Position numbers and translations under genes: made by a program
Origin: an uncultured Planctomycetaceae bacterium
Lineage (GTDB): Bacteria; Planctomycetota; Planctomycetia; Isosphaerales; Isosphaeraceae
Assembly (NCBI GenBank): GCA_963833985.1
Contig: CAWIAD010000002.1
Span: 2,304,001 to 2,368,000, forward strand
Direction: 5' to 3'
DNA: 64,000 bases
Shown here: one piece after another, positions 1-64,000 of the stretch
How the letters are laid out: every line of letters begins with the position of its first letter
Numbering within the stretch: position 1 is the stretch's first letter
The notes under the pieces: model-generated
Database searches by the model: none
What the model saw: the letters and a program-made list of their open reading frames with translations, nothing else
What the model was told of the DNA's origin: nothing

Positions 1-2
1 GA

Positions 3-242
3 TCCCTGATAATCGCGAGCCGACACGACCGGCTGATCGAGCTGATCCGCACTGGCGAATTCTCGTCGCCTGACCTGGCCCAGCAGTTGAAGGTCTCGGA
101 GCAGACGATCTACCGGGACATCGACTTCCTCAAGCAACGCGGCTATTCCATCCGATCCGAAAAGCACACAGACGGTTGGGCTTATCACCTTCTTGCAGAA
201 CCCGCAACGGTTTCAAACGGGAAGGGATCATCGCGCCAATGA
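3..242 (+). CDS. small winged-HTH (HTH_11/DeoR-like) protein, 5'-truncated by the window edge
   Basis: Own translation of frame 3: ...SRHDRLIELIRTGEFSSPDLAQQLKVSEQTIYRDIDFLKQRGYSI...GWAY...RQ*, with the VSxxTIYRDI recognition helix. Its TGA overlaps the ATG of the next gene (ATGA, 239-242). Confidence 0.8.
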   Translation, partial: SLIIASRHDRLIELIRTGEFSSPDLAQQLKVSEQTIYRDIDFLKQRGYSIRSEKHTDGWAYHLLAEPATVSNGKGSSRQ

Positions 243-3200
243 CCACCGCGCCCCCAAAAGATTGGAAGAAAGACTTTGGGATCGACGGACGACAGCCGCC
301 CGGTCTTTTCACAAGCAAAGACGAGCTGAAACCAGCGACACCTCAGGCGCATTTGCTCCGGCGCGCCTTCGAGTTGCTCGAACTGGATGGCGTGCTGTGT
401 GCCGACCACTCGCCTATTGTCTACTTTAAGCTGATTAAACAGATCACTGCTGAAGCCGTGTACAAACTTCACAAGAAGTTTTGGAATCACGGCGGCGCGC
501 CAGTCCTTGTCCTAATCACGAACGACAAAGTTCATGTATATTCCGGCATGTCCAGGCCGGTTCCTGGAGCTAGTTTAGCCGATCCGATGCCGAGCCTTAT
601 CACCACGCTTGACCGCGTTGCGACCGGCCTTCGCGAGTTTCTGACTTCCGTGGAGTCGGGTGAGTTCTTTCGCAACAATCCGAGGTCATTCAATCCAGAA
701 CACCGTGTCGATCGTGCCTTGTTAGAGAATCTCTCGGATACCCGCGAGGCATTGGTGTCTGCAACGCGGCGAAAAATTCCGACGGATGTACTCGACGCGC
801 TCCTTTGCCGCCTCGTATTCACGTGCTATCTGTTTGACCGCGAGGTGATCGGGCCGACCTACCTGTCGGGAATCGGTGCCAAGGGTGCATCACATCTGAA
901 GGACGTTCTTGCTATCCAACCGGCGACCGATGCCAAGACATCGCTTTACCGGCTGTTCAAGAAACTCGGTAAGGACTTTAATGGTGACCTCTTCAGCGAC
1001 GATTTAGACGTCGAAGCGGAGTATGTACAAGAGCAGCACATCAAGACTCTTAAAGACTTCTTCCACGGCACATCCGTTCGTGGTGGTCAGCAGACGTTCT
1101 GGCCTTATGATTTCAGCATCATCCCTATCGAAACGATCAGCGCCATCTATGAGCAGTTCTTAAAGGAATCCGACGAAAAGGCCGGTGCGTTCTACACACC
1201 TCGATTCCTGGCCGAAGTTGTACTCGATACGGCCCTGGATGGAATCAGCTCCATCATCGGGAAGAAGTGCTTCGATCCTGCCTGCGGTTCGGGAATCTTT
1301 CTCGTCGGACTCTTTAACCGCATGGCGGAGGAGTGGAAGCAACAGAATCCGAACGCCCGCAATCCTCGCCGTGCCCGCGAACTCATGGCGTTGCTCCGCG
1401 ACAACCTGTTCGGCGTGGATATTAACCCGACTGCCTGCCGAATTACGGCCTTCAGCCTTTATCTCGCGTACCTTGATCAACTCACCCCCCGCGACATCCA
1501 AGAGCATCAAGCGCAAGGCCGTTTCTTGCCCAATCTGATTGCCACAGACAACGTGCTAGCGAACATCCGGCGTGCCGACTTCTTCGACGGGACAGCCACT
1601 TTCCCAACGGAAATGGACTTGGTTATCGGTAACCCACCGTGGGGCAGCACTGCGACGGATTCCACTCCCGCAGGCGAGTGGTGCAATTCCCATAAAAGGC
1701 CCATTCCCGACAAACAGATTGCCGCCGCCTTCGTCTGGAAGGCTGTCGAACATGTTTCGTCGAAAGGCACGGTTTGCTTTGTGCTACCTCACGGTGTGTT
1801 ATTCCATCACAGTCACACGGCTCTGGAGTTCCAGAGCACATGGGTGAGTCAGCATGCGATCACTCGCATCTTAAACCTTGCGGACTTCCGCTGGTTTCTC
1901 TTCGGTAAGGCAGTGCATCCGGCACTCGTCGTGAGTTACGGGAAGAATCCACCGTTAGACACACGTCACCCAATCGAATACTGGGTTCCTAAAACAGATT
2001 GGACGGTAATAAGAACAGAGGTCATCACGATTGGGCCGAACGACCGTTCGGCGCTGACTGTTGGCGACATTCTGCAAGACTTGAAGAGCGCTGATGCTCC
2101 GCAACTCTGGAAGCAACGGTTCTGGGCATCACCTCGGGAACTCCGCCTCATCGATAGGCTTTCGCTGTATCCACGGCTCCGCGATATCGTGCGTGGCCCA
2201 AGGGAACGTAAAAGCAACAGGCCCTGGCTAATGGCCGTTGGATTCCAGCCGTTCGGCGAGAACGATCCTGAAAGCTCACGCAAGTCGCTCACACTCCCAT
2301 CAAGCCGCTTCATTCCTGCGACTTCGAGTACGATTGATCTCTTTATTTTGGAGGGTGACTGCCAGTCCCTTCCATCGAAACAAGTAGATGTGCGCAGATT
2401 GATTCAGAGTACACAGATTTTTCAGTCGCCTCATGTGCTTGTAGCGGAGGGCTACACGAGCATTGCTTACGCGGATTTCGACGTATCGTTCCAGCACGCA
2501 CTACGAGGCATTCACGGCCCGATGAAAGATCGCAATCTACTCATCTTCCTCGCGGCCTATTTGCGATCTCCGCTGGCGAAATTCTTCTTGTTCCATACAT
2601 CTTCCAGCTGGGGCGTGGCCAGGCCGAAGGTTCACGTTGAGGAAATCCTTCGCGTCCCAATGCCGCTACCGGATCAACAGCCGAATCCAAAGCGATGCTG
2701 GCAAATCGTTGAGAAGATCGCCGGGATTGTGGACGACGCTGCCCGCAAGTCTTCCGATGATTTTGTAGATCGTCTGGGGATTATTCAGTCCGCAGATGCG
2801 GCGATTGCACCATTGATCGACGAGTATTTCGAGATACACCCGCTGGAGAAGCCCCTCATCGAGGATACGGTGAAGGTTACCATCCCCAGCATTCAGCCCA
2901 CGCAAAAGCGTATGCCCGTTCCCACCATTGCTCCCAGCACCCCCTCGCAACGAGAAGCCTATTGCAGCCGTGTGTGCACCATGCTTAACGGCTGGGGCAA
3001 GCGAGGCGAATACAAGGTACGGGGGGCCGTGTACGCTTCCGATACGATGGGAGTCGGGATGGCCGTCCTTGAGAAGGTTAGCCGGACCGACGCTAAACCA
3101 TCGGCCAGTGACAACGGGCAAGACTTGCTGAAGGCGCTAGATCATCTGCGAAAGATTCATCCGCAACGGCTAGCTACACTCGATGTGGTGCGTGGCCTGC

Positions 3201-3331
3201 TCGTATTCGACAACAACCGGCTTTATATCGTGAAGCCCATCAGCCAGCGGCACTGGACACAAACTGCTGCGATGAACGACGCCGACGAAATCGCGGGTAC
3301 GATCCTGATGCGATCCAAGGAGGGCGCATGA
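239..3331 (+). CDS. large N6-adenine DNA methyltransferase (Type IIG/HsdM-like, ~1030 aa) with C-terminal target-recognition region
   Basis: Motifs GAFYTP, motif I FDPACGSGIFL, FGVDIN and motif IV GNPPW; C-terminal AYLRSPLAKFFLF is typical of TaqI-like TRD regions. Start taken at the ATG overlapping the upstream stop. Confidence 0.9.
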   Translation: MTTAPPKDWKKDFGIDGRQPPGLFTSKDELKPATPQAHLLRRAFELLELDGVLCADHSPIVYFKLIKQITAEAVYKLHKKFWNHGGAPVLVLITNDKVHVYSGMSRPVPGASLADPMPSLITTLDRVATGLREFLTSVESGEFFRNNPRSFNPEHRVDRALLENLSDTREALVSATRRKIPTDVLDALLCRLVFTCYLFDREVIGPTYLSGIGAKGASHLKDVLAIQPATDAKTSLYRLFKKLGKDFNGDLFSDDLDVEAEYVQEQHIKTLKDFFHGTSVRGGQQTFWPYDFSIIPIETISAIYEQFLKESDEKAGAFYTPRFLAEVVLDTALDGISSIIGKKCFDPACGSGIFLVGLFNRMAEEWKQQNPNARNPRRARELMALLRDNLFGVDINPTACRITAFSLYLAYLDQLTPRDIQEHQAQGRFLPNLIATDNVLANIRRADFFDGTATFPTEMDLVIGNPPWGSTATDSTPAGEWCNSHKRPIPDKQIAAAFVWKAVEHVSSKGTVCFVLPHGVLFHHSHTALEFQSTWVSQHAITRILNLADFRWFLFGKAVHPALVVSYGKNPPLDTRHPIEYWVPKTDWTVIRTEVITIGPNDRSALTVGDILQDLKSADAPQLWKQRFWASPRELRLIDRLSLYPRLRDIVRGPRERKSNRPWLMAVGFQPFGENDPESSRKSLTLPSSRFIPATSSTIDLFILEGDCQSLPSKQVDVRRLIQSTQIFQSPHVLVAEGYTSIAYADFDVSFQHALRGIHGPMKDRNLLIFLAAYLRSPLAKFFLFHTSSSWGVARPKVHVEEILRVPMPLPDQQPNPKRCWQIVEKIAGIVDDAARKSSDDFVDRLGIIQSADAAIAPLIDEYFEIHPLEKPLIEDTVKVTIPSIQPTQKRMPVPTIAPSTPSQREAYCSRVCTMLNGWGKRGEYKVRGAVYASDTMGVGMAVLEKVSRTDAKPSASDNGQDLLKALDHLRKIHPQRLATLDVVRGLLVFDNNRLYIVKPISQRHWTQTAAMNDADEIAGTILMRSKEGA

Positions 3332-4062
3332 AAGCACTAGGATCGCCCGAAGAGTGGGTCGATTTCATCGAGTCGCAAGTGCCTGCCATCCTCGCGCTCG
3401 TGATCGAAACTTGGGAAGCGATGCCGCCGCCAGCCGGAAATGAACTGGAAGACACAGCCTCGGTATCCTTGTGCCGGGCACTCAGGCAGTCCAGGAACAG
3501 TTGCGACCTTCCGTTTCGGATCGACACGCAGTTGGTTGAACTCGATCCAGCCGCCGGACAGGATCAGGGTCGAATGGATATAGTGTTCTCCCCCATGTAT
3601 CCACGAGAGCACATCTATTTTGCCCTGGAATGTAAGCGGCTAAATGTTCGGGGTGGCGACGGCGTGCGACCGTACCATGCCGAGTATGTAAGGTTTGGAA
3701 TGCTCCGGTTCGTGCGAGGGCAGTATGCGAACGCAGTACGTCACGGCGGTATGCTTGCGTTCGTTCTGGATGCCGACATTGTTGGAGCGATATCAGGCGT
3801 GGAAGGCAATATCCGAGCAAATTACGGCGACCTAGGTATGGATGCCTCTGGTGGTCTCCAAGCATCAACCGGACGACTTGGGGATGATAGGGTGCGGGAA
3901 ACCAGACATCGCCGAAACGGCCAAGTGCTGCCATTTGTTATCCAGCACTTGTTCATGGCGGGTGATCCGAATTCACCGTTGCGACCCGAAACGCCTCCGG
4001 TGGGAACGTCACCAAGAAAGAAGACAACTCAGAAATCCCGCAAGAAACAACAACTAGGCTGA
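3328..4062 (+). CDS. hypothetical protein with PD-(D/E)xK nuclease-like motif
   Basis: E..D helix (ELEDTAS), GRMDIVF, then FALECKRL; ATGA-coupled to the MTase. Confidence 0.65.
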   Translation: MKALGSPEEWVDFIESQVPAILALVIETWEAMPPPAGNELEDTASVSLCRALRQSRNSCDLPFRIDTQLVELDPAAGQDQGRMDIVFSPMYPREHIYFALECKRLNVRGGDGVRPYHAEYVRFGMLRFVRGQYANAVRHGGMLAFVLDADIVGAISGVEGNIRANYGDLGMDASGGLQASTGRLGDDRVRETRHRRNGQVLPFVIQHLFMAGDPNSPLRPETPPVGTSPRKKTTQKSRKKQQLG

Positions 4063-4724
4063 TGAATCATGCAGATCGTAAAGGCAATACACATCTCACA
4101 CTCAACGAATTCTTGTGATGACGAGCGCAGGGGAGAAGTCCGTGGCTAATGCCGAAGCAAAATCCGCAAACGGGAATGGCGAGAAAGGAAAGGGACAGGC
4201 AGAGAGAGAGGGACTGGCAACGCAGCCATGGCCGGAACTCGCCTCTCGCTGCACGGCCGTTGACGCAACGCCCCTCGCCCGGCCTCATCATAGCGGGGGG
4301 GTGCGACAACGATGGTCGTGGCAAGAAGAAGCAATGCAAAAGGTCCTGGTCTGCGTGCAGGTTCGGCGGGTCGAGGCTGCACCCGGCAGGCTCCAGCCGG
4401 TGGCAGTGCATCCCGATCAACAGCGCACCTGTACGCAAGACCACATCGGACAGTAACACGCGCAGCGGTGAGTGTCAACAACCATGGAGCAAGTGCAACT
4501 GGCCGAAGCAGAAGGCATGAGTTCAAAAAAATGGGAGATTCTGGAAAAAAACCGCAAGGGAGGCAGATGGATCGGCCGCGCGTAGCGGATGCTGTCAATA
4601 GGGGGCATTCTCAGCGCGGGCAGCGTCGCGCGGCTTGAACCGCACACGATCGACGAGGATGCCCGTAGCTTGAGCCGCGGCCGGAACTGGTGGCCCTGCT
4701 CAGTGCTGCACGAAAAACACCGAG

Positions 4725-5151
4725 CGAAGCCAATTTTCATGATCCATCGAACTCTTACGCCACAAGGACTTACGTCATGAAATTGGGTTCCGCGACGACC
4801 GGGAACGAACCCAATTTCGCGACGGGGAGTGCCCGGCAGGGTCGTATTGCACGATCCGGTGGAGTTCGGGAGAGAACGCCGGCGGGTCGGGCGGTCGCGA
4901 GCAGGCGGAACACGATCAAGGGGGCCGGGAACGAAGAGTTCGACCCGGACGCCGCGGGGCGGGTGCAGGTTGCTGCACGCAAGTGGTTGAGAGATGGTGG
5001 GTTGCGCTGCGCTGACCCACCCTACGAGGTTCCAGAAACGGGCATCTGGGACGACGCGGAACGAAGCCAATCTTGAAAGTTGTTAGCTGATGTGGCTCAT
5101 GGGTTTACGTCATGAAATTGGCTTTTTGGGGGGGGCAGAACGAACCCAATT
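4725..5151. repeat. two copies of a ~90-nt intergenic repeat unit with an internal inverted repeat
   Basis: cgaagccaat at 4725 and 5062; ttacgtcatgaaattgg at 4770 and 5105; gaacgaacccaatt at 4803 and 5138. In copy 1, aattgggttc (4781) is the reverse complement of gaacccaatt (4807). Confidence 0.75.
4996..5025 (-). repeat. GTAG-family REP-like palindrome
   Basis: Minus strand reads GTAG-GGTGGGT-cagcgcagcgca-ACCCACC: a GTAG tetranucleotide followed by a hairpin. Confidence 0.65.
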
Positions 5152-5349
5152 CCGGAGGGGGGAGAGCCGTGTCGTCCCGGACGTCCGGTGAGAGCCTGGA
5201 GCGGCTGGCTCTTGCGGTCGAGACCGCGGCGAGGGCGACTCGGATCGGGGGATCGTTGACACTCCGATCGCAGGGCAGGAAGATGACCGGGTGAGCAGAC
5301 AACGAGACGCGTCGCGGAGACGCACCAGGCCCGCAGAGGAGATTCGTTG

Positions 5350-6648
5350 ATGGCCAGTCCGAAGCCGGAACCGCCCGCCGGAGGGGCGCGGGTGACGATC
5401 GCCGACGGCAAGCTGAGCGTGCCCGATCATCCGATCATCCCGTTCATCGAAGGCGACGGCACCGGGCCGGATATCTGGCGGGCGAGCGTGCGCGTGCTCG
5501 ATGCGGCCGTGCAGAAGGCGTACGGCGGCAAGCGGCAGATGGCCTGGATGGAGGTCTACGCCGGCGAGAAGGCCCACACCCAGTTCTCGACCTGGCTGCC
5601 GGACGAGACCGTTGCCGCCTTCCGCGAGTACCTGGTCGGCATCAAGGGGCCGCTCACCACACCGATCGGCGGCGGCATCCGCTCGCTCAACGTGGCGCTG
5701 CGGCAGTTGCTCGATCTCTACGTCTGCCTGCGGCCGGTCCGCTGGTTTCAGGGCGTGCCCTCGCCGGTGAAGCGTCCCGACCTGGTCGACATGGTGATCT
5801 TCCGCGAGAACACCGAGGACGTGTACGCGGGCATCGAGTTCGAGGCCGGCAGCGCCGATGCGCGGAAGGTTATAACGTTCCTGAAGGACAATTTCCCGAA
5901 CATGTACCAGAAGATCCGCTTCCCGGAGACGGCGGCCATCGGCATCAAGCCGATCTCCAGCGAGGGGACCGAGCGGCTGGTGCGCTCGGCGGTCCGGTAC
6001 GCCATCGCCAACAAGCGGAAGAGCGTGACCCTGGTGCACAAGGGAAACATCATGAAGTTCACCGAGGGGGGGTTCCGGAACTGGGGCTACGCGCTGGCCG
6101 AGCGCGAGTTCGCCGGTCAAACCTGCTCCTGGAACGCCTGGGAGAAGACCAAGGCGCAGCAGGGTGAGGGCGCGGCCAACGAGGAGCAGAAGGCCGCCCT
6201 GGCCGCCGGCAAGGTCCTGGTCAAGGACGCCATCGCCGACATCACGCTCCAGCAGGTGCTCACCCGGCCCTCCGAGTTCGACGTGATCGTGACGCCCAAC
6301 CTCAACGGCGATTACCTTTCCGACGCCCTGGCCGCGCAGGTGGGCGGCATCGGCATCGCGCCGGGCGGGAACATCAACTATGAGACGGGCCATGCCGTCT
6401 TCGAGGCGACCCACGGCACCGCCCCCAAGTACGCCAACCTGGACCAGGTGAACCCCGGTTCGGTGATCCTCTCCGGCGAGATGATGCTCCGCTACCTGGG
6501 CTGGGCCGAGGCGGCCGACCTGGTCATCAAGGGCATGGATGGCGCCATCGGCAAGAAGACCGTCACGTACGACTTCGCCCGCCTCATGGAAGGTGCCACC
6601 CAGGTGAAGTGCAGCGCGTTCGGCGACGCGGTGATCGCCAGCATGTGA
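5350..6648 (+). CDS. icd: NADP-dependent isocitrate dehydrogenase
   Basis: [67 protein letters not shown]. Confidence 0.97.
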
Positions 6649-6698
6649 GCCCCGAGCGGACTGACTGCCTGGGGCCTGCGTTCCGGGGGGAAGTTCCC

Positions 6699-8431
6699 AT
6701 GTGGATCCCCAGGGCACACGATCGCCTGGCCAGGCAGGGCGCCGCGGCGATTCATGAGGCGTTTCAGGAATACGATTGCGGCTTCCTGGCCATCACCCGC
6801 CGCGCCCGGGTGCGGTTCGAGAACCGCGACTGGCGCGGCATGCAGCAGGATGCGCTCGAGCGGCTGGAGCTGTACGGGCGGGTGATTTCCAGGGTCGTCG
6901 CCACGATCCGTGGGCTCCTGGACGCCTTTGAGAAGGACAAGAAGCTCTGGGCCGCCATGAAGTCGGCCTACATCGACCGGATCGCCCGCCGGGAGGACAT
7001 CGAGCTGGCCGAGACCTTCTTCAACTCGGTCAGCCGGCGCATCTTCACGACCATCGGCGTCGACCCCCGGATCGAGTTCCTCAGCTCCGACTTCGATACC
7101 CGGCCTCATGCCCCAGGCACCCCGATCTACCGGTCATATCCGGTCGGCGAGTCCTTGCCGCAGGTCGTCGAGCAGATGCTCGCGGCCTGCGAATTCCAGG
7201 CGCCCTTCGAGGACCTCCGGCGCAACGCGCAAGGAGCGGCCCGCGCCATCCTGCGTGAGCAGCGGAAGGCAGGTGCGGCCGGCACCATCGACGCCATCGA
7301 CATGATTCCATCGGTTTTCTACCGCAACCAGGGCGCCTACCTGGTAGGCCGGATCCGTAGCGGTGCGCAGGTGACGCCGCTGACCCTGGCGCTCCATCAT
7401 GAGCCGGGCGGCATCGTCGTCGACGCGGTGCTGCTCTCGGCCGACGAGGTGAGCATCATCTTCAGCTTCACCCGCTCCTACTTCCACGTGGAGGTCGAGC
7501 GCCCGCGCGACCTGGTGATGTTCCTCAAGTCGTTCCTGCCGCGCAAGCCGCTCGCCGAGCTTTACATCGCCATCGGCTACAACAAGCACGGCAAGACCGA
7601 GCTTTACCGGGACCTGATGCGGCACATCGAGGAATCGAGCGACCTGTTCGAGATTGCCCCCGGCGACCGCGGCATGGTGATGTCCGTCTTCACGCTCCCC
7701 TCGTTCGACGTCGTCTTCAAGGTGATTCGCGACCGCTTCGCGTATCCCAAGACTTCATCCCGCCAGGACGTGATGGACCGTTACCAGCTCGTTTTCAAGC
7801 ACGACCGCGCCGGGCGGCTGGCCGACGTCCAGGAATTCGAGCACCTGGCGTTCGCTCGCGAGCGTTTCGCGCCGAGCTTCTGAGCGAGCTGGCCGGCGAG
7901 GCCGCCGAGACGGTGGCCACTGGCCCGCGCACGGTGGAGATCCGGCACGTCTACGTGGAGCGGCGGATGACGCCCCTGAACCTGTACATCCGCGAATCCA
8001 GCCTGGACGACGCCCGCAAGGCGATCATCGACTACGGGCAGGCCGTCCGCGACCTGGCGGCCACGAACATCTTCCCCGGCGACTTGCTCTTGAAGAACTT
8101 CGGCGTCACCCGCCACGGCCGCGTGGTCTTCTACGATTACGATGAGCTCTGCCTCGTCACGGACTGCCATTTTCGCGAGCTGCCCACGGCCTCGAACGAT
8201 GATGAGGAATGCGGCGTCGAGCCCTGGTTCTACGTTGGCCCCAGCGACATCTTCCCCGAAGAATTCATCAACTTCCTGGGCCTGGGGGGAGAGCTGCGCG
8301 AGGCCTTCCTGGGAGCCCACCGCGAACTCCTGACGGCACAGTACTGGCAGGGCATCCAGGCACGCCACAGCGCCGGGGAATTGCTCGATGTCTATCCCTA
8401 TCCCTGCGCACGGCGGCTCGTTGCGCAGTGA
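6699..8431 (+). CDS. aceK: isocitrate dehydrogenase kinase/phosphatase (frameshift near 7873, probably a sequencing error)
   Basis: ELAETFFNSV, FSFTRSYFHV, IGYNKHGKTELYR, APGDRGMVM, HDRAGRLADVQEF; the second frame continues with ERRMTPLNLY, NIFPGDLLLKNFGVTRHGRVVFYDYDE. Confidence 0.92.
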
Positions 8432-8566
8432 CGGCCAGGTTTCTGCTCATGAACCTGGCCCACTTCCACGTATCATCACCCCGTGTTAATCTGGGTTGCC
8501 TCGCGAAGATAAAGCGAGTTTTTCGGCTCATCCTGCGTGGATCGGACTTGACGAGGTTCGCTCGCC

Positions 8567-11500
8567 ATGACGCTGCAAGTTCATCGCCCGAGGTTGCTGA
8601 TCTCGTTTGCCCTGGCCTGCTGGGCGAGCATGGTCGCGCTTGCGCCGCCGCTCGATGCCCGTGAGTGGCTCGAACCGCCCAGGGACGCCGACGCAAGCAA
8701 GAAAGCGGAGGAGAAGGAACTGCCGCTGAAGCCGGACAGGACGATCGCGTTCACGACCGAGGAAGGAACCTGGGTGTCGCTCGATGTCTCACCCGACGGC
8801 AAGACGATCGTTTTCGAGCTTCTGGGCGATCTCTACACGGTGCCGATCGAGGGGGGCGAGGCGAAGGCGATCGCAACGGGTCTCGCCTTTGACAGCCAGC
8901 CCCGGTTCTCGCCCGACGGCAAGCAGCTCGCCTTCGTGAGCGACCGTGACGGCTCTGAGAATCTCTGGATCGCCGGCGCTGACGGATCGGGCCCGAGACC
9001 GCTCTCGAAGGACAGGCAAAGCCTCTTCACCTCTCCGTCCTGGACGCCGGAGGGTGATTACGTGCTCGTCTCGCGCAGGATCAGGCACCCATCGGCGCTT
9101 TTGAGTTGTGGATGTACCACGCCAGGGGCGGCACGGGTGTGCAGGTGACCAAGGGGAAGACGAAGCCGGATGCCAGGCGGGACGATTACGTGCACGCGGT
9201 CGGCGCCGTGGCGTCGGCGGACGGGGCGTACTTTTACTACACGAAACGGGAAGGCCTGTTCAACGCATACAACAACCTGAATTTTCCGCTCTCCCAGGTT
9301 GTCCGGAGGGACCGGGTGACGGGCACGGAAGATACGATCACCGAGGCGGTCGGCAGTGCCTTCCGCCCCGCGCTGTCGCCGGACGGAATCAGGCTCGTTT
9401 ACGCAACCCGCGTCGACAACGAGACCGGGCTGCGGCTGCGGGAACTTGCAAGCGGCGAGGAACGCTGGCTCAAGCTGCCGGTCCAGCGCGACGAGCAGGA
9501 GTCTCGCTTCACGCGCGACCTGCTGCCCGGATACGCCTTCACTCCCGACGGCAAGGCGGTGATCGCCGGTTACGGAGGCAAGATTCATCGGGTCGAGCTG
9601 GCGACCGGCACGGATCGGGTCATTCCCTTCAAGGCGAAGGTCTCGCAGCCGGTGGGGTCGCGGCTGAACTTTCCCACGCGGGTGGACGACGGTCCGATCC
9701 GTGCGCGGTTGATCCAGGATCCTGAGCCCTCGCGCGATGGCAAGCGGCTGGCGTTCTCTGCCCTCACGCGGCTCTACGTGATGGATCTGCCGGGCGGCAA
9801 GCCGGTCCAGCTGTCGGCCGATGATGCCCGCGAGTTTCACCCGACCTGGTCGCCGGATGGGAAGTGGCTGGCCTACGTGAGCTGGGGGCCCGACGGGGGC
9901 CAGCTCTGGAAACGGCCGGCCGACGGTACCGGGCCCCCGCAGCAACTCACCCGCGTGCCGGCCTTTTATCGAGACCCGGTGTGGACGCCCGACGGCTCGC
10001 GCCTGGTCGTGCTGCGCGCCCGCGCCGCGAGAAGGTCGAGAACGCCGTGGAGTTCGGCGCCAGTGCCGGGCTCGATCTTCTCTGGGTACCGGCCGGCGGC
10101 GGAGAGACGCACCTCATCAGCCCGGCGCAGGGCGCGAGTACCCCTCACTTTGGACCCGAGCCGGACCGCGTCTATGTCACCACGCCCGCCGGCCTGGTCT
10201 CGATGCGGTTCGACGGTACCGACCGCCGTACGCACCTGAAGGTGGTTGGCAAGAAGATGATGTTCGGCGACAACCCGGTCCCCGCCGAGGTCATCCTGCT
10301 GCGGCCCGACGGCCGCTGGGCCCTGGCACTGGTGACCAACCAGGTGTATCTCATGGCGCTGCCGCGGTTTGGCGGCGAGCCTCCCACGGTCGACGTGCAC
10401 GCCTCTCCCGTTCCGCTCAAGAAGCTCACCGACATCGGGGCCGACTATCTCGCCTGGGCCGACGATGGCCAGACAGTGACGTGGGCCCTCGGCGCCAGCC
10501 TGTTTCGCCTTCCCTTCCGCTCGATCGCCTTCGAACCACCGCGAGAAGAACCGGAAGGAAAGGATAGCTCGGCCCCGCCGAAGCAGGAGAAGCCGCCGGC
10601 CGCGGAGGAGATCGCCGTGGTCATTGAACGGCCCAGGTCAAGCCCGCATGGGTCGATCGTGCTGCGCGGCGCCCGGGTGATCACGATGCGGGGCGACGAG
10701 GTGGTCGAGGGCGGCGACGTCGTCGTGAGCGGCCATCGGATCGTGGCCGTGGGGCCGACGGGCAAGGCCAGTGTGCCGCCTGGCGCGACGATCATCGACG
10801 TCGCGGGCACCACGATCACTCCCGGCTTCGTCGACACGCATGCTCACTGGACGGAGATTCGACGGGCCGTACTTGACCTTCAAAACTGGAGCTTCTTCGC
10901 CAACCTCGCGTACGGCGTGACGACGGGGCGAGACCCGCAAACGTCGACCAATGACATGTTCGCTTACCAGGATCTGGTCGAGGCAGGCGAGCTGGTCGGG
11001 CCACGGGCTTTCTCCACCGGTCCGGGAGTGTTCTCGGACACCGACTTTCAGTCGGCGGACGAGGCCGAATCGGTGGTCGCCCGGTACAAGAAGTACTTTC
11101 GCACGAACACTCTCAAGTCCTACATGATCGGCAATCGCCGCCAGCGCGAGTGGATGGTCGCGGCCTGCCGCAAGCATGAGGTGATGCCCACCACGGAAGG
11201 GGGTCTCGATCTGAAACTGAACCTGACGCACGCCCTGGATGGATTCAGCGGCAACGAGCACAGCTTGCCGGTCGTACCGCTCTTCGCCGACGTGGTCGAG
11301 CTGTTCGCGCGAACCGGGATCTCCTACACGCCCACCCTGCTGGTGGCCTACGGCGGGCCGTGGGGCGAAACCTACTACTTCACGACGACCGACATCCACG
11401 ACGATCCAAAGATTCGCCGCTTCATTCCTCACAGCGTGCTCGACCAGAAAGTCCGGCGTTCCGCCTGGTTCCACAAGGACGAGCACATCTTTCCCAGGAT

Positions 11501-11885
11501 CGCCGCCTCGGCCGCGAAGGTCCTCCGGGCGGGCGGCCACGTCTGCATCGGCAGCCACGGCGAGATGCAGGGGATCGGCTACCACTGGGAGTTATGGTCG
11601 CTGGCCAGCGGCGGTTTGACCCCGATGGAGGCGCTCCGTGCCGCCACCGTGAACGGCGCAGAGGCCATCGGCTACGGGCAAGACCTGGGCAGCCTCGAGC
11701 CGGGCAAGCTCGCGGACCTGGTGGTGTTCCGGAAGAACCCCCTGGCCGACATCCACAACACCCGCGAGATCCGCTACGTGATGAAGAACGGCGAGCTCTT
11801 CGAGGGCGACACGCTCGACCGCGTCTGGCCCGACCGCAAGCCCCTGCCACCGCTCTGGTGGTGGGACACGAAGGTCAGTCGATGA
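8567..11885 (+). CDS. secreted amidohydrolase with N-terminal PD40/TolB-like beta-propeller repeats (frameshifts near 9076 and 10020)
   Basis: Signal peptide; repeated SPDG motifs (SLDVSPDGK, PRFSPDGK, PTWSPDGK); PGFVDTHAH metal motif; GSLEPGKLADLVV. Three ORF pieces join collinearly. Confidence 0.88.
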
Positions 11886-12079
11886 GGCTCGATCGCTCCA
11901 CGAATGGGCCCAACTGGCATCCTTCGAATTCTCTCGGAGTCAAGGCGCAGCCTCCTTCGGATCGCCGTACGCGATCAGAAAAGTCCGGGGCTGCCCTCGG
12001 GGAAGTTTGATTCTTCCTGAGACGGATTGAGGCCAATGTGCGCCATGAGGGATAACTTCTTACCGGAGGGTTTCCGTCC

Positions 12080-15000
12080 ATGGCCATCGACAACGCCAGA
12101 GTCAAGGCTCTCTTTCAGTCCGCCGTCGAGATCACCGATCCGGCCGAGCGCCAGGCGTTTCTCGAGCGAGAAGCCGGACAAGACAGGGAACTCCGCGATC
12201 GGCTCAACGCCCTGATGGCCGCGTACGATGCCCCTCCGCCGTTTCTCGACCAGCCGCTCGGTGCCCCAGCCGACCTTGATCCCTCCGCGACCAGCACGTC
12301 TCGCGGCGACGAGACCGAAGCGACCGACCGCCCTGAGGACGACAAAGGTCTCGTCGACACCGTCATCGCCGACCGCTACAAGCTCCGCCAGGAGATCGGC
12401 GAGGGCGGGATGGGCACCGTCTTCCTTGCCGAGCAGCTCAGGCCAGTGCGCCGCATGGTCGCACTGAAGCTCATCAAGCGCGGGATGGATACCCGGCAGG
12501 TCCTGGCCCGCTTCGAGTCCGAGCGCCAGGCCCTGGCCTTGATGGAACACCCCAACATCGCCCGCGTGCTCGACGCGGGCACGACGGCCGACGGCCGGCC
12601 CTTCTTCGTGATGGAGCTGGTGAAGGGGATCCCGATCACGCAGTATTGCGACCTGCATCGCCTCGACCTGACCGCCCGGCTGAACCTGTTTCGCCAGGTC
12701 TGCCAGGCCGTCCAGCACGCCCACCAGAAAGGGATCATCCACCGCGACCTGAAGCCCTCGAACATCCTGGTCGAGGCCCACGACGACAGGCCGGTGCCCA
12801 AGATCATCGACTTCGGCCTGGCCAAGGCCACCAGCGGAACTCGGCTCACCGAGCAATCACTGTTCACGGCGTTTGGCAGCGTGGCCGGGACGCCGCTGTA
12901 CATGGCCCCCGAGCAGGCGAACTGGAGCGCGCTCGATATCGACACGCGGGCCGATATTTACGCTCTGGGCGTGATCCTCTTCGAGCTCTTGACCGGCTCG
13001 ACGCCGATCGCCCGCGAGTCGATCCAGCGCGCGGCGGTGGACGAGATGCTGCGGATGATCCGCGAGTTCGAGCCGCCCACGCCGTCGAGCCGGATCAGTA
13101 TCTCGGGGTCGCTTGCGAGCCTGGCAGCCACGCGGCAGGTCGATCCGGCGCGGCTCTCCCGGCTGGTACGCGGCGAGCTCGACTGGATCGTGATGAAGGC
13201 GCTGGCCAAGGAGCGCGAGCGGCGCTACGCCACGGCGGTGAGCCTTGCCGAAGATATCGAAAAGCATCTCAACCACGAGCCGGTCACCGCCGGCCCGCCG
13301 ACGGCCGGGTATCGGATGAGGAAGTTCGTCCGTCGCAACCGCGTGCAGGTGGCCGCGGCCGGGCTGCTGCTGCTGGCCCTGATGCTGGGCGTGGTGGGCA
13401 CGACGATCGGGCTGGTAATGGCCCGGCGTTCCGCGCTGGCCGAGCAGGCCGCCAAGAACGAGGCAATTCAACAGAAGGTCCGGGCCGAGGAGGCGGCCAC
13501 AGCCGAGCAGCAGGCGAAGGAGCTGGCGGTGAGCCGGCAGCAGGAGGCCGAGCGGAACCTGGCCTTCGCCCGGAAAGGGAACGAGATCTTAGGCTCGATC
13601 TTCGCCGGTCTGGACCCCAGGAGGATCGCTGAGTCGGGCCGGCCGCTCCAGGACGTGCTACGGGAGAACCTGGTCAAGGCCGTGAAGGAGGTGGAAGGCT
13701 CGGCCATCGGAGATCCGCTGGAAGTGGCAACGATGCAGAGCACGCTGGGTCAGTCGCTACTGGGCCTCGGGGAGTACCGGTCGGCGGTCGAGGTTTTCGG
13801 CAAGGCGCTGGGCACTCGCAAGGCGAGGCTCGGGCCCGACCACCCCGAGACGCTCATGAGCATGATGAGCGTCGCCAGCAGCTATCTTTATGCCGGCCAG
13901 CTCGACCGGGCATTGAAGCTCTACGAGGAGACGCTGACGCTTCAGAAGGCAAAGCTCGGTCCCGACCACCCCCAGACGCTCAGGACCATGAATAACCTCG
14001 CCAGCACCTGTCTCCGTGCCGGTCAGCTCGACCGGGCGCTGAAGCTCTACGAGGAAACGCTGACGCTGCGGCGGTCGAAACTGGGCCCCGACCACCCTGA
14101 GACCATCGGGAGCATGCTCAACCTCGCCAGCAGCTATCTCCGTGCCGGCCAGGTCGACCGGGCGCTGAAGCTCTACGAGGAGGGCCTGGCGCTGATGAAA
14201 ACGAAACTCGGTCCCGACCACCCCAGGACACTGGGGTCCATGAGCAACCTCGCCGTCAGCTATGCCCAGGCCGGCCAGAACGACCAGGCACTGAAGCTCT
14301 TCATGGAGACCCTGACGCTTCAGCAGGCGAAGCTCGGTCCCGACCACCCTGAGACGCTCAGGACCATGAGCAACCTCGCGAACAGCTATGCCCAGGCCGG
14401 TCGGTTCGACCGCGCGCTGAAGCTTCGCGAGGAGACCCTGACGCTTCAGCAGGCGAAGCTTGGTCCTGACCACCCCGAGACGCTCAGTACCATGAGCAAC
14501 CTCGCGAACAGCTATGCCCAGGCCGGCCAGGTCGAGCGTGCCGTCGAGCCTCGCCGCGCAGGCCGTCGCACTGGCGAAGTCGAAGCTGGGCCCCGACCAC
14601 CCCCAGACGCTCGATTAGCTGAACACGCAGGCGCATTGCCTGGCGAGTTCCGGGCAACTCGACCGGGCCGCGGCGCTCTGCGACGAGGTGATTGCGGCGC
14701 GGCGAAAGGTCAAGGGTGACGGACACCCCGACACACTCTCCACGCGGGCGTCTCGCGCCGAGCTCGACCTGGTCCGGGGCCGGCTCGATGCCGCCCTTGC
14801 GGCCGAACAGAGCCTCCTCGACGACTGCCGGAGGTACCGCGGGGTCGACGATCCGGTCACGATCGCCGCGGAGCTGGACCTGGCCCGGGTGCTGGAGGCC
14901 AAGGGCAACCGCGAAGCGGCGACACCCCTGTACCACGCCGCCCTCGAGTCCGCCCGCAAGAACCCGAGCGACCGCGAGACCTTGGCCGCGGCCCTGACCG

Positions 15001-15380
15001 ATTCGGGCCGGTCGCGACTGGCTGCGAGAGACTGGACCGGTGCCGAGGCCATGCTCCGCGAGGCGCTGGCGATCCGCGAGGTCGACAAGCCGCAGCACTG
15101 GCAGACGGCCGAGGTCCGCTCGCTCCTGGGAGGGGCCCTGCTGGCGCAAAAGAAGCCCGCTGAGGCGGCGCCTTTGCTGCGGGCCGGCTACGAAGGCATG
15201 GCCCGGTCGGCCCCCGCGATCCCCGTGGTCGATCGTCCCCGGCTTGCCGAGGCGCTGGACCGCCTGATCGCGCTGGGCGAGGCGACCGGCAAGTCCGACG
15301 AGGTCAAGGCCTGGAAGGCTGAGCGGGCGAAGCTGGAAGAGAAGAAGGCTGCCCCGCAGCCAGGAAGCGTAAAGCAGTGA
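12080..15380 (+). CDS. Hanks-type Ser/Thr kinase with TM segment and TPR repeats (frameshift near 14545, in-frame TAG at 14616-14618)
   Basis: IGEGGMGTV, VALKLIK, HRDLKPSN, IDFGLAK, GTPLYMAPEQ; hydrophobic segment; LGPDHPETL-type TPRs; the C-terminal part lies in ORF 14688..15380. Confidence 0.9.
13825..14625 (+). repeat. 126-bp (42-aa) tandem TPR coding repeats
   Basis: ggxccxgaccaccc recurs every 126 nt (about 13832, 13958, 14084, 14210, 14336, 14462, 14587). Confidence 0.85.
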
Positions 15381-15889
15381 GCGCGGCCCCGCCCGAGGAC
15401 GGCTTCTTTCCCGTCGTGTACGACGAGCTCAAGCGGCTCGCCGCGGCCCGGCTGAAGCACGAGCGGGACGGGCACTCGCTGGACGCCACGGCGCTCGTGC
15501 ACGAGGCGTACATTCGTCTGGGCGACGCTGCCTTCGCGGAACGCAGCGTGTTCTTCCGGGCCGCGGCTGCGGCCATGCAGCGCATCCTGGTCGACCACGC
15601 CCGTCGTCGAAAGGCCATCAAGCGCGGTCGTGGGGCCAGGACCGTCGCGCTCGACGAGCTAGGCACGGCCAACAACCACGATCGTGATCTGCTGCTCGAT
15701 GTCGACGCGGCCCTGGCGCGGCTGACGAGAGAAGATCCGTCTTCCGCCGAGGTGGCGCGGTGCCGTCTTTTCGCCGGTCTGTCCATCGACGAGGCCGCGG
15801 AAGCGCTGGGCATCTCTCGCGCGACGGCCTTCCGCGAGTGGGCTTACGCCCGGTCGTGGCTGGCCACGGCCCTGGCGACCGAACGGTGA
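15377..15889 (+). CDS. ECF sigma factor, TALVHEAY type (TIGR02999/ECF43-like)
   Basis: VVYDELKRLAAARL, SLDATALVHEAYIRL, AMQRILVDHARRR, GLSIDEAAEALGIS; GTGA overlap with the kinase stop. Confidence 0.92.
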   Translation: MSAAPPEDGFFPVVYDELKRLAAARLKHERDGHSLDATALVHEAYIRLGDAAFAERSVFFRAAAAAMQRILVDHARRRKAIKRGRGARTVALDELGTANNHDRDLLLDVDAALARLTREDPSSAEVARCRLFAGLSIDEAAEALGISRATAFREWAYARSWLATALATER

Positions 15890-15936
15890 ACTGGTGGGGT
15901 GATACGCAAACAGTTCCCGCGTCTCAGCTCGCGATT

Positions 15937-16056
15937 GCTCGTTACCACGCTCTGCGTGGCAATGCGGTCCTGGAAGCTCCGGCGTTCCTGAGTGAGGTCA
16001 AGGGGAGGACGCAGAGCGTGAGTTCCGGGGCTCCCACGGTCGTTCGTGGGAGCCAG
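15937..16056. repeat. REP/MITE-like palindromic element between convergent genes
   Basis: ctcgttaccacgctctgcgtggcaatg ... gacgcagagcgtg ... ctcccacggtcgttcgtgggagccag: two ccacg-Nx-cgtgg hairpins, and cacgctctgcgt recurs in inverted orientation. Confidence 0.6.
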
Positions 16057-16116
16057 TTCCGGGGAGTCTCAAAATGATGGACCATGCATGGCGCGGAGTT
16101 CTGGAATGAGTGCCAG

Positions 16117-16827
16117 TCAGGCGTCGACCGCGGCAATGGCACCCTCGCGGACGCGGAAATGCGGGGCGGGGATGCTGGGAATCGATTCCGGAACGATCCC
16201 CTCACTCAGCAGAAAGGGCGCGAACCCGCGGAAGACCCGCTGGGCAATCGCCTGAAGCCCGGCGCGGGTCATTAGCTCCCGGAACCGGCGCGAGGATGCG
16301 TGGTGAACATCTCCTTCGCGTAAGCTGACGCAAACATCGTAGATGAACCAGCCCCAGGGAGCGTCGCGGTAACCGTCGATCAGCAGCAGCCGCCCGCCGG
16401 GACGCAGCACCCGGTGCATCTCGGTCACGGCCCGGGCCTGGTTGGGATAATGATGGAAGCTGTTGGCGCAGGTGACGAAGTCGAAGGTGCCCGAAGCAAA
16501 CGGCAGGCGCTCGCTATCACCCTGAAGGGGGAACACCTCGCCCGCATGATACTGCCAGCGGCGACGGCCGTGCGCCAGCATCTCCGGGACCAGGTCCACT
16601 CCACAAATGCGCGCCTTCGGCAGTGCCGCCTTGACCCGGGCCGCGAACTGGCCGGTCCCGCACCCCACATCAAGCAGATGGAATGGCTGGCTGCCGGCCA
16701 CCGCGGCGATCCGCCGGATCAAGACCCGGTGGGATGGGCCAAAAAGCAGCCACTGGAGCACGCTGCGATCATAACTCTCACTCCAGCGCACGAATTCCGC
16801 GGCCGCCTGGTTCTTGTCGTATCTCAT
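16117..16827 (-). CDS. class I SAM-dependent methyltransferase (UbiE-like)
   Basis: LLDVGCGTG, GDSERLPF, FDFVTCANSFHHY, RVLRPGG. Confidence 0.9.
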   Translation of the reverse strand: MRYDKNQAAAEFVRWSESYDRSVLQWLLFGPSHRVLIRRIAAVAGSQPFHLLDVGCGTGQFAARVKAALPKARICGVDLVPEMLAHGRRRWQYHAGEVFPLQGDSERLPFASGTFDFVTCANSFHHYPNQARAVTEMHRVLRPGGRLLLIDGYRDAPWGWFIYDVCVSLREGDVHHASSRRFRELMTRAGLQAIAQRVFRGFAPFLLSEGIVPESIPSIPAPHFRVREGAIAAVDA

Positions 16828-16976
16828 CGCTGCCTCCTTGCCTTGCCTTGCGTGGCGCTCCGGTCGCAAGTACGGTCCGTCGCTGATCGCTCTTGTACCC
16901 CAAGCATGCAAAACCGGCAACCCGGATCGGCGCGGCCCGCCGGCATCCGCGAATCGCCCGAACCCCTGGCGATTTC

Positions 16977-17005
16977 TTGAATTGCGAAGGCGGGTGCGCT
17001 ACAAT
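16977..17005 (+). promoter_or_regulatory. putative sigma70 promoter of iscS
   Basis: TTGAAT-N17-TACAAT about 65 nt upstream of the GTG start. Confidence 0.55.
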
Positions 17006-17069
17006 GAAGGAACCGCAGTTGCGCTGGTCACCCGGGGAATGCGACTGCCACGGCACCTGGAACGTTCGC

Positions 17070-18261
17070 GTGCTCAAGCTACCAATCTACCTCGACAATC
17101 ACGCCACCACTCGGACGGATCCCCGGGTCGTCGAGGCCATGCTCCCCTACTTCACCGAGATCTACGGCAATGCCGCGAGCGTCTCGCATCGTTTTGGCTG
17201 GGACGCCGCCGAGGCTGTGGAACGGGCCCGCGAGCAGGTCGCCGGCGCGATTGGAGCCGACGCCAAGGAGATCCTCTTCACCTCGGGAGCGACCGAGGCC
17301 GACAACCTTGCAATCAAGGGCGCCGCGGAGGCCCTGCGCCGCAAGGGCCGCCACCTGGTGACCTCGGCGATCGAGCACAAGGCGGTGCTCGACACGATGA
17401 AGCGGCTGGGGCGCGAGGGGTGTGACATCTCGGTGGTTCCCTGCGACGAGACTGGCACGGTTTCCGTTGCGGCGCTGGCAGAGGCACTCACGGAACAGAC
17501 TGTTCTGGTCTCGGTGATGGCGGCCAACAACGAGGTTGGCACCCTCAACCCGATCCGGGAGATCGGCCGGCTCTGTCACGACCGCGGCATCCTTTTCCAT
17601 ACCGACGCGACCCAGGCCGTGGGCAAGGTTCCGCTGCATGTTCACGACGATCACGTCGACCTGCTCAGTCTTTCCGGCCACAAGTTCTACGGGCCCAAGG
17701 GAGCTGGCGCACTCTACGTCGCGCCGGCGGAGCCCCCAGGTACGGCTGGTTCCGCAGCTTGACGGCGGTGGTCACGAACGCGGCCTGCGCAGTGGGACGC
17801 CGGCCGTTCCGCTCATCGTCGGCCTCGGTGCAGCCGCCGAGTTGGCCATGCGGGAGTTGCCCGAGGAATCTCGACGCCTGCTTGAACTGCGCGACCTGCT
17901 GCACGCGACCATCACCGAACAGGTCACCGACGTGGTTCTCAACGGACATCCGACGCAACGGTTGCCGGGAAACCTCAACCTGAGCTTTGGTTACGTGGAC
18001 GGTGAAGCCCTGATGATGTCCATGCGCGATGTCGCGGTGAGCTCCGGGGCCGCCTGCACGGCGGCCAATCCCGAGCCCAGCCATGTTCTCCTCGCCATGG
18101 GAAGAAGCGAGGAGATGGCCCGCGCCAGCCTGCGGTTCGGCCTGGGGAGGTTCACGACGGCCGAGGAGATCCAGTTCGCAGCCCGCGCCGTGGCTGAGGC
18201 GGTGGAGCGGCTGCGGAAATACAGCGCCGCGTGGCCAGGCGGACGCGGTCCCCGAGATTAG
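17070..18261 (+). CDS. iscS: cysteine desulfurase (frameshift near 17722)
   Basis: [39 protein letters not shown]; second frame [29 protein letters not shown]. Confidence 0.92.
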
Positions 18262-18370
18262 GTCCGGACCTGGGGAGCATTTGACTGGCCTCTATGATAA
18301 GGTAACGGGAACGCCTTGCGTTCGAGCTCTTTTCGTATCTCGTGATCGAACCTGGACAGGAGACGATTCG

Positions 18371-18700
18371 ATGAGTGTGACGCTGACCGAAAAGGCCGCT
18401 GGCGAGGTCAAGAAAATCATGACCGAGCAAAACCTCCCCGAAGACGCGGTGCTCCGCGTCGGTGTGCAGGGGGGCGGGTGTAGCGGCTTTGCCTATAGCC
18501 TGAATTTTGACACGAGCACCAGCGAGCGCGATCGCGTGGTGGATGTGCATGGCGTGAAGCTCGCCGTGGATAAGAAGTTCGATCCCTACCTCGACGGCAC
18601 CGTTGTCGATTTCTACGACGGCCTGGAGAAGCGGGGGTTCGTCTTCAACAACCCCAACGTCGTGAAGAGTTGCGGCTGCGGTTCCTCGTTCCAGGTCTGA
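18371..18700 (+). CDS. iscA: A-type Fe-S carrier (HesB/IscA/ErpA family)
   Basis: [15 protein letters not shown] and [16 protein letters not shown]; directly after iscS. Confidence 0.9.
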
Positions 18701-18758
18701 TCGGCTCATCCGGAGGATGGTGAACGGCCGCCATCGAGGCGCTCGACTGGGCTGCCGC

Positions 18759-19742
18759 TCACCACCGCCAGCCGTCGCGAATTTCCGGGTTCACCACGCA
18801 AGAGGCTGGCCAGCGGTTGTGATAAAGGTCAACCACGGTCTGCGCGGCCATTTCCGCCATGTCGCTCATCGATCGAAGGTCCGTGCCGGCGATATGCGGA
18901 CTGAAGATCACGTTCGGCAAACCGAGCAGCGGGTTGCCCGGCTCGGGCGGCTCCTGGTTGAGCACGTCCAGTCCCGCACCCGCGAGGTGTCCGGAAAGCA
19001 GGCTGTCGCGGAGGTCTGCCTCGACGACCAGCCCCCCGCGCGCCGTGTTGATGAGCAAACTGCCTGGCCGTATCAGCCCGAGGAACTTGCAGTCCACCAT
19101 GCCCCGGGTGTCGGTGGTCAAAGGTGCATGCAGGCTGACGACATCGCTCATCGCCAGCAGCTCGTCAAGAGTTACGAGTCGAACCTGTCCCCGTTCAACG
19201 GTGTGTTGATCCACGTGCGGATCACAGGCCACCACGCTCATGCCGAACGCCCGGGCTCGCGCGGCCATGGCTTGCCCGATTCGTCCGAGTCCCACCAGTC
19301 CCAGAGTCTTGCCTCGCACGGGTGAAACCAACCTGCGGTCCCACCCGCCGGCCTGGATCGCCCGGTCGTTCGACACGATGTTTCGCAGCAGGGCAAGCAT
19401 CAGGGCGAAGGCCTGTTCCGCAACACTGTCGTGATTCGTCCCCGGTGTGATCGTCACGACGATCCGACGTTCCGAAGCCGCTGGGACATCCACCAGGTCG
19501 TAGCCCACGCCTGTTCGGGCAATGACCCGTAGGAACGGTGCTCGATCGAAGAGCTCCGCTGTGAGGCGCTCGCCACCGGCAAGCATGGCGTCGGCGCGGG
19601 GCAGGTGGCGCTCCAGTTGCGCTTCCGTCAGGGCCAGATCGCCCTCCGGGTCGATCAGCTCGAAACCGGCTTCCAGCAGAATGTTACGAAAGGGACCCGG
19701 CTGGTTGCGAAGCAGGTAGGGCCCGATCAGAATACGGGGCAT
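18759..19742 (-). CDS. D-isomer-specific 2-hydroxyacid dehydrogenase (phosphoglycerate dehydrogenase-like)
   Basis: ARTGVGYD, GLVGLGRIG, LINTARGGLV, GLDVLNQEP, SPHIAG. Confidence 0.92.
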   Translation of the reverse strand: MPRILIGPYLLRNQPGPFRNILLEAGFELIDPEGDLALTEAQLERHLPRADAMLAGGERLTAELFDRAPFLRVIARTGVGYDLVDVPAASERRIVVTITPGTNHDSVAEQAFALMLALLRNIVSNDRAIQAGGWDRRLVSPVRGKTLGLVGLGRIGQAMAARARAFGMSVVACDPHVDQHTVERGQVRLVTLDELLAMSDVVSLHAPLTTDTRGMVDCKFLGLIRPGSLLINTARGGLVVEADLRDSLLSGHLAGAGLDVLNQEPPEPGNPLLGLPNVIFSPHIAGTDLRSMSDMAEMAAQTVVDLYHNRWPASCVVNPEIRDGWRW

Positions 19743-20087
19743 GATGGTGCTCTGGCTCGCGAAGCGGGACCGGTTTGGGAGGCTGCTCGGGCATCGTCCA
19801 CCGTGCGGCGACTGGGCGATTCCAGCGGATTCGTCGGCTCTATGGTCAGAAGGTCGTGTGAACGCTATTCTAGATTACTGTGTCCGGACAGGATTTGCGA
19901 GCACGCGGCGAGCCGGGCGTTTCGACGCCCTGACGCGCTGCGGAAAAGTCGATTGAGCCGGGTCGGTGACCCTGCCCGCCCGGCTGTGCAGCGGTCGGGA
20001 TGGCGTGCTTCCAGCGATCCGGCTCGTTTGTCGTAAAACCAGGATGGTACTGATCGGGGACCGGCGGTCCGGGATGGAATAATCGGC

Positions 20088-21577
20088 ATGGGGGTTCTCA
20101 AGTTTCTCTTACCCTCGACCGACCTGGCCCGTCGGCTGCCGGGTCTCCGCAAGGCTTATATGACCGGCCTGGATCGGACTCCCGGACGTCTCAGCGTCGA
20201 GTTCCGCAACGGACTGATGGCCTGCTTTCGTGAGACCAGCGAGAGCGGGCGGTTGTTCACTCCCTGGCCGATCGCCGGCTATGGCACGCCCATCGTCGGA
20301 ACGGCCACGCTGGCGGAGCGGCCGTCGCCCTACACGCTCGCCCTGGAGCTGGCGCCGGTAAGCTCAACGACATCCGGAACCAGACCGCTGACTGGGTCCA
20401 GATGGGCTTGCGGCCGGCACCGGAACTCTCCGAAATGATGGCCCAGGCGCGGCACGGCCTGATCCAGGCCGCCATGTCCACGGAGAATCAGGATCGTTGC
20501 CTGGCTGCGGCTCAGACAAGCCTTGAAGCGTCCAGTCGTGCCGGTGATATGCTGACAGAGGCATACGTCACGCAGATCCTTCAAAACAGGCTGGCCATCG
20601 GTGGCAAGCTGACCACTCACCTGGGCTGCGCACTCTCCAGCGAGCCCGACAAGCTTCCCGCCGCAACGCAGTGGCCCTCGGCCTTCAATGCCGCGACGGT
20701 GGCCGTCTCGTGGCGGCAGATCGCTCCTTCGGAAGGAAAGTGCCGCTGGGACCTGCTGGACGCCCAGCTTGCCTTCTGTAAACGGAACAAGCTCGCAATC
20801 GAGGCCGGCCCCTTGATCGAATTCCGGCCCGCCGCATTGCCCGACTGGATCTGGCTCTGGGAGCGCGACCAGGAGACGATCAGCGGCTTTGCCACCGATT
20901 TCGTCCGCCAGGTCGTGGCCCGCTACCGCGGCAAGGTGCCACTCTGGCATGTCGTGGCCCGCCCCGCATCTCAGGAAATCCTTGGACTCTCGGAAGAAGA
21001 GCAGATCCGCATCACCGCCCGCGCGGTCCAGGCTGCGCGGCAGGCCGACCCGGGCGCACAGATCAGCATCATCATCGATCGGCCCTGGGCGGAATGGATG
21101 AGCTCCAGCCATTTCCAGCTCGGCCCCTTGCACCTCTGCGACTACCTGCTCCGCTCTGACCTGGGCATCTCCAGCATCGGGCTGGAGGTCGCGCCGGGCT
21201 TCACCGCCCCCGGTAGCCACCTCCGCGATCTCTTCGAATTCTCGCGCCTGCTCGACCTCTACTCGCTCCTGAATGTTCCCTTGCACCTGTTTCTGGCAAT
21301 GCCCTCGGCCACTGGCCCGGACCCGGCCGCCGACCCGGCCGTCCAGGTGGACGAGCCTCAGTGGCCCTCACCGCCTGACGAAACCGTTCAGGCCAACTGG
21401 GCCGCGCGCTGGCTTTCACTCGGGCTCGCCAAGCCCTTCGTCCGCTCGGTCACCTGGCACCACGCCGCAGACGATCACCCTCACCTCTACCCGCATGCCG
21501 GACTGTTCCGCCCCGACGGCACATCCAGGCCCGTTTTCAACTGGCTGCAATCGCTTCGCAGGGATCTCATTGCCTGA
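20088..21577 (+). CDS. GH10-like TIM-barrel protein (frameshift near 20353)
   Basis: FNAATVAVSWRQIAPSEGKCRWD, GPLI, LPDW, VVARYRGKVPLWHVV, AARQADPGAQ resemble the GH10 scaffold. Confidence 0.7.
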
Positions 21578-21724
21578 GCCTGGAGCCTCGCTGCCACGCA
21601 CCGGACCCGGCATGGAAGGCCGCAGACTTACGCCCTGGGAGTCACCATCTTGCAAGCTCGACCAAGGTCCAGGTCCCGTCTCCCAGGCATTGCGGCCGAC
21701 GCCTTGCGCTCGAACTGCCTCAGC

Positions 21725-22159
21725 GTGATCCCCTCCGGAATCCGGAAACTGTTCGGCCGCCTGCTCGGGAAGCCCGCCGTATCGGCGGATCAGCCGCTTG
21801 GAGACCGCGGAGAGGATGCGGCCGCCCGCTTTCTACGCCGCCGGGGGATGAAGATTCTCCATCATGGATACCGCACGCGTCACGGCGAGATCGACCTGGT
21901 CGCGCTCGAAAGAGATGTTGTCGTCTTCATCGAGGTCAAGGCGCGTCGCCAGGGTTCTCCCGCGGAAGCGGTCACACCCGAGAAGCAGCGACGCTTGACT
22001 CTTGCCGCGCTCCATTTTCTCACGAAGCACCGCCTGCTCGACGAGCGCAGCCGGTTCGATGTCGTGGCCATCGTCTGGCCCGAAGATCGCAAGCCCCCGC
22101 AGATCGAACACATCCGCGATGCGTTCGAGGCCGTTGGCCGCGGTCAGATGTTTCGCTGA
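21725..22159 (+). CDS. yraN: YraN family protein
   Basis: GDRGEDAAARFL, GEIDLVA, VFIEVKAR, AVTPEKQRRL, RFDVVAI. Confidence 0.9.
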   Translation: MIPSGIRKLFGRLLGKPAVSADQPLGDRGEDAAARFLRRRGMKILHHGYRTRHGEIDLVALERDVVVFIEVKARRQGSPAEAVTPEKQRRLTLAALHFLTKHRLLDERSRFDVVAIVWPEDRKPPQIEHIRDAFEAVGRGQMFR

Positions 22160-22163
22160 TGGC

Positions 22164-23152
22164 TCATGTCCGGGCTGCCTGGATGACCGCGTCGAGAACT
22201 TCCATCTGGGCCAGTGCCTCGGCTCCGGGTCCCGCAAGCGGGCCAGCCTGTATCTGCTCGTCGAACGCGTCCACCATTGCGGCGTACTGATCAACCCAGG
22301 CGAATTGCAGCGTTTCGATCGAGTCCTTTCCGGCGTCGGCGTCCGAATCGGAACCAACGATCCTCAGCCGGGCAACCGAATCGCGACCCTGAGGTGGCAG
22401 GTACGCATCCGGCACTTCCAGCACGCCGCGGTTTCCCACCAGCTCGTAGGTACAGCGATAGGGTTGCTCGAAGCTGCAATCGATGGCGGCGAGGACACCC
22501 GTGGGAAACTCCAGACTAGCAATCAAGGTCATGTCCACGCCCGTGGGGCCAAATCGTGCGCGCGCCCGGACGGCACATGGCTCGCAGCCGGCGAAATAGC
22601 GAGCCGTGCTCACGCCGTAACACCCGACGTCCCAGAGGGCGCCACCTCCTCGAGCCGGGTCCAGCCGCCAGTCTCCGGGGGAAATCGGGAACGAGAACGA
22701 AGCGCGGATGAGGCGTAAATCACCCACCTGTCCCGCGGCGACTCTGGCTCGCAACTGCTTTGTACGCGGCTGGTACCGCCACATGAAGGCCTCCATGAGC
22801 AGTACGCCTCGGGAGCGGCACTCCTCGATCAGGAACCGCGCCTCGGGCGCGTCCAGCGCCAGCGGTTTCTCGCACAGGACATGCTTCCCGGCCCTTGCCG
22901 CGGCGATCACCCAGGGCCCGTGCAATTCATTGGGCAGGGGGATGTAGACCGCGTCGATGTTGGGGTCGGCAAGCAGTGCCTCATAGCTTTCGGGGCATCT
23001 GGGAATCTGAAATTCGTCGCACCACGCCCGCGCCGTGGCCCGGTTGCGACTGGCCAGCGCGTCGAGCCGCCCTGTGCGTGAAGCCATGATCCCCGGAATC
23101 AGTCCGCGACGGCTGATCCGGCGCATCCCAGGATACCCCATCGTCGTTTCAT
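22164..23152 (-). CDS. Gfo/Idh/MocA oxidoreductase (frameshift near 23123)
   Basis: N-terminal RWGILGCA lies in one frame; the other has DAVYIPLPNELH, GKHVLCEKPLA, LMEAFMWRY, GGGALWDVGCY. Confidence 0.9.
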
Positions 23153-23227
23153 GCGGAGGCTTCTTTCCCGGTTCTGAGTCACGCTCGCTGCCTGCCAAGT
23201 GTGCGCTTCACCCCGTCCGGAAGCCAG

Positions 23228-23271
23228 AAAAAAACGCCGCCCGGGATCTGGAGGAGATCCGGGGCGGCGTT
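23228..23271 (-). terminator. intrinsic terminator of the rRNA operon
   Basis: GC-rich hairpin aacgccgccc..ggatct / agatcc..gggcggcgtt followed by a U7 tract on the minus strand, just after 5S. Confidence 0.85.
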
Positions 23272-23280
23272 GTGAAAAGA

Positions 23281-23389
23281 TTCCGGCGATCACCGACTTT
23301 CGCGCCTGAGCACTATCATGGGCCCGGCGGGCTTAACGGCCGTGTTCGGAATGGGAACGGGTGTGACCCCGCCGGTATGGTCGCCGGAA
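23281..23389 (-). rRNA. rrf: 5S rRNA
   Basis: Minus strand ttccggcgaccataccggcggggtcacacccgttcccattccgaacacggccgttaagccc...gtcggtgatcgccggaa; the termini pair. Confidence 0.95.
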
Positions 23390-23629
23390 AACCGGCCGGC
23401 GCGCATTTCTGCGCGACGACCGCTTTGCGGATGGTCGGTCACACGCGGATTGGGTTTCAGGGGACACGCACACCGGGTGAGGGGCACGTTCGCGGAACAG
23501 GGACCGGTGGCGGGTTCGCGGCCCGGGTGGGGCACGCGCCGTCACCAGTCCGATGGGACCTGACCCTTGTTCGGATCGAGTCCGGTGAGTCCACCTCCGC
23601 GGCGTTCCCGGGATGGGGGGCCGATCGGG

Positions 23630-26432
<2,803 letters not shown>

Positions 26433-26825
26433 CGCCGATCGGACCTCCGGCTTCCGGAGAAGACGCAGGCCGACAGCGGGCTCACTCGGGTCCGGACCGT
26501 GCGGCCGCGGCGTCTCGCGACGCGACGGCCGGTGCCAGACCCATCGATTCGATCCGTAAGGGTTCGTTATCTTCTTCAGAGCCCCGACCGACGCGGATGG
26601 TTGGACTGACGTCGCCCCTTCCCACCGGCCAGAGCCGTGAAACTGTTCGTTGGAGAGTGCCACTCACCCTCGCGTCTCGCCGGCACGGCCAAAGCCTGCC
26701 GCCGATCACGCGGGTGTGTGTGAATTCCACCAGGTCCATGTAGGAACACAAGGCACGCAGCGACAAGATCGGAATCTTGCCCCACGCGCGGACCTGGCTG
26801 ATTCGTGTGTGACCAACCACCGAAT

Positions 26826-26856
26826 TGTCAAGGAACACGCGGCGGATTGCTCCGCC
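26826..26856 (-). promoter_or_regulatory. spacer boxB-like hairpin and boxA antitermination element
   Basis: Minus strand ggcgga-gcaa-tccgcc hairpin then gtgTTCCTTGACAAT; parallels the leader boxA GCTCTTTGACAAT. Confidence 0.7.
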
Positions 26857-26950
26857 ACTCCCGGCCAAGCTGCTGGCCAGGGGGCGAGGCCCTGCGACAA
26901 GGGCACCGCCCCGCGCCCAGAGGCGAGGGGAAAGAAATCTCGGTTGATTG

Positions 26951-27187
26951 CTACGGTCGTCCAGAACTCTTGGGCATCGTCTCGATCAGGGCCCGGAGCA
27001 GGCTGTTGACCGACTCCGCGGTGGTGAACACCTTGCTCACATCCGGGTCAAGGGCCACCACCAGCCGATCTCGATCGCTCGGGCTCGCAAACCGATTCGG
27101 CCGGGCTTGCGTGTAGTCAAACGCATACTCGGAACGAAGCTCGTCCGATGGCTCCAGCGGGCGGTCACCCACCTTGGTCTTCTTCAT
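26951..27187 (-). CDS. BrnA-like antitoxin (78 aa) inside the 16S-23S spacer
   Basis: MKKTK...DELRSEYAFDYTQARPNRFA...VVALDPDVSKVFTTAESVNSLLRALI, the typical partner of DUF497 toxins; overlaps the toxin 3' end by 23 nt. Confidence 0.85.
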   Translation of the reverse strand: MKKTKVGDRPLEPSDELRSEYAFDYTQARPNRFASPSDRDRLVVALDPDVSKVFTTAESVNSLLRALIETMPKSSGRP

Positions 27188-27455
27188 GGGCTGTACGTTC
27201 TTTCCGCGTCGCCGGCCGGGCACTGATGATCCGCACGAGGCCGGGGCCTCGCTCGGTAAAGTTCACGAGCAGCAGCCGGCGGAGAATCGAGTGGCCCACA
27301 AGGATCTCGCGCGTCTCCTCGATCGAATGGTCCTCATCATAAAAGATCCTGGCCAGCGGATCATCGAAGACGGTGGACGCCTCGTCGAAACCGACTCCAT
27401 GCCTGGTCAGGTTGGAGGCGGCCTTGACGGGGTCCCACTCGAATTTCAGAGCCAT
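27165..27455 (-). CDS. brnT: BrnT-family (DUF497) ribonuclease toxin inside the 16S-23S spacer
   Basis: FEWDPVKAASNLTRHGVGFDEASTVFDD...DEDHSIEETR...RIISARPATRKER; the whole family pattern is intact. Confidence 0.92.
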   Translation of the reverse strand: MALKFEWDPVKAASNLTRHGVGFDEASTVFDDPLARIFYDEDHSIEETREILVGHSILRRLLLVNFTERGPGLVRIISARPATRKERTAHEEDQGG

Positions 27456-27629
27456 CACGAAACGTCACAAGCCAACTGTGGTGCAAACCCCCAAGGGGAG
27501 CCGGCGGGCGTGCCGCGGGATCGAGGTCCGGGGATGGTGCCGACGTGGCCTTATCGAGTTCGGGAAGCGAAGCCTGGCGGCAACACTTCCTGGGTGAACT
27601 CTCAGGCCGGTTTTCCAAGGTTGTCCTTA

Positions 27630-29141
<1,512 letters not shown>

Positions 29142-29470
29142 AATGATGTCAACCCGCTTCGCAGAGCCCGAGAGCCCCGGCCGCGGATCAACCCTCACCT
29201 CGAAAGGTTGAGGAAAAAAAACTGGTCGCATCAAGCCCCTGGCAAGGCGGTTTCACAACCGTTCTGCCGGGAACTTGCTGCCGGTCCTGTGCAGGCCATC
29301 CCACGGCAGCCCAGGCGCTTCGGACCACGAAGGCCGGGCCGCCCCGAGGCTGCGGCCGCACGCCGGCTCCCCTCAAGGGTTTCTCACCACAGAACGGATG
29401 AATCTCATCCATCGTGTGCTTGCAATTCTCTTGCGTTCTCGTTTTCTGGCTGACGAGTGCAATCAACCGG

Positions 29471-29483
29471 ATTGTCAAAGAGC
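29471..29483 (-). promoter_or_regulatory. leader boxA
   Basis: Minus strand GCTCTTTGACAAT, similar to the boxA consensus TGCTCTTTAACA, between the promoter and 16S. Confidence 0.75.
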
Positions 29484-29630
29484 CATGCCGGGTTCCGGCA
29501 ACCCAAGTGGTACGCCGCAACCGGCCGCGTTGTTCACCGAGTTCCGCCGATGCCATCGGCCGGTGCAAGCTGCCTGCTGGCATCTCGCCCCGGCCGTCGC
29601 TGGCTCACCCGTTTTCACGCGGTAAGGGAA

Positions 29631-29685
29631 ATCATAAATCACCCCGGGCCGAAGGTCAACGGCCTGGATGCTTTTTTTTAAAATC
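29631..29685 (-). promoter_or_regulatory. rRNA operon sigma70 promoter with UP-like A tract
   Basis: TTGACC (29659-29654)-N17-TATGAT (29636-29631), with upstream ttttaaaaaaaa. Confidence 0.85.
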
Positions 29686-29845
29686 TTCGCGCCATCGACG
29701 TGTCTGGGTCCCGATCGCCGAGTCTCCCGTGCTTTCAACAGAGTCCTCCGCTCGTTTGCCGGCCGGCGGCCGCTTGACGATCGCATCAACCCGTACCTAC
29801 GATGCGCAGGCTGCTTGGTAAGGCGTTTGCCCGGGGAGGCAGCTC

Positions 29846-30888
29846 ATGTCGTGCAGGTGGCGGGCAATCGTTGCGGTCGGGTGCACGCTGGCCATGGCTG
29901 GTTGTGGGGGCGGCCGGTCGGAGCGTGGCAGCACCACGGCCCGATCGGCCGTGAAGCGCGTGCACCTGGTTGGGTTTGACGCCAGTGCTCCGGTGCTTGC
30001 GGCCTTGCGGGACGGATCCATTGACGGGGTCATCCTCCAGAACCCGGTGAAGATCGGCGAACTGGGTGTCCGGGCGCTGGTGGCGCATCTCGAGAGGCGT
30101 CCCGTGGAGTCGCGGATCACGACCGGGGAGACGCTCGTGACCTGGGAGAACATCGACCTGCCGGACACCCAGCCGCTCTTGAGCCAGCCCCCGGCCGAGG
30201 ATGATGCGGGGGGATCATCGGGTGGGAAGAAGAAATGGCGCGTCATGGTGATTCCGAAGGCAACGGCCACCGAGTACTGGGCGGCCATCCGCGCCGGGGC
30301 CAGAAAGGCGGAGCGCGAGCTGGAGAACGTCGAGGTGATCTGGCAGGGGCCCGACAAGGAAGACGACCGGGCCGAGCAGATCCAGATTGTGCAGAGTGCA
30401 CTCGCCGCGGGCGTGGACGGGATCGTGCTGGCACCGCTGGACCCGCGGCGCTGGCGCCGGCGGTGGACATGCTCGTTGCCAGGGGCATTCCCGTGGTCGT
30501 CATTGATTCCGGCCTGGATTCCCGCCGGCCGATCAGCGTGATCTCGACAGACAATTACCACGGTGGAGTGCTTGCGGCGCGCCAGCTCGGAGCATTGCTC
30601 GGGGGAGAGGGAAAGGTCATCCTGCTGCGGCACGCGGTAGGATCGGAGAGCACCGAGCGGCGCGAGAAGGGATTCATCGACACCCTTGCCAGCGACTTTC
30701 CCCGCATCACGCTCCTGTCCGAGTCCGAGTATGCCGGAGCGACCGAGGAGCAAGCCCAGCAAGCGGCCCGGACCCTGGTCTCGCGGTACGGCGGACAGTT
30801 GGACGGCGTGTTCTGCCCGAACGAGACGAGCACGCTGGGAATGATGCGCGCACTGCAAGAAGCCGGGTTGCTCCGGGCCCGGCGCTGA
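29846..30888 (+). CDS. circularly permuted RbsB-type sugar-binding lipoprotein (frameshift near 30445)
   Basis: Lipobox LAMAGC; the normally C-terminal block (LVGFDAS..QNPVKIGELGV..TGETLVTWEN) comes before the normally N-terminal block (VIPKA..YW..GVDGIVLAP..IDSG..TDNY..PNETST). Confidence 0.8.
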
Positions 30889-31015
30889 GCTTCATGGTTC
30901 CGTGAGCCGACGGCGTGGCCCGGTTGGTTCATTTCCGGCCGCACGATGGTTGACACGGCCCGGCACGTGTCCGAGAGTGGTAGCTCCTGCGACAATGCGT
31001 TCGAGGAGCCAGCCA

Positions 31016-33154
31016 ATGCCGTCTTGGTTCATCGTTGCGGCCGGGACCGCACCCCTGATCTCGATGGGGACTCTCGATATCGTCATCATCGCGATTTATT
31101 TCGTGATGGTGCTGGGTATCGGCATCTATCTCAAGAGATACGTCAGCACGGGTGAAGACTTCTTCATGGCCGGGCGGAAGATGACCGCCTGGATCGCGGG
31201 GTTGAGCTTCATCTCGGCGAATCTGAGCTCGCTGGAGACCATGGGCTGGTCGGCCATGGCCTACCAGTACGGGATGCTGGGGGCACACGCCTACCTGATT
31301 GGCGCCATCCCGGCGATCCTCTTCCTCGCCATCGTGATGATGCCGTTTTATTATATATGCAAGACACACTCGGTGCCCGGTTACCTGAACCTGCGCTACG
31401 ATGTGCGCAGCAGCGCCCTGGCGGGATGTTCCTTCGCCATCCTGACGGTGCTGGTGAGCGGGGCGAGCATGTTCGCGATGGCGAAGATCTTGCACCTGCT
31501 GCTGGGCTGGAACATGGACGTGAGCATCTGGGTGGCCTCGCTCACCGTCGCGGTGTACGTGACGCTCGGGGGGCTGATCTCGGCGGTGTTCAATGAGGTG
31601 CTCCAGTACTTCCTGATCTGGTTTGGCTCGCTGCTGATCCCGATTCTGGGGCTCATCGACGCGGGCGGCTGGAACGGCATGCTCGAGAAGATCCGCCACA
31701 ATGTACCGGTGATCCACCCATCGGTAGGCGGAGCCAATTTCACCAGCCTGTGGCGCAACCTTGGTTCGTTCGACTCCAATCCCATGGGGATCGACTGGTT
31801 CGGCATGGTCTTCGGGCTTGGCCTGGCGGTGAGCTTTGGCTACTGGTGCACCGATTTCCTCCAGGTTCAGCGCGTCATCGTGGCCAAGGATCTTCGTGCC
31901 GCCCAGAACGGTACGATCATCGGCGCCGTGCTGAAGATGCTCGTGCCGATCATCGTGACGATTCCCGGCTTGCTGGGCCTGGCCGTCCTGGTGCGGGGCG
32001 ACGGCCTGCCCCTGGTGCTCGTGCCCGAGAGCGATCCGCGTGCGAACATCACGCACCACACCTTCAACGACGTCCTGCCTCTCTTGATGGGCAAGTACCT
32101 GGGGCCCGGGCTGCTGGGCCTGGGCGTCACGGCCATGATTGCCGGCTTCATGTCCGGAATGGCAGGGAACGTCAGCGCCTTCGCCACCGTCTGGACGTAC
32201 GACGTTTACCGGACGCTCATTCGCAAGAACGCCAGCGACGCGCACTACCTGAGCATGGGGCGGTGGTGCTCGCTGCTGGGAGTGCTGATGTCCATTGGCA
32301 CGGCTTATGCATTGTTCTTCTTTTCAAACATCCTTGAATTCTTGCAGGTGCTGATCTTCTTCTTCATCGTGCCGCTTTTTGGTGTGGTGATCATGGGGAT
32401 GCTCTGGAAGCGGGCAACGCCGACGGGGGCGTTCGTGGGCTTTTTCAGCGCGATCGCCGTTTCGATGGCCATGTGGGTTTACGTGCACAGCTTCCCGGAA
32501 GGATACAGGCCCCTTCCCCAGGCGGTAGTGGGTCCGGGTTCGGTCGTCCGCGTCGAGAGGTCCGGAGCCGGCGACGAGACGATTTCCCGGGTGATCATCG
32601 AGCAAGGGACCGTGCAGACCACGAACGTGCCGGTGGGCGCGGAAGCTCAAGCCGGCGGCGCCAGGTCGGTTATTTCGGTCGACCGAGAGCAAACGCTCCC
32701 AGGGCACATCGAGCAAGGTGGCGCAATGGCCGAGCTGCGGCTGCTGGCTCCGGACGTGGTTCTGGCCGGGTCCAGGCAGCCGGACAGGTTTGGCATCGAG
32801 GGCGTTCCGGTGGTGCTTATGCCAGGCGTCGAGGTGCAGGCCGCGGAAGTCCGGCAGACGTTCAACCCCGCGGAATTCAACCCGGCGCACACACGATACA
32901 TCGCCCGGTCCGAGAAAGCCAAGCCCATGGCTGTGAACATGTACAGTGCGTTCTGGACGCTGCTGCTCTGCGTTTCCGTGCTCTGCGGCGTGAGCCTGCT
33001 CACCGAGCCGAAGCCCGAGAGCCAGTTGCAGAATCTGGTCATGGGTCTGACGCCCTTGCCCGACGACGGCGCAGCTCCCTGGTACAAACAGCCGAAGCTC
33101 TGGGCCACGGCCGTTCTGATTGTCCTGATCGCCATCAACGTGATCTTCTGGTGA
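31016..33154 (+). CDS. sodium:solute symporter (SSS family) with a ~130-aa hydrophilic insertion near the C-terminus
   Basis: DFFMAGR, GLSFISAN, YVTLGGL, YWCTDFLQVQR, AGFMSG, WTYDVYR, LWKRATPTGAF; RBS gaggag before ATG 31016. Confidence 0.92.
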   Translation: MPSWFIVAAGTAPLISMGTLDIVIIAIYFVMVLGIGIYLKRYVSTGEDFFMAGRKMTAWIAGLSFISANLSSLETMGWSAMAYQYGMLGAHAYLIGAIPAILFLAIVMMPFYYICKTHSVPGYLNLRYDVRSSALAGCSFAILTVLVSGASMFAMAKILHLLLGWNMDVSIWVASLTVAVYVTLGGLISAVFNEVLQYFLIWFGSLLIPILGLIDAGGWNGMLEKIRHNVPVIHPSVGGANFTSLWRNLGSFDSNPMGIDWFGMVFGLGLAVSFGYWCTDFLQVQRVIVAKDLRAAQNGTIIGAVLKMLVPIIVTIPGLLGLAVLVRGDGLPLVLVPESDPRANITHHTFNDVLPLLMGKYLGPGLLGLGVTAMIAGFMSGMAGNVSAFATVWTYDVYRTLIRKNASDAHYLSMGRWCSLLGVLMSIGTAYALFFFSNILEFLQVLIFFFIVPLFGVVIMGMLWKRATPTGAFVGFFSAIAVSMAMWVYVHSFPEGYRPLPQAVVGPGSVVRVERSGAGDETISRVIIEQGTVQTTNVPVGAEAQAGGARSVISVDREQTLPGHIEQGGAMAELRLLAPDVVLAGSRQPDRFGIEGVPVVLMPGVEVQAAEVRQTFNPAEFNPAHTRYIARSEKAKPMAVNMYSAFWTLLLCVSVLCGVSLLTEPKPESQLQNLVMGLTPLPDDGAAPWYKQPKLWATAVLIVLIAINVIFW

Positions 33155-33162
33155 ACCGGAAC

Positions 33163-33390
33163 ATGCACGACGAAAACCAAATCCCCATCTGGTTCTTCAT
33201 CGGCGGCCTGCTGCTGATCTATGGCATTCTCATCACCGCCGCCGGGCTTTACGCTCTGGTGGTGCCGCCTCCGATGGAGACGCGAGTTGCCCTTTACCAG
33301 TTCCACGCCGACATCTGGTGGGGCGGCTTGATGACCATTGTCGGCGCGCTTTACTGCATCAAGTTCCGGCCGTGGCGCGAGCCCCGCTGA
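33163..33390 (+). CDS. small two-TM membrane protein (75 aa) following the symporter
   Basis: MHDENQIPIWFFIGGLLLIYGILITAAG...HADIWWGGLMTIVGALY; starts 8 nt after the SSS stop. Confidence 0.75.
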   Translation: MHDENQIPIWFFIGGLLLIYGILITAAGLYALVVPPPMETRVALYQFHADIWWGGLMTIVGALYCIKFRPWREPR

Positions 33391-33560
33391 AACTCATCAG
33401 ACAGGACGCGCGAGGAAGCACCGATCAAGCCCGGTCGTCCATGGATGCGTGATGCGCTTGTGTGTTGGGATCGATGTTGGCGGCAGGGTTGGCTGTTGCG
33501 CCGTGACGCGAGGCGAACGCGGATTGTCCCATTGGACATTCGCGTGCTTCCAAGCTTCAA

Positions 33561-33589
33561 TTGACAGTCCTCTGGCACCCCCATAGTAT
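33561..33589 (+). promoter_or_regulatory. near-consensus sigma70 promoter
   Basis: TTGACA-N17-TAGTAT. Confidence 0.8.
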
Positions 33590-33595
33590 GCGGGC

Positions 33596-33850
33596 GCCGG
33601 GGCGTGGGGCAGCGACCGCCGGGCGACTCAGGAGATGCTTTCAAGCGAAAGTCCAGGACCTACTCAGGGAGTGAACAGGGAGACGATCCCGGAGTTGCCG
33701 GGAGAATCGTCATCAGTCGTTCAGGTGGACGGCGAGCGAATCTTCGTGTCCATCGCCAGCAAGGTGAGGGCGCCAGAGCCGCCGATAAGAAGCGTCAGTC
33801 GTCGAGCGAGCCGATGAACGCTCTCGAACCGGTTGTCCTGCCCACTCGCA
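33596..33850 (+). ncRNA. candidate structured ncRNA (6S-like rod or unknown family)
   Basis: Starts just after the promoter. Nested pairings: gtggggcag/ctgcccac, cgaccg/cggttg, ggcgact/agtcgtc, gatgctt/aagcgtc, plus internal hairpins. No credible ORF. Confidence 0.55.
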
Positions 33851-33947
33851 CAAGGAAGTGCCGTCGCGAATGCCCAGTCTCACTCACCGTAAACCAAAGC
33901 GGCGCCAATATCTCCGGCAGCATCGGGTCGTCCGGCGAGATCCGGTT

Positions 33948-35445
33948 ATGCCGCCGCCCGGCCGTACCGAAACGGTCACGGGACGGAAGATCGCCTCCAA
34001 TTTCGCGTTTCTCAGCCTGGCCGAACTGATCTGCCGAGCCACGTCGGTGATCGTGAGCCTGTCGCTGATGAAACGGCTGGGTGTGGTCGGTTACGGGCGA
34101 ATCGAGTTCGCCTTCAACGTGGTCTTCTGGCTGGTGCTCCTTGTTCGCGATAGCAGCGACGTGATCGTGGCGCGCGAACTCTCCCGGCATCCGCGGCTCA
34201 TCAGACCCCTGGTCGACCGCGTGCTGGCACTCAAGGGTCTCTTTTCGCTGGTTCTTTTCTCCGGTCTGACCGTGGTCGGCACGCTCACCTTGAAGGACAG
34301 CACGGACTGGCGGGTGCTGACCCTGTACGGACTTTTGCTGTTCACCACGGCGAGCGGGCTGGACTTCGTGTATCGCGGCACGGAATGCATGGGCTTGCTG
34401 GCGATCTCGCTGAGCTTGCGGACCTTCGTGTATGCCGCGGCAGTGCTTTCTTGGGTTACGGGGGCGACACAGATTGTCTGGGTGCCGATCTGGCTGGCCG
34501 TGGGCGAAGCCAGCGGGATTGCCCTGGTCTGGATGCACTACCTGTCGCGGCACCGCATGCCCCGGCCGAGACTCGGATTTCGGTTCCTCTCGATCATCAT
34601 CCAGCGCGGGCGCACTGTCTGTGTGATCCAGCTTTCGCAAGCCGTGATCAGCACGGCCGACCTGATGGTCGTGGGCCTTTTGAGGCTCGTGGTGGGACGT
34701 CGGACGCTACGGCGCCCCGCACCGCATGGTGACGGCGCTTTTGACCTTCGGGCTGATCTTCCAGCAGGCGGCGTTCCCCACCTTGTCAAGACTGTGGCGG
34801 CATACCGCGGAGGCCGGTCGCGAAGCGCTGGACTCGCTGGTCGAGGTGCTTGTCACCGCGCTCTTGCCCGTGGCGATCGGCACGACAGTGCTGGCGGAGT
34901 CTCTGGTCCGGCTGCTTCCAGAGGATTATGCCGGAGCGGGTCTCTTGCTGGCGCTTGGAATCTGGCGTGCGCCGCTGCTGATTCTTGCGTTCCTGTACCA
35001 GACCACGCTGATCGCACTGAATCGCGAGACGGTCGGTGTTCGCTCGTTGGTGCTTGCGGCGCTGGGTATCGGGCCGGTCGTCGCGCTTTTGCGCATTTAC
35101 GTGGGGCTGCCGGGGGCGGCCGCGGGCGTGATCTTGATCGCCCTGGCCCTGGTGGTTGCAGGCTACGCCAGTCTGGCACGCGAGGGGCGGCATCCCGCCT
35201 GGCACCATCACCTGGCTCGGCCACTGATTGCGTCGGCGGTGATGGTGCCGGTCTGCCTGGTTCTGGTGCGCTGGCACGTGCTGCTGGCGGTACTGGGTGG
35301 GGCGCTGGCTTACGTTCTGGTGCTGGTCAGCCTGGGCGGGCTGAATCGGACGCGGCTGTGGCGTTCCGCGCTGCATCCGACGGGTGTGCCTGTTCCGGCA
35401 GCGGCTGTGGCCTGTCCGGCCAGCAGTCCTCGAAGAGTACGTTGA
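33948..35445 (+). CDS. Wzx-like polysaccharide flippase (frameshift near 34685)
   Basis: IASNFAFLSLAELI..., LGVVGYG, many TM helices, ADLMVVGL, then GRYGAPHRMV and AFPTLSRL in the second frame. Confidence 0.82.
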
Positions 35446-35497
35446 GCAGAGCCGGCACGCAGGCAGTGATCGAGCGTTGCGCGACAGGAGGTCGCTG

Positions 35498-36820
35498 TTG
35501 AAATTCTGCATGGTCACCACGTTTTTCGGCGGTCATAGTTTCGGCGGCGACGCGGCCTATGTGGACCGGCTTTGCCAGGCACTCTGTCGACGTGGCCACG
35601 AGGTTCATGTCTACTACTGCGTGGACGCGTTCAGCGCCGTGCGCGGCACCCACCCGTTGCGCGAGTACACGCCCCATCCCGGCTTGCATTTGCATCCTCT
35701 GAAAAGCAGTTACGGCATCCTTTCTCCGCTGGCGACACAGGCGACGGGGCTGCCCTTGTTCAAGTCCCGGGCCCTGCGAGCGGCCCTTGACTGCCCAGAC
35801 ACCGACGTCGTGCATTTCCACAACATCTCCCTGGTGGGCGGACCAGGTGTGCTGGGCCTGGGGACGAACCGGCGTGCCGTCCGGATCATGACCGCACATG
35901 AGCACTGGCTGATCTGCCCCATGCATCTGCTCTGGAAATACGATCGCCGGCCCTGCGACGGCCCGAGTTGCGTTCGTTGCAGCCTGGCGGGGAGGCGGCC
36001 TCCGCAGGCCTGGCGCTTGACCGGGGCGATCGGCCGCGGTCTGCGGCAGCTTGACGGCCTGATCTTTCCCAGCCGGCATGCTCTGGAGGAGCACCGGAGA
36101 CGGGGCATCGGCGCGGAGGTGCCGCTGGTGCACCTGCCTTATTTCTTGCCCGACGACTGGTCGCAGGGAATCGAGGACGAGGAGCCCGAGCCAACCCGCC
36201 GGCCTTACCTGGCAGCCGCGGGACGGCTGGTGGCGATGAAAGGGTTTCAACGCCTGATTCCCATGATGAAGTACCTGCCGGAGGCCGACCTGCGGATTGC
36301 GGGCACCGGACCCTATGAACCGGCCCTGCGGGCGCTGGCTGAGGGATTGCCGAACGTGTTCTTCGAGGGACTGCTGGGCGGCGCCCGACTGGCCAGGCTT
36401 TTTCGGGGGGCGCGGGCCGTGGTGGTGCCATCGCTGTTTCCCGAAACCTTCGGTTACGTGGTGCTGGAGGCGTTCGCGGTGGGAACCCCCGTGGTGGTGC
36501 ACGAGGCCGGAGGGGCACTCCTGGAGACCGGCGTCCACAGTGGAGGTGGGCTGGGTTACCGGAATGACGGTGAGATGCTGCTGGCCCTGCGGCGGATGAT
36601 TCACGATGACGAGCTCCGCGCCGAGCTTGCGGCCCACGGTTTTGCTCAGCGGATCGGCGAATGGTCGGAGACCGAGCACATTCATCGTTACTTCGAGTGG
36701 ATTGGCCACTACCGCGAGATCCGGGGCGTTCCGGAGATTTACCGGCCGCATCGCGTGGGCACCGTCGCGGCCGAGTCGGAGCGGCCGCTGGCCAGCTTGC
36801 GGAGACCGCGGGACGCATGA
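35498..36820 (+). CDS. GT4 glycosyltransferase
   Basis: DVVHFHN, TAHEHWLICP, GRLVAMKG, VPSLFPETFGYVVLEAFAVGTPVV; RBS aggagg before the TTG start. Confidence 0.9.
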   Translation: MKFCMVTTFFGGHSFGGDAAYVDRLCQALCRRGHEVHVYYCVDAFSAVRGTHPLREYTPHPGLHLHPLKSSYGILSPLATQATGLPLFKSRALRAALDCPDTDVVHFHNISLVGGPGVLGLGTNRRAVRIMTAHEHWLICPMHLLWKYDRRPCDGPSCVRCSLAGRRPPQAWRLTGAIGRGLRQLDGLIFPSRHALEEHRRRGIGAEVPLVHLPYFLPDDWSQGIEDEEPEPTRRPYLAAAGRLVAMKGFQRLIPMMKYLPEADLRIAGTGPYEPALRALAEGLPNVFFEGLLGGARLARLFRGARAVVVPSLFPETFGYVVLEAFAVGTPVVVHEAGGALLETGVHSGGGLGYRNDGEMLLALRRMIHDDELRAELAAHGFAQRIGEWSETEHIHRYFEWIGHYREIRGVPEIYRPHRVGTVAAESERPLASLRRPRDA

Positions 36821-39391
36821 GGCGGATCGGCCTGGCCCTGGCTTCCTGCTTGGTCTTGCTGCTCCTCGGGGCCGCCTGCTTCGTGCGGCTGCTGGCGAGC
36901 CCCTGCTGCCTGATTGCCGACGCCGAACGCCCCAGCGTGGATTACGCCAACCACGGCGACGATCGCGGCCTGGGCAACGACGCCACCTTCGTCTTCCTTC
37001 CTCGTCATCTCTACGTGGCCAAGGTGCTCTCCGAGTTCGGCCACCTGCCGGCATGGGACAGCGCCGGGTTTGGCGGCCGGCCGATCATTGGCAACCCGCA
37101 GAGCGGCATCTTCTATCCGCCGGTCTGGATCTGCTGGGTTTTTCCGCACCCCGCCGTCCTGGGCTGGCTGACGTTCGGGCATCTGCTCGGAGCCGGGCTG
37201 GGAGTGTACGTGCTGGCACGAAGCCAGTACCTGGAACGCTGGCCGGCCGTCGTTGCGGCAGGTGTCTTTCAGGCCGCTCCATACCTTCTGGCGCAGACGT
37301 TCGAGGGCCATTATCCGCACGTCTGGTCGGCCTGCTGGTATCCCTGGGCCTTCTGGGCCTGTGCCAGAAGCCGGGCTGGTGATGTGCGCGGCCTGCTGGC
37401 CCTTCCGCTGGTGCTGGCCATGACCTATCTCACAGGGCACCCGCAGGAGTGGCTCCAGCTCCTGACCGCGCTGACGGTCTGGGTGCTGGTCGATGCGGTG
37501 AGCCTGTACCGCAAGGGACGCGAGGGGAAGGCGGCCGCGGTGCGGTCGGTCCTCGCCTGGACCGGCATCGTGGCGCTTGGCCTGGGCTTGGTTGCGGTGG
37601 ATCTGGAGCCCGCGCGCCGGCTCCTGCCCTGGACTCAGAGCCCGTCATTGGCTCAGGCCGGATCGTCCCAGCCGCGCAACTACCAGCTCCATTACCTCAA
37701 TGGACTGCAACTGCTCTCGGTGGAAGCGCTGGGAGGTCCCGCGGATTATCTCGGCGTGGACAACTTCTGGGAGTCCGTCCTGGCGTACGGCCTGATCGCG
37801 CTGGTGCTGAGCGTGGTTGCGATGATCTCCTCGCCCCGCCGGAGGCCCGTGCGCGGCTGGACCCTGCTGGCCGTTCTTTCCATCTGGTTCGCGGCCGGGC
37901 GGCAATCCGCGATCTACCACGTGCTTTGCAGCGTTCTGCCCGCGCTGGCCTGGTTTCGAGTGCCGGCACGTTCGCTTTTCCTGGCGTCGCTGGCCGTGGC
38001 GATGCTTTCGGGCTTCGGGGTCGAGACCCTGCGGAGCGCGCTGGTCGAGCGCGCGCCCTGGCGGGGGTTCGCGGCGCGCCTGCTCAGGGCGGGGGGCGCG
38101 GTACTTGTGCTCCTGGCCACGGGCAGGCAACTGGCCCTCTTTTGCCTGGTGGGCACGGCCAGCCTGAACCTCTCCGAGGTACAATCCGCAAGGAAAGGCC
38201 GGGAATGGGATGAGCCGGCTGCGCTGGTGGCCGCCCGGTACGCTCCGGACGTCTGGCGCGCCTGCCAGGCCACCGATCGCCTGCTGCACGATCGCGTCTT
38301 CTGGATCACCGGTCTGGCTCTGAGCGGCGCCGTGGGCGCCGGTTGCCTGGCGGCCACACGAACGGGCCGGTCGCGCATGGCAGACCTGATCGGCCTGCTG
38401 GCGCTCTGCGAGCTGGCATGGCACGGCCAGGCACTCTTGAAGGTGGCACCGGCGGACCTCTTCTTTCAACCCGACCCCGTGAGCGAAAGCCTGATTTTGA
38501 ACAGCGGCCACGAGGCGTTCGCCGGTCCCCTGCGCGTCCGTGCGCGCGACGCCTTCTTCCTCGATCTCCAGGCCGTCCGCTACGGAATCGAGAAGACCAA
38601 CGTGAATGATGTGTTCCAGATCCAGGCTGCGGCGTACCTTTACAAGACCCTGTACCCGGTTGCCGTGCGCACAGCCACTCTTCGAAGAGCCCATGTCGTT
38701 GGCCGTGGACGACCGTCGCCGGCGGATCCGCCAGGGAGTATTCGACCGCATGGGGGTTGCGGCACTGGTGTCCGATCGCGTTGAACCCGACCCGCCCTGG
38801 CCGGTGCGCTCGCGGGGTCAAATCCGGGGACGAGACTACGTCATCCAGGAAAACCCGGCAGCATTACCGAGGGCGTACGTGGTTCCACGGGCGGAGGTTG
38901 AGAAGGACGAACCGGCACTCATGCTGGCGCGGTTCACGTCGGTCGATCCCCGCGCCGCGGTACTGATGGCTCACGATCCGCTGGCCGGTTTACCCGGCGG
39001 CGACCGTCAGCCGTTCGCACCCGCCTCATGGCTATCGCGTGACCCGGACCATCCTCGCCTGGAGGTCTCCACCACCGCTCCATGTCTGCTGGTGATCTCC
39101 GACACCTGGCTGCCGGGCTGGTCGGCGCAGGTTGACGGCAAGCCGGCCCCCGTGTTCCGGGGCAATCTGGCGCAGCGTGTCATTCCGATTGGAGGCCCGG
39201 GACGGCACCGTGTCGATCTGCACTACAGTCCGCCAGGCCTGAAGCTCGGCGGCCTGATCACGGCGGGCTCGGCCCTCATCTGGACGGTGCTCGGGTTGCT
39301 CGCGGTCCGGCGGCGCCGGCAGTCGGCAACGATCAAGGCTCTCCCCGAGCGTCACGCAGCGAGTGTGGCCGCCCCGCTCCCGGAGCATTGA
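36817..39391 (+). CDS. YfhO-family polytopic membrane protein (GT-C-like; frameshift near 38668)
   Basis: LPAWD..FGGRPIIGNPQSGIFYPP, GHPQ, FRVPARSL, ENPAALPRAY, LVISDTWLPGWSAQVDG; ATGA-coupled to the GT4 gene. Confidence 0.82.
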
Positions 39392-39478
39392 CGGCCCCGT
39401 TGTCGGCTGGCACGATGAACGTTCGCGTGCAAGTGGCGGGCCTCCATCCCGAGTCGACGTTCCGCGGGAACCCACGTC

Positions 39479-39928
39479 ATGTCCGAGCACCATGCGACGA
39501 TTCTCTGGAAGCGGGAGACGGCGGATTTCGCGTACGAGACCTACAATCGCGAGCATGACTGGCAATTCGACGCGGGCATCACGGTACGCGCCTCGGCGGC
39601 CCCGGAGTACAAGGGGATCGAGTCGTGCGTCGATCCCGAGGAGGCGTTTGTCGCCAGCCTGTCGAGCTGCCACATGCTCACCTTCCTGGCGATTGCCGCT
39701 CGCAAGCGTCTGACGGTGGACAGCTACCGCGACGCGGCTGTGGGCATCTTGGCCAGGGACGCGGCCGGCAAGCTGGCCATCACCCGGGTCACGCTCCGTC
39801 CCGAGGTGCACTTTCAAGGGGAACCGCAGCCGACCTCCGAGGAACTTCGGAAGCTGCATGACCAGGCCCACCACGCTTGCTTCATCGCCAGCTCGGTGAA
39901 GACCGAGGTGATCGTGGAAATCGCCTGA
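39479..39928 (+). CDS. OsmC/Ohr family protein
   Basis: DPEEAFVASLSSCHMLTFL and AHHACFIASSV (two conserved Cys). Confidence 0.92.
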   Translation: MSEHHATILWKRETADFAYETYNREHDWQFDAGITVRASAAPEYKGIESCVDPEEAFVASLSSCHMLTFLAIAARKRLTVDSYRDAAVGILARDAAGKLAITRVTLRPEVHFQGEPQPTSEELRKLHDQAHHACFIASSVKTEVIVEIA

Positions 39929-39971
39929 GCGGCAAGGCGACACCGTTCCGGCGATCCGCATCTCTTCCGAT

Positions 39972-40526
39972 TCACTTCGCCCGGGTCACAAGCTCGCGGA
40001 CGCGCTGCTTGAGGATACGCAACTCGACGGCCCTGCCGAATCCTACATTGTCCGTACCTGAATTCCTCACGAAGGGCATGCCATCGGGAAGGACGACGTC
40101 CATGAAGAATGTGACGTATGCCTTGCCGTCGATGTTCGTGAGGGGCATCCGGCCGCGCCCGGCCCAGACGATGTGCCAGCCGACTGATTTGTCTTGAGCG
40201 AGAAACAGCAGGACGGTCTCTCCGGGCTCGGCTCCGGTGATGTCGCAGATCCATTGCGGCGTCACGGAGTACTCGATGGTTTCCCTCTTCGCGCCTTTCC
40301 AGACCTCGACCACTGACGCCAGGGCGCGGACCCTGCCATCGTCGGGCCGAACTCCCACCGACCGCACTTTCGCGACCAGGATCGCCTCACTTTCGCTCAC
40401 AAGATCCGAGATCTTTGGGGGCACGACCGATAGCGCTCCCGCAGCGGCTGGAGCTTGCCCCACTCCGCGGCAAAGCCAGACCAGAGAGAAGATGACAGCC
40501 AGGCGACCACATCGTTGGAAGTTCAT
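39972..40526 (-). CDS. hypothetical secreted protein
   Basis: Signal-like N-terminus; DLVSESEAILVAKV..VVEVWKG..PGETVLLFL resembles TIMP/OB-like small secreted domains. Confidence 0.6.
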   Translation of the reverse strand: MNFQRCGRLAVIFSLVWLCRGVGQAPAAAGALSVVPPKISDLVSESEAILVAKVRSVGVRPDDGRVRALASVVEVWKGAKRETIEYSVTPQWICDITGAEPGETVLLFLAQDKSVGWHIVWAGRGRMPLTNIDGKAYVTFFMDVVLPDGMPFVRNSGTDNVGFGRAVELRILKQRVRELVTRAK

Positions 40527-40648
40527 AGCGACCCTCCCTCGGACCGATAGACGCAAGAGCCTCGTGGATTACTGCGGTCAGTCGTTGCCATTTCACTCCG
40601 CGAAGCATCCATCATGCGATTATTCGTGTTCCAGAATAATCTTCGAGA

Positions 40649-43125
40649 TCAGTGTGGTCCCGATAAGAGCTTGTGCAGCCGCTCCAGGCGATTTCGGATC
40701 AGGCTGTGCACCTCCGGGTTTTCGGGGTCGCGAATGGCTGCCTGGAACGCGGCTTCGAGGGCGCTTCGCTCCCAGCGCTCGATCACCTCTCGAGAGTCTT
40801 GACGATAGGCGATCTTCGCTTTCTGCACGCAGGCCTCGCTCAGGACCATGTACGAGCTGGCCTGGTCGGGAGCGACGCGGACCAGCCGGCTGCCCAGCGC
40901 CAGCCATTGATCGGCGATCCGCCGGGCTTCCGCCAGCTTGTCGGCCCGTCTTTGCCACGCGATCATCGTCACGCCGTAACGCCGCATCACCGAACCGATC
41001 GCGGCAACGCGCGGCGGGTCGATGCCCACACAGATAGCATCCTCATACAGCGATGCGATGAGATGATCAGCCCAGGCTTCGTCCGCGACGACCTGGCCAT
41101 CCGCTGGAAGGGGTGACGCAGGATCGACGGAGGGCAGCCAGCCGCATCTCCGCACCGCCAGCTCCGCCAGCGCGTGCTCCAGTGGATCGTTCGACCAGCC
41201 GGCCCTGCGAGTGGGGTGCGCGCCGAAGGCAGCAGGGGCCCGGCGGGCAGCCGTCCGAGCGCCGCCAGGGTCAGCGCCTCACACAGGACATGCTCGACGC
41301 CGCGCGCCTCGGCAGCCGGAACGGCCCTGAGGCGATCGAGATCTTGCTCGAGTTCCTGCCGGGCATGGTGCCTCTGCCCATGCAGAACGAGGTTATCCGC
41401 ATGCCACCGGTGAATGTTGTGAACCTGAGAAAGAGACTGGAGGAGGTTGCCATCGGCTTGCCTCATGCCATCAACGAGTGCAAGCGCACGCGTGTTCCAG
41501 GTCTTGTAGCGAACCTCATATTCCGGAGCGGTCAGATTCGAGAGCAGGGAAACAGCGGCATCGAACCGGATTCGCACAACGTCCACATCCGCCGGATGGA
41601 CTGCGAGATGGCGGTCACACAAGGCCACCGCTTCCTCCAGGAGTGATATGGCCCTGGCCCTTTTCCGATCGAGCACCTCGGACATGGCGAGATGACGATC
41701 GATCCGGGCGAGCCGTATCACAGCGCCCGCATCCAGCGAGTAGCGCCGGGAGAGCTCCAGGGCGTGCTTGCGCGCGGCCTCGAGCGCCGCTTTCTCGTTG
41801 GGATCGTTCTTGTGAAACTGATCCAGGATCTGGGGGTGAATCCCGTCCAGAACCTGGTCCAGCGATCGAGCGGCGACCTCGTAGCTTGCCTGCGAGCGCC
41901 GATAGAGACCCATCAAGAGGACGACCCCGGCGCAAAGCGTCAGGAATAAGGCCGCGGCCAGCGACGCGATGACGGGCTGGCGGCGGCAAAAGCGGCAGAA
42001 ATGCTGGAACGAGGATACGGGCCGGGCCTGGATCGGCCGGCCTTCGAGCCAGCGGCGCAGGTCCTCGGCCAGCTCGCGGGCCGAAGCGTACCGGGTGGCG
42101 GGCTGCTTCTCCAGGCATCTTCGCGCAATGGTCTCCAGGTTCCGTGGCACGTCCGGGCGCAGGCTGCGCAGGGATGGAGGTTCGTGAAGCTCAATGTGAC
42201 GCAGGGTCTGTGCGTCATTGATGCCCTGAAAGGGAGATCTGCCGACCAGCAAGCGGTAGAGCAGCACGCCCAGCGCGAAGACATCGGCACCTGCTCCGGC
42301 GGCGCTCCAACCGCCGTGGACCACTTCCGGGGCAAGGTACTCGATCCTTCCAATGAGCGCGCCATTTTCCGTCGCGGCTTCCGGGGCTTCCATTCGGTTT
42401 TCCGGCCAATCCGGGCGAATCTTCTTGGCCAGGCCAAAATCGGCAAGCTTGGCGGTGTAGCCGAACGGCGGGTCCTCGTCAGGTCCGGGATCACGGGGAA
42501 AGAGCAGGATGTTGGCGGGGCAGATATCGCGGTGAATCAGCCCGTTCTGATGACAGAACGCGGCCCCTTCCGCCACTTCGGCGAGGATCCGCACCGCCAG
42601 GCGCAGGGGCACGGGATCCCGCCGTGTCTCCATCCAGCGGCCCAGCGTGGGACCCGGGCAGAGCTCCATGACCAGGAAGTCTTGACTCCCGGCTCGCGCC
42701 ATCTCGAAGATCCGGATCACGTGCGGGTGATCGATGCGGGTCAGCCGCGCCTCGTTCGCGAATCGGCCCCGTCCCCGGGCGTCGAGTGCCGCGTGCGGCA
42801 AGAGCAGTTTCAACGCCACATCGTGCCCACGCATCCGATCGAAGGCCCGGTAGACGGCGCCCAGGCCGCCCACGCCCAAGCACTCCTGGAGGTGGAACCG
42901 GTCGCCCGTGCAGGCGCAGGGCCCTGGGGGTCCGCCGATCGGCCCGGGCGGGCCGTTCTGGTCAGGGGCCGGTTCCCAGCATTCGTCCTCGATTGCCGCC
43001 AGCCGACTGCAACACTCTGCACAGCTGCCAAGGTGGTCGGCCAGGGTCTCGAGCCGAGGTTCGGCACAGGCTCCCCGAGTGAAGGCTTGCCAGTCATCCA
43101 GGCTCGGGCAGGGCGGCGCACTCAT
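40649..43125 (-). CDS. Ser/Thr protein kinase with N-terminal HxxxCxxC motif (frameshift near 41200-41240)
   Basis: HLGSCAEC; LGVGGLGAVY, VALKLL, HRDICPANILL, ADFGLAK, YLAPE; TM segment; helical C-terminus continues in ORF 40649..41155. Confidence 0.85.
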
Positions 43126-43138
43126 GAAGGCACCTCTC

Positions 43139-43979
43139 TCAACCGGACGAGGGAACGGCCCGGCCCTGCCGGACGCGGGCGGCCTGGGACGCCTGGCAGC
43201 GCAGCCGGCCGCTCAGGCGATGGAGCACCGTGGCGACCGCGCGCTCCACCTCCAGGACACGGCGCCCGGATCGCTGCGCGACGGCGTCCGGAGAGTTACC
43301 CTCGACGGCGACCGCCACGAACAGGCTCCATGTCGGCTCGTCGAATTCATGCTGCAAGCCGGCGGCCTCGGCGCCAATCTCCTCGCGCAGGCCTGCGCAG
43401 CACCCGCGCCTTGGCGGTGAAGACCCTGTCCAGGCTCATCCCCAGCTCAGCAGCCACCTCGGCCGCGGAATGGCCCTCGAGCACCAGCTTGCGGAACGCC
43501 AGCCAGTTGTTCGGCTCGGCACAGCGCCGGCGCACCCGATCAAGGATGACCTCATACGCTGCGCCATCGCGGTCGTGATGCTCCGACGGCTCAGGATCGA
43601 GGCGAAGGTCTTGCGGAACCGCGTCGAGCTGCTCGGGAGAAAACGTCAGGACGCGGCGCGCCCTCTCGCGGTGCAGATCGCCAATCTTGTTCAAGAGAAC
43701 CCGCAGGAGCCAGGGCCGCAACGACGCCCCAGGATGATTGTGGCGAAAGCGGCGGAAGCCCGGCAGTGCCAGGAGCACTTCCTGAACCACGTCCTGCGCG
43801 TCTCCATGTTCGACCCTCCGCCGCAGGCAAATGGAAAACAACCAGGCCGCATACCGGTTCCAGTCGCCGCACCATCCCTCCAGCGCCCCGGCCGAGGAAT
43901 CGAACCACTGCTTCAGTCCGAGCGACGTGGGGCCGGGATCGGCCACGGGACAACGAGACGCGGCATAAGGGTCTGCCAT
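43139..43979 (-). CDS. ECF sigma factor with duplicated region-4-like C-terminal extension (frameshift near 43392)
   Basis: DAQDVVQEV, SLRPWLLRVLLNKIGD, WLAFRKLVLEGHSAAEVAAELGMS..AKARVLRR; removing one base gives LREEI and continues into a second similar unit. Confidence 0.75.
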
Positions 43980-44201
43980 CGTTGAATTTCATCCGTTGCA
44001 GGCGGACACTGATTGCGCGAGAGATGATCGCCATGCACACATGTGCTCGACGAGACTCAACTTAGCAACTCGGTCCGTCCCACGCAAGAAAAAAGTTTTT
44101 TTGTCCTTTTCGGTCTGGCAGCCTGCCACGTGACAGGTGCTCCGATATGCCTTGTGAGCGTTCCGTGTGAATCGTCAGGAACCTCTGCCCGGAGATCGAT
44201 G

Positions 44202-44924
44202 ATGAGTGCAGATTCCCCTTCGACCGGCGAGCCCGCGCAGCGCGACGGCAAGCCGACGGCGCTTGACTCCGAGTTCCTGCGGCGGATCGCCGCGGGCGAC
44301 CAGCAGGCCTCCGCGGCGTTCCTTGCGCTCGTGCATGACCGGGCGTGCCAGCTAGTGGAGGATGCCTTGACCGGCCCACCGCAACGGCGCTCGGCGGTCG
44401 TTGAGAGGCTCATCCGTGCGTATTGCCGCGACGATTTGCAGATCCAGGCCGCGCTTCTTTCGGCCCAGACGTCCTTCCGCCGTTACCTGCTGGATCTCAC
44501 CCAGTCGGGAGACATAAGGGACGACCGCGATTACGTCTCGGCGCTCATCAGCCTGGCTTACAACCGCTGGCAGCGACAGCACTACAGCACGAAGAAGACC
44601 CAGCGCCAGATGGCCGCGGCCGCCCCCAGAAACGGTGACGATGATCAGGCTCCGGCGCGGCTGACGCAGGTGGCGGACTCGCGTCCCGGCCCCGATCACA
44701 AGACGACGATCGAGGATTTTTATGAAAAACTCCTCGAGGAAATTCACTTGATGAGTGCAGGGCTGAAGCCAGGAGAGGCCGACGTGGTTTACCTGCGGCT
44801 CTTCCAGGAGCTGACTTACGAGCAAATTTCCGGCGAGGTCGGCAAGTCCATCGCCAGCGTCCATCGCATTTGCCAGCAGGTGGTCGCCCACCTGCGCCAG
44901 CGGTTCCGCGACTCCGCGCCGTGA
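44202..44924 (+). CDS. divergent ECF-type sigma factor
   Basis: LRRIAAGDQQAS at the N-terminus; region 4 VVYLRLFQELTYEQISGEVGKSIASVHR; immediately precedes a kinase. Confidence 0.7.
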   Translation: MSADSPSTGEPAQRDGKPTALDSEFLRRIAAGDQQASAAFLALVHDRACQLVEDALTGPPQRRSAVVERLIRAYCRDDLQIQAALLSAQTSFRRYLLDLTQSGDIRDDRDYVSALISLAYNRWQRQHYSTKKTQRQMAAAAPRNGDDDQAPARLTQVADSRPGPDHKTTIEDFYEKLLEEIHLMSAGLKPGEADVVYLRLFQELTYEQISGEVGKSIASVHRICQQVVAHLRQRFRDSAP

Positions 44925-44969
44925 GCACAGAAATACCCTTCACCATTCACGCACCGCCAAGGAGCAGCG

Positions 44970-47480
44970 ATGCCCAGCCTTGCCGAGCGCCTGCTTGATC
45001 TTGATTCCTCCGCGATGGACGAGTACCGCACCTGGACGGACGCCTACGAGTCGGCCTGGGCGATGGACGAGGCTTCGGAGCCGCGGCCGGAGGAGTACCT
45101 GCCGGAGCGTGACCCGCCCGCCAGGCTGGTGCTCGTGCAGAATCTCAAGGTCGCTCTGGAGTACCTGGGCCGGCAAGGCAAAAATCTCGACCCGCGCGGC
45201 TTCCTTGACCGCTTTCCGCGGATTGCCGGAGATGACGATGCGCTGGTCGAGGTCCTGGCATGGGGCTCGCGGCTGGCCGACTCCACGCCTGGCTCGGGCA
45301 TCGAGTCGTTCTCGCTCCCCTCGCTGGCCGAGAAGTTTCCTGAGCTTCAAGGCGCCATCGCCGAGCGCAGGTCCGAGCTTTATCGGGAGCAGGGCGGCGC
45401 CTTTCCTCCCGAACTGGCTCCGATGGGAACCAGGCTGCTCCACGAGCTGCCCCGGGGCGGCATGAGCCGGCTCGCGCTCATCTGGAACGAGAGCGTGGGC
45501 CGCGAGGAAGTGCTCAAGCTCATCGACCCGGTCGGCCGCGAAGGCCCGCAAGCCGTGGAGCGGTTCCGGCTCGAGATCCGCCTGGCCGGCGACCGGGCCG
45601 GCAGCCGCGTTGTGCCGGTCTTCAGCGCGGGGAGCGTCCACGGCCACCTCTACTACACCATGCCCTATCTGCGGGGCGGCAGCCTGCGCGACCGGCTCAA
45701 GCAAGGCTCGGTCACGCTCGCCGAGGGCGTGCGGGTGCTCTCGTCCGTGGCCCGTTCGGTACACATGCTGCACACCCAGGAGCCGCAGCTCATCCACCGC
45801 GATCTGAAGCCCGAAAACCTGCTCTTCAGCGGCCCGGGGCTGGCCGATCCCTGGATTGCCGACCTGGGCGTGGCACGGTTGATCGCCGAGACCGCCGAGC
45901 CCGGGCTGACCAGGCAGGGAACCGAGTGCCTGGGCACTCCCGGCTACATGGCCCCGGAGCAAATTCGCGATGACGCCCGCGCGGCAGGGCCGCCAGCCGA
46001 TATCCATGCCCTGGGCGCCATACTTTATGAGCTGCTCACCGGCCGCCCGCCATTTTATGACCAGAACCCGAGGGTGGCGCTGCGGAGGACCGAAGAGCAG
46101 GCTCCACTCAAGCCCAGCGGCGTGACCGCCAGCGCGGTACCGCCAGACCTGGAGGTCCTGGCGCTGAAGGCCCTGCGCAAGGACCCGGCCGATCGGTTTC
46201 GGACCGCGCTGGAGTTCGCCGAGGAGCTCGACCGGTGGTCGGCCGGGCTGCCCATCCGCTCGCGGCCGCCCTCGTTCTGGAGCCAGTTGCGATCGCTGGT
46301 CCGGCGCCATCCGCGCACGTCCTATGGTACCGCGGCTGCCGCGCTGGGATTGATCAGCCTGGCAATCCTCTCGTTCGCTCTCTTCCTGGGCGAGCGGACC
46401 CAGAAGCGGCGCGCGGACCGGACCAGCCGGCGCGTGGTGAGCACGTTGCACAGGGAGGCCGAGCGCGCGGTTGAATCGGGCATGTCGAGGCAGCGCGCGG
46501 AGACACTCCGCGAGATCGCCCAGGGCCTTGAATTTGTCGTCCATGAGAACGGCGGCGAGGGCTCCGTGGAGCTGGGCACCGCGCTCAACGGACTGGCGCT
46601 CATCGACCTCGCGCTCGGCGAGGTTCCCCAGGCGGTTGCCGCCAGCCGCCAGGCGGAGGATGTATTCGCCAATCTGGCGCCCGCTTACGACACGCGGCTC
46701 GGACTGGCCTCGGCCCAGCTTCAGACCGGTCGGTTACTCTTTCGCGACGGCAAGCCCGCCGAGGGAGAGGCGAGTACAGCGACGGCTGTCGAATCGCTTC
46801 AGGAGCTCATTGCCGAGCGACCCGATGACCATGTGGCCCGGGCACGGCTGGCCCGCGCGCTCGTGAACCTGGGCAACTTTGCCCGCGGCGATCGCTTCGA
46901 GCTTTCGGTGACCCGCTACAAGCAGGCGATCGAGCAATGGGAAGTCCTCTGCCAGCCGGCGACCGTTCAACCCGGCGACCTGGGATGGTACGCCAGGACG
47001 TTGAGCAACCTCGGGCTGCTGCTGGCCGAGAAAGGCAACCTTGCGGACGCAGTGCCCATCCTGACCGAGGCCGCCACCCGCGCCGAGCGGCTGGCCGAAC
47101 TGCTGCCGGACCAGAAGGAAGTGCTCGACAACCTCGGTGCCTGCCGGAGCAACCTGGGCGAGGCCCTCACGAGCGCTGGCCGGCCGGCCGACGCCGTTCC
47201 CGTGCTGACCGGCGCGCTCGAGGCTTACCAGCACCTGGCCCGCCGGTTCCCCGACGAGACCGAGGGCGTCTGGGGTACGGCGATGGTCCAGACGATGCTG
47301 GCCGAGGCACTGCTCACAACAGGGCGAGAGCGCGAGTCGCTTCCACTGCTGGACGCCGCCGGAGCCGGCTTCGAGGCCGTCGCGAAGAAGGTCCCCGACG
47401 ACCCCGAGCTCAAGAGCCACATCGCGAGGCACCAGCAGCTTCTGGCCCGTGCCCGGACGGCGGGCGCCGGAGCGAAGTAA
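44970..47480 (+). CDS. Ser/Thr protein kinase with TM segment and TPR-like C-terminus
   Basis: RGGMSR, EVLKLI, HRDLKPENLL, IADLGVAR, GTPGYMAPEQ, DIHALGAILYELLTG. Confidence 0.9.
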   Translation: MPSLAERLLDLDSSAMDEYRTWTDAYESAWAMDEASEPRPEEYLPERDPPARLVLVQNLKVALEYLGRQGKNLDPRGFLDRFPRIAGDDDALVEVLAWGSRLADSTPGSGIESFSLPSLAEKFPELQGAIAERRSELYREQGGAFPPELAPMGTRLLHELPRGGMSRLALIWNESVGREEVLKLIDPVGREGPQAVERFRLEIRLAGDRAGSRVVPVFSAGSVHGHLYYTMPYLRGGSLRDRLKQGSVTLAEGVRVLSSVARSVHMLHTQEPQLIHRDLKPENLLFSGPGLADPWIADLGVARLIAETAEPGLTRQGTECLGTPGYMAPEQIRDDARAAGPPADIHALGAILYELLTGRPPFYDQNPRVALRRTEEQAPLKPSGVTASAVPPDLEVLALKALRKDPADRFRTALEFAEELDRWSAGLPIRSRPPSFWSQLRSLVRRHPRTSYGTAAAALGLISLAILSFALFLGERTQKRRADRTSRRVVSTLHREAERAVESGMSRQRAETLREIAQGLEFVVHENGGEGSVELGTALNGLALIDLALGEVPQAVAASRQAEDVFANLAPAYDTRLGLASAQLQTGRLLFRDGKPAEGEASTATAVESLQELIAERPDDHVARARLARALVNLGNFARGDRFELSVTRYKQAIEQWEVLCQPATVQPGDLGWYARTLSNLGLLLAEKGNLADAVPILTEAATRAERLAELLPDQKEVLDNLGACRSNLGEALTSAGRPADAVPVLTGALEAYQHLARRFPDETEGVWGTAMVQTMLAEALLTTGRERESLPLLDAAGAGFEAVAKKVPDDPELKSHIARHQQLLARARTAGAGAK

Positions 47481-47581
47481 CGCTGCCGCCGTGGATCGTT
47501 GTCTGACATTGATCACCATGTTTTACCAGATCGTTTCTTTTACACGTTGACGAACCTCACACTGCACCAAGGATTCATCCC

Positions 47582-50500
47582 ATGACATTTGCGAGCAATG
47601 AAAACTACCGGATGCGCGGCAGCCACACCCCGAAGCGAAACTCCAGAATCACGCGTAACCGCACAAGCCGTCCCCGCTTTCGCCCCGATACCGAAGGCCT
47701 GGAGCCGCGGATCGTGATGTCCACGGTCAACTGGGTGGGACCCAATGGCGGCGACTGGGACACCGCCGCCAACTGGAGCCCCGCCGGCATCCCGACGTCC
47801 ACCAGCGCCGTCGTCATCAACCCATCGTCCGCCGAGACGATCGTACACGGCACAAACGTTGCCGATTCCGTGCAGAGCATCACCACCAGTTCCACGGCCA
47901 CACTGAACCTCGTGAGTGGCTCGCTCGCATTCGCTGCGGGAAACGCGTCCACGCTCGGCGGCCCCGTCAATATAAGTCCGCAGGCGACGCTCAGCGTCGG
48001 AGCAGGTGCTAGCGTCCAGATTGCTTCGGGCCAGACCCTGACCGACAACGGATTGATGACACTTGCCTCCGGCGACACCATGACGTTCGCCACGTACTAC
48101 GCCGTCAACCTCGTCGTCAACGGCACGATGACGGCCACCAGCGACTCCTTCGTCACGACCGGCGGGGGCGGAAGTTACATGCAGGTCAATTCGGGAGGTC
48201 GCTTCACCTCCAGCAACTCCACATTCTCGCTCTCCCAGCTCTCCCTCGACAACAGCAGCATCCTCAATAGCGGAGACTGGACCGGCAACGTCTTCAACAT
48301 GCCGATATTCGTTCCTTACAACGACGTCCAGAATCTCGGCAGCAACGCGACGTTTCACGATATCAATATCAACGCAGATACCCTTCCGAGCGGTACGCTT
48401 AATCTCAATGTCATCGGATCTAACGCCGCGAGCCACTACATCTTCCCAGGTGGTTTCACCGTCGCATCGGGGGCAACACTTGCCTTCGGTACGAATGTTC
48501 CGATCATTATTCCCTCAAGCCAGACCCTGTACGACAACGGATTGATGACGCTTGCCTCCGGCGACACCATGACGTTCGCCACGTACTACGCCGTCAACCT
48601 CGTCGTCAACGGCACGATGACGGCCACCAGCGACTCCTTCGTCACGACCGGCGGGGGCGGAAGTTACATGCAGGTCAATTCGGGAGGTCGCTTCACCTCC
48701 AGCAACTCCACATTCTCGCTCTCCCAGCTCTCCCTCGACAACAGCAGCATCCTCAATAGCGGAGACTGGACCGGCAACGTCTTCAACATGCCGATATTCG
48801 TTCCTTACAACGACGTCCAGAATCTCGGCAGCAACGCGACGTTTCACGATATCAATATCAACGCAGATACCCTTCCGAGCGGTACGCTTAATCTCAATGT
48901 CATCGGATCTAACGCCGCGAGCCACTACATCTTCCCAGGTGGTTTCACCGTCGCATCGGGGGCAACACTTGCCTTCGGTACGAATGTTCCGATCATTATT
49001 CCCTCAAGCCAGACCCTGTACGACAACGGATTGATGACGCTTGCCTCCGGCGACACCATGACGTTCGCCACGTACTACGCCGTCAACCTCGTCGTCAACG
49101 GCACGATGATGGCCACCAGCGACTCCTTCGTCACCACCGGTGGGGGCGGAAGTTACATGCAGGTCAATTCCGGAGGTCACTTCACCTCCAGCAACTCCAC
49201 ATTCTCGCTCTCCCAGCTCTCCCTCGACAACAGCAGCATCCTCAATAGCGGAGACTGGACCGGCAACGTCTTCAACATGCCGATATTCGTTCCTTACAAC
49301 GACGTCCAGTACCTCGGCGATAACCCAACCTTCAATAATGTCGAGATCAACCCCGGCACTCTGTCAAGCGGTGCAGTCACATTGGGCAAGATTGGCACCG
49401 CGTCAACTTTGCAGTACGTTTTTCCAGGCGGCTTCACGGTCGCTTCCGGATCGGCCCTGGTCGTCGGGGCCTACGTTCCGGTGGTAATTCCCTCAGGCCA
49501 GACGTTGTTGGACAATGGCACTTTGAGTTTTTCGACCGGAGATACGGTGACGTTTGCGAGTTACTATGCCGTCAATCTTGTCGTTGATGGTGTCATGAAC
49601 GCCTCCGACGCCTCGTTCGTTACCACTGGCGGTGGCGGGGGATACCTGCAAGTAAATTCTGGCGGCCAGCTCGACGTCAACAATTCCGTTATCGCTTTGA
49701 GTAGCGTTAATCTGGGCACCAGCTCGAGTGACACGCTTCAGGCTAATGTCTTCGACACAACACTGTATGTCAATGGCGGTGAAACTGCGACCATCTCCTA
49801 CAACGACTTCAGCGCGAGCAACAGTTTCGTCGTTGCCTCGGGGAATTCATCGCAGACTATTTTAATGCCCAGCAACTGGTGGGGTGCCACCGACTCGACC
49901 GATATCGGCAAGAAGATTACCGACTATCTCGACAATCCCGCTCTGCCTCTGGTCAATTTTGCGCCTCCCCTTTCTGCCCCTAACCCGGCAGGGGCTCCCT
50001 CGAGGACCGCCGCCGTTGCCGTGACAGCGTCTTACAATCCCAACTCGGCTCAGACTGTCACTCTAACGGCCGGCGTTACCAGCGGTTCCGTTGCAATTAC
50101 GGGGGGGACTGTCACGTTTATAGTCGTGAGCAATAACGGTATCGTAGGCACCCCCGATATAGTGTCAGTGTCCGGTGGAGTGGCGACAACGACAACTTTC
50201 CAGATTCCTATCGGAACATCAGGCGGCACGGACACGATAGAGGCCGTTTACAGTGGCGTATTCAATAGCAGCACCGCGAATTACTTTGGCTCGATGGACA
50301 CGAGCCAATCCTTGACCATCAACCCGGCGGCGACGACCATCGTAGCCAAGGCAGCGAGTTCCACCTTCAATACCGGCGCGGTAACTGTACCGCTCTCTGC
50401 GACGGTAACGAGCACTTTCGGAAAGCTGGGTGTGGGGACCCTCACCTTTACAATCCTCACGAGCGGGGGCGTAACCGTTGGCATGCCGTCGACGGTTAAC

Positions 50501-51127
50501 GTTTCCAATGGCGTCGCAAGCACGAACTATAAACTACCGGCGGGAACCGGCGGTGGCTCGTATACCATACAGGCCGTCTACAACGGCACGGCGGACTATG
50601 CGACAAAATCCGATTCGGCTCACAAGCTCACGGTCAAGGTCGCGACAACGTCAACCGCAGCGCAAAACCAGACGGCGACGTATAACGCCTCGTCTCAAAG
50701 CGTGACTCTCACCGCGTCGGTGAAGAGCTCGGCCGGAGCGGTGAACGAGGGCAATGTCACCTTCACCATATTGACCACCACAGGAAAGCAGGTCGGTAAT
50801 CCCATGACCAGCCTGACTGTCACGGGCGGATTGGCCACCGTCAGCTACCCGCTGCCGCCCGGGCTCGCTGTGGGGACGTACAAGATCGAGGCGGTGTTCG
50901 GCACCACGGCCGACTTCAAGACGTCGACCAACGGCAGCAAGCAGACGCTCACCATCACCGCGGCCCCCGGGCTGGTGACGCTTGGCCCGCCCGCCGGTTC
51001 TTTGGCCAGCTCCTCCGGGGTTCTGCCTCAGGTGACGTCAGCCGACACGACGGACCTTGACTTGCTCATCGGCCTGGCGCTCGAGCAGCTCGGCGCGAAG
51101 TCCTGGAAGCAACACCACTCCACCTGA
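47582..51127 (+). CDS. large secreted repeat protein (beta-helix-like repeats plus three Ig-like domains), adhesin-like
   Basis: Basic N-terminus with RFRPDTEGLEPRIVMS (planctomycete extracellular motif); GDWDTAANWS; 163-aa repeats; VTLTA.V..G.VTF..A.Y.G Ig-like units. Confidence 0.85.
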   Translation: MTFASNENYRMRGSHTPKRNSRITRNRTSRPRFRPDTEGLEPRIVMSTVNWVGPNGGDWDTAANWSPAGIPTSTSAVVINPSSAETIVHGTNVADSVQSITTSSTATLNLVSGSLAFAAGNASTLGGPVNISPQATLSVGAGASVQIASGQTLTDNGLMTLASGDTMTFATYYAVNLVVNGTMTATSDSFVTTGGGGSYMQVNSGGRFTSSNSTFSLSQLSLDNSSILNSGDWTGNVFNMPIFVPYNDVQNLGSNATFHDININADTLPSGTLNLNVIGSNAASHYIFPGGFTVASGATLAFGTNVPIIIPSSQTLYDNGLMTLASGDTMTFATYYAVNLVVNGTMTATSDSFVTTGGGGSYMQVNSGGRFTSSNSTFSLSQLSLDNSSILNSGDWTGNVFNMPIFVPYNDVQNLGSNATFHDININADTLPSGTLNLNVIGSNAASHYIFPGGFTVASGATLAFGTNVPIIIPSSQTLYDNGLMTLASGDTMTFATYYAVNLVVNGTMMATSDSFVTTGGGGSYMQVNSGGHFTSSNSTFSLSQLSLDNSSILNSGDWTGNVFNMPIFVPYNDVQYLGDNPTFNNVEINPGTLSSGAVTLGKIGTASTLQYVFPGGFTVASGSALVVGAYVPVVIPSGQTLLDNGTLSFSTGDTVTFASYYAVNLVVDGVMNASDASFVTTGGGGGYLQVNSGGQLDVNNSVIALSSVNLGTSSSDTLQANVFDTTLYVNGGETATISYNDFSASNSFVVASGNSSQTILMPSNWWGATDSTDIGKKITDYLDNPALPLVNFAPPLSAPNPAGAPSRTAAVAVTASYNPNSAQTVTLTAGVTSGSVAITGGTVTFIVVSNNGIVGTPDIVSVSGGVATTTTFQIPIGTSGGTDTIEAVYSGVFNSSTANYFGSMDTSQSLTINPAATTIVAKAASSTFNTGAVTVPLSATVTSTFGKLGVGTLTFTILTSGGVTVGMPSTVNVSNGVASTNYKLPAGTGGGSYTIQAVYNGTADYATKSDSAHKLTVKVATTSTAAQNQTATYNASSQSVTLTASVKSSAGAVNEGNVTFTILTTTGKQVGNPMTSLTVTGGLATVSYPLPPGLAVGTYKIEAVFGTTADFKTSTNGSKQTLTITAAPGLVTLGPPAGSLASSSGVLPQVTSADTTDLDLLIGLALEQLGAKSWKQHHST
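48030..49310 (+). repeat. 489-bp near-identical tandem coding repeat (about 2.6 copies, then a diverged part)
   Basis: acaacggattgatgac at 48045, 48534 and 49023. Confidence 0.92.
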
Positions 51128-51249
51128 GACGAGTTGCGAGGATTGAATCTGCATGACGTTCCACTGGAGGCCTTCGGGCCTCCTTCTTCCGTGAAATCCG
51201 TACGTGTAGCAGAGAGTTTCCCATCGAGAAGCACCAGGAGAGAAGCACC

Positions 51250-54200
51250 ATGACCCGCATGATGGACCGGGCGCCGAGCGTCCCTTCAGATTTCGATCGA
51301 CGAACGCGCCGAGGGCGTGCGCGAAAGTCCTCTCGCTTGCGAACCCGGCTCCATCCGGATCTGGAAAGCCTGGAGCATCGCATCGTGCTGTCCACGATCA
51401 ACTGGAGCACATCCGCGGCTTCCACCGGAGGCAACTGGGACACGCCGGGCAACTGGGTTGGCGGCGTGGTGCCTGGCGCCAGCGACACCGCGGTCATCAA
51501 GGGCCTGACCAGCCCGGGGATCGTCAGCCTCAGCTCCGGCAATTCGGACTCCGTCGGCGCCCTGACCACCGATTCGAGCACGACGCTCACCGTGGTCAGC
51601 GGCTCGCTGACATTGAGCACGGGCAATTCCTCGACGCTGGGCGGACCCGTCGTCATCGACCAGGGAGCAACCCTGAGCGCGAACTCCGGCGCTTATGTGA
51701 CAGTCCAGCCCAACGTGACGATCACCGACAACGGCGCACTCAACTTCGCCAGCGGCGATATCGTCACCCTCCAGAGCCAGTATGGCTCTTCCACACCGAT
51801 CGTCGTCGGCGGGACCATGAACGCCGCTGGCACCACCTTCAACAACTCCGGCAGCTACAACAACGGCACGATCTCGGTCAACTCCGGCGGCCACATGCTC
51901 GCCTCCGGCAGCAGCTTCAACATCAGCTCCATCAGCCTTAACAACACTAGCATCCTCAATAGCGGCGACTGGACCAGCAACACCTTCAACCTGCCCATCT
52001 TCGTCCCCTACAACGACGTGCAGTATCTTACCGGCAACACCGCCTTCCAGGACATCAACATCAACGGCGGCACGCTGGCCAGCGGCACGCTGAATTTGAA
52101 CGTCATCGGCACGAATATCTCCAGTATCCGCTACGTCTTTCCCGCCAGCTTCACGATCGCCAGCGGGGCCACGCTGAACATCGCCGCCAGCCTCCCGGTG
52201 CTTATCCAGCCCAACGTGACGATCACCGACAACGGCGCGCTGAACTTCGCCAGCGGCGATATCGTCACCCTCCCGAGCCTGTATGGCTCGTCCACACCGA
52301 TCATCGTGGGCGGCACGATGAACGCCGTCGGCACCACCTTCAACAACTCCGGCGGTTACAATAACGGCACCATCACGGTCAACTCCGGCGGCCACATGCT
52401 CGCCTCCGGCAGCAGCTTCAACATCAGCTCCATCAGTCTCAGCAACACAAGCATCCTGAACAGCGGCGACTGGACCAGCAACACCTTCAACCTGCCCATC
52501 TTCGTCCCCTACAACGACGTGCAGTATCTTACCAGCAACACCGCCTTCCAGGACATCAACATCAACGGCGGCACGCTGGCCAGCGGCACGCTGAATTTGA
52601 ACGTCATCGGCACGAATATCTCGAGCATCCGCTATGTCTTCCCCGCCAGCTTCACGATCGCCAGCGGGGCCACGCTGAACATCGCCGCCAGCCTCCCGGT
52701 GCTTATCCAGCCCAACGTGACGATCGCCGACAACGGCACGCTCAAGTTCGCCAGCGGCGATATCGTCACCCTCCCGAGCCTGTATGGCTCGACCACACCG
52801 ATCATCGTGGGCGGCACGATGAACGCCGCTGGCACCACCTTCAACAACTCCGGCAGCTACAACAACGGCACGATCTCGGTCAACTCCGGCGGCCACATGC
52901 TCGCCTCCGGCAGCAGCTTCAACATCAGCTCCATCAGCCTTAACAACACCAGCATCCTCAATAGCGGCGACTGGACCAGCAACACCTTCAACCTGCCCAT
53001 CTTCGTCCCCTACAACGACGTCCCATTGCTCGCCGGCAACACGCTTCCGCAGAGCATCAATATCAACGGCGAGACGATGACCGGTAGTGCCCTGATCCTG
53101 GGGCCGCTTGCCGGCAACCCGCCCTCGCTCCAGTTTGTGTTCGCGGGCAACTTCACGATCGCGCCGGGGGCAACTGTCGACGTCATGGCAAACACTAATG
53201 TCGCCATTGATCCAAATGTGTCCATCAATGACAACGGCACCCTCACCTTCACAACAGGCGACGTGGTGACGTTCCAGAGCCTGTACGGATCGTCGAGTCC
53301 CATCGTCGTGACCGGCACGCTCTCCGCCAGCGGAACGACCTTCAATAATGGCGGCAGCTACAACAACGGCTCGATCTCGGCCAACTCGGGTGCCCAGGTC
53401 AACATCACCAATTCGCTGATCGGCATCGCGAATGTCTACCTGTACTCCGCCTCCAACGACACGCTGGAAGTGGATGTCATGAATACCAATCTGAACGTCA
53501 ATAGCGGCGCGGCGCCGCTGGCCATCTCGAGCAACGATTTCAGCAGCGGCACTGTTGTCGCTGCGGGCGATCCCAACGCGACGATCAACATGACCAGCAA
53601 TTACTGGGGCTCAATCAATACCACGCTGATCGCGGGGAAGATCACCGATCACACCGACAACTCGAACCTGCCTACCGTCAATTTCACACCCTTCCTGACG
53701 CAGTCCACGCCTCCCGGCGCGGTGACCACGATCGTCGCTTCCAGCACCTCGGCGACGTTCAGTACCAAGTCGGCCCAGACCGTCACGCTCTCGGCGAGCG
53801 TCACCAGCGGCGCGAACAAGGTGAATGAAGGGACAGTCACCTTCATCGTCGTGAGCGGGATCAATATCGTGGGCAACCCCGTCAGCAACGTGAGCGTCTC
53901 GAGCGGCACGGCCACGACTTCATTCCAGATTCCTCCCGGAACGAAGGCCGGCCAGGATACGATCGTGGCCATCTACAACGGCGACGCGAATTTCATGGGC
54001 TCGACCGACACGAGCCACTCGGTCGCCATCAACCCCGCGGCCACGAAGACCGTTGCCAAGACGGCCAGCACCACCTTCAGCACCAGCGCGGTCTTCGTGA
54101 CGCTCTCCGCCGCTGTCACCAGTACGGCCGGAACCGTGAGCGAAGGTAGCGTCACGTTCACACTCTACACGAGCACCGGCACGCAGGTCGGCCAACCGGC

Positions 54201-54870
54201 GGTGGGCAATGTCAGCAACAACACGGCCACCACGCAGTACGAACTGCCGGCGGGGACGGCAGGGGGCGTGTACACCATCAAGGCCAACTACAACGGTACC
54301 GGCGACTACTCGATCAGCACCGATTCAGCCCACAAGCTGACGGTCAAGGTCGCGACCACCACGACCGCGGCCGTGAACAAGTCGGCGACCTACAGCGCGT
54401 CGACGCAGACGGTCCTGCTCACCGCGAGCGTCAAGAGCACGGCCGGGACGGTGAACGAGGGAAGTGTCACGTTCACCGTCCTGAATGGCACCCAGGTGGT
54501 CGGCACGGCAACCAAGGGCAATGTCAACAATGGGACCGCTTCGGTCAATTACAACCTGCCGGCGGGTCTGGCTGTGGGGACGTACAAGATCGAGGCGGTG
54601 TTTGGCACAACGGCCGACTTCAAGACGTCGACCAACGGCAGCAAGCAAACGCTCACCATCACCGCGGCCCCCGCGCTGGTGACGCTTGGCCCGCCCGCCG
54701 GTTCTTTGGCCAGTTCGAGCGGCCAGGCTTCGCAGATCACCGTCGGCGGTGCCCCGGACCTCGATTTCCTGATCGGGCTGGCTCTCGAACAGCTCGGCGC
54801 AAATCGTGGAAGCAGCACGCAAATGGCTGAGACGGGCCGCGCGGATCGGATCAGCAGCACGTCATGTTGA
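51250..54870 (+). CDS. paralogous large secreted repeat protein, adhesin-like
   Basis: RLHPDLESLEHRIVLS motif; GNWDTPGNW; 167-aa repeats; three Ig-like units; same C-terminal motif as the upstream paralog. Confidence 0.85.
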   Translation: MTRMMDRAPSVPSDFDRRTRRGRARKSSRLRTRLHPDLESLEHRIVLSTINWSTSAASTGGNWDTPGNWVGGVVPGASDTAVIKGLTSPGIVSLSSGNSDSVGALTTDSSTTLTVVSGSLTLSTGNSSTLGGPVVIDQGATLSANSGAYVTVQPNVTITDNGALNFASGDIVTLQSQYGSSTPIVVGGTMNAAGTTFNNSGSYNNGTISVNSGGHMLASGSSFNISSISLNNTSILNSGDWTSNTFNLPIFVPYNDVQYLTGNTAFQDININGGTLASGTLNLNVIGTNISSIRYVFPASFTIASGATLNIAASLPVLIQPNVTITDNGALNFASGDIVTLPSLYGSSTPIIVGGTMNAVGTTFNNSGGYNNGTITVNSGGHMLASGSSFNISSISLSNTSILNSGDWTSNTFNLPIFVPYNDVQYLTSNTAFQDININGGTLASGTLNLNVIGTNISSIRYVFPASFTIASGATLNIAASLPVLIQPNVTIADNGTLKFASGDIVTLPSLYGSTTPIIVGGTMNAAGTTFNNSGSYNNGTISVNSGGHMLASGSSFNISSISLNNTSILNSGDWTSNTFNLPIFVPYNDVPLLAGNTLPQSININGETMTGSALILGPLAGNPPSLQFVFAGNFTIAPGATVDVMANTNVAIDPNVSINDNGTLTFTTGDVVTFQSLYGSSSPIVVTGTLSASGTTFNNGGSYNNGSISANSGAQVNITNSLIGIANVYLYSASNDTLEVDVMNTNLNVNSGAAPLAISSNDFSSGTVVAAGDPNATINMTSNYWGSINTTLIAGKITDHTDNSNLPTVNFTPFLTQSTPPGAVTTIVASSTSATFSTKSAQTVTLSASVTSGANKVNEGTVTFIVVSGINIVGNPVSNVSVSSGTATTSFQIPPGTKAGQDTIVAIYNGDANFMGSTDTSHSVAINPAATKTVAKTASTTFSTSAVFVTLSAAVTSTAGTVSEGSVTFTLYTSTGTQVGQPAVGNVSNNTATTQYELPAGTAGGVYTIKANYNGTGDYSISTDSAHKLTVKVATTTTAAVNKSATYSASTQTVLLTASVKSTAGTVNEGSVTFTVLNGTQVVGTATKGNVNNGTASVNYNLPAGLAVGTYKIEAVFGTTADFKTSTNGSKQTLTITAAPALVTLGPPAGSLASSSGQASQITVGGAPDLDFLIGLALEQLGANRGSSTQMAETGRADRISSTSC
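51705..53020 (+). repeat. 501-bp tandem coding repeat (about 2.6 copies, then a diverged part)
   Basis: cagcccaacgtgacgatc at 51706, 52207 and 52708. Confidence 0.92.
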
Positions 54871-55070
54871 ACGTCCTGGGGCCGCCCTCTTCCGTGACAT
54901 CCGCGGAACGGGAGCGGCCCGCTTCGTTGCGCGATCCAATCTCAATCCGAGCACCTGCGCGGGACGAGCTCGGCTCGAATCCACCTCCGCAGTCGGGAAA
55001 TCCACGCCGACTCGTCGGTAGTATCCTCGTCGATGAGCCAGCGAACGACGTCGGTGCCCTTGATGTTCAG

Positions 55071-55634
55071 TCAGCCGCTGGCTTCGATCGGCATGTAGCC
55101 TCCAGCGGAGGTCAGCCGTTCGATGACCAATCTCTCTCCGTCGAACCGCCAGACCTCGGCGACCTCCAGAGAGGCGTAGATGCCGGGCCGGTCGATGAGG
55201 GACGGCGAGATGTCGATTTCGATCGCGAGGTCGGGGTTGGGATAATCGGCGACGTCGTTCGAGGCGTTCCTTTTGGCCCGGGCGGCAGCGGCAAGCTTCG
55301 CCGGATCAAAATAATAGCACTGATCCGCCTCGAGACCACGCGACAGGTCGTGACGTTTCCACGTCGTCTCGCCCAGGCATTTCTGGGGAATGGCCAGCTC
55401 AACCGCAACCTCGGTGACGACCCTGCCCAGGAGCTCGCGAAAATCCTCGTGCTTCGGCCCCCTGGTCAGGATCTCCAGATCCTCACCGTCGTAGGCCATG
55501 CGAATTCCGCTGCGCTCCGGCAGTGAGTTGATCCAGAGCTCGTAAACGGCCCACGGAACGCGCCGGACTGCGATCCTGGTCTCGCCGTCCGAGGAATGAG
55601 GCGCCGGGACTCGAGATCGGGTCTTCACGCTCAT
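55071..55634 (-). CDS. Uma2 (DUF820) family endonuclease-like protein
   Basis: RMAYDGEDLEIL, HE, GLEADQCYY, PDLAIEIDIS, IYASLEVAEVWRFDG. Confidence 0.9.
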   Translation of the reverse strand: MSVKTRSRVPAPHSSDGETRIAVRRVPWAVYELWINSLPERSGIRMAYDGEDLEILTRGPKHEDFRELLGRVVTEVAVELAIPQKCLGETTWKRHDLSRGLEADQCYYFDPAKLAAAARAKRNASNDVADYPNPDLAIEIDISPSLIDRPGIYASLEVAEVWRFDGERLVIERLTSAGGYMPIEASG

Positions 55635-55734
55635 GAGAATCCGATCTTGCTCGTTGAGGCGGGTTGATGAGATCAACCAGACGGGATCGATTCGCCACGG
55701 CTCCCTTGCGAACACCATGATCCCGCGGCGTGAA

Positions 55735-55807
55735 AGCCACCTCAGGGACTCGAACCCTGGACTTCAGCTTTACGAAAGCTGCGCTCTACCAGCTGAGCTA
55801 AGGTGGC
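55735..55807 (-). tRNA. tRNA-Thr (anticodon CGT), CCA not encoded
   Basis: gccacct-tagctcagctggtagagc-g-cagct-ttCGTaa-agctg-aagtc-cagggttcgagtccctg-aggtggc-t folds as a cloverleaf. Confidence 0.95.
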
Positions 55808-55827
55808 GACAAGCGGTTTGAAAATCT

Positions 55828-55857
55828 AGCGTATCGGGTGGGTGCGCAGGGTGTCAA
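55828..55857 (-). promoter_or_regulatory. putative tRNA promoter
   Basis: TTGACA-N18-TACGCT about 20 nt upstream of the tRNA. Confidence 0.55.
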
Positions 55858-55893
55858 GCGAGACAAAAGCTCATCCCGGCCGGCCCGCGCGGC

Positions 55894-57051
55894 TCACCGA
55901 GGTCCCAGAGCGACGGCCCGCTCGTAGACTTCCAGGTAGCGGTCGATGTTGCGGTCCATTGCGAAATGCTCGCGGGCGACAGGACCGCAGGCGGCGGCCA
56001 GCGAGGCGGCCAGGGCCGGGTCGCCAAGCACTTTCAGGATGGCGTCGGCCAGCGGCTCCGGAGCGACCTGGGTGAGCAGGCCCGCGCCTGACTGGCCCAG
56101 CAGTGCTTGATAATCGCCGAAATCCGTCGCCACGATGGGCCGTCCCGCAGCGAGATAGACGGCAATCTTGCTCTGGACCGAGTAATTCTCGCGGCAGGCC
56201 AGCCGGGGATGGACCAGCACGTCGGCGCGCCGCGACAGGGCGACGACCTGCTCAGGTGTCTGGCCGGTGAGCACGATCAACCTGTCGCCATGGGGACCAA
56301 GCTGGGCCCGGTACCGCTCGCCGGCCTCGGCGGGGCCGCCGACCAGCACGCAGCGCACTTCCTGCCGGGCATCAAAGATGCGCGGGAGTGCGTCGATGAG
56401 GATCGGCACGCCCTGGTTGGGATGGACAATACTGCCAATGTACATGACCAGTTTGTGCTCGAGTGTCACGCCGGGTATGGACGCGGGCGTTCCTTGCCGT
56501 TCGTATTCGGCCAGGTCGATGCCCGGGTAAATGACGCGGACTCGATCCGCCGGGACGCCCTTTTCGGCCACGACCACCTGCTTGACCGGTTCCCCCAGCG
56601 CAATGATCTGGGAGGCGTGCCGAAAGACCCTGCGCTCGACGGCCAGGTAGGAGCGGAAGACCAACCCCCGGCCCAGCCGCTGGCGTTCCACCTCGTCGCC
56701 CAGGAGCGAGTGGATCTCGTAGACCATGGGCCAGCCGAACCGCCGGCACGCGGCGTGTGCCCGTGTCGCGCCCCCGTAGTGCTGGGCGTGCACGACGTCG
56801 AAGGGCAGTTGCCGGGCGATCCGCCGCAATCCCGAGCCGCTCGCCCAGGCGGCGGGAGGCACGTTGAAGACGGGGGTGCCTTCGAAGTCTTCGATCCGCA
56901 TGTTCCACCCCGCCGGCGGCCTGAAGCGCAGGTATGCGACCACGACTTCCACGCCGCGCGGCTTGAGGGCCCGCAGGATCTTGATCGGCAGCATCGCCGT
57001 GCCGTCGTACTCACCGGGAATGGGAAACGAGGTCACCATCAAGACGCGCAT
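55894..57051 (-). CDS. GT4 glycosyltransferase
   Basis: MRVLMVTSFP, DVVHAQH, RVIYPGIDL, ADVLVHP, SKIAVYLAAGRPIVATD. Confidence 0.88.
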   Translation of the reverse strand: MRVLMVTSFPIPGEYDGTAMLPIKILRALKPRGVEVVVAYLRFRPPAGWNMRIEDFEGTPVFNVPPAAWASGSGLRRIARQLPFDVVHAQHYGGATRAHAACRRFGWPMVYEIHSLLGDEVERQRLGRGLVFRSYLAVERRVFRHASQIIALGEPVKQVVVAEKGVPADRVRVIYPGIDLAEYERQGTPASIPGVTLEHKLVMYIGSIVHPNQGVPILIDALPRIFDARQEVRCVLVGGPAEAGERYRAQLGPHGDRLIVLTGQTPEQVVALSRRADVLVHPRLACRENYSVQSKIAVYLAAGRPIVATDFGDYQALLGQSGAGLLTQVAPEPLADAILKVLGDPALAASLAAACGPVAREHFAMDRNIDRYLEVYERAVALGPR

Positions 57052-57255
57052 CGTCGCTGGCTCCGTCCATCGTAGAGGTCCTGGGTACGCTCTGAGCATA
57101 CAGAGGCCACGCGCTGGGAATGAACCCCGAACTCCGGCCCGCCCAGTGTCCCGAACAGAAGAGCCTCTGGAATTCTTGACCGGTTGTGGTAAAATAAGAG
57201 CGCATTTCCTTGGCAGGGATCACGTTCGTCATCATCAGGTTCGGGAGAGACAGCG

Positions 57256-58050
57256 TTGACCACCGCAACAGGTCTCGGAAGCGTCGGTTGGGAAAATGTG
57301 TCCAGCGGGTTCCCGGAAACCCAGTGGACGATGGTACTCGACGCGGGCGGACCGACCACGCCCGAAAGGCGGCGTGCGCTTGAGGACCTGTGCCAGTCCT
57401 ACTGGTACCCCATCTACTGCTATATTCGGAGAAAGGCCGGCAACTTCGGTGACCCGCTGGACCTCACGCAGAGATATTTTGTGAGGCTCCTGGAGCAGAA
57501 CAAGCTGACGGCCGTGGTCCGTGGAAAGGGGCGATTCCGCTCGTTCCTCACGAAGGATTGCTCGTTCTTCGTGAAAGATGCGATCCGCCGCGAGCATGCC
57601 CGGAGCGTCCGTCCGCACAAGCCGATTCTCTCGCTGGATGCTCGGGACGCCGAGGGAAACTACCTGCACGAACCGGCCGACGTCCTGACCCCGGAGCAAG
57701 TTTTCTTTCGCGAGTCGGCGCGAAACTTGATGAGGCTGGTATTGAACCGCCTGGAGGAAGCGTACGCACTCAAGCGGAACAGCCTGCGATTCGGCCGTCT
57801 GAAAGCCTTTCTCACGGAAGATGAAGAGGCCATGCCGTATGCCGAGATCGCCAGACGGCTGGAAATCAGCGAGGGCGGTGTGGCGACGGCCGTTCACCGG
57901 CTGCGGAAGGACTTCGGGAGGTTGCTGCGCGAAGAGATCGCCAGGACGGTGTCGGATCCGGCCGACATTGACGACGAGATTCGCGATCTGTTCGAGCTTC
58001 TCAGCGCCCGAGGAGAAACCGGTAGCCGCGATTCGGGGACTGGCGAGTGA
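57256..58050 (+). CDS. ECF sigma factor (FPxTxW / YWYP type); start uncertain
   Basis: FPETQWTMV, ALEDLCQSYWYPIYCYIRR, KGRFRSFL, PYAEIARRLEISEGGVATAVHRLR. Confidence 0.88.
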   Translation: MTTATGLGSVGWENVSSGFPETQWTMVLDAGGPTTPERRRALEDLCQSYWYPIYCYIRRKAGNFGDPLDLTQRYFVRLLEQNKLTAVVRGKGRFRSFLTKDCSFFVKDAIRREHARSVRPHKPILSLDARDAEGNYLHEPADVLTPEQVFFRESARNLMRLVLNRLEEAYALKRNSLRFGRLKAFLTEDEEAMPYAEIARRLEISEGGVATAVHRLRKDFGRLLREEIARTVSDPADIDDEIRDLFELLSARGETGSRDSGTGE

Positions 58051-58056
58051 AGAAGT

Positions 58057-58910
58057 TCATCCCTTGCCGCTGCCGTTCTGGGGCGGATAGATGAGGCGGA
58101 CGGGTTCGCGGCGGTGTCGCTGGCCATGGCAGAGGACGCCGCCCATGCGATGGTCAAGGGCTTCGATGGCGGCGTCGAGGATGCCCCGTGCCGTATCGAG
58201 GTGCCGGGGCCGCAGGGCGTAGGGATCCGCGGCAGACCCGTCCTGGGAAAGCACAGGGTCTCTGTGCGGATGGTGCGGTTCAGCTCGGGAGGAACGTCGT
58301 GGGGCTCGAGCGGTTCGTACTCGCCATCACGCCGGGTCGAGCGGTAATAGGCGCGCCGGGCTCCCGCGGGACCGGGATACACCCAGGACGTTTCGAGCAT
58401 GAGCAGCTCGGCGAACTGGGGCCAGGGAGCCGTTTCGGGAATAAAGCTGCGGGTCGGAACTCCGGGATCCGCCACGATCGCGGGGAGCAGCCGCCAGGCC
58501 TCGGCCAGGGGAAGCGGGCGGCTCGGATCGGCCAGCAGGCCGCGTAGTTCGGGACGCCCCAGCTCAACGGCGGCCTGACGCACGAGTGCTTCGGCGCTGG
58601 AGACGTACAGCAAGAGCGCCGCACGGGCCAGCCGCGCGGCATCCGCCTCGGACTGTGCCAGGCGGCTCTGCGTATGAAAGTGCAGCGCGTCCTGGTAGAG
58701 GCAATGAAAAGGGCTGACCACGGTCTCGACCACCCAGCCCGGTCCGGCCCCCGCCGTGGTCGTGGTCAGGGTGCCGGCGGCCTCGTCGTGTTCGGGCGTT
58801 TGTTCCGCCGGTACCGTCCGCGCCGGAACCCGATCGCGCTCCGGCGGAGTGCCCTCACGGCTTGAGGGCCCGGCCGGCAGGCTATTGGACCGTGCAAGAT
58901 CATCCGGCAT
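58057..58910 (-). CDS. hypothetical helical protein (frameshift near 58227)
   Basis: Two ORFs join as GLPR-DPYALRPRHL; protein-like composition. Confidence 0.6.
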
Positions 58911-59149
58911 GACGGTCTCTCTGGGTGGGCAATCGTGTGCGGCTTGCTCGGCTCGGCCCTCCCGGGGAACGAAACGTTGCGAGCCAGTGCCTCACGTGTC
59001 CGCGAACTCCAAAGCTTACCAGATCGCCGGCTCCTGCCGCCATAGCCGAAACCCTTCCCCATGCTGCAATTCGGGCAATTCTTTCGGGCCGGCAGGCGAT
59101 CCGCGGGCCGGACAGTCTGGTTGATCGTTCAACTCCGCCGAAAGCGGAG

Positions 59150-60901
59150 TCAGGGCCTTGCGGATGCCTGGACTGCGGGCGGAGCCGTGCGCGGGCCGAC
59201 CGCTATCGGGTTCCTCCAGAGCAGCTGGCGCGCCTTCAGCAGGTTGCCGTGATGCTGCAAGGTGGGGTCGGCCTGGCTGTAGTGGGTGATCGCCCGATCG
59301 AGGTCGCCCCGTGATTCGTAGATGCGGCCCAGGTTCGTCTGAGCGCCCCAGCGCAGCATGTTGTAATAGGCCTTGCCCGGGCCGGGCTCCGGCAGCATTC
59401 GCAGCAATTGCAGCAGCATGTTCTCGGCCTGGTCGGGAGTCTTCCGTTCCAGCTGGGCCATGGCCAGGTAATGAGTTGCGTAGATGTCCAGACCGTCCTG
59501 AACCTCCCGGGGAACCGTCTTCTTCTTGTCGGTCACCAGCGGGACGTTTTCGCCCAGTCGAAACGATACATACTCCCGGACGGCTTCGGGAAGTTCACCG
59601 CGTAATTGCTTGATTCTTGCCACGATGAGCGGGAACTCAGGGCGAAACAGGAACAGCGACTGTTTGGACGACTCCACGAACGCGGGTTTCGTGAAGAGGT
59701 TCGTCTCGATGTCCAGAGGAAGGCTCCAGAGCTTGATCTCACCGCAATGCGATCCCAGCACCTGCTGGAAATGGTCGCGCTGCTGCGCCGGGCTGCGATG
59801 CAGGATGGTGCGGTTCTTGCCGGCGAGGTCTCGCTCCAGCAGCTTCATCCGGGGGGTGAGCAAGCCCTGGCTGGAGTCAATCAACACGCCGATCCGCGAA
59901 GGGCTTGCCAGCAGCGAGGCCCGGCTGGTGCCATAGGGGGACTGGCCGGGGAGGTCCATCTGCTCGAGAACCGTGGGATCGGCGAGCGCCTGGCTCAGCG
60001 TTGCAACGCCCTGTCCGTCAGGACCGGGAATCGGCAGGCCAACCCGGGCGTCGAAGAGATAGGCCTGGCCATCAATCAGTGCCGCGCAGAGCCAGACGAG
60101 CACAGGCTTCGCCGGCTTTTGCAGAGCCGCGAGAGAGTTACCCATCGGAGACTGGCCCGCCCGGGCCAGCAGAGGCTCAATCACGTTGCCGCGCGAGTAC
60201 GTCAACAGGCCCGCGTCCACGCCGAGCTGGCGGCAGAGCACCAGGAAGAGCCACGATCGCTCGGCCCAGTATCCGTCCGACTCGGTGGCCAGCCCGCGCA
60301 GCAGCACGTCGTAAGGGCGGGCCGGCACCTGAGGAAGCTGCCGCGACCCCAGGGCTCCCGCCGGTACGAGCTGGATCTGCTGCACGACCCAATCAAAGGC
60401 TCGCTGCACGCGCGCCAGGTCGCTGCCGGTCCCGCCCACCCGGCCGGCGATCGCATGGTACATCATGCAATCTTCAAGATGCCGGGCATCGCGAATGCTC
60501 CAGGTGGGCGACTCGAGCTCCTTCACGAATTCGGGGGAAAGCTGTGTTTTCAAGTACTCGCGGTCCGCGGAATCCAGCAGGTATTCGGCCTGCGGTGTGC
60601 CCTCGAAGAACTGGTTGAGCTTCTGCGTCGCCAGGCGGAAGTTGTCACCGCCGGGCTGAAGCGCGGCGCGCTGGATGAGCTCGATGGAACTCGCAAGAAT
60701 CGCCGCGCGCTCGTCGGAATCGCGTACTGCCGCGGGCCTGGCCTGGGACTTCGATGAGTCCACAGGCTTCACCATCCCCTCGCGATACGTACCGGACCAC
60801 TTGAAGTCGGTTGGCTCTCGCGAGTAGTCGCAGCCGGCGACCAGGGCGATTGAAACAGCAAGGCAAACCTGGGCAATCCCGAGCGAGACGCTGCGAATCA
60901 A
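59150..60901 (-). CDS. hypothetical lipoprotein with transglutaminase-like core and C-terminal TPR
   Basis: RBS gaggag before TTG 60901; lipobox LVAGC; FDWVVQQIQL..PYDVLLRG..LCRQLGVDA..YLFD; AQTNLGRIYE. Confidence 0.7.
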   Translation of the reverse strand: MIRSVSLGIAQVCLAVSIALVAGCDYSREPTDFKWSGTYREGMVKPVDSSKSQARPAAVRDSDERAAILASSIELIQRAALQPGGDNFRLATQKLNQFFEGTPQAEYLLDSADREYLKTQLSPEFVKELESPTWSIRDARHLEDCMMYHAIAGRVGGTGSDLARVQRAFDWVVQQIQLVPAGALGSRQLPQVPARPYDVLLRGLATESDGYWAERSWLFLVLCRQLGVDAGLLTYSRGNVIEPLLARAGQSPMGNSLAALQKPAKPVLVWLCAALIDGQAYLFDARVGLPIPGPDGQGVATLSQALADPTVLEQMDLPGQSPYGTSRASLLASPSRIGVLIDSSQGLLTPRMKLLERDLAGKNRTILHRSPAQQRDHFQQVLGSHCGEIKLWSLPLDIETNLFTKPAFVESSKQSLFLFRPEFPLIVARIKQLRGELPEAVREYVSFRLGENVPLVTDKKKTVPREVQDGLDIYATHYLAMAQLERKTPDQAENMLLQLLRMLPEPGPGKAYYNMLRWGAQTNLGRIYESRGDLDRAITHYSQADPTLQHHGNLLKARQLLWRNPIAVGPRTAPPAVQASARP

Positions 60902-61353
60902 GAGTGAAGCTCCTCGACGCTCAAGGCACCCGCCTGCGGATGATCTGGCGAATGCGGTTTCTTTGTCGCTGGTCCTTCTGAGGCGAGCATCAAACCGTGT
61001 GAGACCCGTGGCTGCCGGACGCTCCATATATCGGAGCTATCTTCGCCCTGCGCACGGCATGGGCACACTGTGCCGGCATCCCATGCTACGAGTTTACACA
61101 AAGCAGGGTTCGCCCGCGACGAGCAGAAGGGGGTTGCTTCCGGCACGGACCATGCGGGCTCACCATGTGCGGGCGCAAGTGCGGAAAGGGACAGGTTTTT
61201 CAGAGTTCTCATTGATGTTCGTGGTTGCGAGGTATCGCGGGGGCCATGTACGCGAGCGAAACGCTCATGTCCTCATGCAAGGCAAACGCGCAGGAGCACG
61301 ACTGTCGGCAGCCGGTGCTGGTTTCCGTTTGAACAACAAGGAGGAGGCCCACC

Positions 61354-61707
61354 ATGGCGGGACCGCGACGGCGAGTCGAGATCACCAACCCGCTGGGCCT
61401 GCACCTCCGCGCGGCCAATCGGTTGTCGCAGCTCGCGCAGCAATTCGACGCCCAGGTTTGCGTGCACTGGAACGGCCGCCAGGCGGACGCGAAGAGCATC
61501 CTCGACCTGCTGACGTTGGGCGCGGAGGCCGGCACCTTCATCGAGTTCGAGGCCAGTGGAGCGGACTCCGAAGAGGCAGCCGAGGCGCTCGTGAACCTGG
61601 TGGCCCAGCGCTTCCATGAGCAGGCCGACGAACCTTGCGAGAACCGCTCACCGTCCCTCCCCCCCTCGGGGCTCCCCAAATCGCCGCGCTGCGCGGCCGA
61701 TTCCTGA
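61354..61707 (+). CDS. ptsH: HPr-family phosphocarrier
   Basis: ITNPLGLHLRAA (His15 motif), ADAKSILDLLTLGA (Ser46 motif); RBS aggagg. Confidence 0.9.
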   Translation: MAGPRRRVEITNPLGLHLRAANRLSQLAQQFDAQVCVHWNGRQADAKSILDLLTLGAEAGTFIEFEASGADSEEAAEALVNLVAQRFHEQADEPCENRSPSLPPSGLPKSPRCAADS

Positions 61708-61871
61708 ACCTGGCGTGGGCTGGCCGTGAGCTGGCGGATCCGTGCCTCGACCTGTTTTTCCCGCGACATCGGCGCTCTGTCGTTGGACGAGATGACCAGT
61801 TCCCGAGGTTTTGCGGCGCCGGATCGAGCATCCGCGCCATCGCTCCTGAATCATGGCGTGGCAGCCGGCGG

Positions 61872-62246
61872 TCATGGCGAGAGCTCCTGTAACGAGGTGC
61901 GATTCACCTCGTCCTGTGGAGCGCGCCTGCGTCCTTCCCCGGTGGGACGCATGAACCAGGGTCTCCTGGCGTGCGCCAGGTCGATGCCCGGGCCTCCGGA
62001 TGGAATGCTGGTTCCCGCGGGCCAGCTCTTGAAGTCCTTGCCGATGGTCGCACCATTCGGCAAGACTCCGCGGGCTGGGCGGTGAAACAACCCGGGGCTG
62101 TTGCGAATCTGTCCGCTCGTACTGGTGCACCCTGGGAGGTAGAGCGCGAGGAGTACCGCGAGAAGGATCCACTGAGACCGCGTGCCGCGCCTGGCGAAAG
62201 CCGCGCCCGCGATTCCCGCTGACGCCGTTTTCCTTCCGGTGGGCAT
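61872..62246 (-). CDS. hypothetical small lipoprotein-like protein
   Basis: RBS ggagg; basic N-terminus, then hydrophobic WILLAVLLALYLPGC. Confidence 0.4.
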   Translation of the reverse strand: MPTGRKTASAGIAGAAFARRGTRSQWILLAVLLALYLPGCTSTSGQIRNSPGLFHRPARGVLPNGATIGKDFKSWPAGTSIPSGGPGIDLAHARRPWFMRPTGEGRRRAPQDEVNRTSLQELSP

Positions 62247-62479
62247 ACGCATCCTCCCGCCCACTCGGCTCGTCCGTCATGACGAGGCACCGGGACGAAT
62301 TGAATCGAGCACATGAGCCTTCTCGCTGTATCGGTCGTACCGGCTGTGCCGATTGAGCAAAAGGTGGGCGCGCGGGAAGCGGAACGAGCCAGCCGCGCGG
62401 ACGGCGTGTTCTATGGCCGCTCTGCGACTCGTCTGGGAAACCTGGGTCCCCGGTGTGCCCAGGAGGTGGGGAAACCGCG

Positions 62480-63326
62480 CTAGACGTATTCAATGAGGGA
62501 CGTTCCGGCCATCAAGCAAAAGCCGCTGAGCAGGGCGATGGAAAGCTTGAGCCGGTCGTGGGTGTGAAACTGAAGCTCGGGGAGAAGGTCGGAAAGGGCG
62601 ATGCAGAGAAACGTCCCTGCCGAGAAGGCGAGTGCCACGGCCGTGCAGCTCGCGGCCGTCGCCGGGCTGAGCTGACCGAGGCCGACGGTGAAGAGCACGA
62701 CGCCAAGGGGGATCATCAGGGCAAAGCCGGCATTGATCAAGTGAGCGGTGCGCTTCGGTACCCCCGCGCCGAGCATGAGGCTGACGATCGTCAACGCGTC
62801 GGCCGGCTTGTGGACGATGGTGGCCAGGAAAACTCCCCAGGCCATCGGTCCGACCGCGTGGCGATCGGCATAGTCCGCCGCGATGGCGCTGGCGAGCGCC
62901 ACCCCGCCCACGAGCGAATGAATGGCCAGGCCGAAGGCCGCGGTGCCCCAGGAGAGCGATGTCACCGCGGGATCGCCGGGCAGCCGACCGGCCGCGCCGT
63001 GGTGGTTGTGTGCCTCGGCCTGATGGCCGGCATGGTGGTCTGTCGGGTCGTGCGGGTGTGGCTCGTGGTGATGGAATGAGAAGAAGTCGCTCGAGGAAAA
63101 AGAGGGCGAGCAGCCCGACGGCGGCCCAGCGCACCGTCTGCGCACCCCCCAATCTCACGACTTCCGGCAGCATGTGGAAAAACGCAGCACCCAGCATGCT
63201 ACCCGCCGAGAAGCTGAGGTAGATCTGGAGCCTGGTGTGGTTGAGCACCGTGGCCAGTGGCAGTGCGCCGCCCATGAGGCTGACGGCGACGATCAGCAGG
63301 CTGTACGCGGTCAGTGCTGACGGCAT
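62480..63326 (-). CDS. ZIP family metal transporter (frameshift near 63086)
   Basis: SFSAGSMLGAAFFHMLPE; His-rich loop; HSLVGG, HKPADAL, AGTFLCIALSDLLPE. Confidence 0.9.
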
Positions 63327-63492
63327 GTCGCGATCTGCTCTCCTGGACTTCGCGGTTCGACCCTTGTTCGCCCGGCGCACCGTCGAAATAATATACGAAG
63401 ATCGTCGGTGGGCGCGATTCCTTGGTTTCTAACCGGAGAAATCCTCTTCATCTCGATCCGGACAGAGGCCACGCCACGCGGGAGGGGGAGGA

Positions 63493-63780
63493 ATGTCCAA
63501 GCTCAGCGAACCCGAGATTCTTGACAAGCTTGCCGAGGCTCAGGGGTGGGACCGGCACGGGGATATGCTGGTGCGCACCTGGCAGTTTCCGTCATTTCGC
63601 CGCGCCATGGAGTTTGCCAACCAGCTCGCAGCGGTGGTGGAGAAGGCGGACCATTACCCGGACATTCACGTCGGCTTTCGCCTCGTGCGTGTGGAGATTT
63701 CCACGCATGACGTGGGTGGGCTCACAGAACGCGACTTCGCGCTGGCCGCTCAGATCAATACGCTGCCCACGGACCGGTAG
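63493..63780 (+). CDS. phhB: pterin-4-alpha-carbinolamine dehydratase
   Basis: ADHYPDI, STHDVGGLTERDFALA. Confidence 0.9.
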   Translation: MSKLSEPEILDKLAEAQGWDRHGDMLVRTWQFPSFRRAMEFANQLAAVVEKADHYPDIHVGFRLVRVEISTHDVGGLTERDFALAAQINTLPTDR

Positions 63781-63911
63781 CCGCGCGCTGCCGGCTGACC
63801 TGGCCAAGAAAAAACCCAGGCCCGGGGGGTCGGGGCTGCCGCGAAGTGGAGACGGTTCTCGACCGTCTCCGGGGCCGTCGTGATCGGGTTCCGCGCTGTC
63901 ACGCAAGCGAG

Positions 63912-64000
63912 TCAGGGCGTTTTCACTTCACCCGGACGCCGGGGCCCGGACTGCCCGGGGGCGAGCCGGCGATACTTGGTCTTGGGCAGATTGAAGACGC
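63912..64000 (-). CDS. 3' end of a small basic protein (possibly the PVC small basic protein family), truncated by the window edge
   Basis: Minus strand VFNLPKTKYRRLAPGQSGPRRPGEVKTP*; similarity rests on the LPK motif only. Confidence 0.4.
   Translation of the reverse strand, partial: VFNLPKTKYRRLAPGQSGPRRPGEVKTP

Follow-up and report, generated by a model that had tools for sequence, protein, structure and literature searches.

A predicted BrnT-family toxin-antitoxin pair nested between the leader-trailer helices of planctomycete rRNA operons

The closest described toxin-antitoxin systems to the one analyzed here are BrnT/BrnA of Brucella abortus (PF04365/PF14384; BrnT structure 3u97) and the Salmonella complex 7vd7, with which it shares the toxin family, the fold, and the toxin-first gene order. 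According to the relevant part of a review, the RNase activity of Brucella BrnT requires residues D6, E7, K9, R41, and E78 (PMC5086665), and further background on BrnT is given in PMC11980606 and PMC10714953. Protein-coding genes within rRNA spacers are reported in CPR bacteria, where homing endonucleases are named as cargo and the genes lie, like ours, between 16S and 23S with the orientation of the rRNA (PMC8172020). In Escherichia coli, 30S assembly is described as needing the leader-trailer helices, which RNase III cuts (PMC10250234, PMC11404451). The same sources describe for canonical rrn operons the leader/trailer complementarity, the boxA before 16S and 23S, and the use of RNase III that we find or predict here, as well as spacer tRNAs released by processing, as the cargo of our locus would be. 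A survey of the open-access literature, mostly at the level of abstracts, returned no toxin-antitoxin pair in an rrn spacer.

The locus lies in an uncultured Planctomycetaceae bacterium of the family Isosphaeraceae (GCA_963833985.1). We call the window the whole stretch of 64,000 nucleotides that was analyzed (contig CAWIAD010000002.1, positions 2,304,001 to 2,368,000), and its relevant features are collected in Table 1. The motifs in the leader (29472..29483) and in the spacer (26825..26858) are presumably the boxA of the former and the boxB and boxA of the latter. Elsewhere in the window, a sugar-binding protein gene (29846-30888) and a flippase-like gene (33858-35501) each seem to be split by a frameshift, which may be an indel error of the assembly.

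Table 1. Features of the rrn operon and its cargo in the window (all on the reverse strand)
Feature	Coordinates	Strand	Basis
16S rRNA gene	27631..29144	(-)	Rfam RF00177
23S rRNA gene	23630..26431	(-)	Rfam RF02541
5S rRNA gene	23281..23388	(-)	Rfam RF00001
16S-23S spacer	27630-26432	(-)	1199 nt
sigma70-type rrn promoter, TTGACC-17-TATGAT	29631..29659	(-)	promoter scan
Leader boxA-like element	29472..29483	(-)	
5' arm of outer helix H2 (core 29469-29459)	29444..29469	(-)	inverted repeat I2, covariation
5' arm of inner leader-trailer helix H1, likely RNase III substrate	29361..29392	(-)	inverted repeats I1, I19; cofolding
3' arm of H1, left border of the cargo slot	27476..27506	(-)	inverted repeats, pairing, cofolding
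BrnT-family ribonuclease toxin gene (predicted), 96 aa	27165..27455	(-)	PF04365, fold model, purifying selection
Predicted antitoxin gene, 78 aa	26951..27187	(-)	BrnT-linked family, modelled complex, purifying selection
3' arm of H2, right border of the slot	26941..26966	(-)	repeats, covariation, cofolding
Spacer boxB-like hairpin	26858-26839	(-)	conserved in genus
Spacer boxA-like element	26836-26825	(-)	conserved in genus
Hairpin and U-run 3' of 5S, likely operon terminator	23227..23268	(-)	by eye

The host genome comprises 10.16 Mb in 2 contigs, is 96% complete, and has three rrn operons. An initial annotation, made from the letters of the window, had proposed to compare all rrn spacers of this genome, and the comparison revealed the same filled spacer in the three operons, with 100% identity. 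Their promoters and flanks differ, each operon having a sigma70-type promoter ~515 nt before 16S and a U-run hairpin 3' of 5S. The same annotation had seen neither a tRNA in the spacer, nor a terminator after 16S, a clear second promoter before 23S, or insertion sequence ends and a transposase, and our searches agree on all four counts. No tRNA was found in the window's spacer; tRNA-Ile(GAT) and tRNA-Ala(TGC) are located on the other contig of the host genome. The scan of the spacer for terminators found none from the 16S end to the toxin ATG; the two matches that it gave are a weak hairpin within the toxin gene and the boxB-like hairpin. A promoter scan for sigma70 types found no site within the spacer. 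Neither a transposase ORF nor a terminal repeat bounds the pair in the spacer, and its DNA matches are confined to the three rrn operons, which does not fit an insertion sequence or a transposon.

The single promoter, the leader-trailer helices, the boxA elements, and the terminator after 5S suggest a linked 16S-23S-5S operon. Unlinked rRNA genes are defined as those where >2000 bp or opposite-strand genes separate 16S and 23S (PMC8172020); here the genes are co-oriented and 1199 nt apart. That the arrangement is an assembly artefact, or that the 16S and 23S genes are unlinked, had been named by the initial annotation as what could overturn its reading, and both seem to us scarcely credible. 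A consensus over three identical spacers could mask an empty operon, but five further genomes and five metagenome contigs have the arrangement with diverged sequence, the three operons of the host have different flanks, and the operon in the window shows a single promoter, the two boxA-like elements, and a terminator after the 5S gene alone.

As initially described, a full BrnT (DUF497) ORF starts about 175 nt past the end of 16S on the rRNA strand and overlaps a second ORF, both uninterrupted. Its product matches PF04365 with 87.2 bits (cut-off 34.5) over model positions 1-77 of 77; the start is an ATG at 27455, spacer position 176, with an in-frame GTG at 27458, and the two intact ORFs overlap by 23 nt. 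The structural model of the toxin (pLDDT 85) retrieved with Foldseek both 7vd7_A (TM 0.82, E 4.6e-8) and Brucella BrnT 3u97 (TM 0.65, E 1.5e-4). In the alignment, four of the five residues required for RNase activity in Brucella are kept (D8, K11, R49, and E86); the fifth, E7, is P9 in the window toxin, in a column that is variable across the family. Two other loci of this kind were seen in the host genome (G000): a BrnT-type gene with a frameshift next to a related antitoxin-like gene (C2:137100-137500), and a distant BrnT-like gene with a different small partner (C2:2632100-2632600).

The partner had been called BrnA-like. It is indeed a small overlapping gene, but the BrnA signature is weak: Pfam gives no PF14384 match at E<=1, NCBIfam and PADLOC give no relevant match, and searches of solved sequences, Foldseek, VIA-align, and the ESM Atlas provided no name for the family. 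We did not file the partner as BrnA because just 8 of 60 aligned relatives touch PF14384, and weakly (best E 0.0056). A transitive link to BrnA was also considered and rejected, since none of 14 further BrnT partners matches PF14384. One protein search returned 93 relatives of the partner, and among the best 80 of 306 GTDB loci 65 have BrnT directly upstream, in many phyla. Hence, the two small genes are coupled and recur together, as in type II toxin-antitoxin systems. Three of these best 80 loci are adjacent to rRNA genes, each with 97-98% 16S identity to the window. Judging from these homologies, the partner represents a BrnT-associated antitoxin-like family and not Pfam BrnA.

The monomer model of the partner (pLDDT 71) has two C-terminal helices, and fold searches with it were uninformative. 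The modelled 1:2 toxin-partner complex scored 0.66 and the best of 3 controls 0.00; of the solved complexes, 116 of 157 attain the mark set for this score, as do 2 of 215 mismatched pairs. At least 76% of the contacts agree between runs, with a partner pLDDT of at least 63, and residues 15-35 of the partner contact a toxin surface that includes K11 and E86. The model supports binding of the two proteins, although it may reflect likeness to solved BrnT complexes.

The pair is framed by two predicted helices that join the leader to the spacer. The inner one, H1, closes ~30 nt upstream of the toxin ATG, and the outer one, H2, closes at the antitoxin stop. In the window, the 3' arm of H2 overlaps the last codons and the stop of the antitoxin, and its 5' arm lies directly 3' of the leader boxA-like element. 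H1 was found in the 21 operons examined and H2 reliably in most of them, with a loop of 13-708 nt separating their spacer arms. The 12-bp core of H2 has 209 of 216 cells paired in 18 operons (G065, G105, and one duplicate were left out), against a mean of 196.7 after shuffling; none of 10,000 shuffles reached the observed value, a figure that is not a probability because the shuffle ignores kinship. In the 11 operons with loops >300 nt, 127 of 132 cells are paired (shuffled 118.6; 0 of 10,000). Two-sided changes are seen in column 9 (T-A, G-C, and A-T) and column 5 (mostly C-G, T-A, and G-C). The pairing was assessed by targeted pairing and cofolding, whole-length duplex folding being uninformative. 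Cofolding gave pair probabilities of 0.58-0.99 for H1 and 0.91-1.00 for H2 in nine out of nine operons, with a mean of 0.92 for H2 of the window.

H2 brings RNA from before 16S together with RNA from behind the antitoxin, and its maintenance therefore implies that transcription reads through the pair. The initial annotation had deduced co-transcription from the layout of the spacer; the covarying helix that closes downstream of the antitoxin supports it, and we consider it very probable that the pair is transcribed from the rrn promoter. A rival explanation is that the pair is an independent cassette, with a promoter of its own (e.g., for an alternative sigma factor) and autoregulation, for which the spacer is merely a tolerated safe harbour. 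Brucella BrnTA is reported to bind and repress its own promoter (PMC5086665), and our promoter scan was restricted to sigma70 types. Moreover, the copy in G090, from another genus, is preceded by an A+T-rich leader of 89 nt that contains a TTGACC hexamer, and a -10-like hexamer lies just upstream in 10 of the 70 toxin starts found outside spacers. However, no sigma70-type site was found in the spacer of the window and no conserved upstream hexamer in the genus, where the ~30-40 nt that separate H1 from the ATG are partly paired with the leader. Besides, H2 requires read-through anyway, so the pair would still be within the far more abundant rRNA precursor. We thus regard this explanation as unlikely. 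Two motifs upstream of the toxin had drawn our attention. The TCAC found before several toxin copies of the genus is accounted for by its pairing with the leader, and a palindrome spotted by eye as a potential operator was dropped, as it is not conserved.

If the pair is co-transcribed, its message would be released by processing of the helices. The host genome encodes RNase III and NusB, and cuts at the expected sites would yield a fragment of ~550-590 nt with both genes. In the seven filled operons analyzed, the 20 nt that lead up to the toxin start are predicted to be less accessible than their counterparts at the antitoxin start, and cofolding predicts that the toxin start of the window is paired. 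Neither gene of the window has a clear Shine-Dalgarno (-4.6 and -3.5 kcal/mol), nor do most toxin starts of the genus. Such a closed start is a plausible safeguard for a toxin-first pair behind a strong promoter. The weak Shine-Dalgarno sequences and the paired start would also suit a message that is transcribed but silent here, decaying untranslated with the spacer, in which case the constraint on the genes would belong to the past. We find this very improbable: the frames are intact in three copies, the dN/dS of the window is low relative to every relative tested, and many relatives outside spacers also lack a strong Shine-Dalgarno (25 of 70 below -6).

To study the distribution of the pair we searched the genus, the family, and metagenomes. 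Seven of the 13 other genomes of the genus gave an assembled spacer, and four of these (G002, G005, G007, and G009) have the pair at the site seen in the window, with an identity to the window of 63-76% for the toxin and 57-72% for the antitoxin. The spacers of G004 and G013 are empty, and in G010 a deletion fuses the first codons of the toxin to the last ones of the antitoxin (L037, spacer positions 143-234). G002 has two filled operons and one empty, and G005 has one of each. With such a patchy distribution, and with an empty operon beside the filled ones in G002 and G005, the pair is dispensable.

In the family, where at most three candidates were scored per genome, we obtained 80 spacers from 61 of 121 genomes, plus 14 spacers from the same genomes that showed no remnant. 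Six of the 61 genomes have the pair, and scars or remnants are seen in 5. Outside the genus, two operons of G090 hold an intact pair, whereas G067 has a decayed toxin, and antitoxin fragments are found in two operons of G051 and in one of three of G065. A similar antitoxin-like fragment, seen by eye in G024, is below profile detection. Hence, the examination of related spacers suggested in the initial annotation placed the pair at the same site in four species of the genus and in G090, with other spacers empty. No family spacer examined gave a tRNA, neither the 103 sequences (a number that counts duplicates) nor the 14 further ones. Among metagenomes, a spacer motif retrieved 20 loci: 5 hold the pair adjoining 16S and/or 23S, 6 are complete spacers without it, and 9 are incomplete or not linked to rRNA. 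The exact pattern from the 16S end to the toxin start was absent from 400 other genomes of the phylum, many of which may have no assembled rRNA. Two small-share DNA runs gave a 243-nt contig over the toxin-antitoxin overlap, with 8 differences, which we do not count as evidence, and no piece across any rRNA-gene junction.

Several spacers hold other sequences. L135 keeps the 20 nt upstream of the toxin and neither of the genes. The slot of L044 (G024; spacer 170-720) has ~500 nt of A+T-rich DNA that begins with the antitoxin-like fragment. In L073 and L107 (G051), the antitoxin fragment is followed by a long G+C hairpin-like repeat element, and in L107 a few toxin codons are apparently fused to the antitoxin start. 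One slot of G065 (L287) contains short tandem repeats of ~14 nt, and another operon has the antitoxin remnant. The slots of L061, L085, and L087 (G108, G106, and G107) contain a TTGCAT/TTGCAA hexamer that may be part of an internal 23S promoter, followed in L061 by TAAGGT 17 nt further.

A different gene pair lies between the same helices in two operons of G088 (L065 and L106) and in G089 (L068:1743-2360). It encodes a 107-aa protein with CxxC motifs, for which we found 21 close relatives, and a 94-aa protein; neither is in a Pfam family. Both genes are under purifying selection (dN/dS ~0.07 and ~0.11), and they occur together at several non-rRNA sites of the family among the 15 loci examined. 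The second pair is possibly a new toxin-antitoxin family.

Both genes of the BrnT pair are under purifying selection. Compared to the window copy, dN/dS is 0.087-0.150 for the toxin (dS ~1-2; G090 saturated) and 0.167-0.261 for the antitoxin, in 10 comparisons each; among the other between-genome pairs listed it is 0.06-0.24, with most toxin values at 0.06-0.15. The constraint is weaker in three very close toxin pairs from metagenomes, which gave 0.28, 0.58 (3 changes), and 3 replacements with 0 silent changes. We left out the toxin of G009, which has two single-base insertions, one antitoxin of G007, which has a shifted stretch, and the antitoxin of L132, whose start was not found; the first two may be true decay or errors of sequencing. 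A tree of 63 concatenated pairs unites the 8 spacer pairs from the genus and metagenomes in one clade (bootstrap 96). The placement of the G090 pair is weak, and the AU test does not reject a single clade that joins it to the other 8 (p-AU 0.79). Best-hit tests of the remnants in other genera are mixed, and within the genus the support of host and cargo trees is too weak for a test of co-descent. These data suggest that one insertion in the ancestor of the genus is likely, and that one insertion for the whole family is possible.

The patchiness and decay described above fit equally well a selfish passenger, i.e., a pair expressed from the rrn promoter without gain to the host and kept by gene conversion and by the lethality of losing the last copy. 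G002 and G005 each combine filled operons with an empty one while all three are filled in the host genome, and loss was repeated: the deletion in G010, the decayed toxin in G067, and the antitoxin fragments in G051 and G065. The BrnT-partner family is also found at unrelated sites over many phyla, and structural variants reportedly pass from one rrn operon to another by gene conversion (PMC3457768). The initial annotation had suggested spread by gene conversion, which suits the mixture of filled and empty operons inside single genomes; its idea that the module stabilises this rrn copy fits poorly, since all three copies are filled and relatives mix filled and empty ones. Yet, addiction gives little reason for an intact toxin over a dS of 1-2, where the toxin is the more constrained gene, the single clade of the genus copies suggests long residence, and the second, unrelated pair is likewise conserved in the slot. 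Overall, the long constraint on the toxin favours a use for the host, which could be dormancy or phage abortion, and the patchiness and repeated loss favour selfishness; we see a purely selfish passenger as a strong, though somewhat improbable, rival.

The reading we prefer, and hold with about even confidence, is that the BrnT toxin and its predicted antitoxin are made together with the rRNA precursor, such that a stop of rrn transcription would free the toxin. RNA polymerase from the rrn promoter would read through 16S and the pair, and processing of the helices, likely by RNase III, would free a two-gene message of ~550 nt. The structured toxin start, devoid of a clear Shine-Dalgarno, would hold the toxin below the antitoxin, whose N-terminal half would mask the active face of the toxin. 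As a part of the rRNA precursor, the pair would supply antitoxin in step with rRNA synthesis, and a halt of rRNA transcription would leave the toxin free. Gene conversion would copy the slot among operons and also empty it. It counts against such a switch that stress by itself often fails to release type II toxins.

The initial annotation had proposed a starvation switch. A trigger by the stringent response (ppGpp) is unlikely, because no (p)ppGpp synthetase domain was found in the host genome (96% complete), where two short sequences match the N-terminal part of RelA/SpoT, and few were found in the family (10 of 121 genomes), which agrees with the lack of RelA/SpoT described for planctomycetes (PMC3153485). 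The host genome also has three DksA/TraR-type zinc fingers. Acting by some path that bypasses ppGpp, the likely triggers would be any shut-off of rrn transcription, such as through phage takeover or a lack of nutrients or energy.

An mRNA, least of all one for an RNase that blocks translation, is hardly an expected product of a bacterial rRNA precursor. As filled, empty, and scarred operons are found side by side in one genus, the locus is a natural test of the long-argued question of whether chromosomal toxin-antitoxin pairs are selfish or control growth. It also suggests that gene conversion of rrn operons can carry protein-coding cargo, and it is a candidate link of translation to ribosome synthesis in planctomycetes, which are reported to be without RelA/SpoT proteins (PMC3153485). 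More speculatively, and we hold this to be rather doubtful, the slot in the 16S leader-trailer stalk may be reusable, with the precursor serving as messenger, the BrnT pair as a ppGpp-independent gauge of ribosome synthesis whose RNase would halt translation once starvation or phage takeover cuts off the antitoxin, and the second pair as a toxin-antitoxin family wired in a similar way.

In contrast to the Brucella and Salmonella systems, the partner in the window is outside PF14384, no sigma70 promoter of its own was found, and the genes lie within rRNA operons, in three copies. Canonical rrn operons differ in their spacer tRNAs, which are missing from the family spacers examined; here a loop of 13-708 nt, with room for an mRNA, interrupts the helix. 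The CPR spacer genes are described in small genomes with a single operon (PMC8172020), whereas the cargo of the window is a toxin-antitoxin pair in a multi-operon genome of 10 Mb, nested between leader-trailer helices, with empty alleles and measured selection. Relative to these systems, the locus is a real and conserved new arrangement of known parts.
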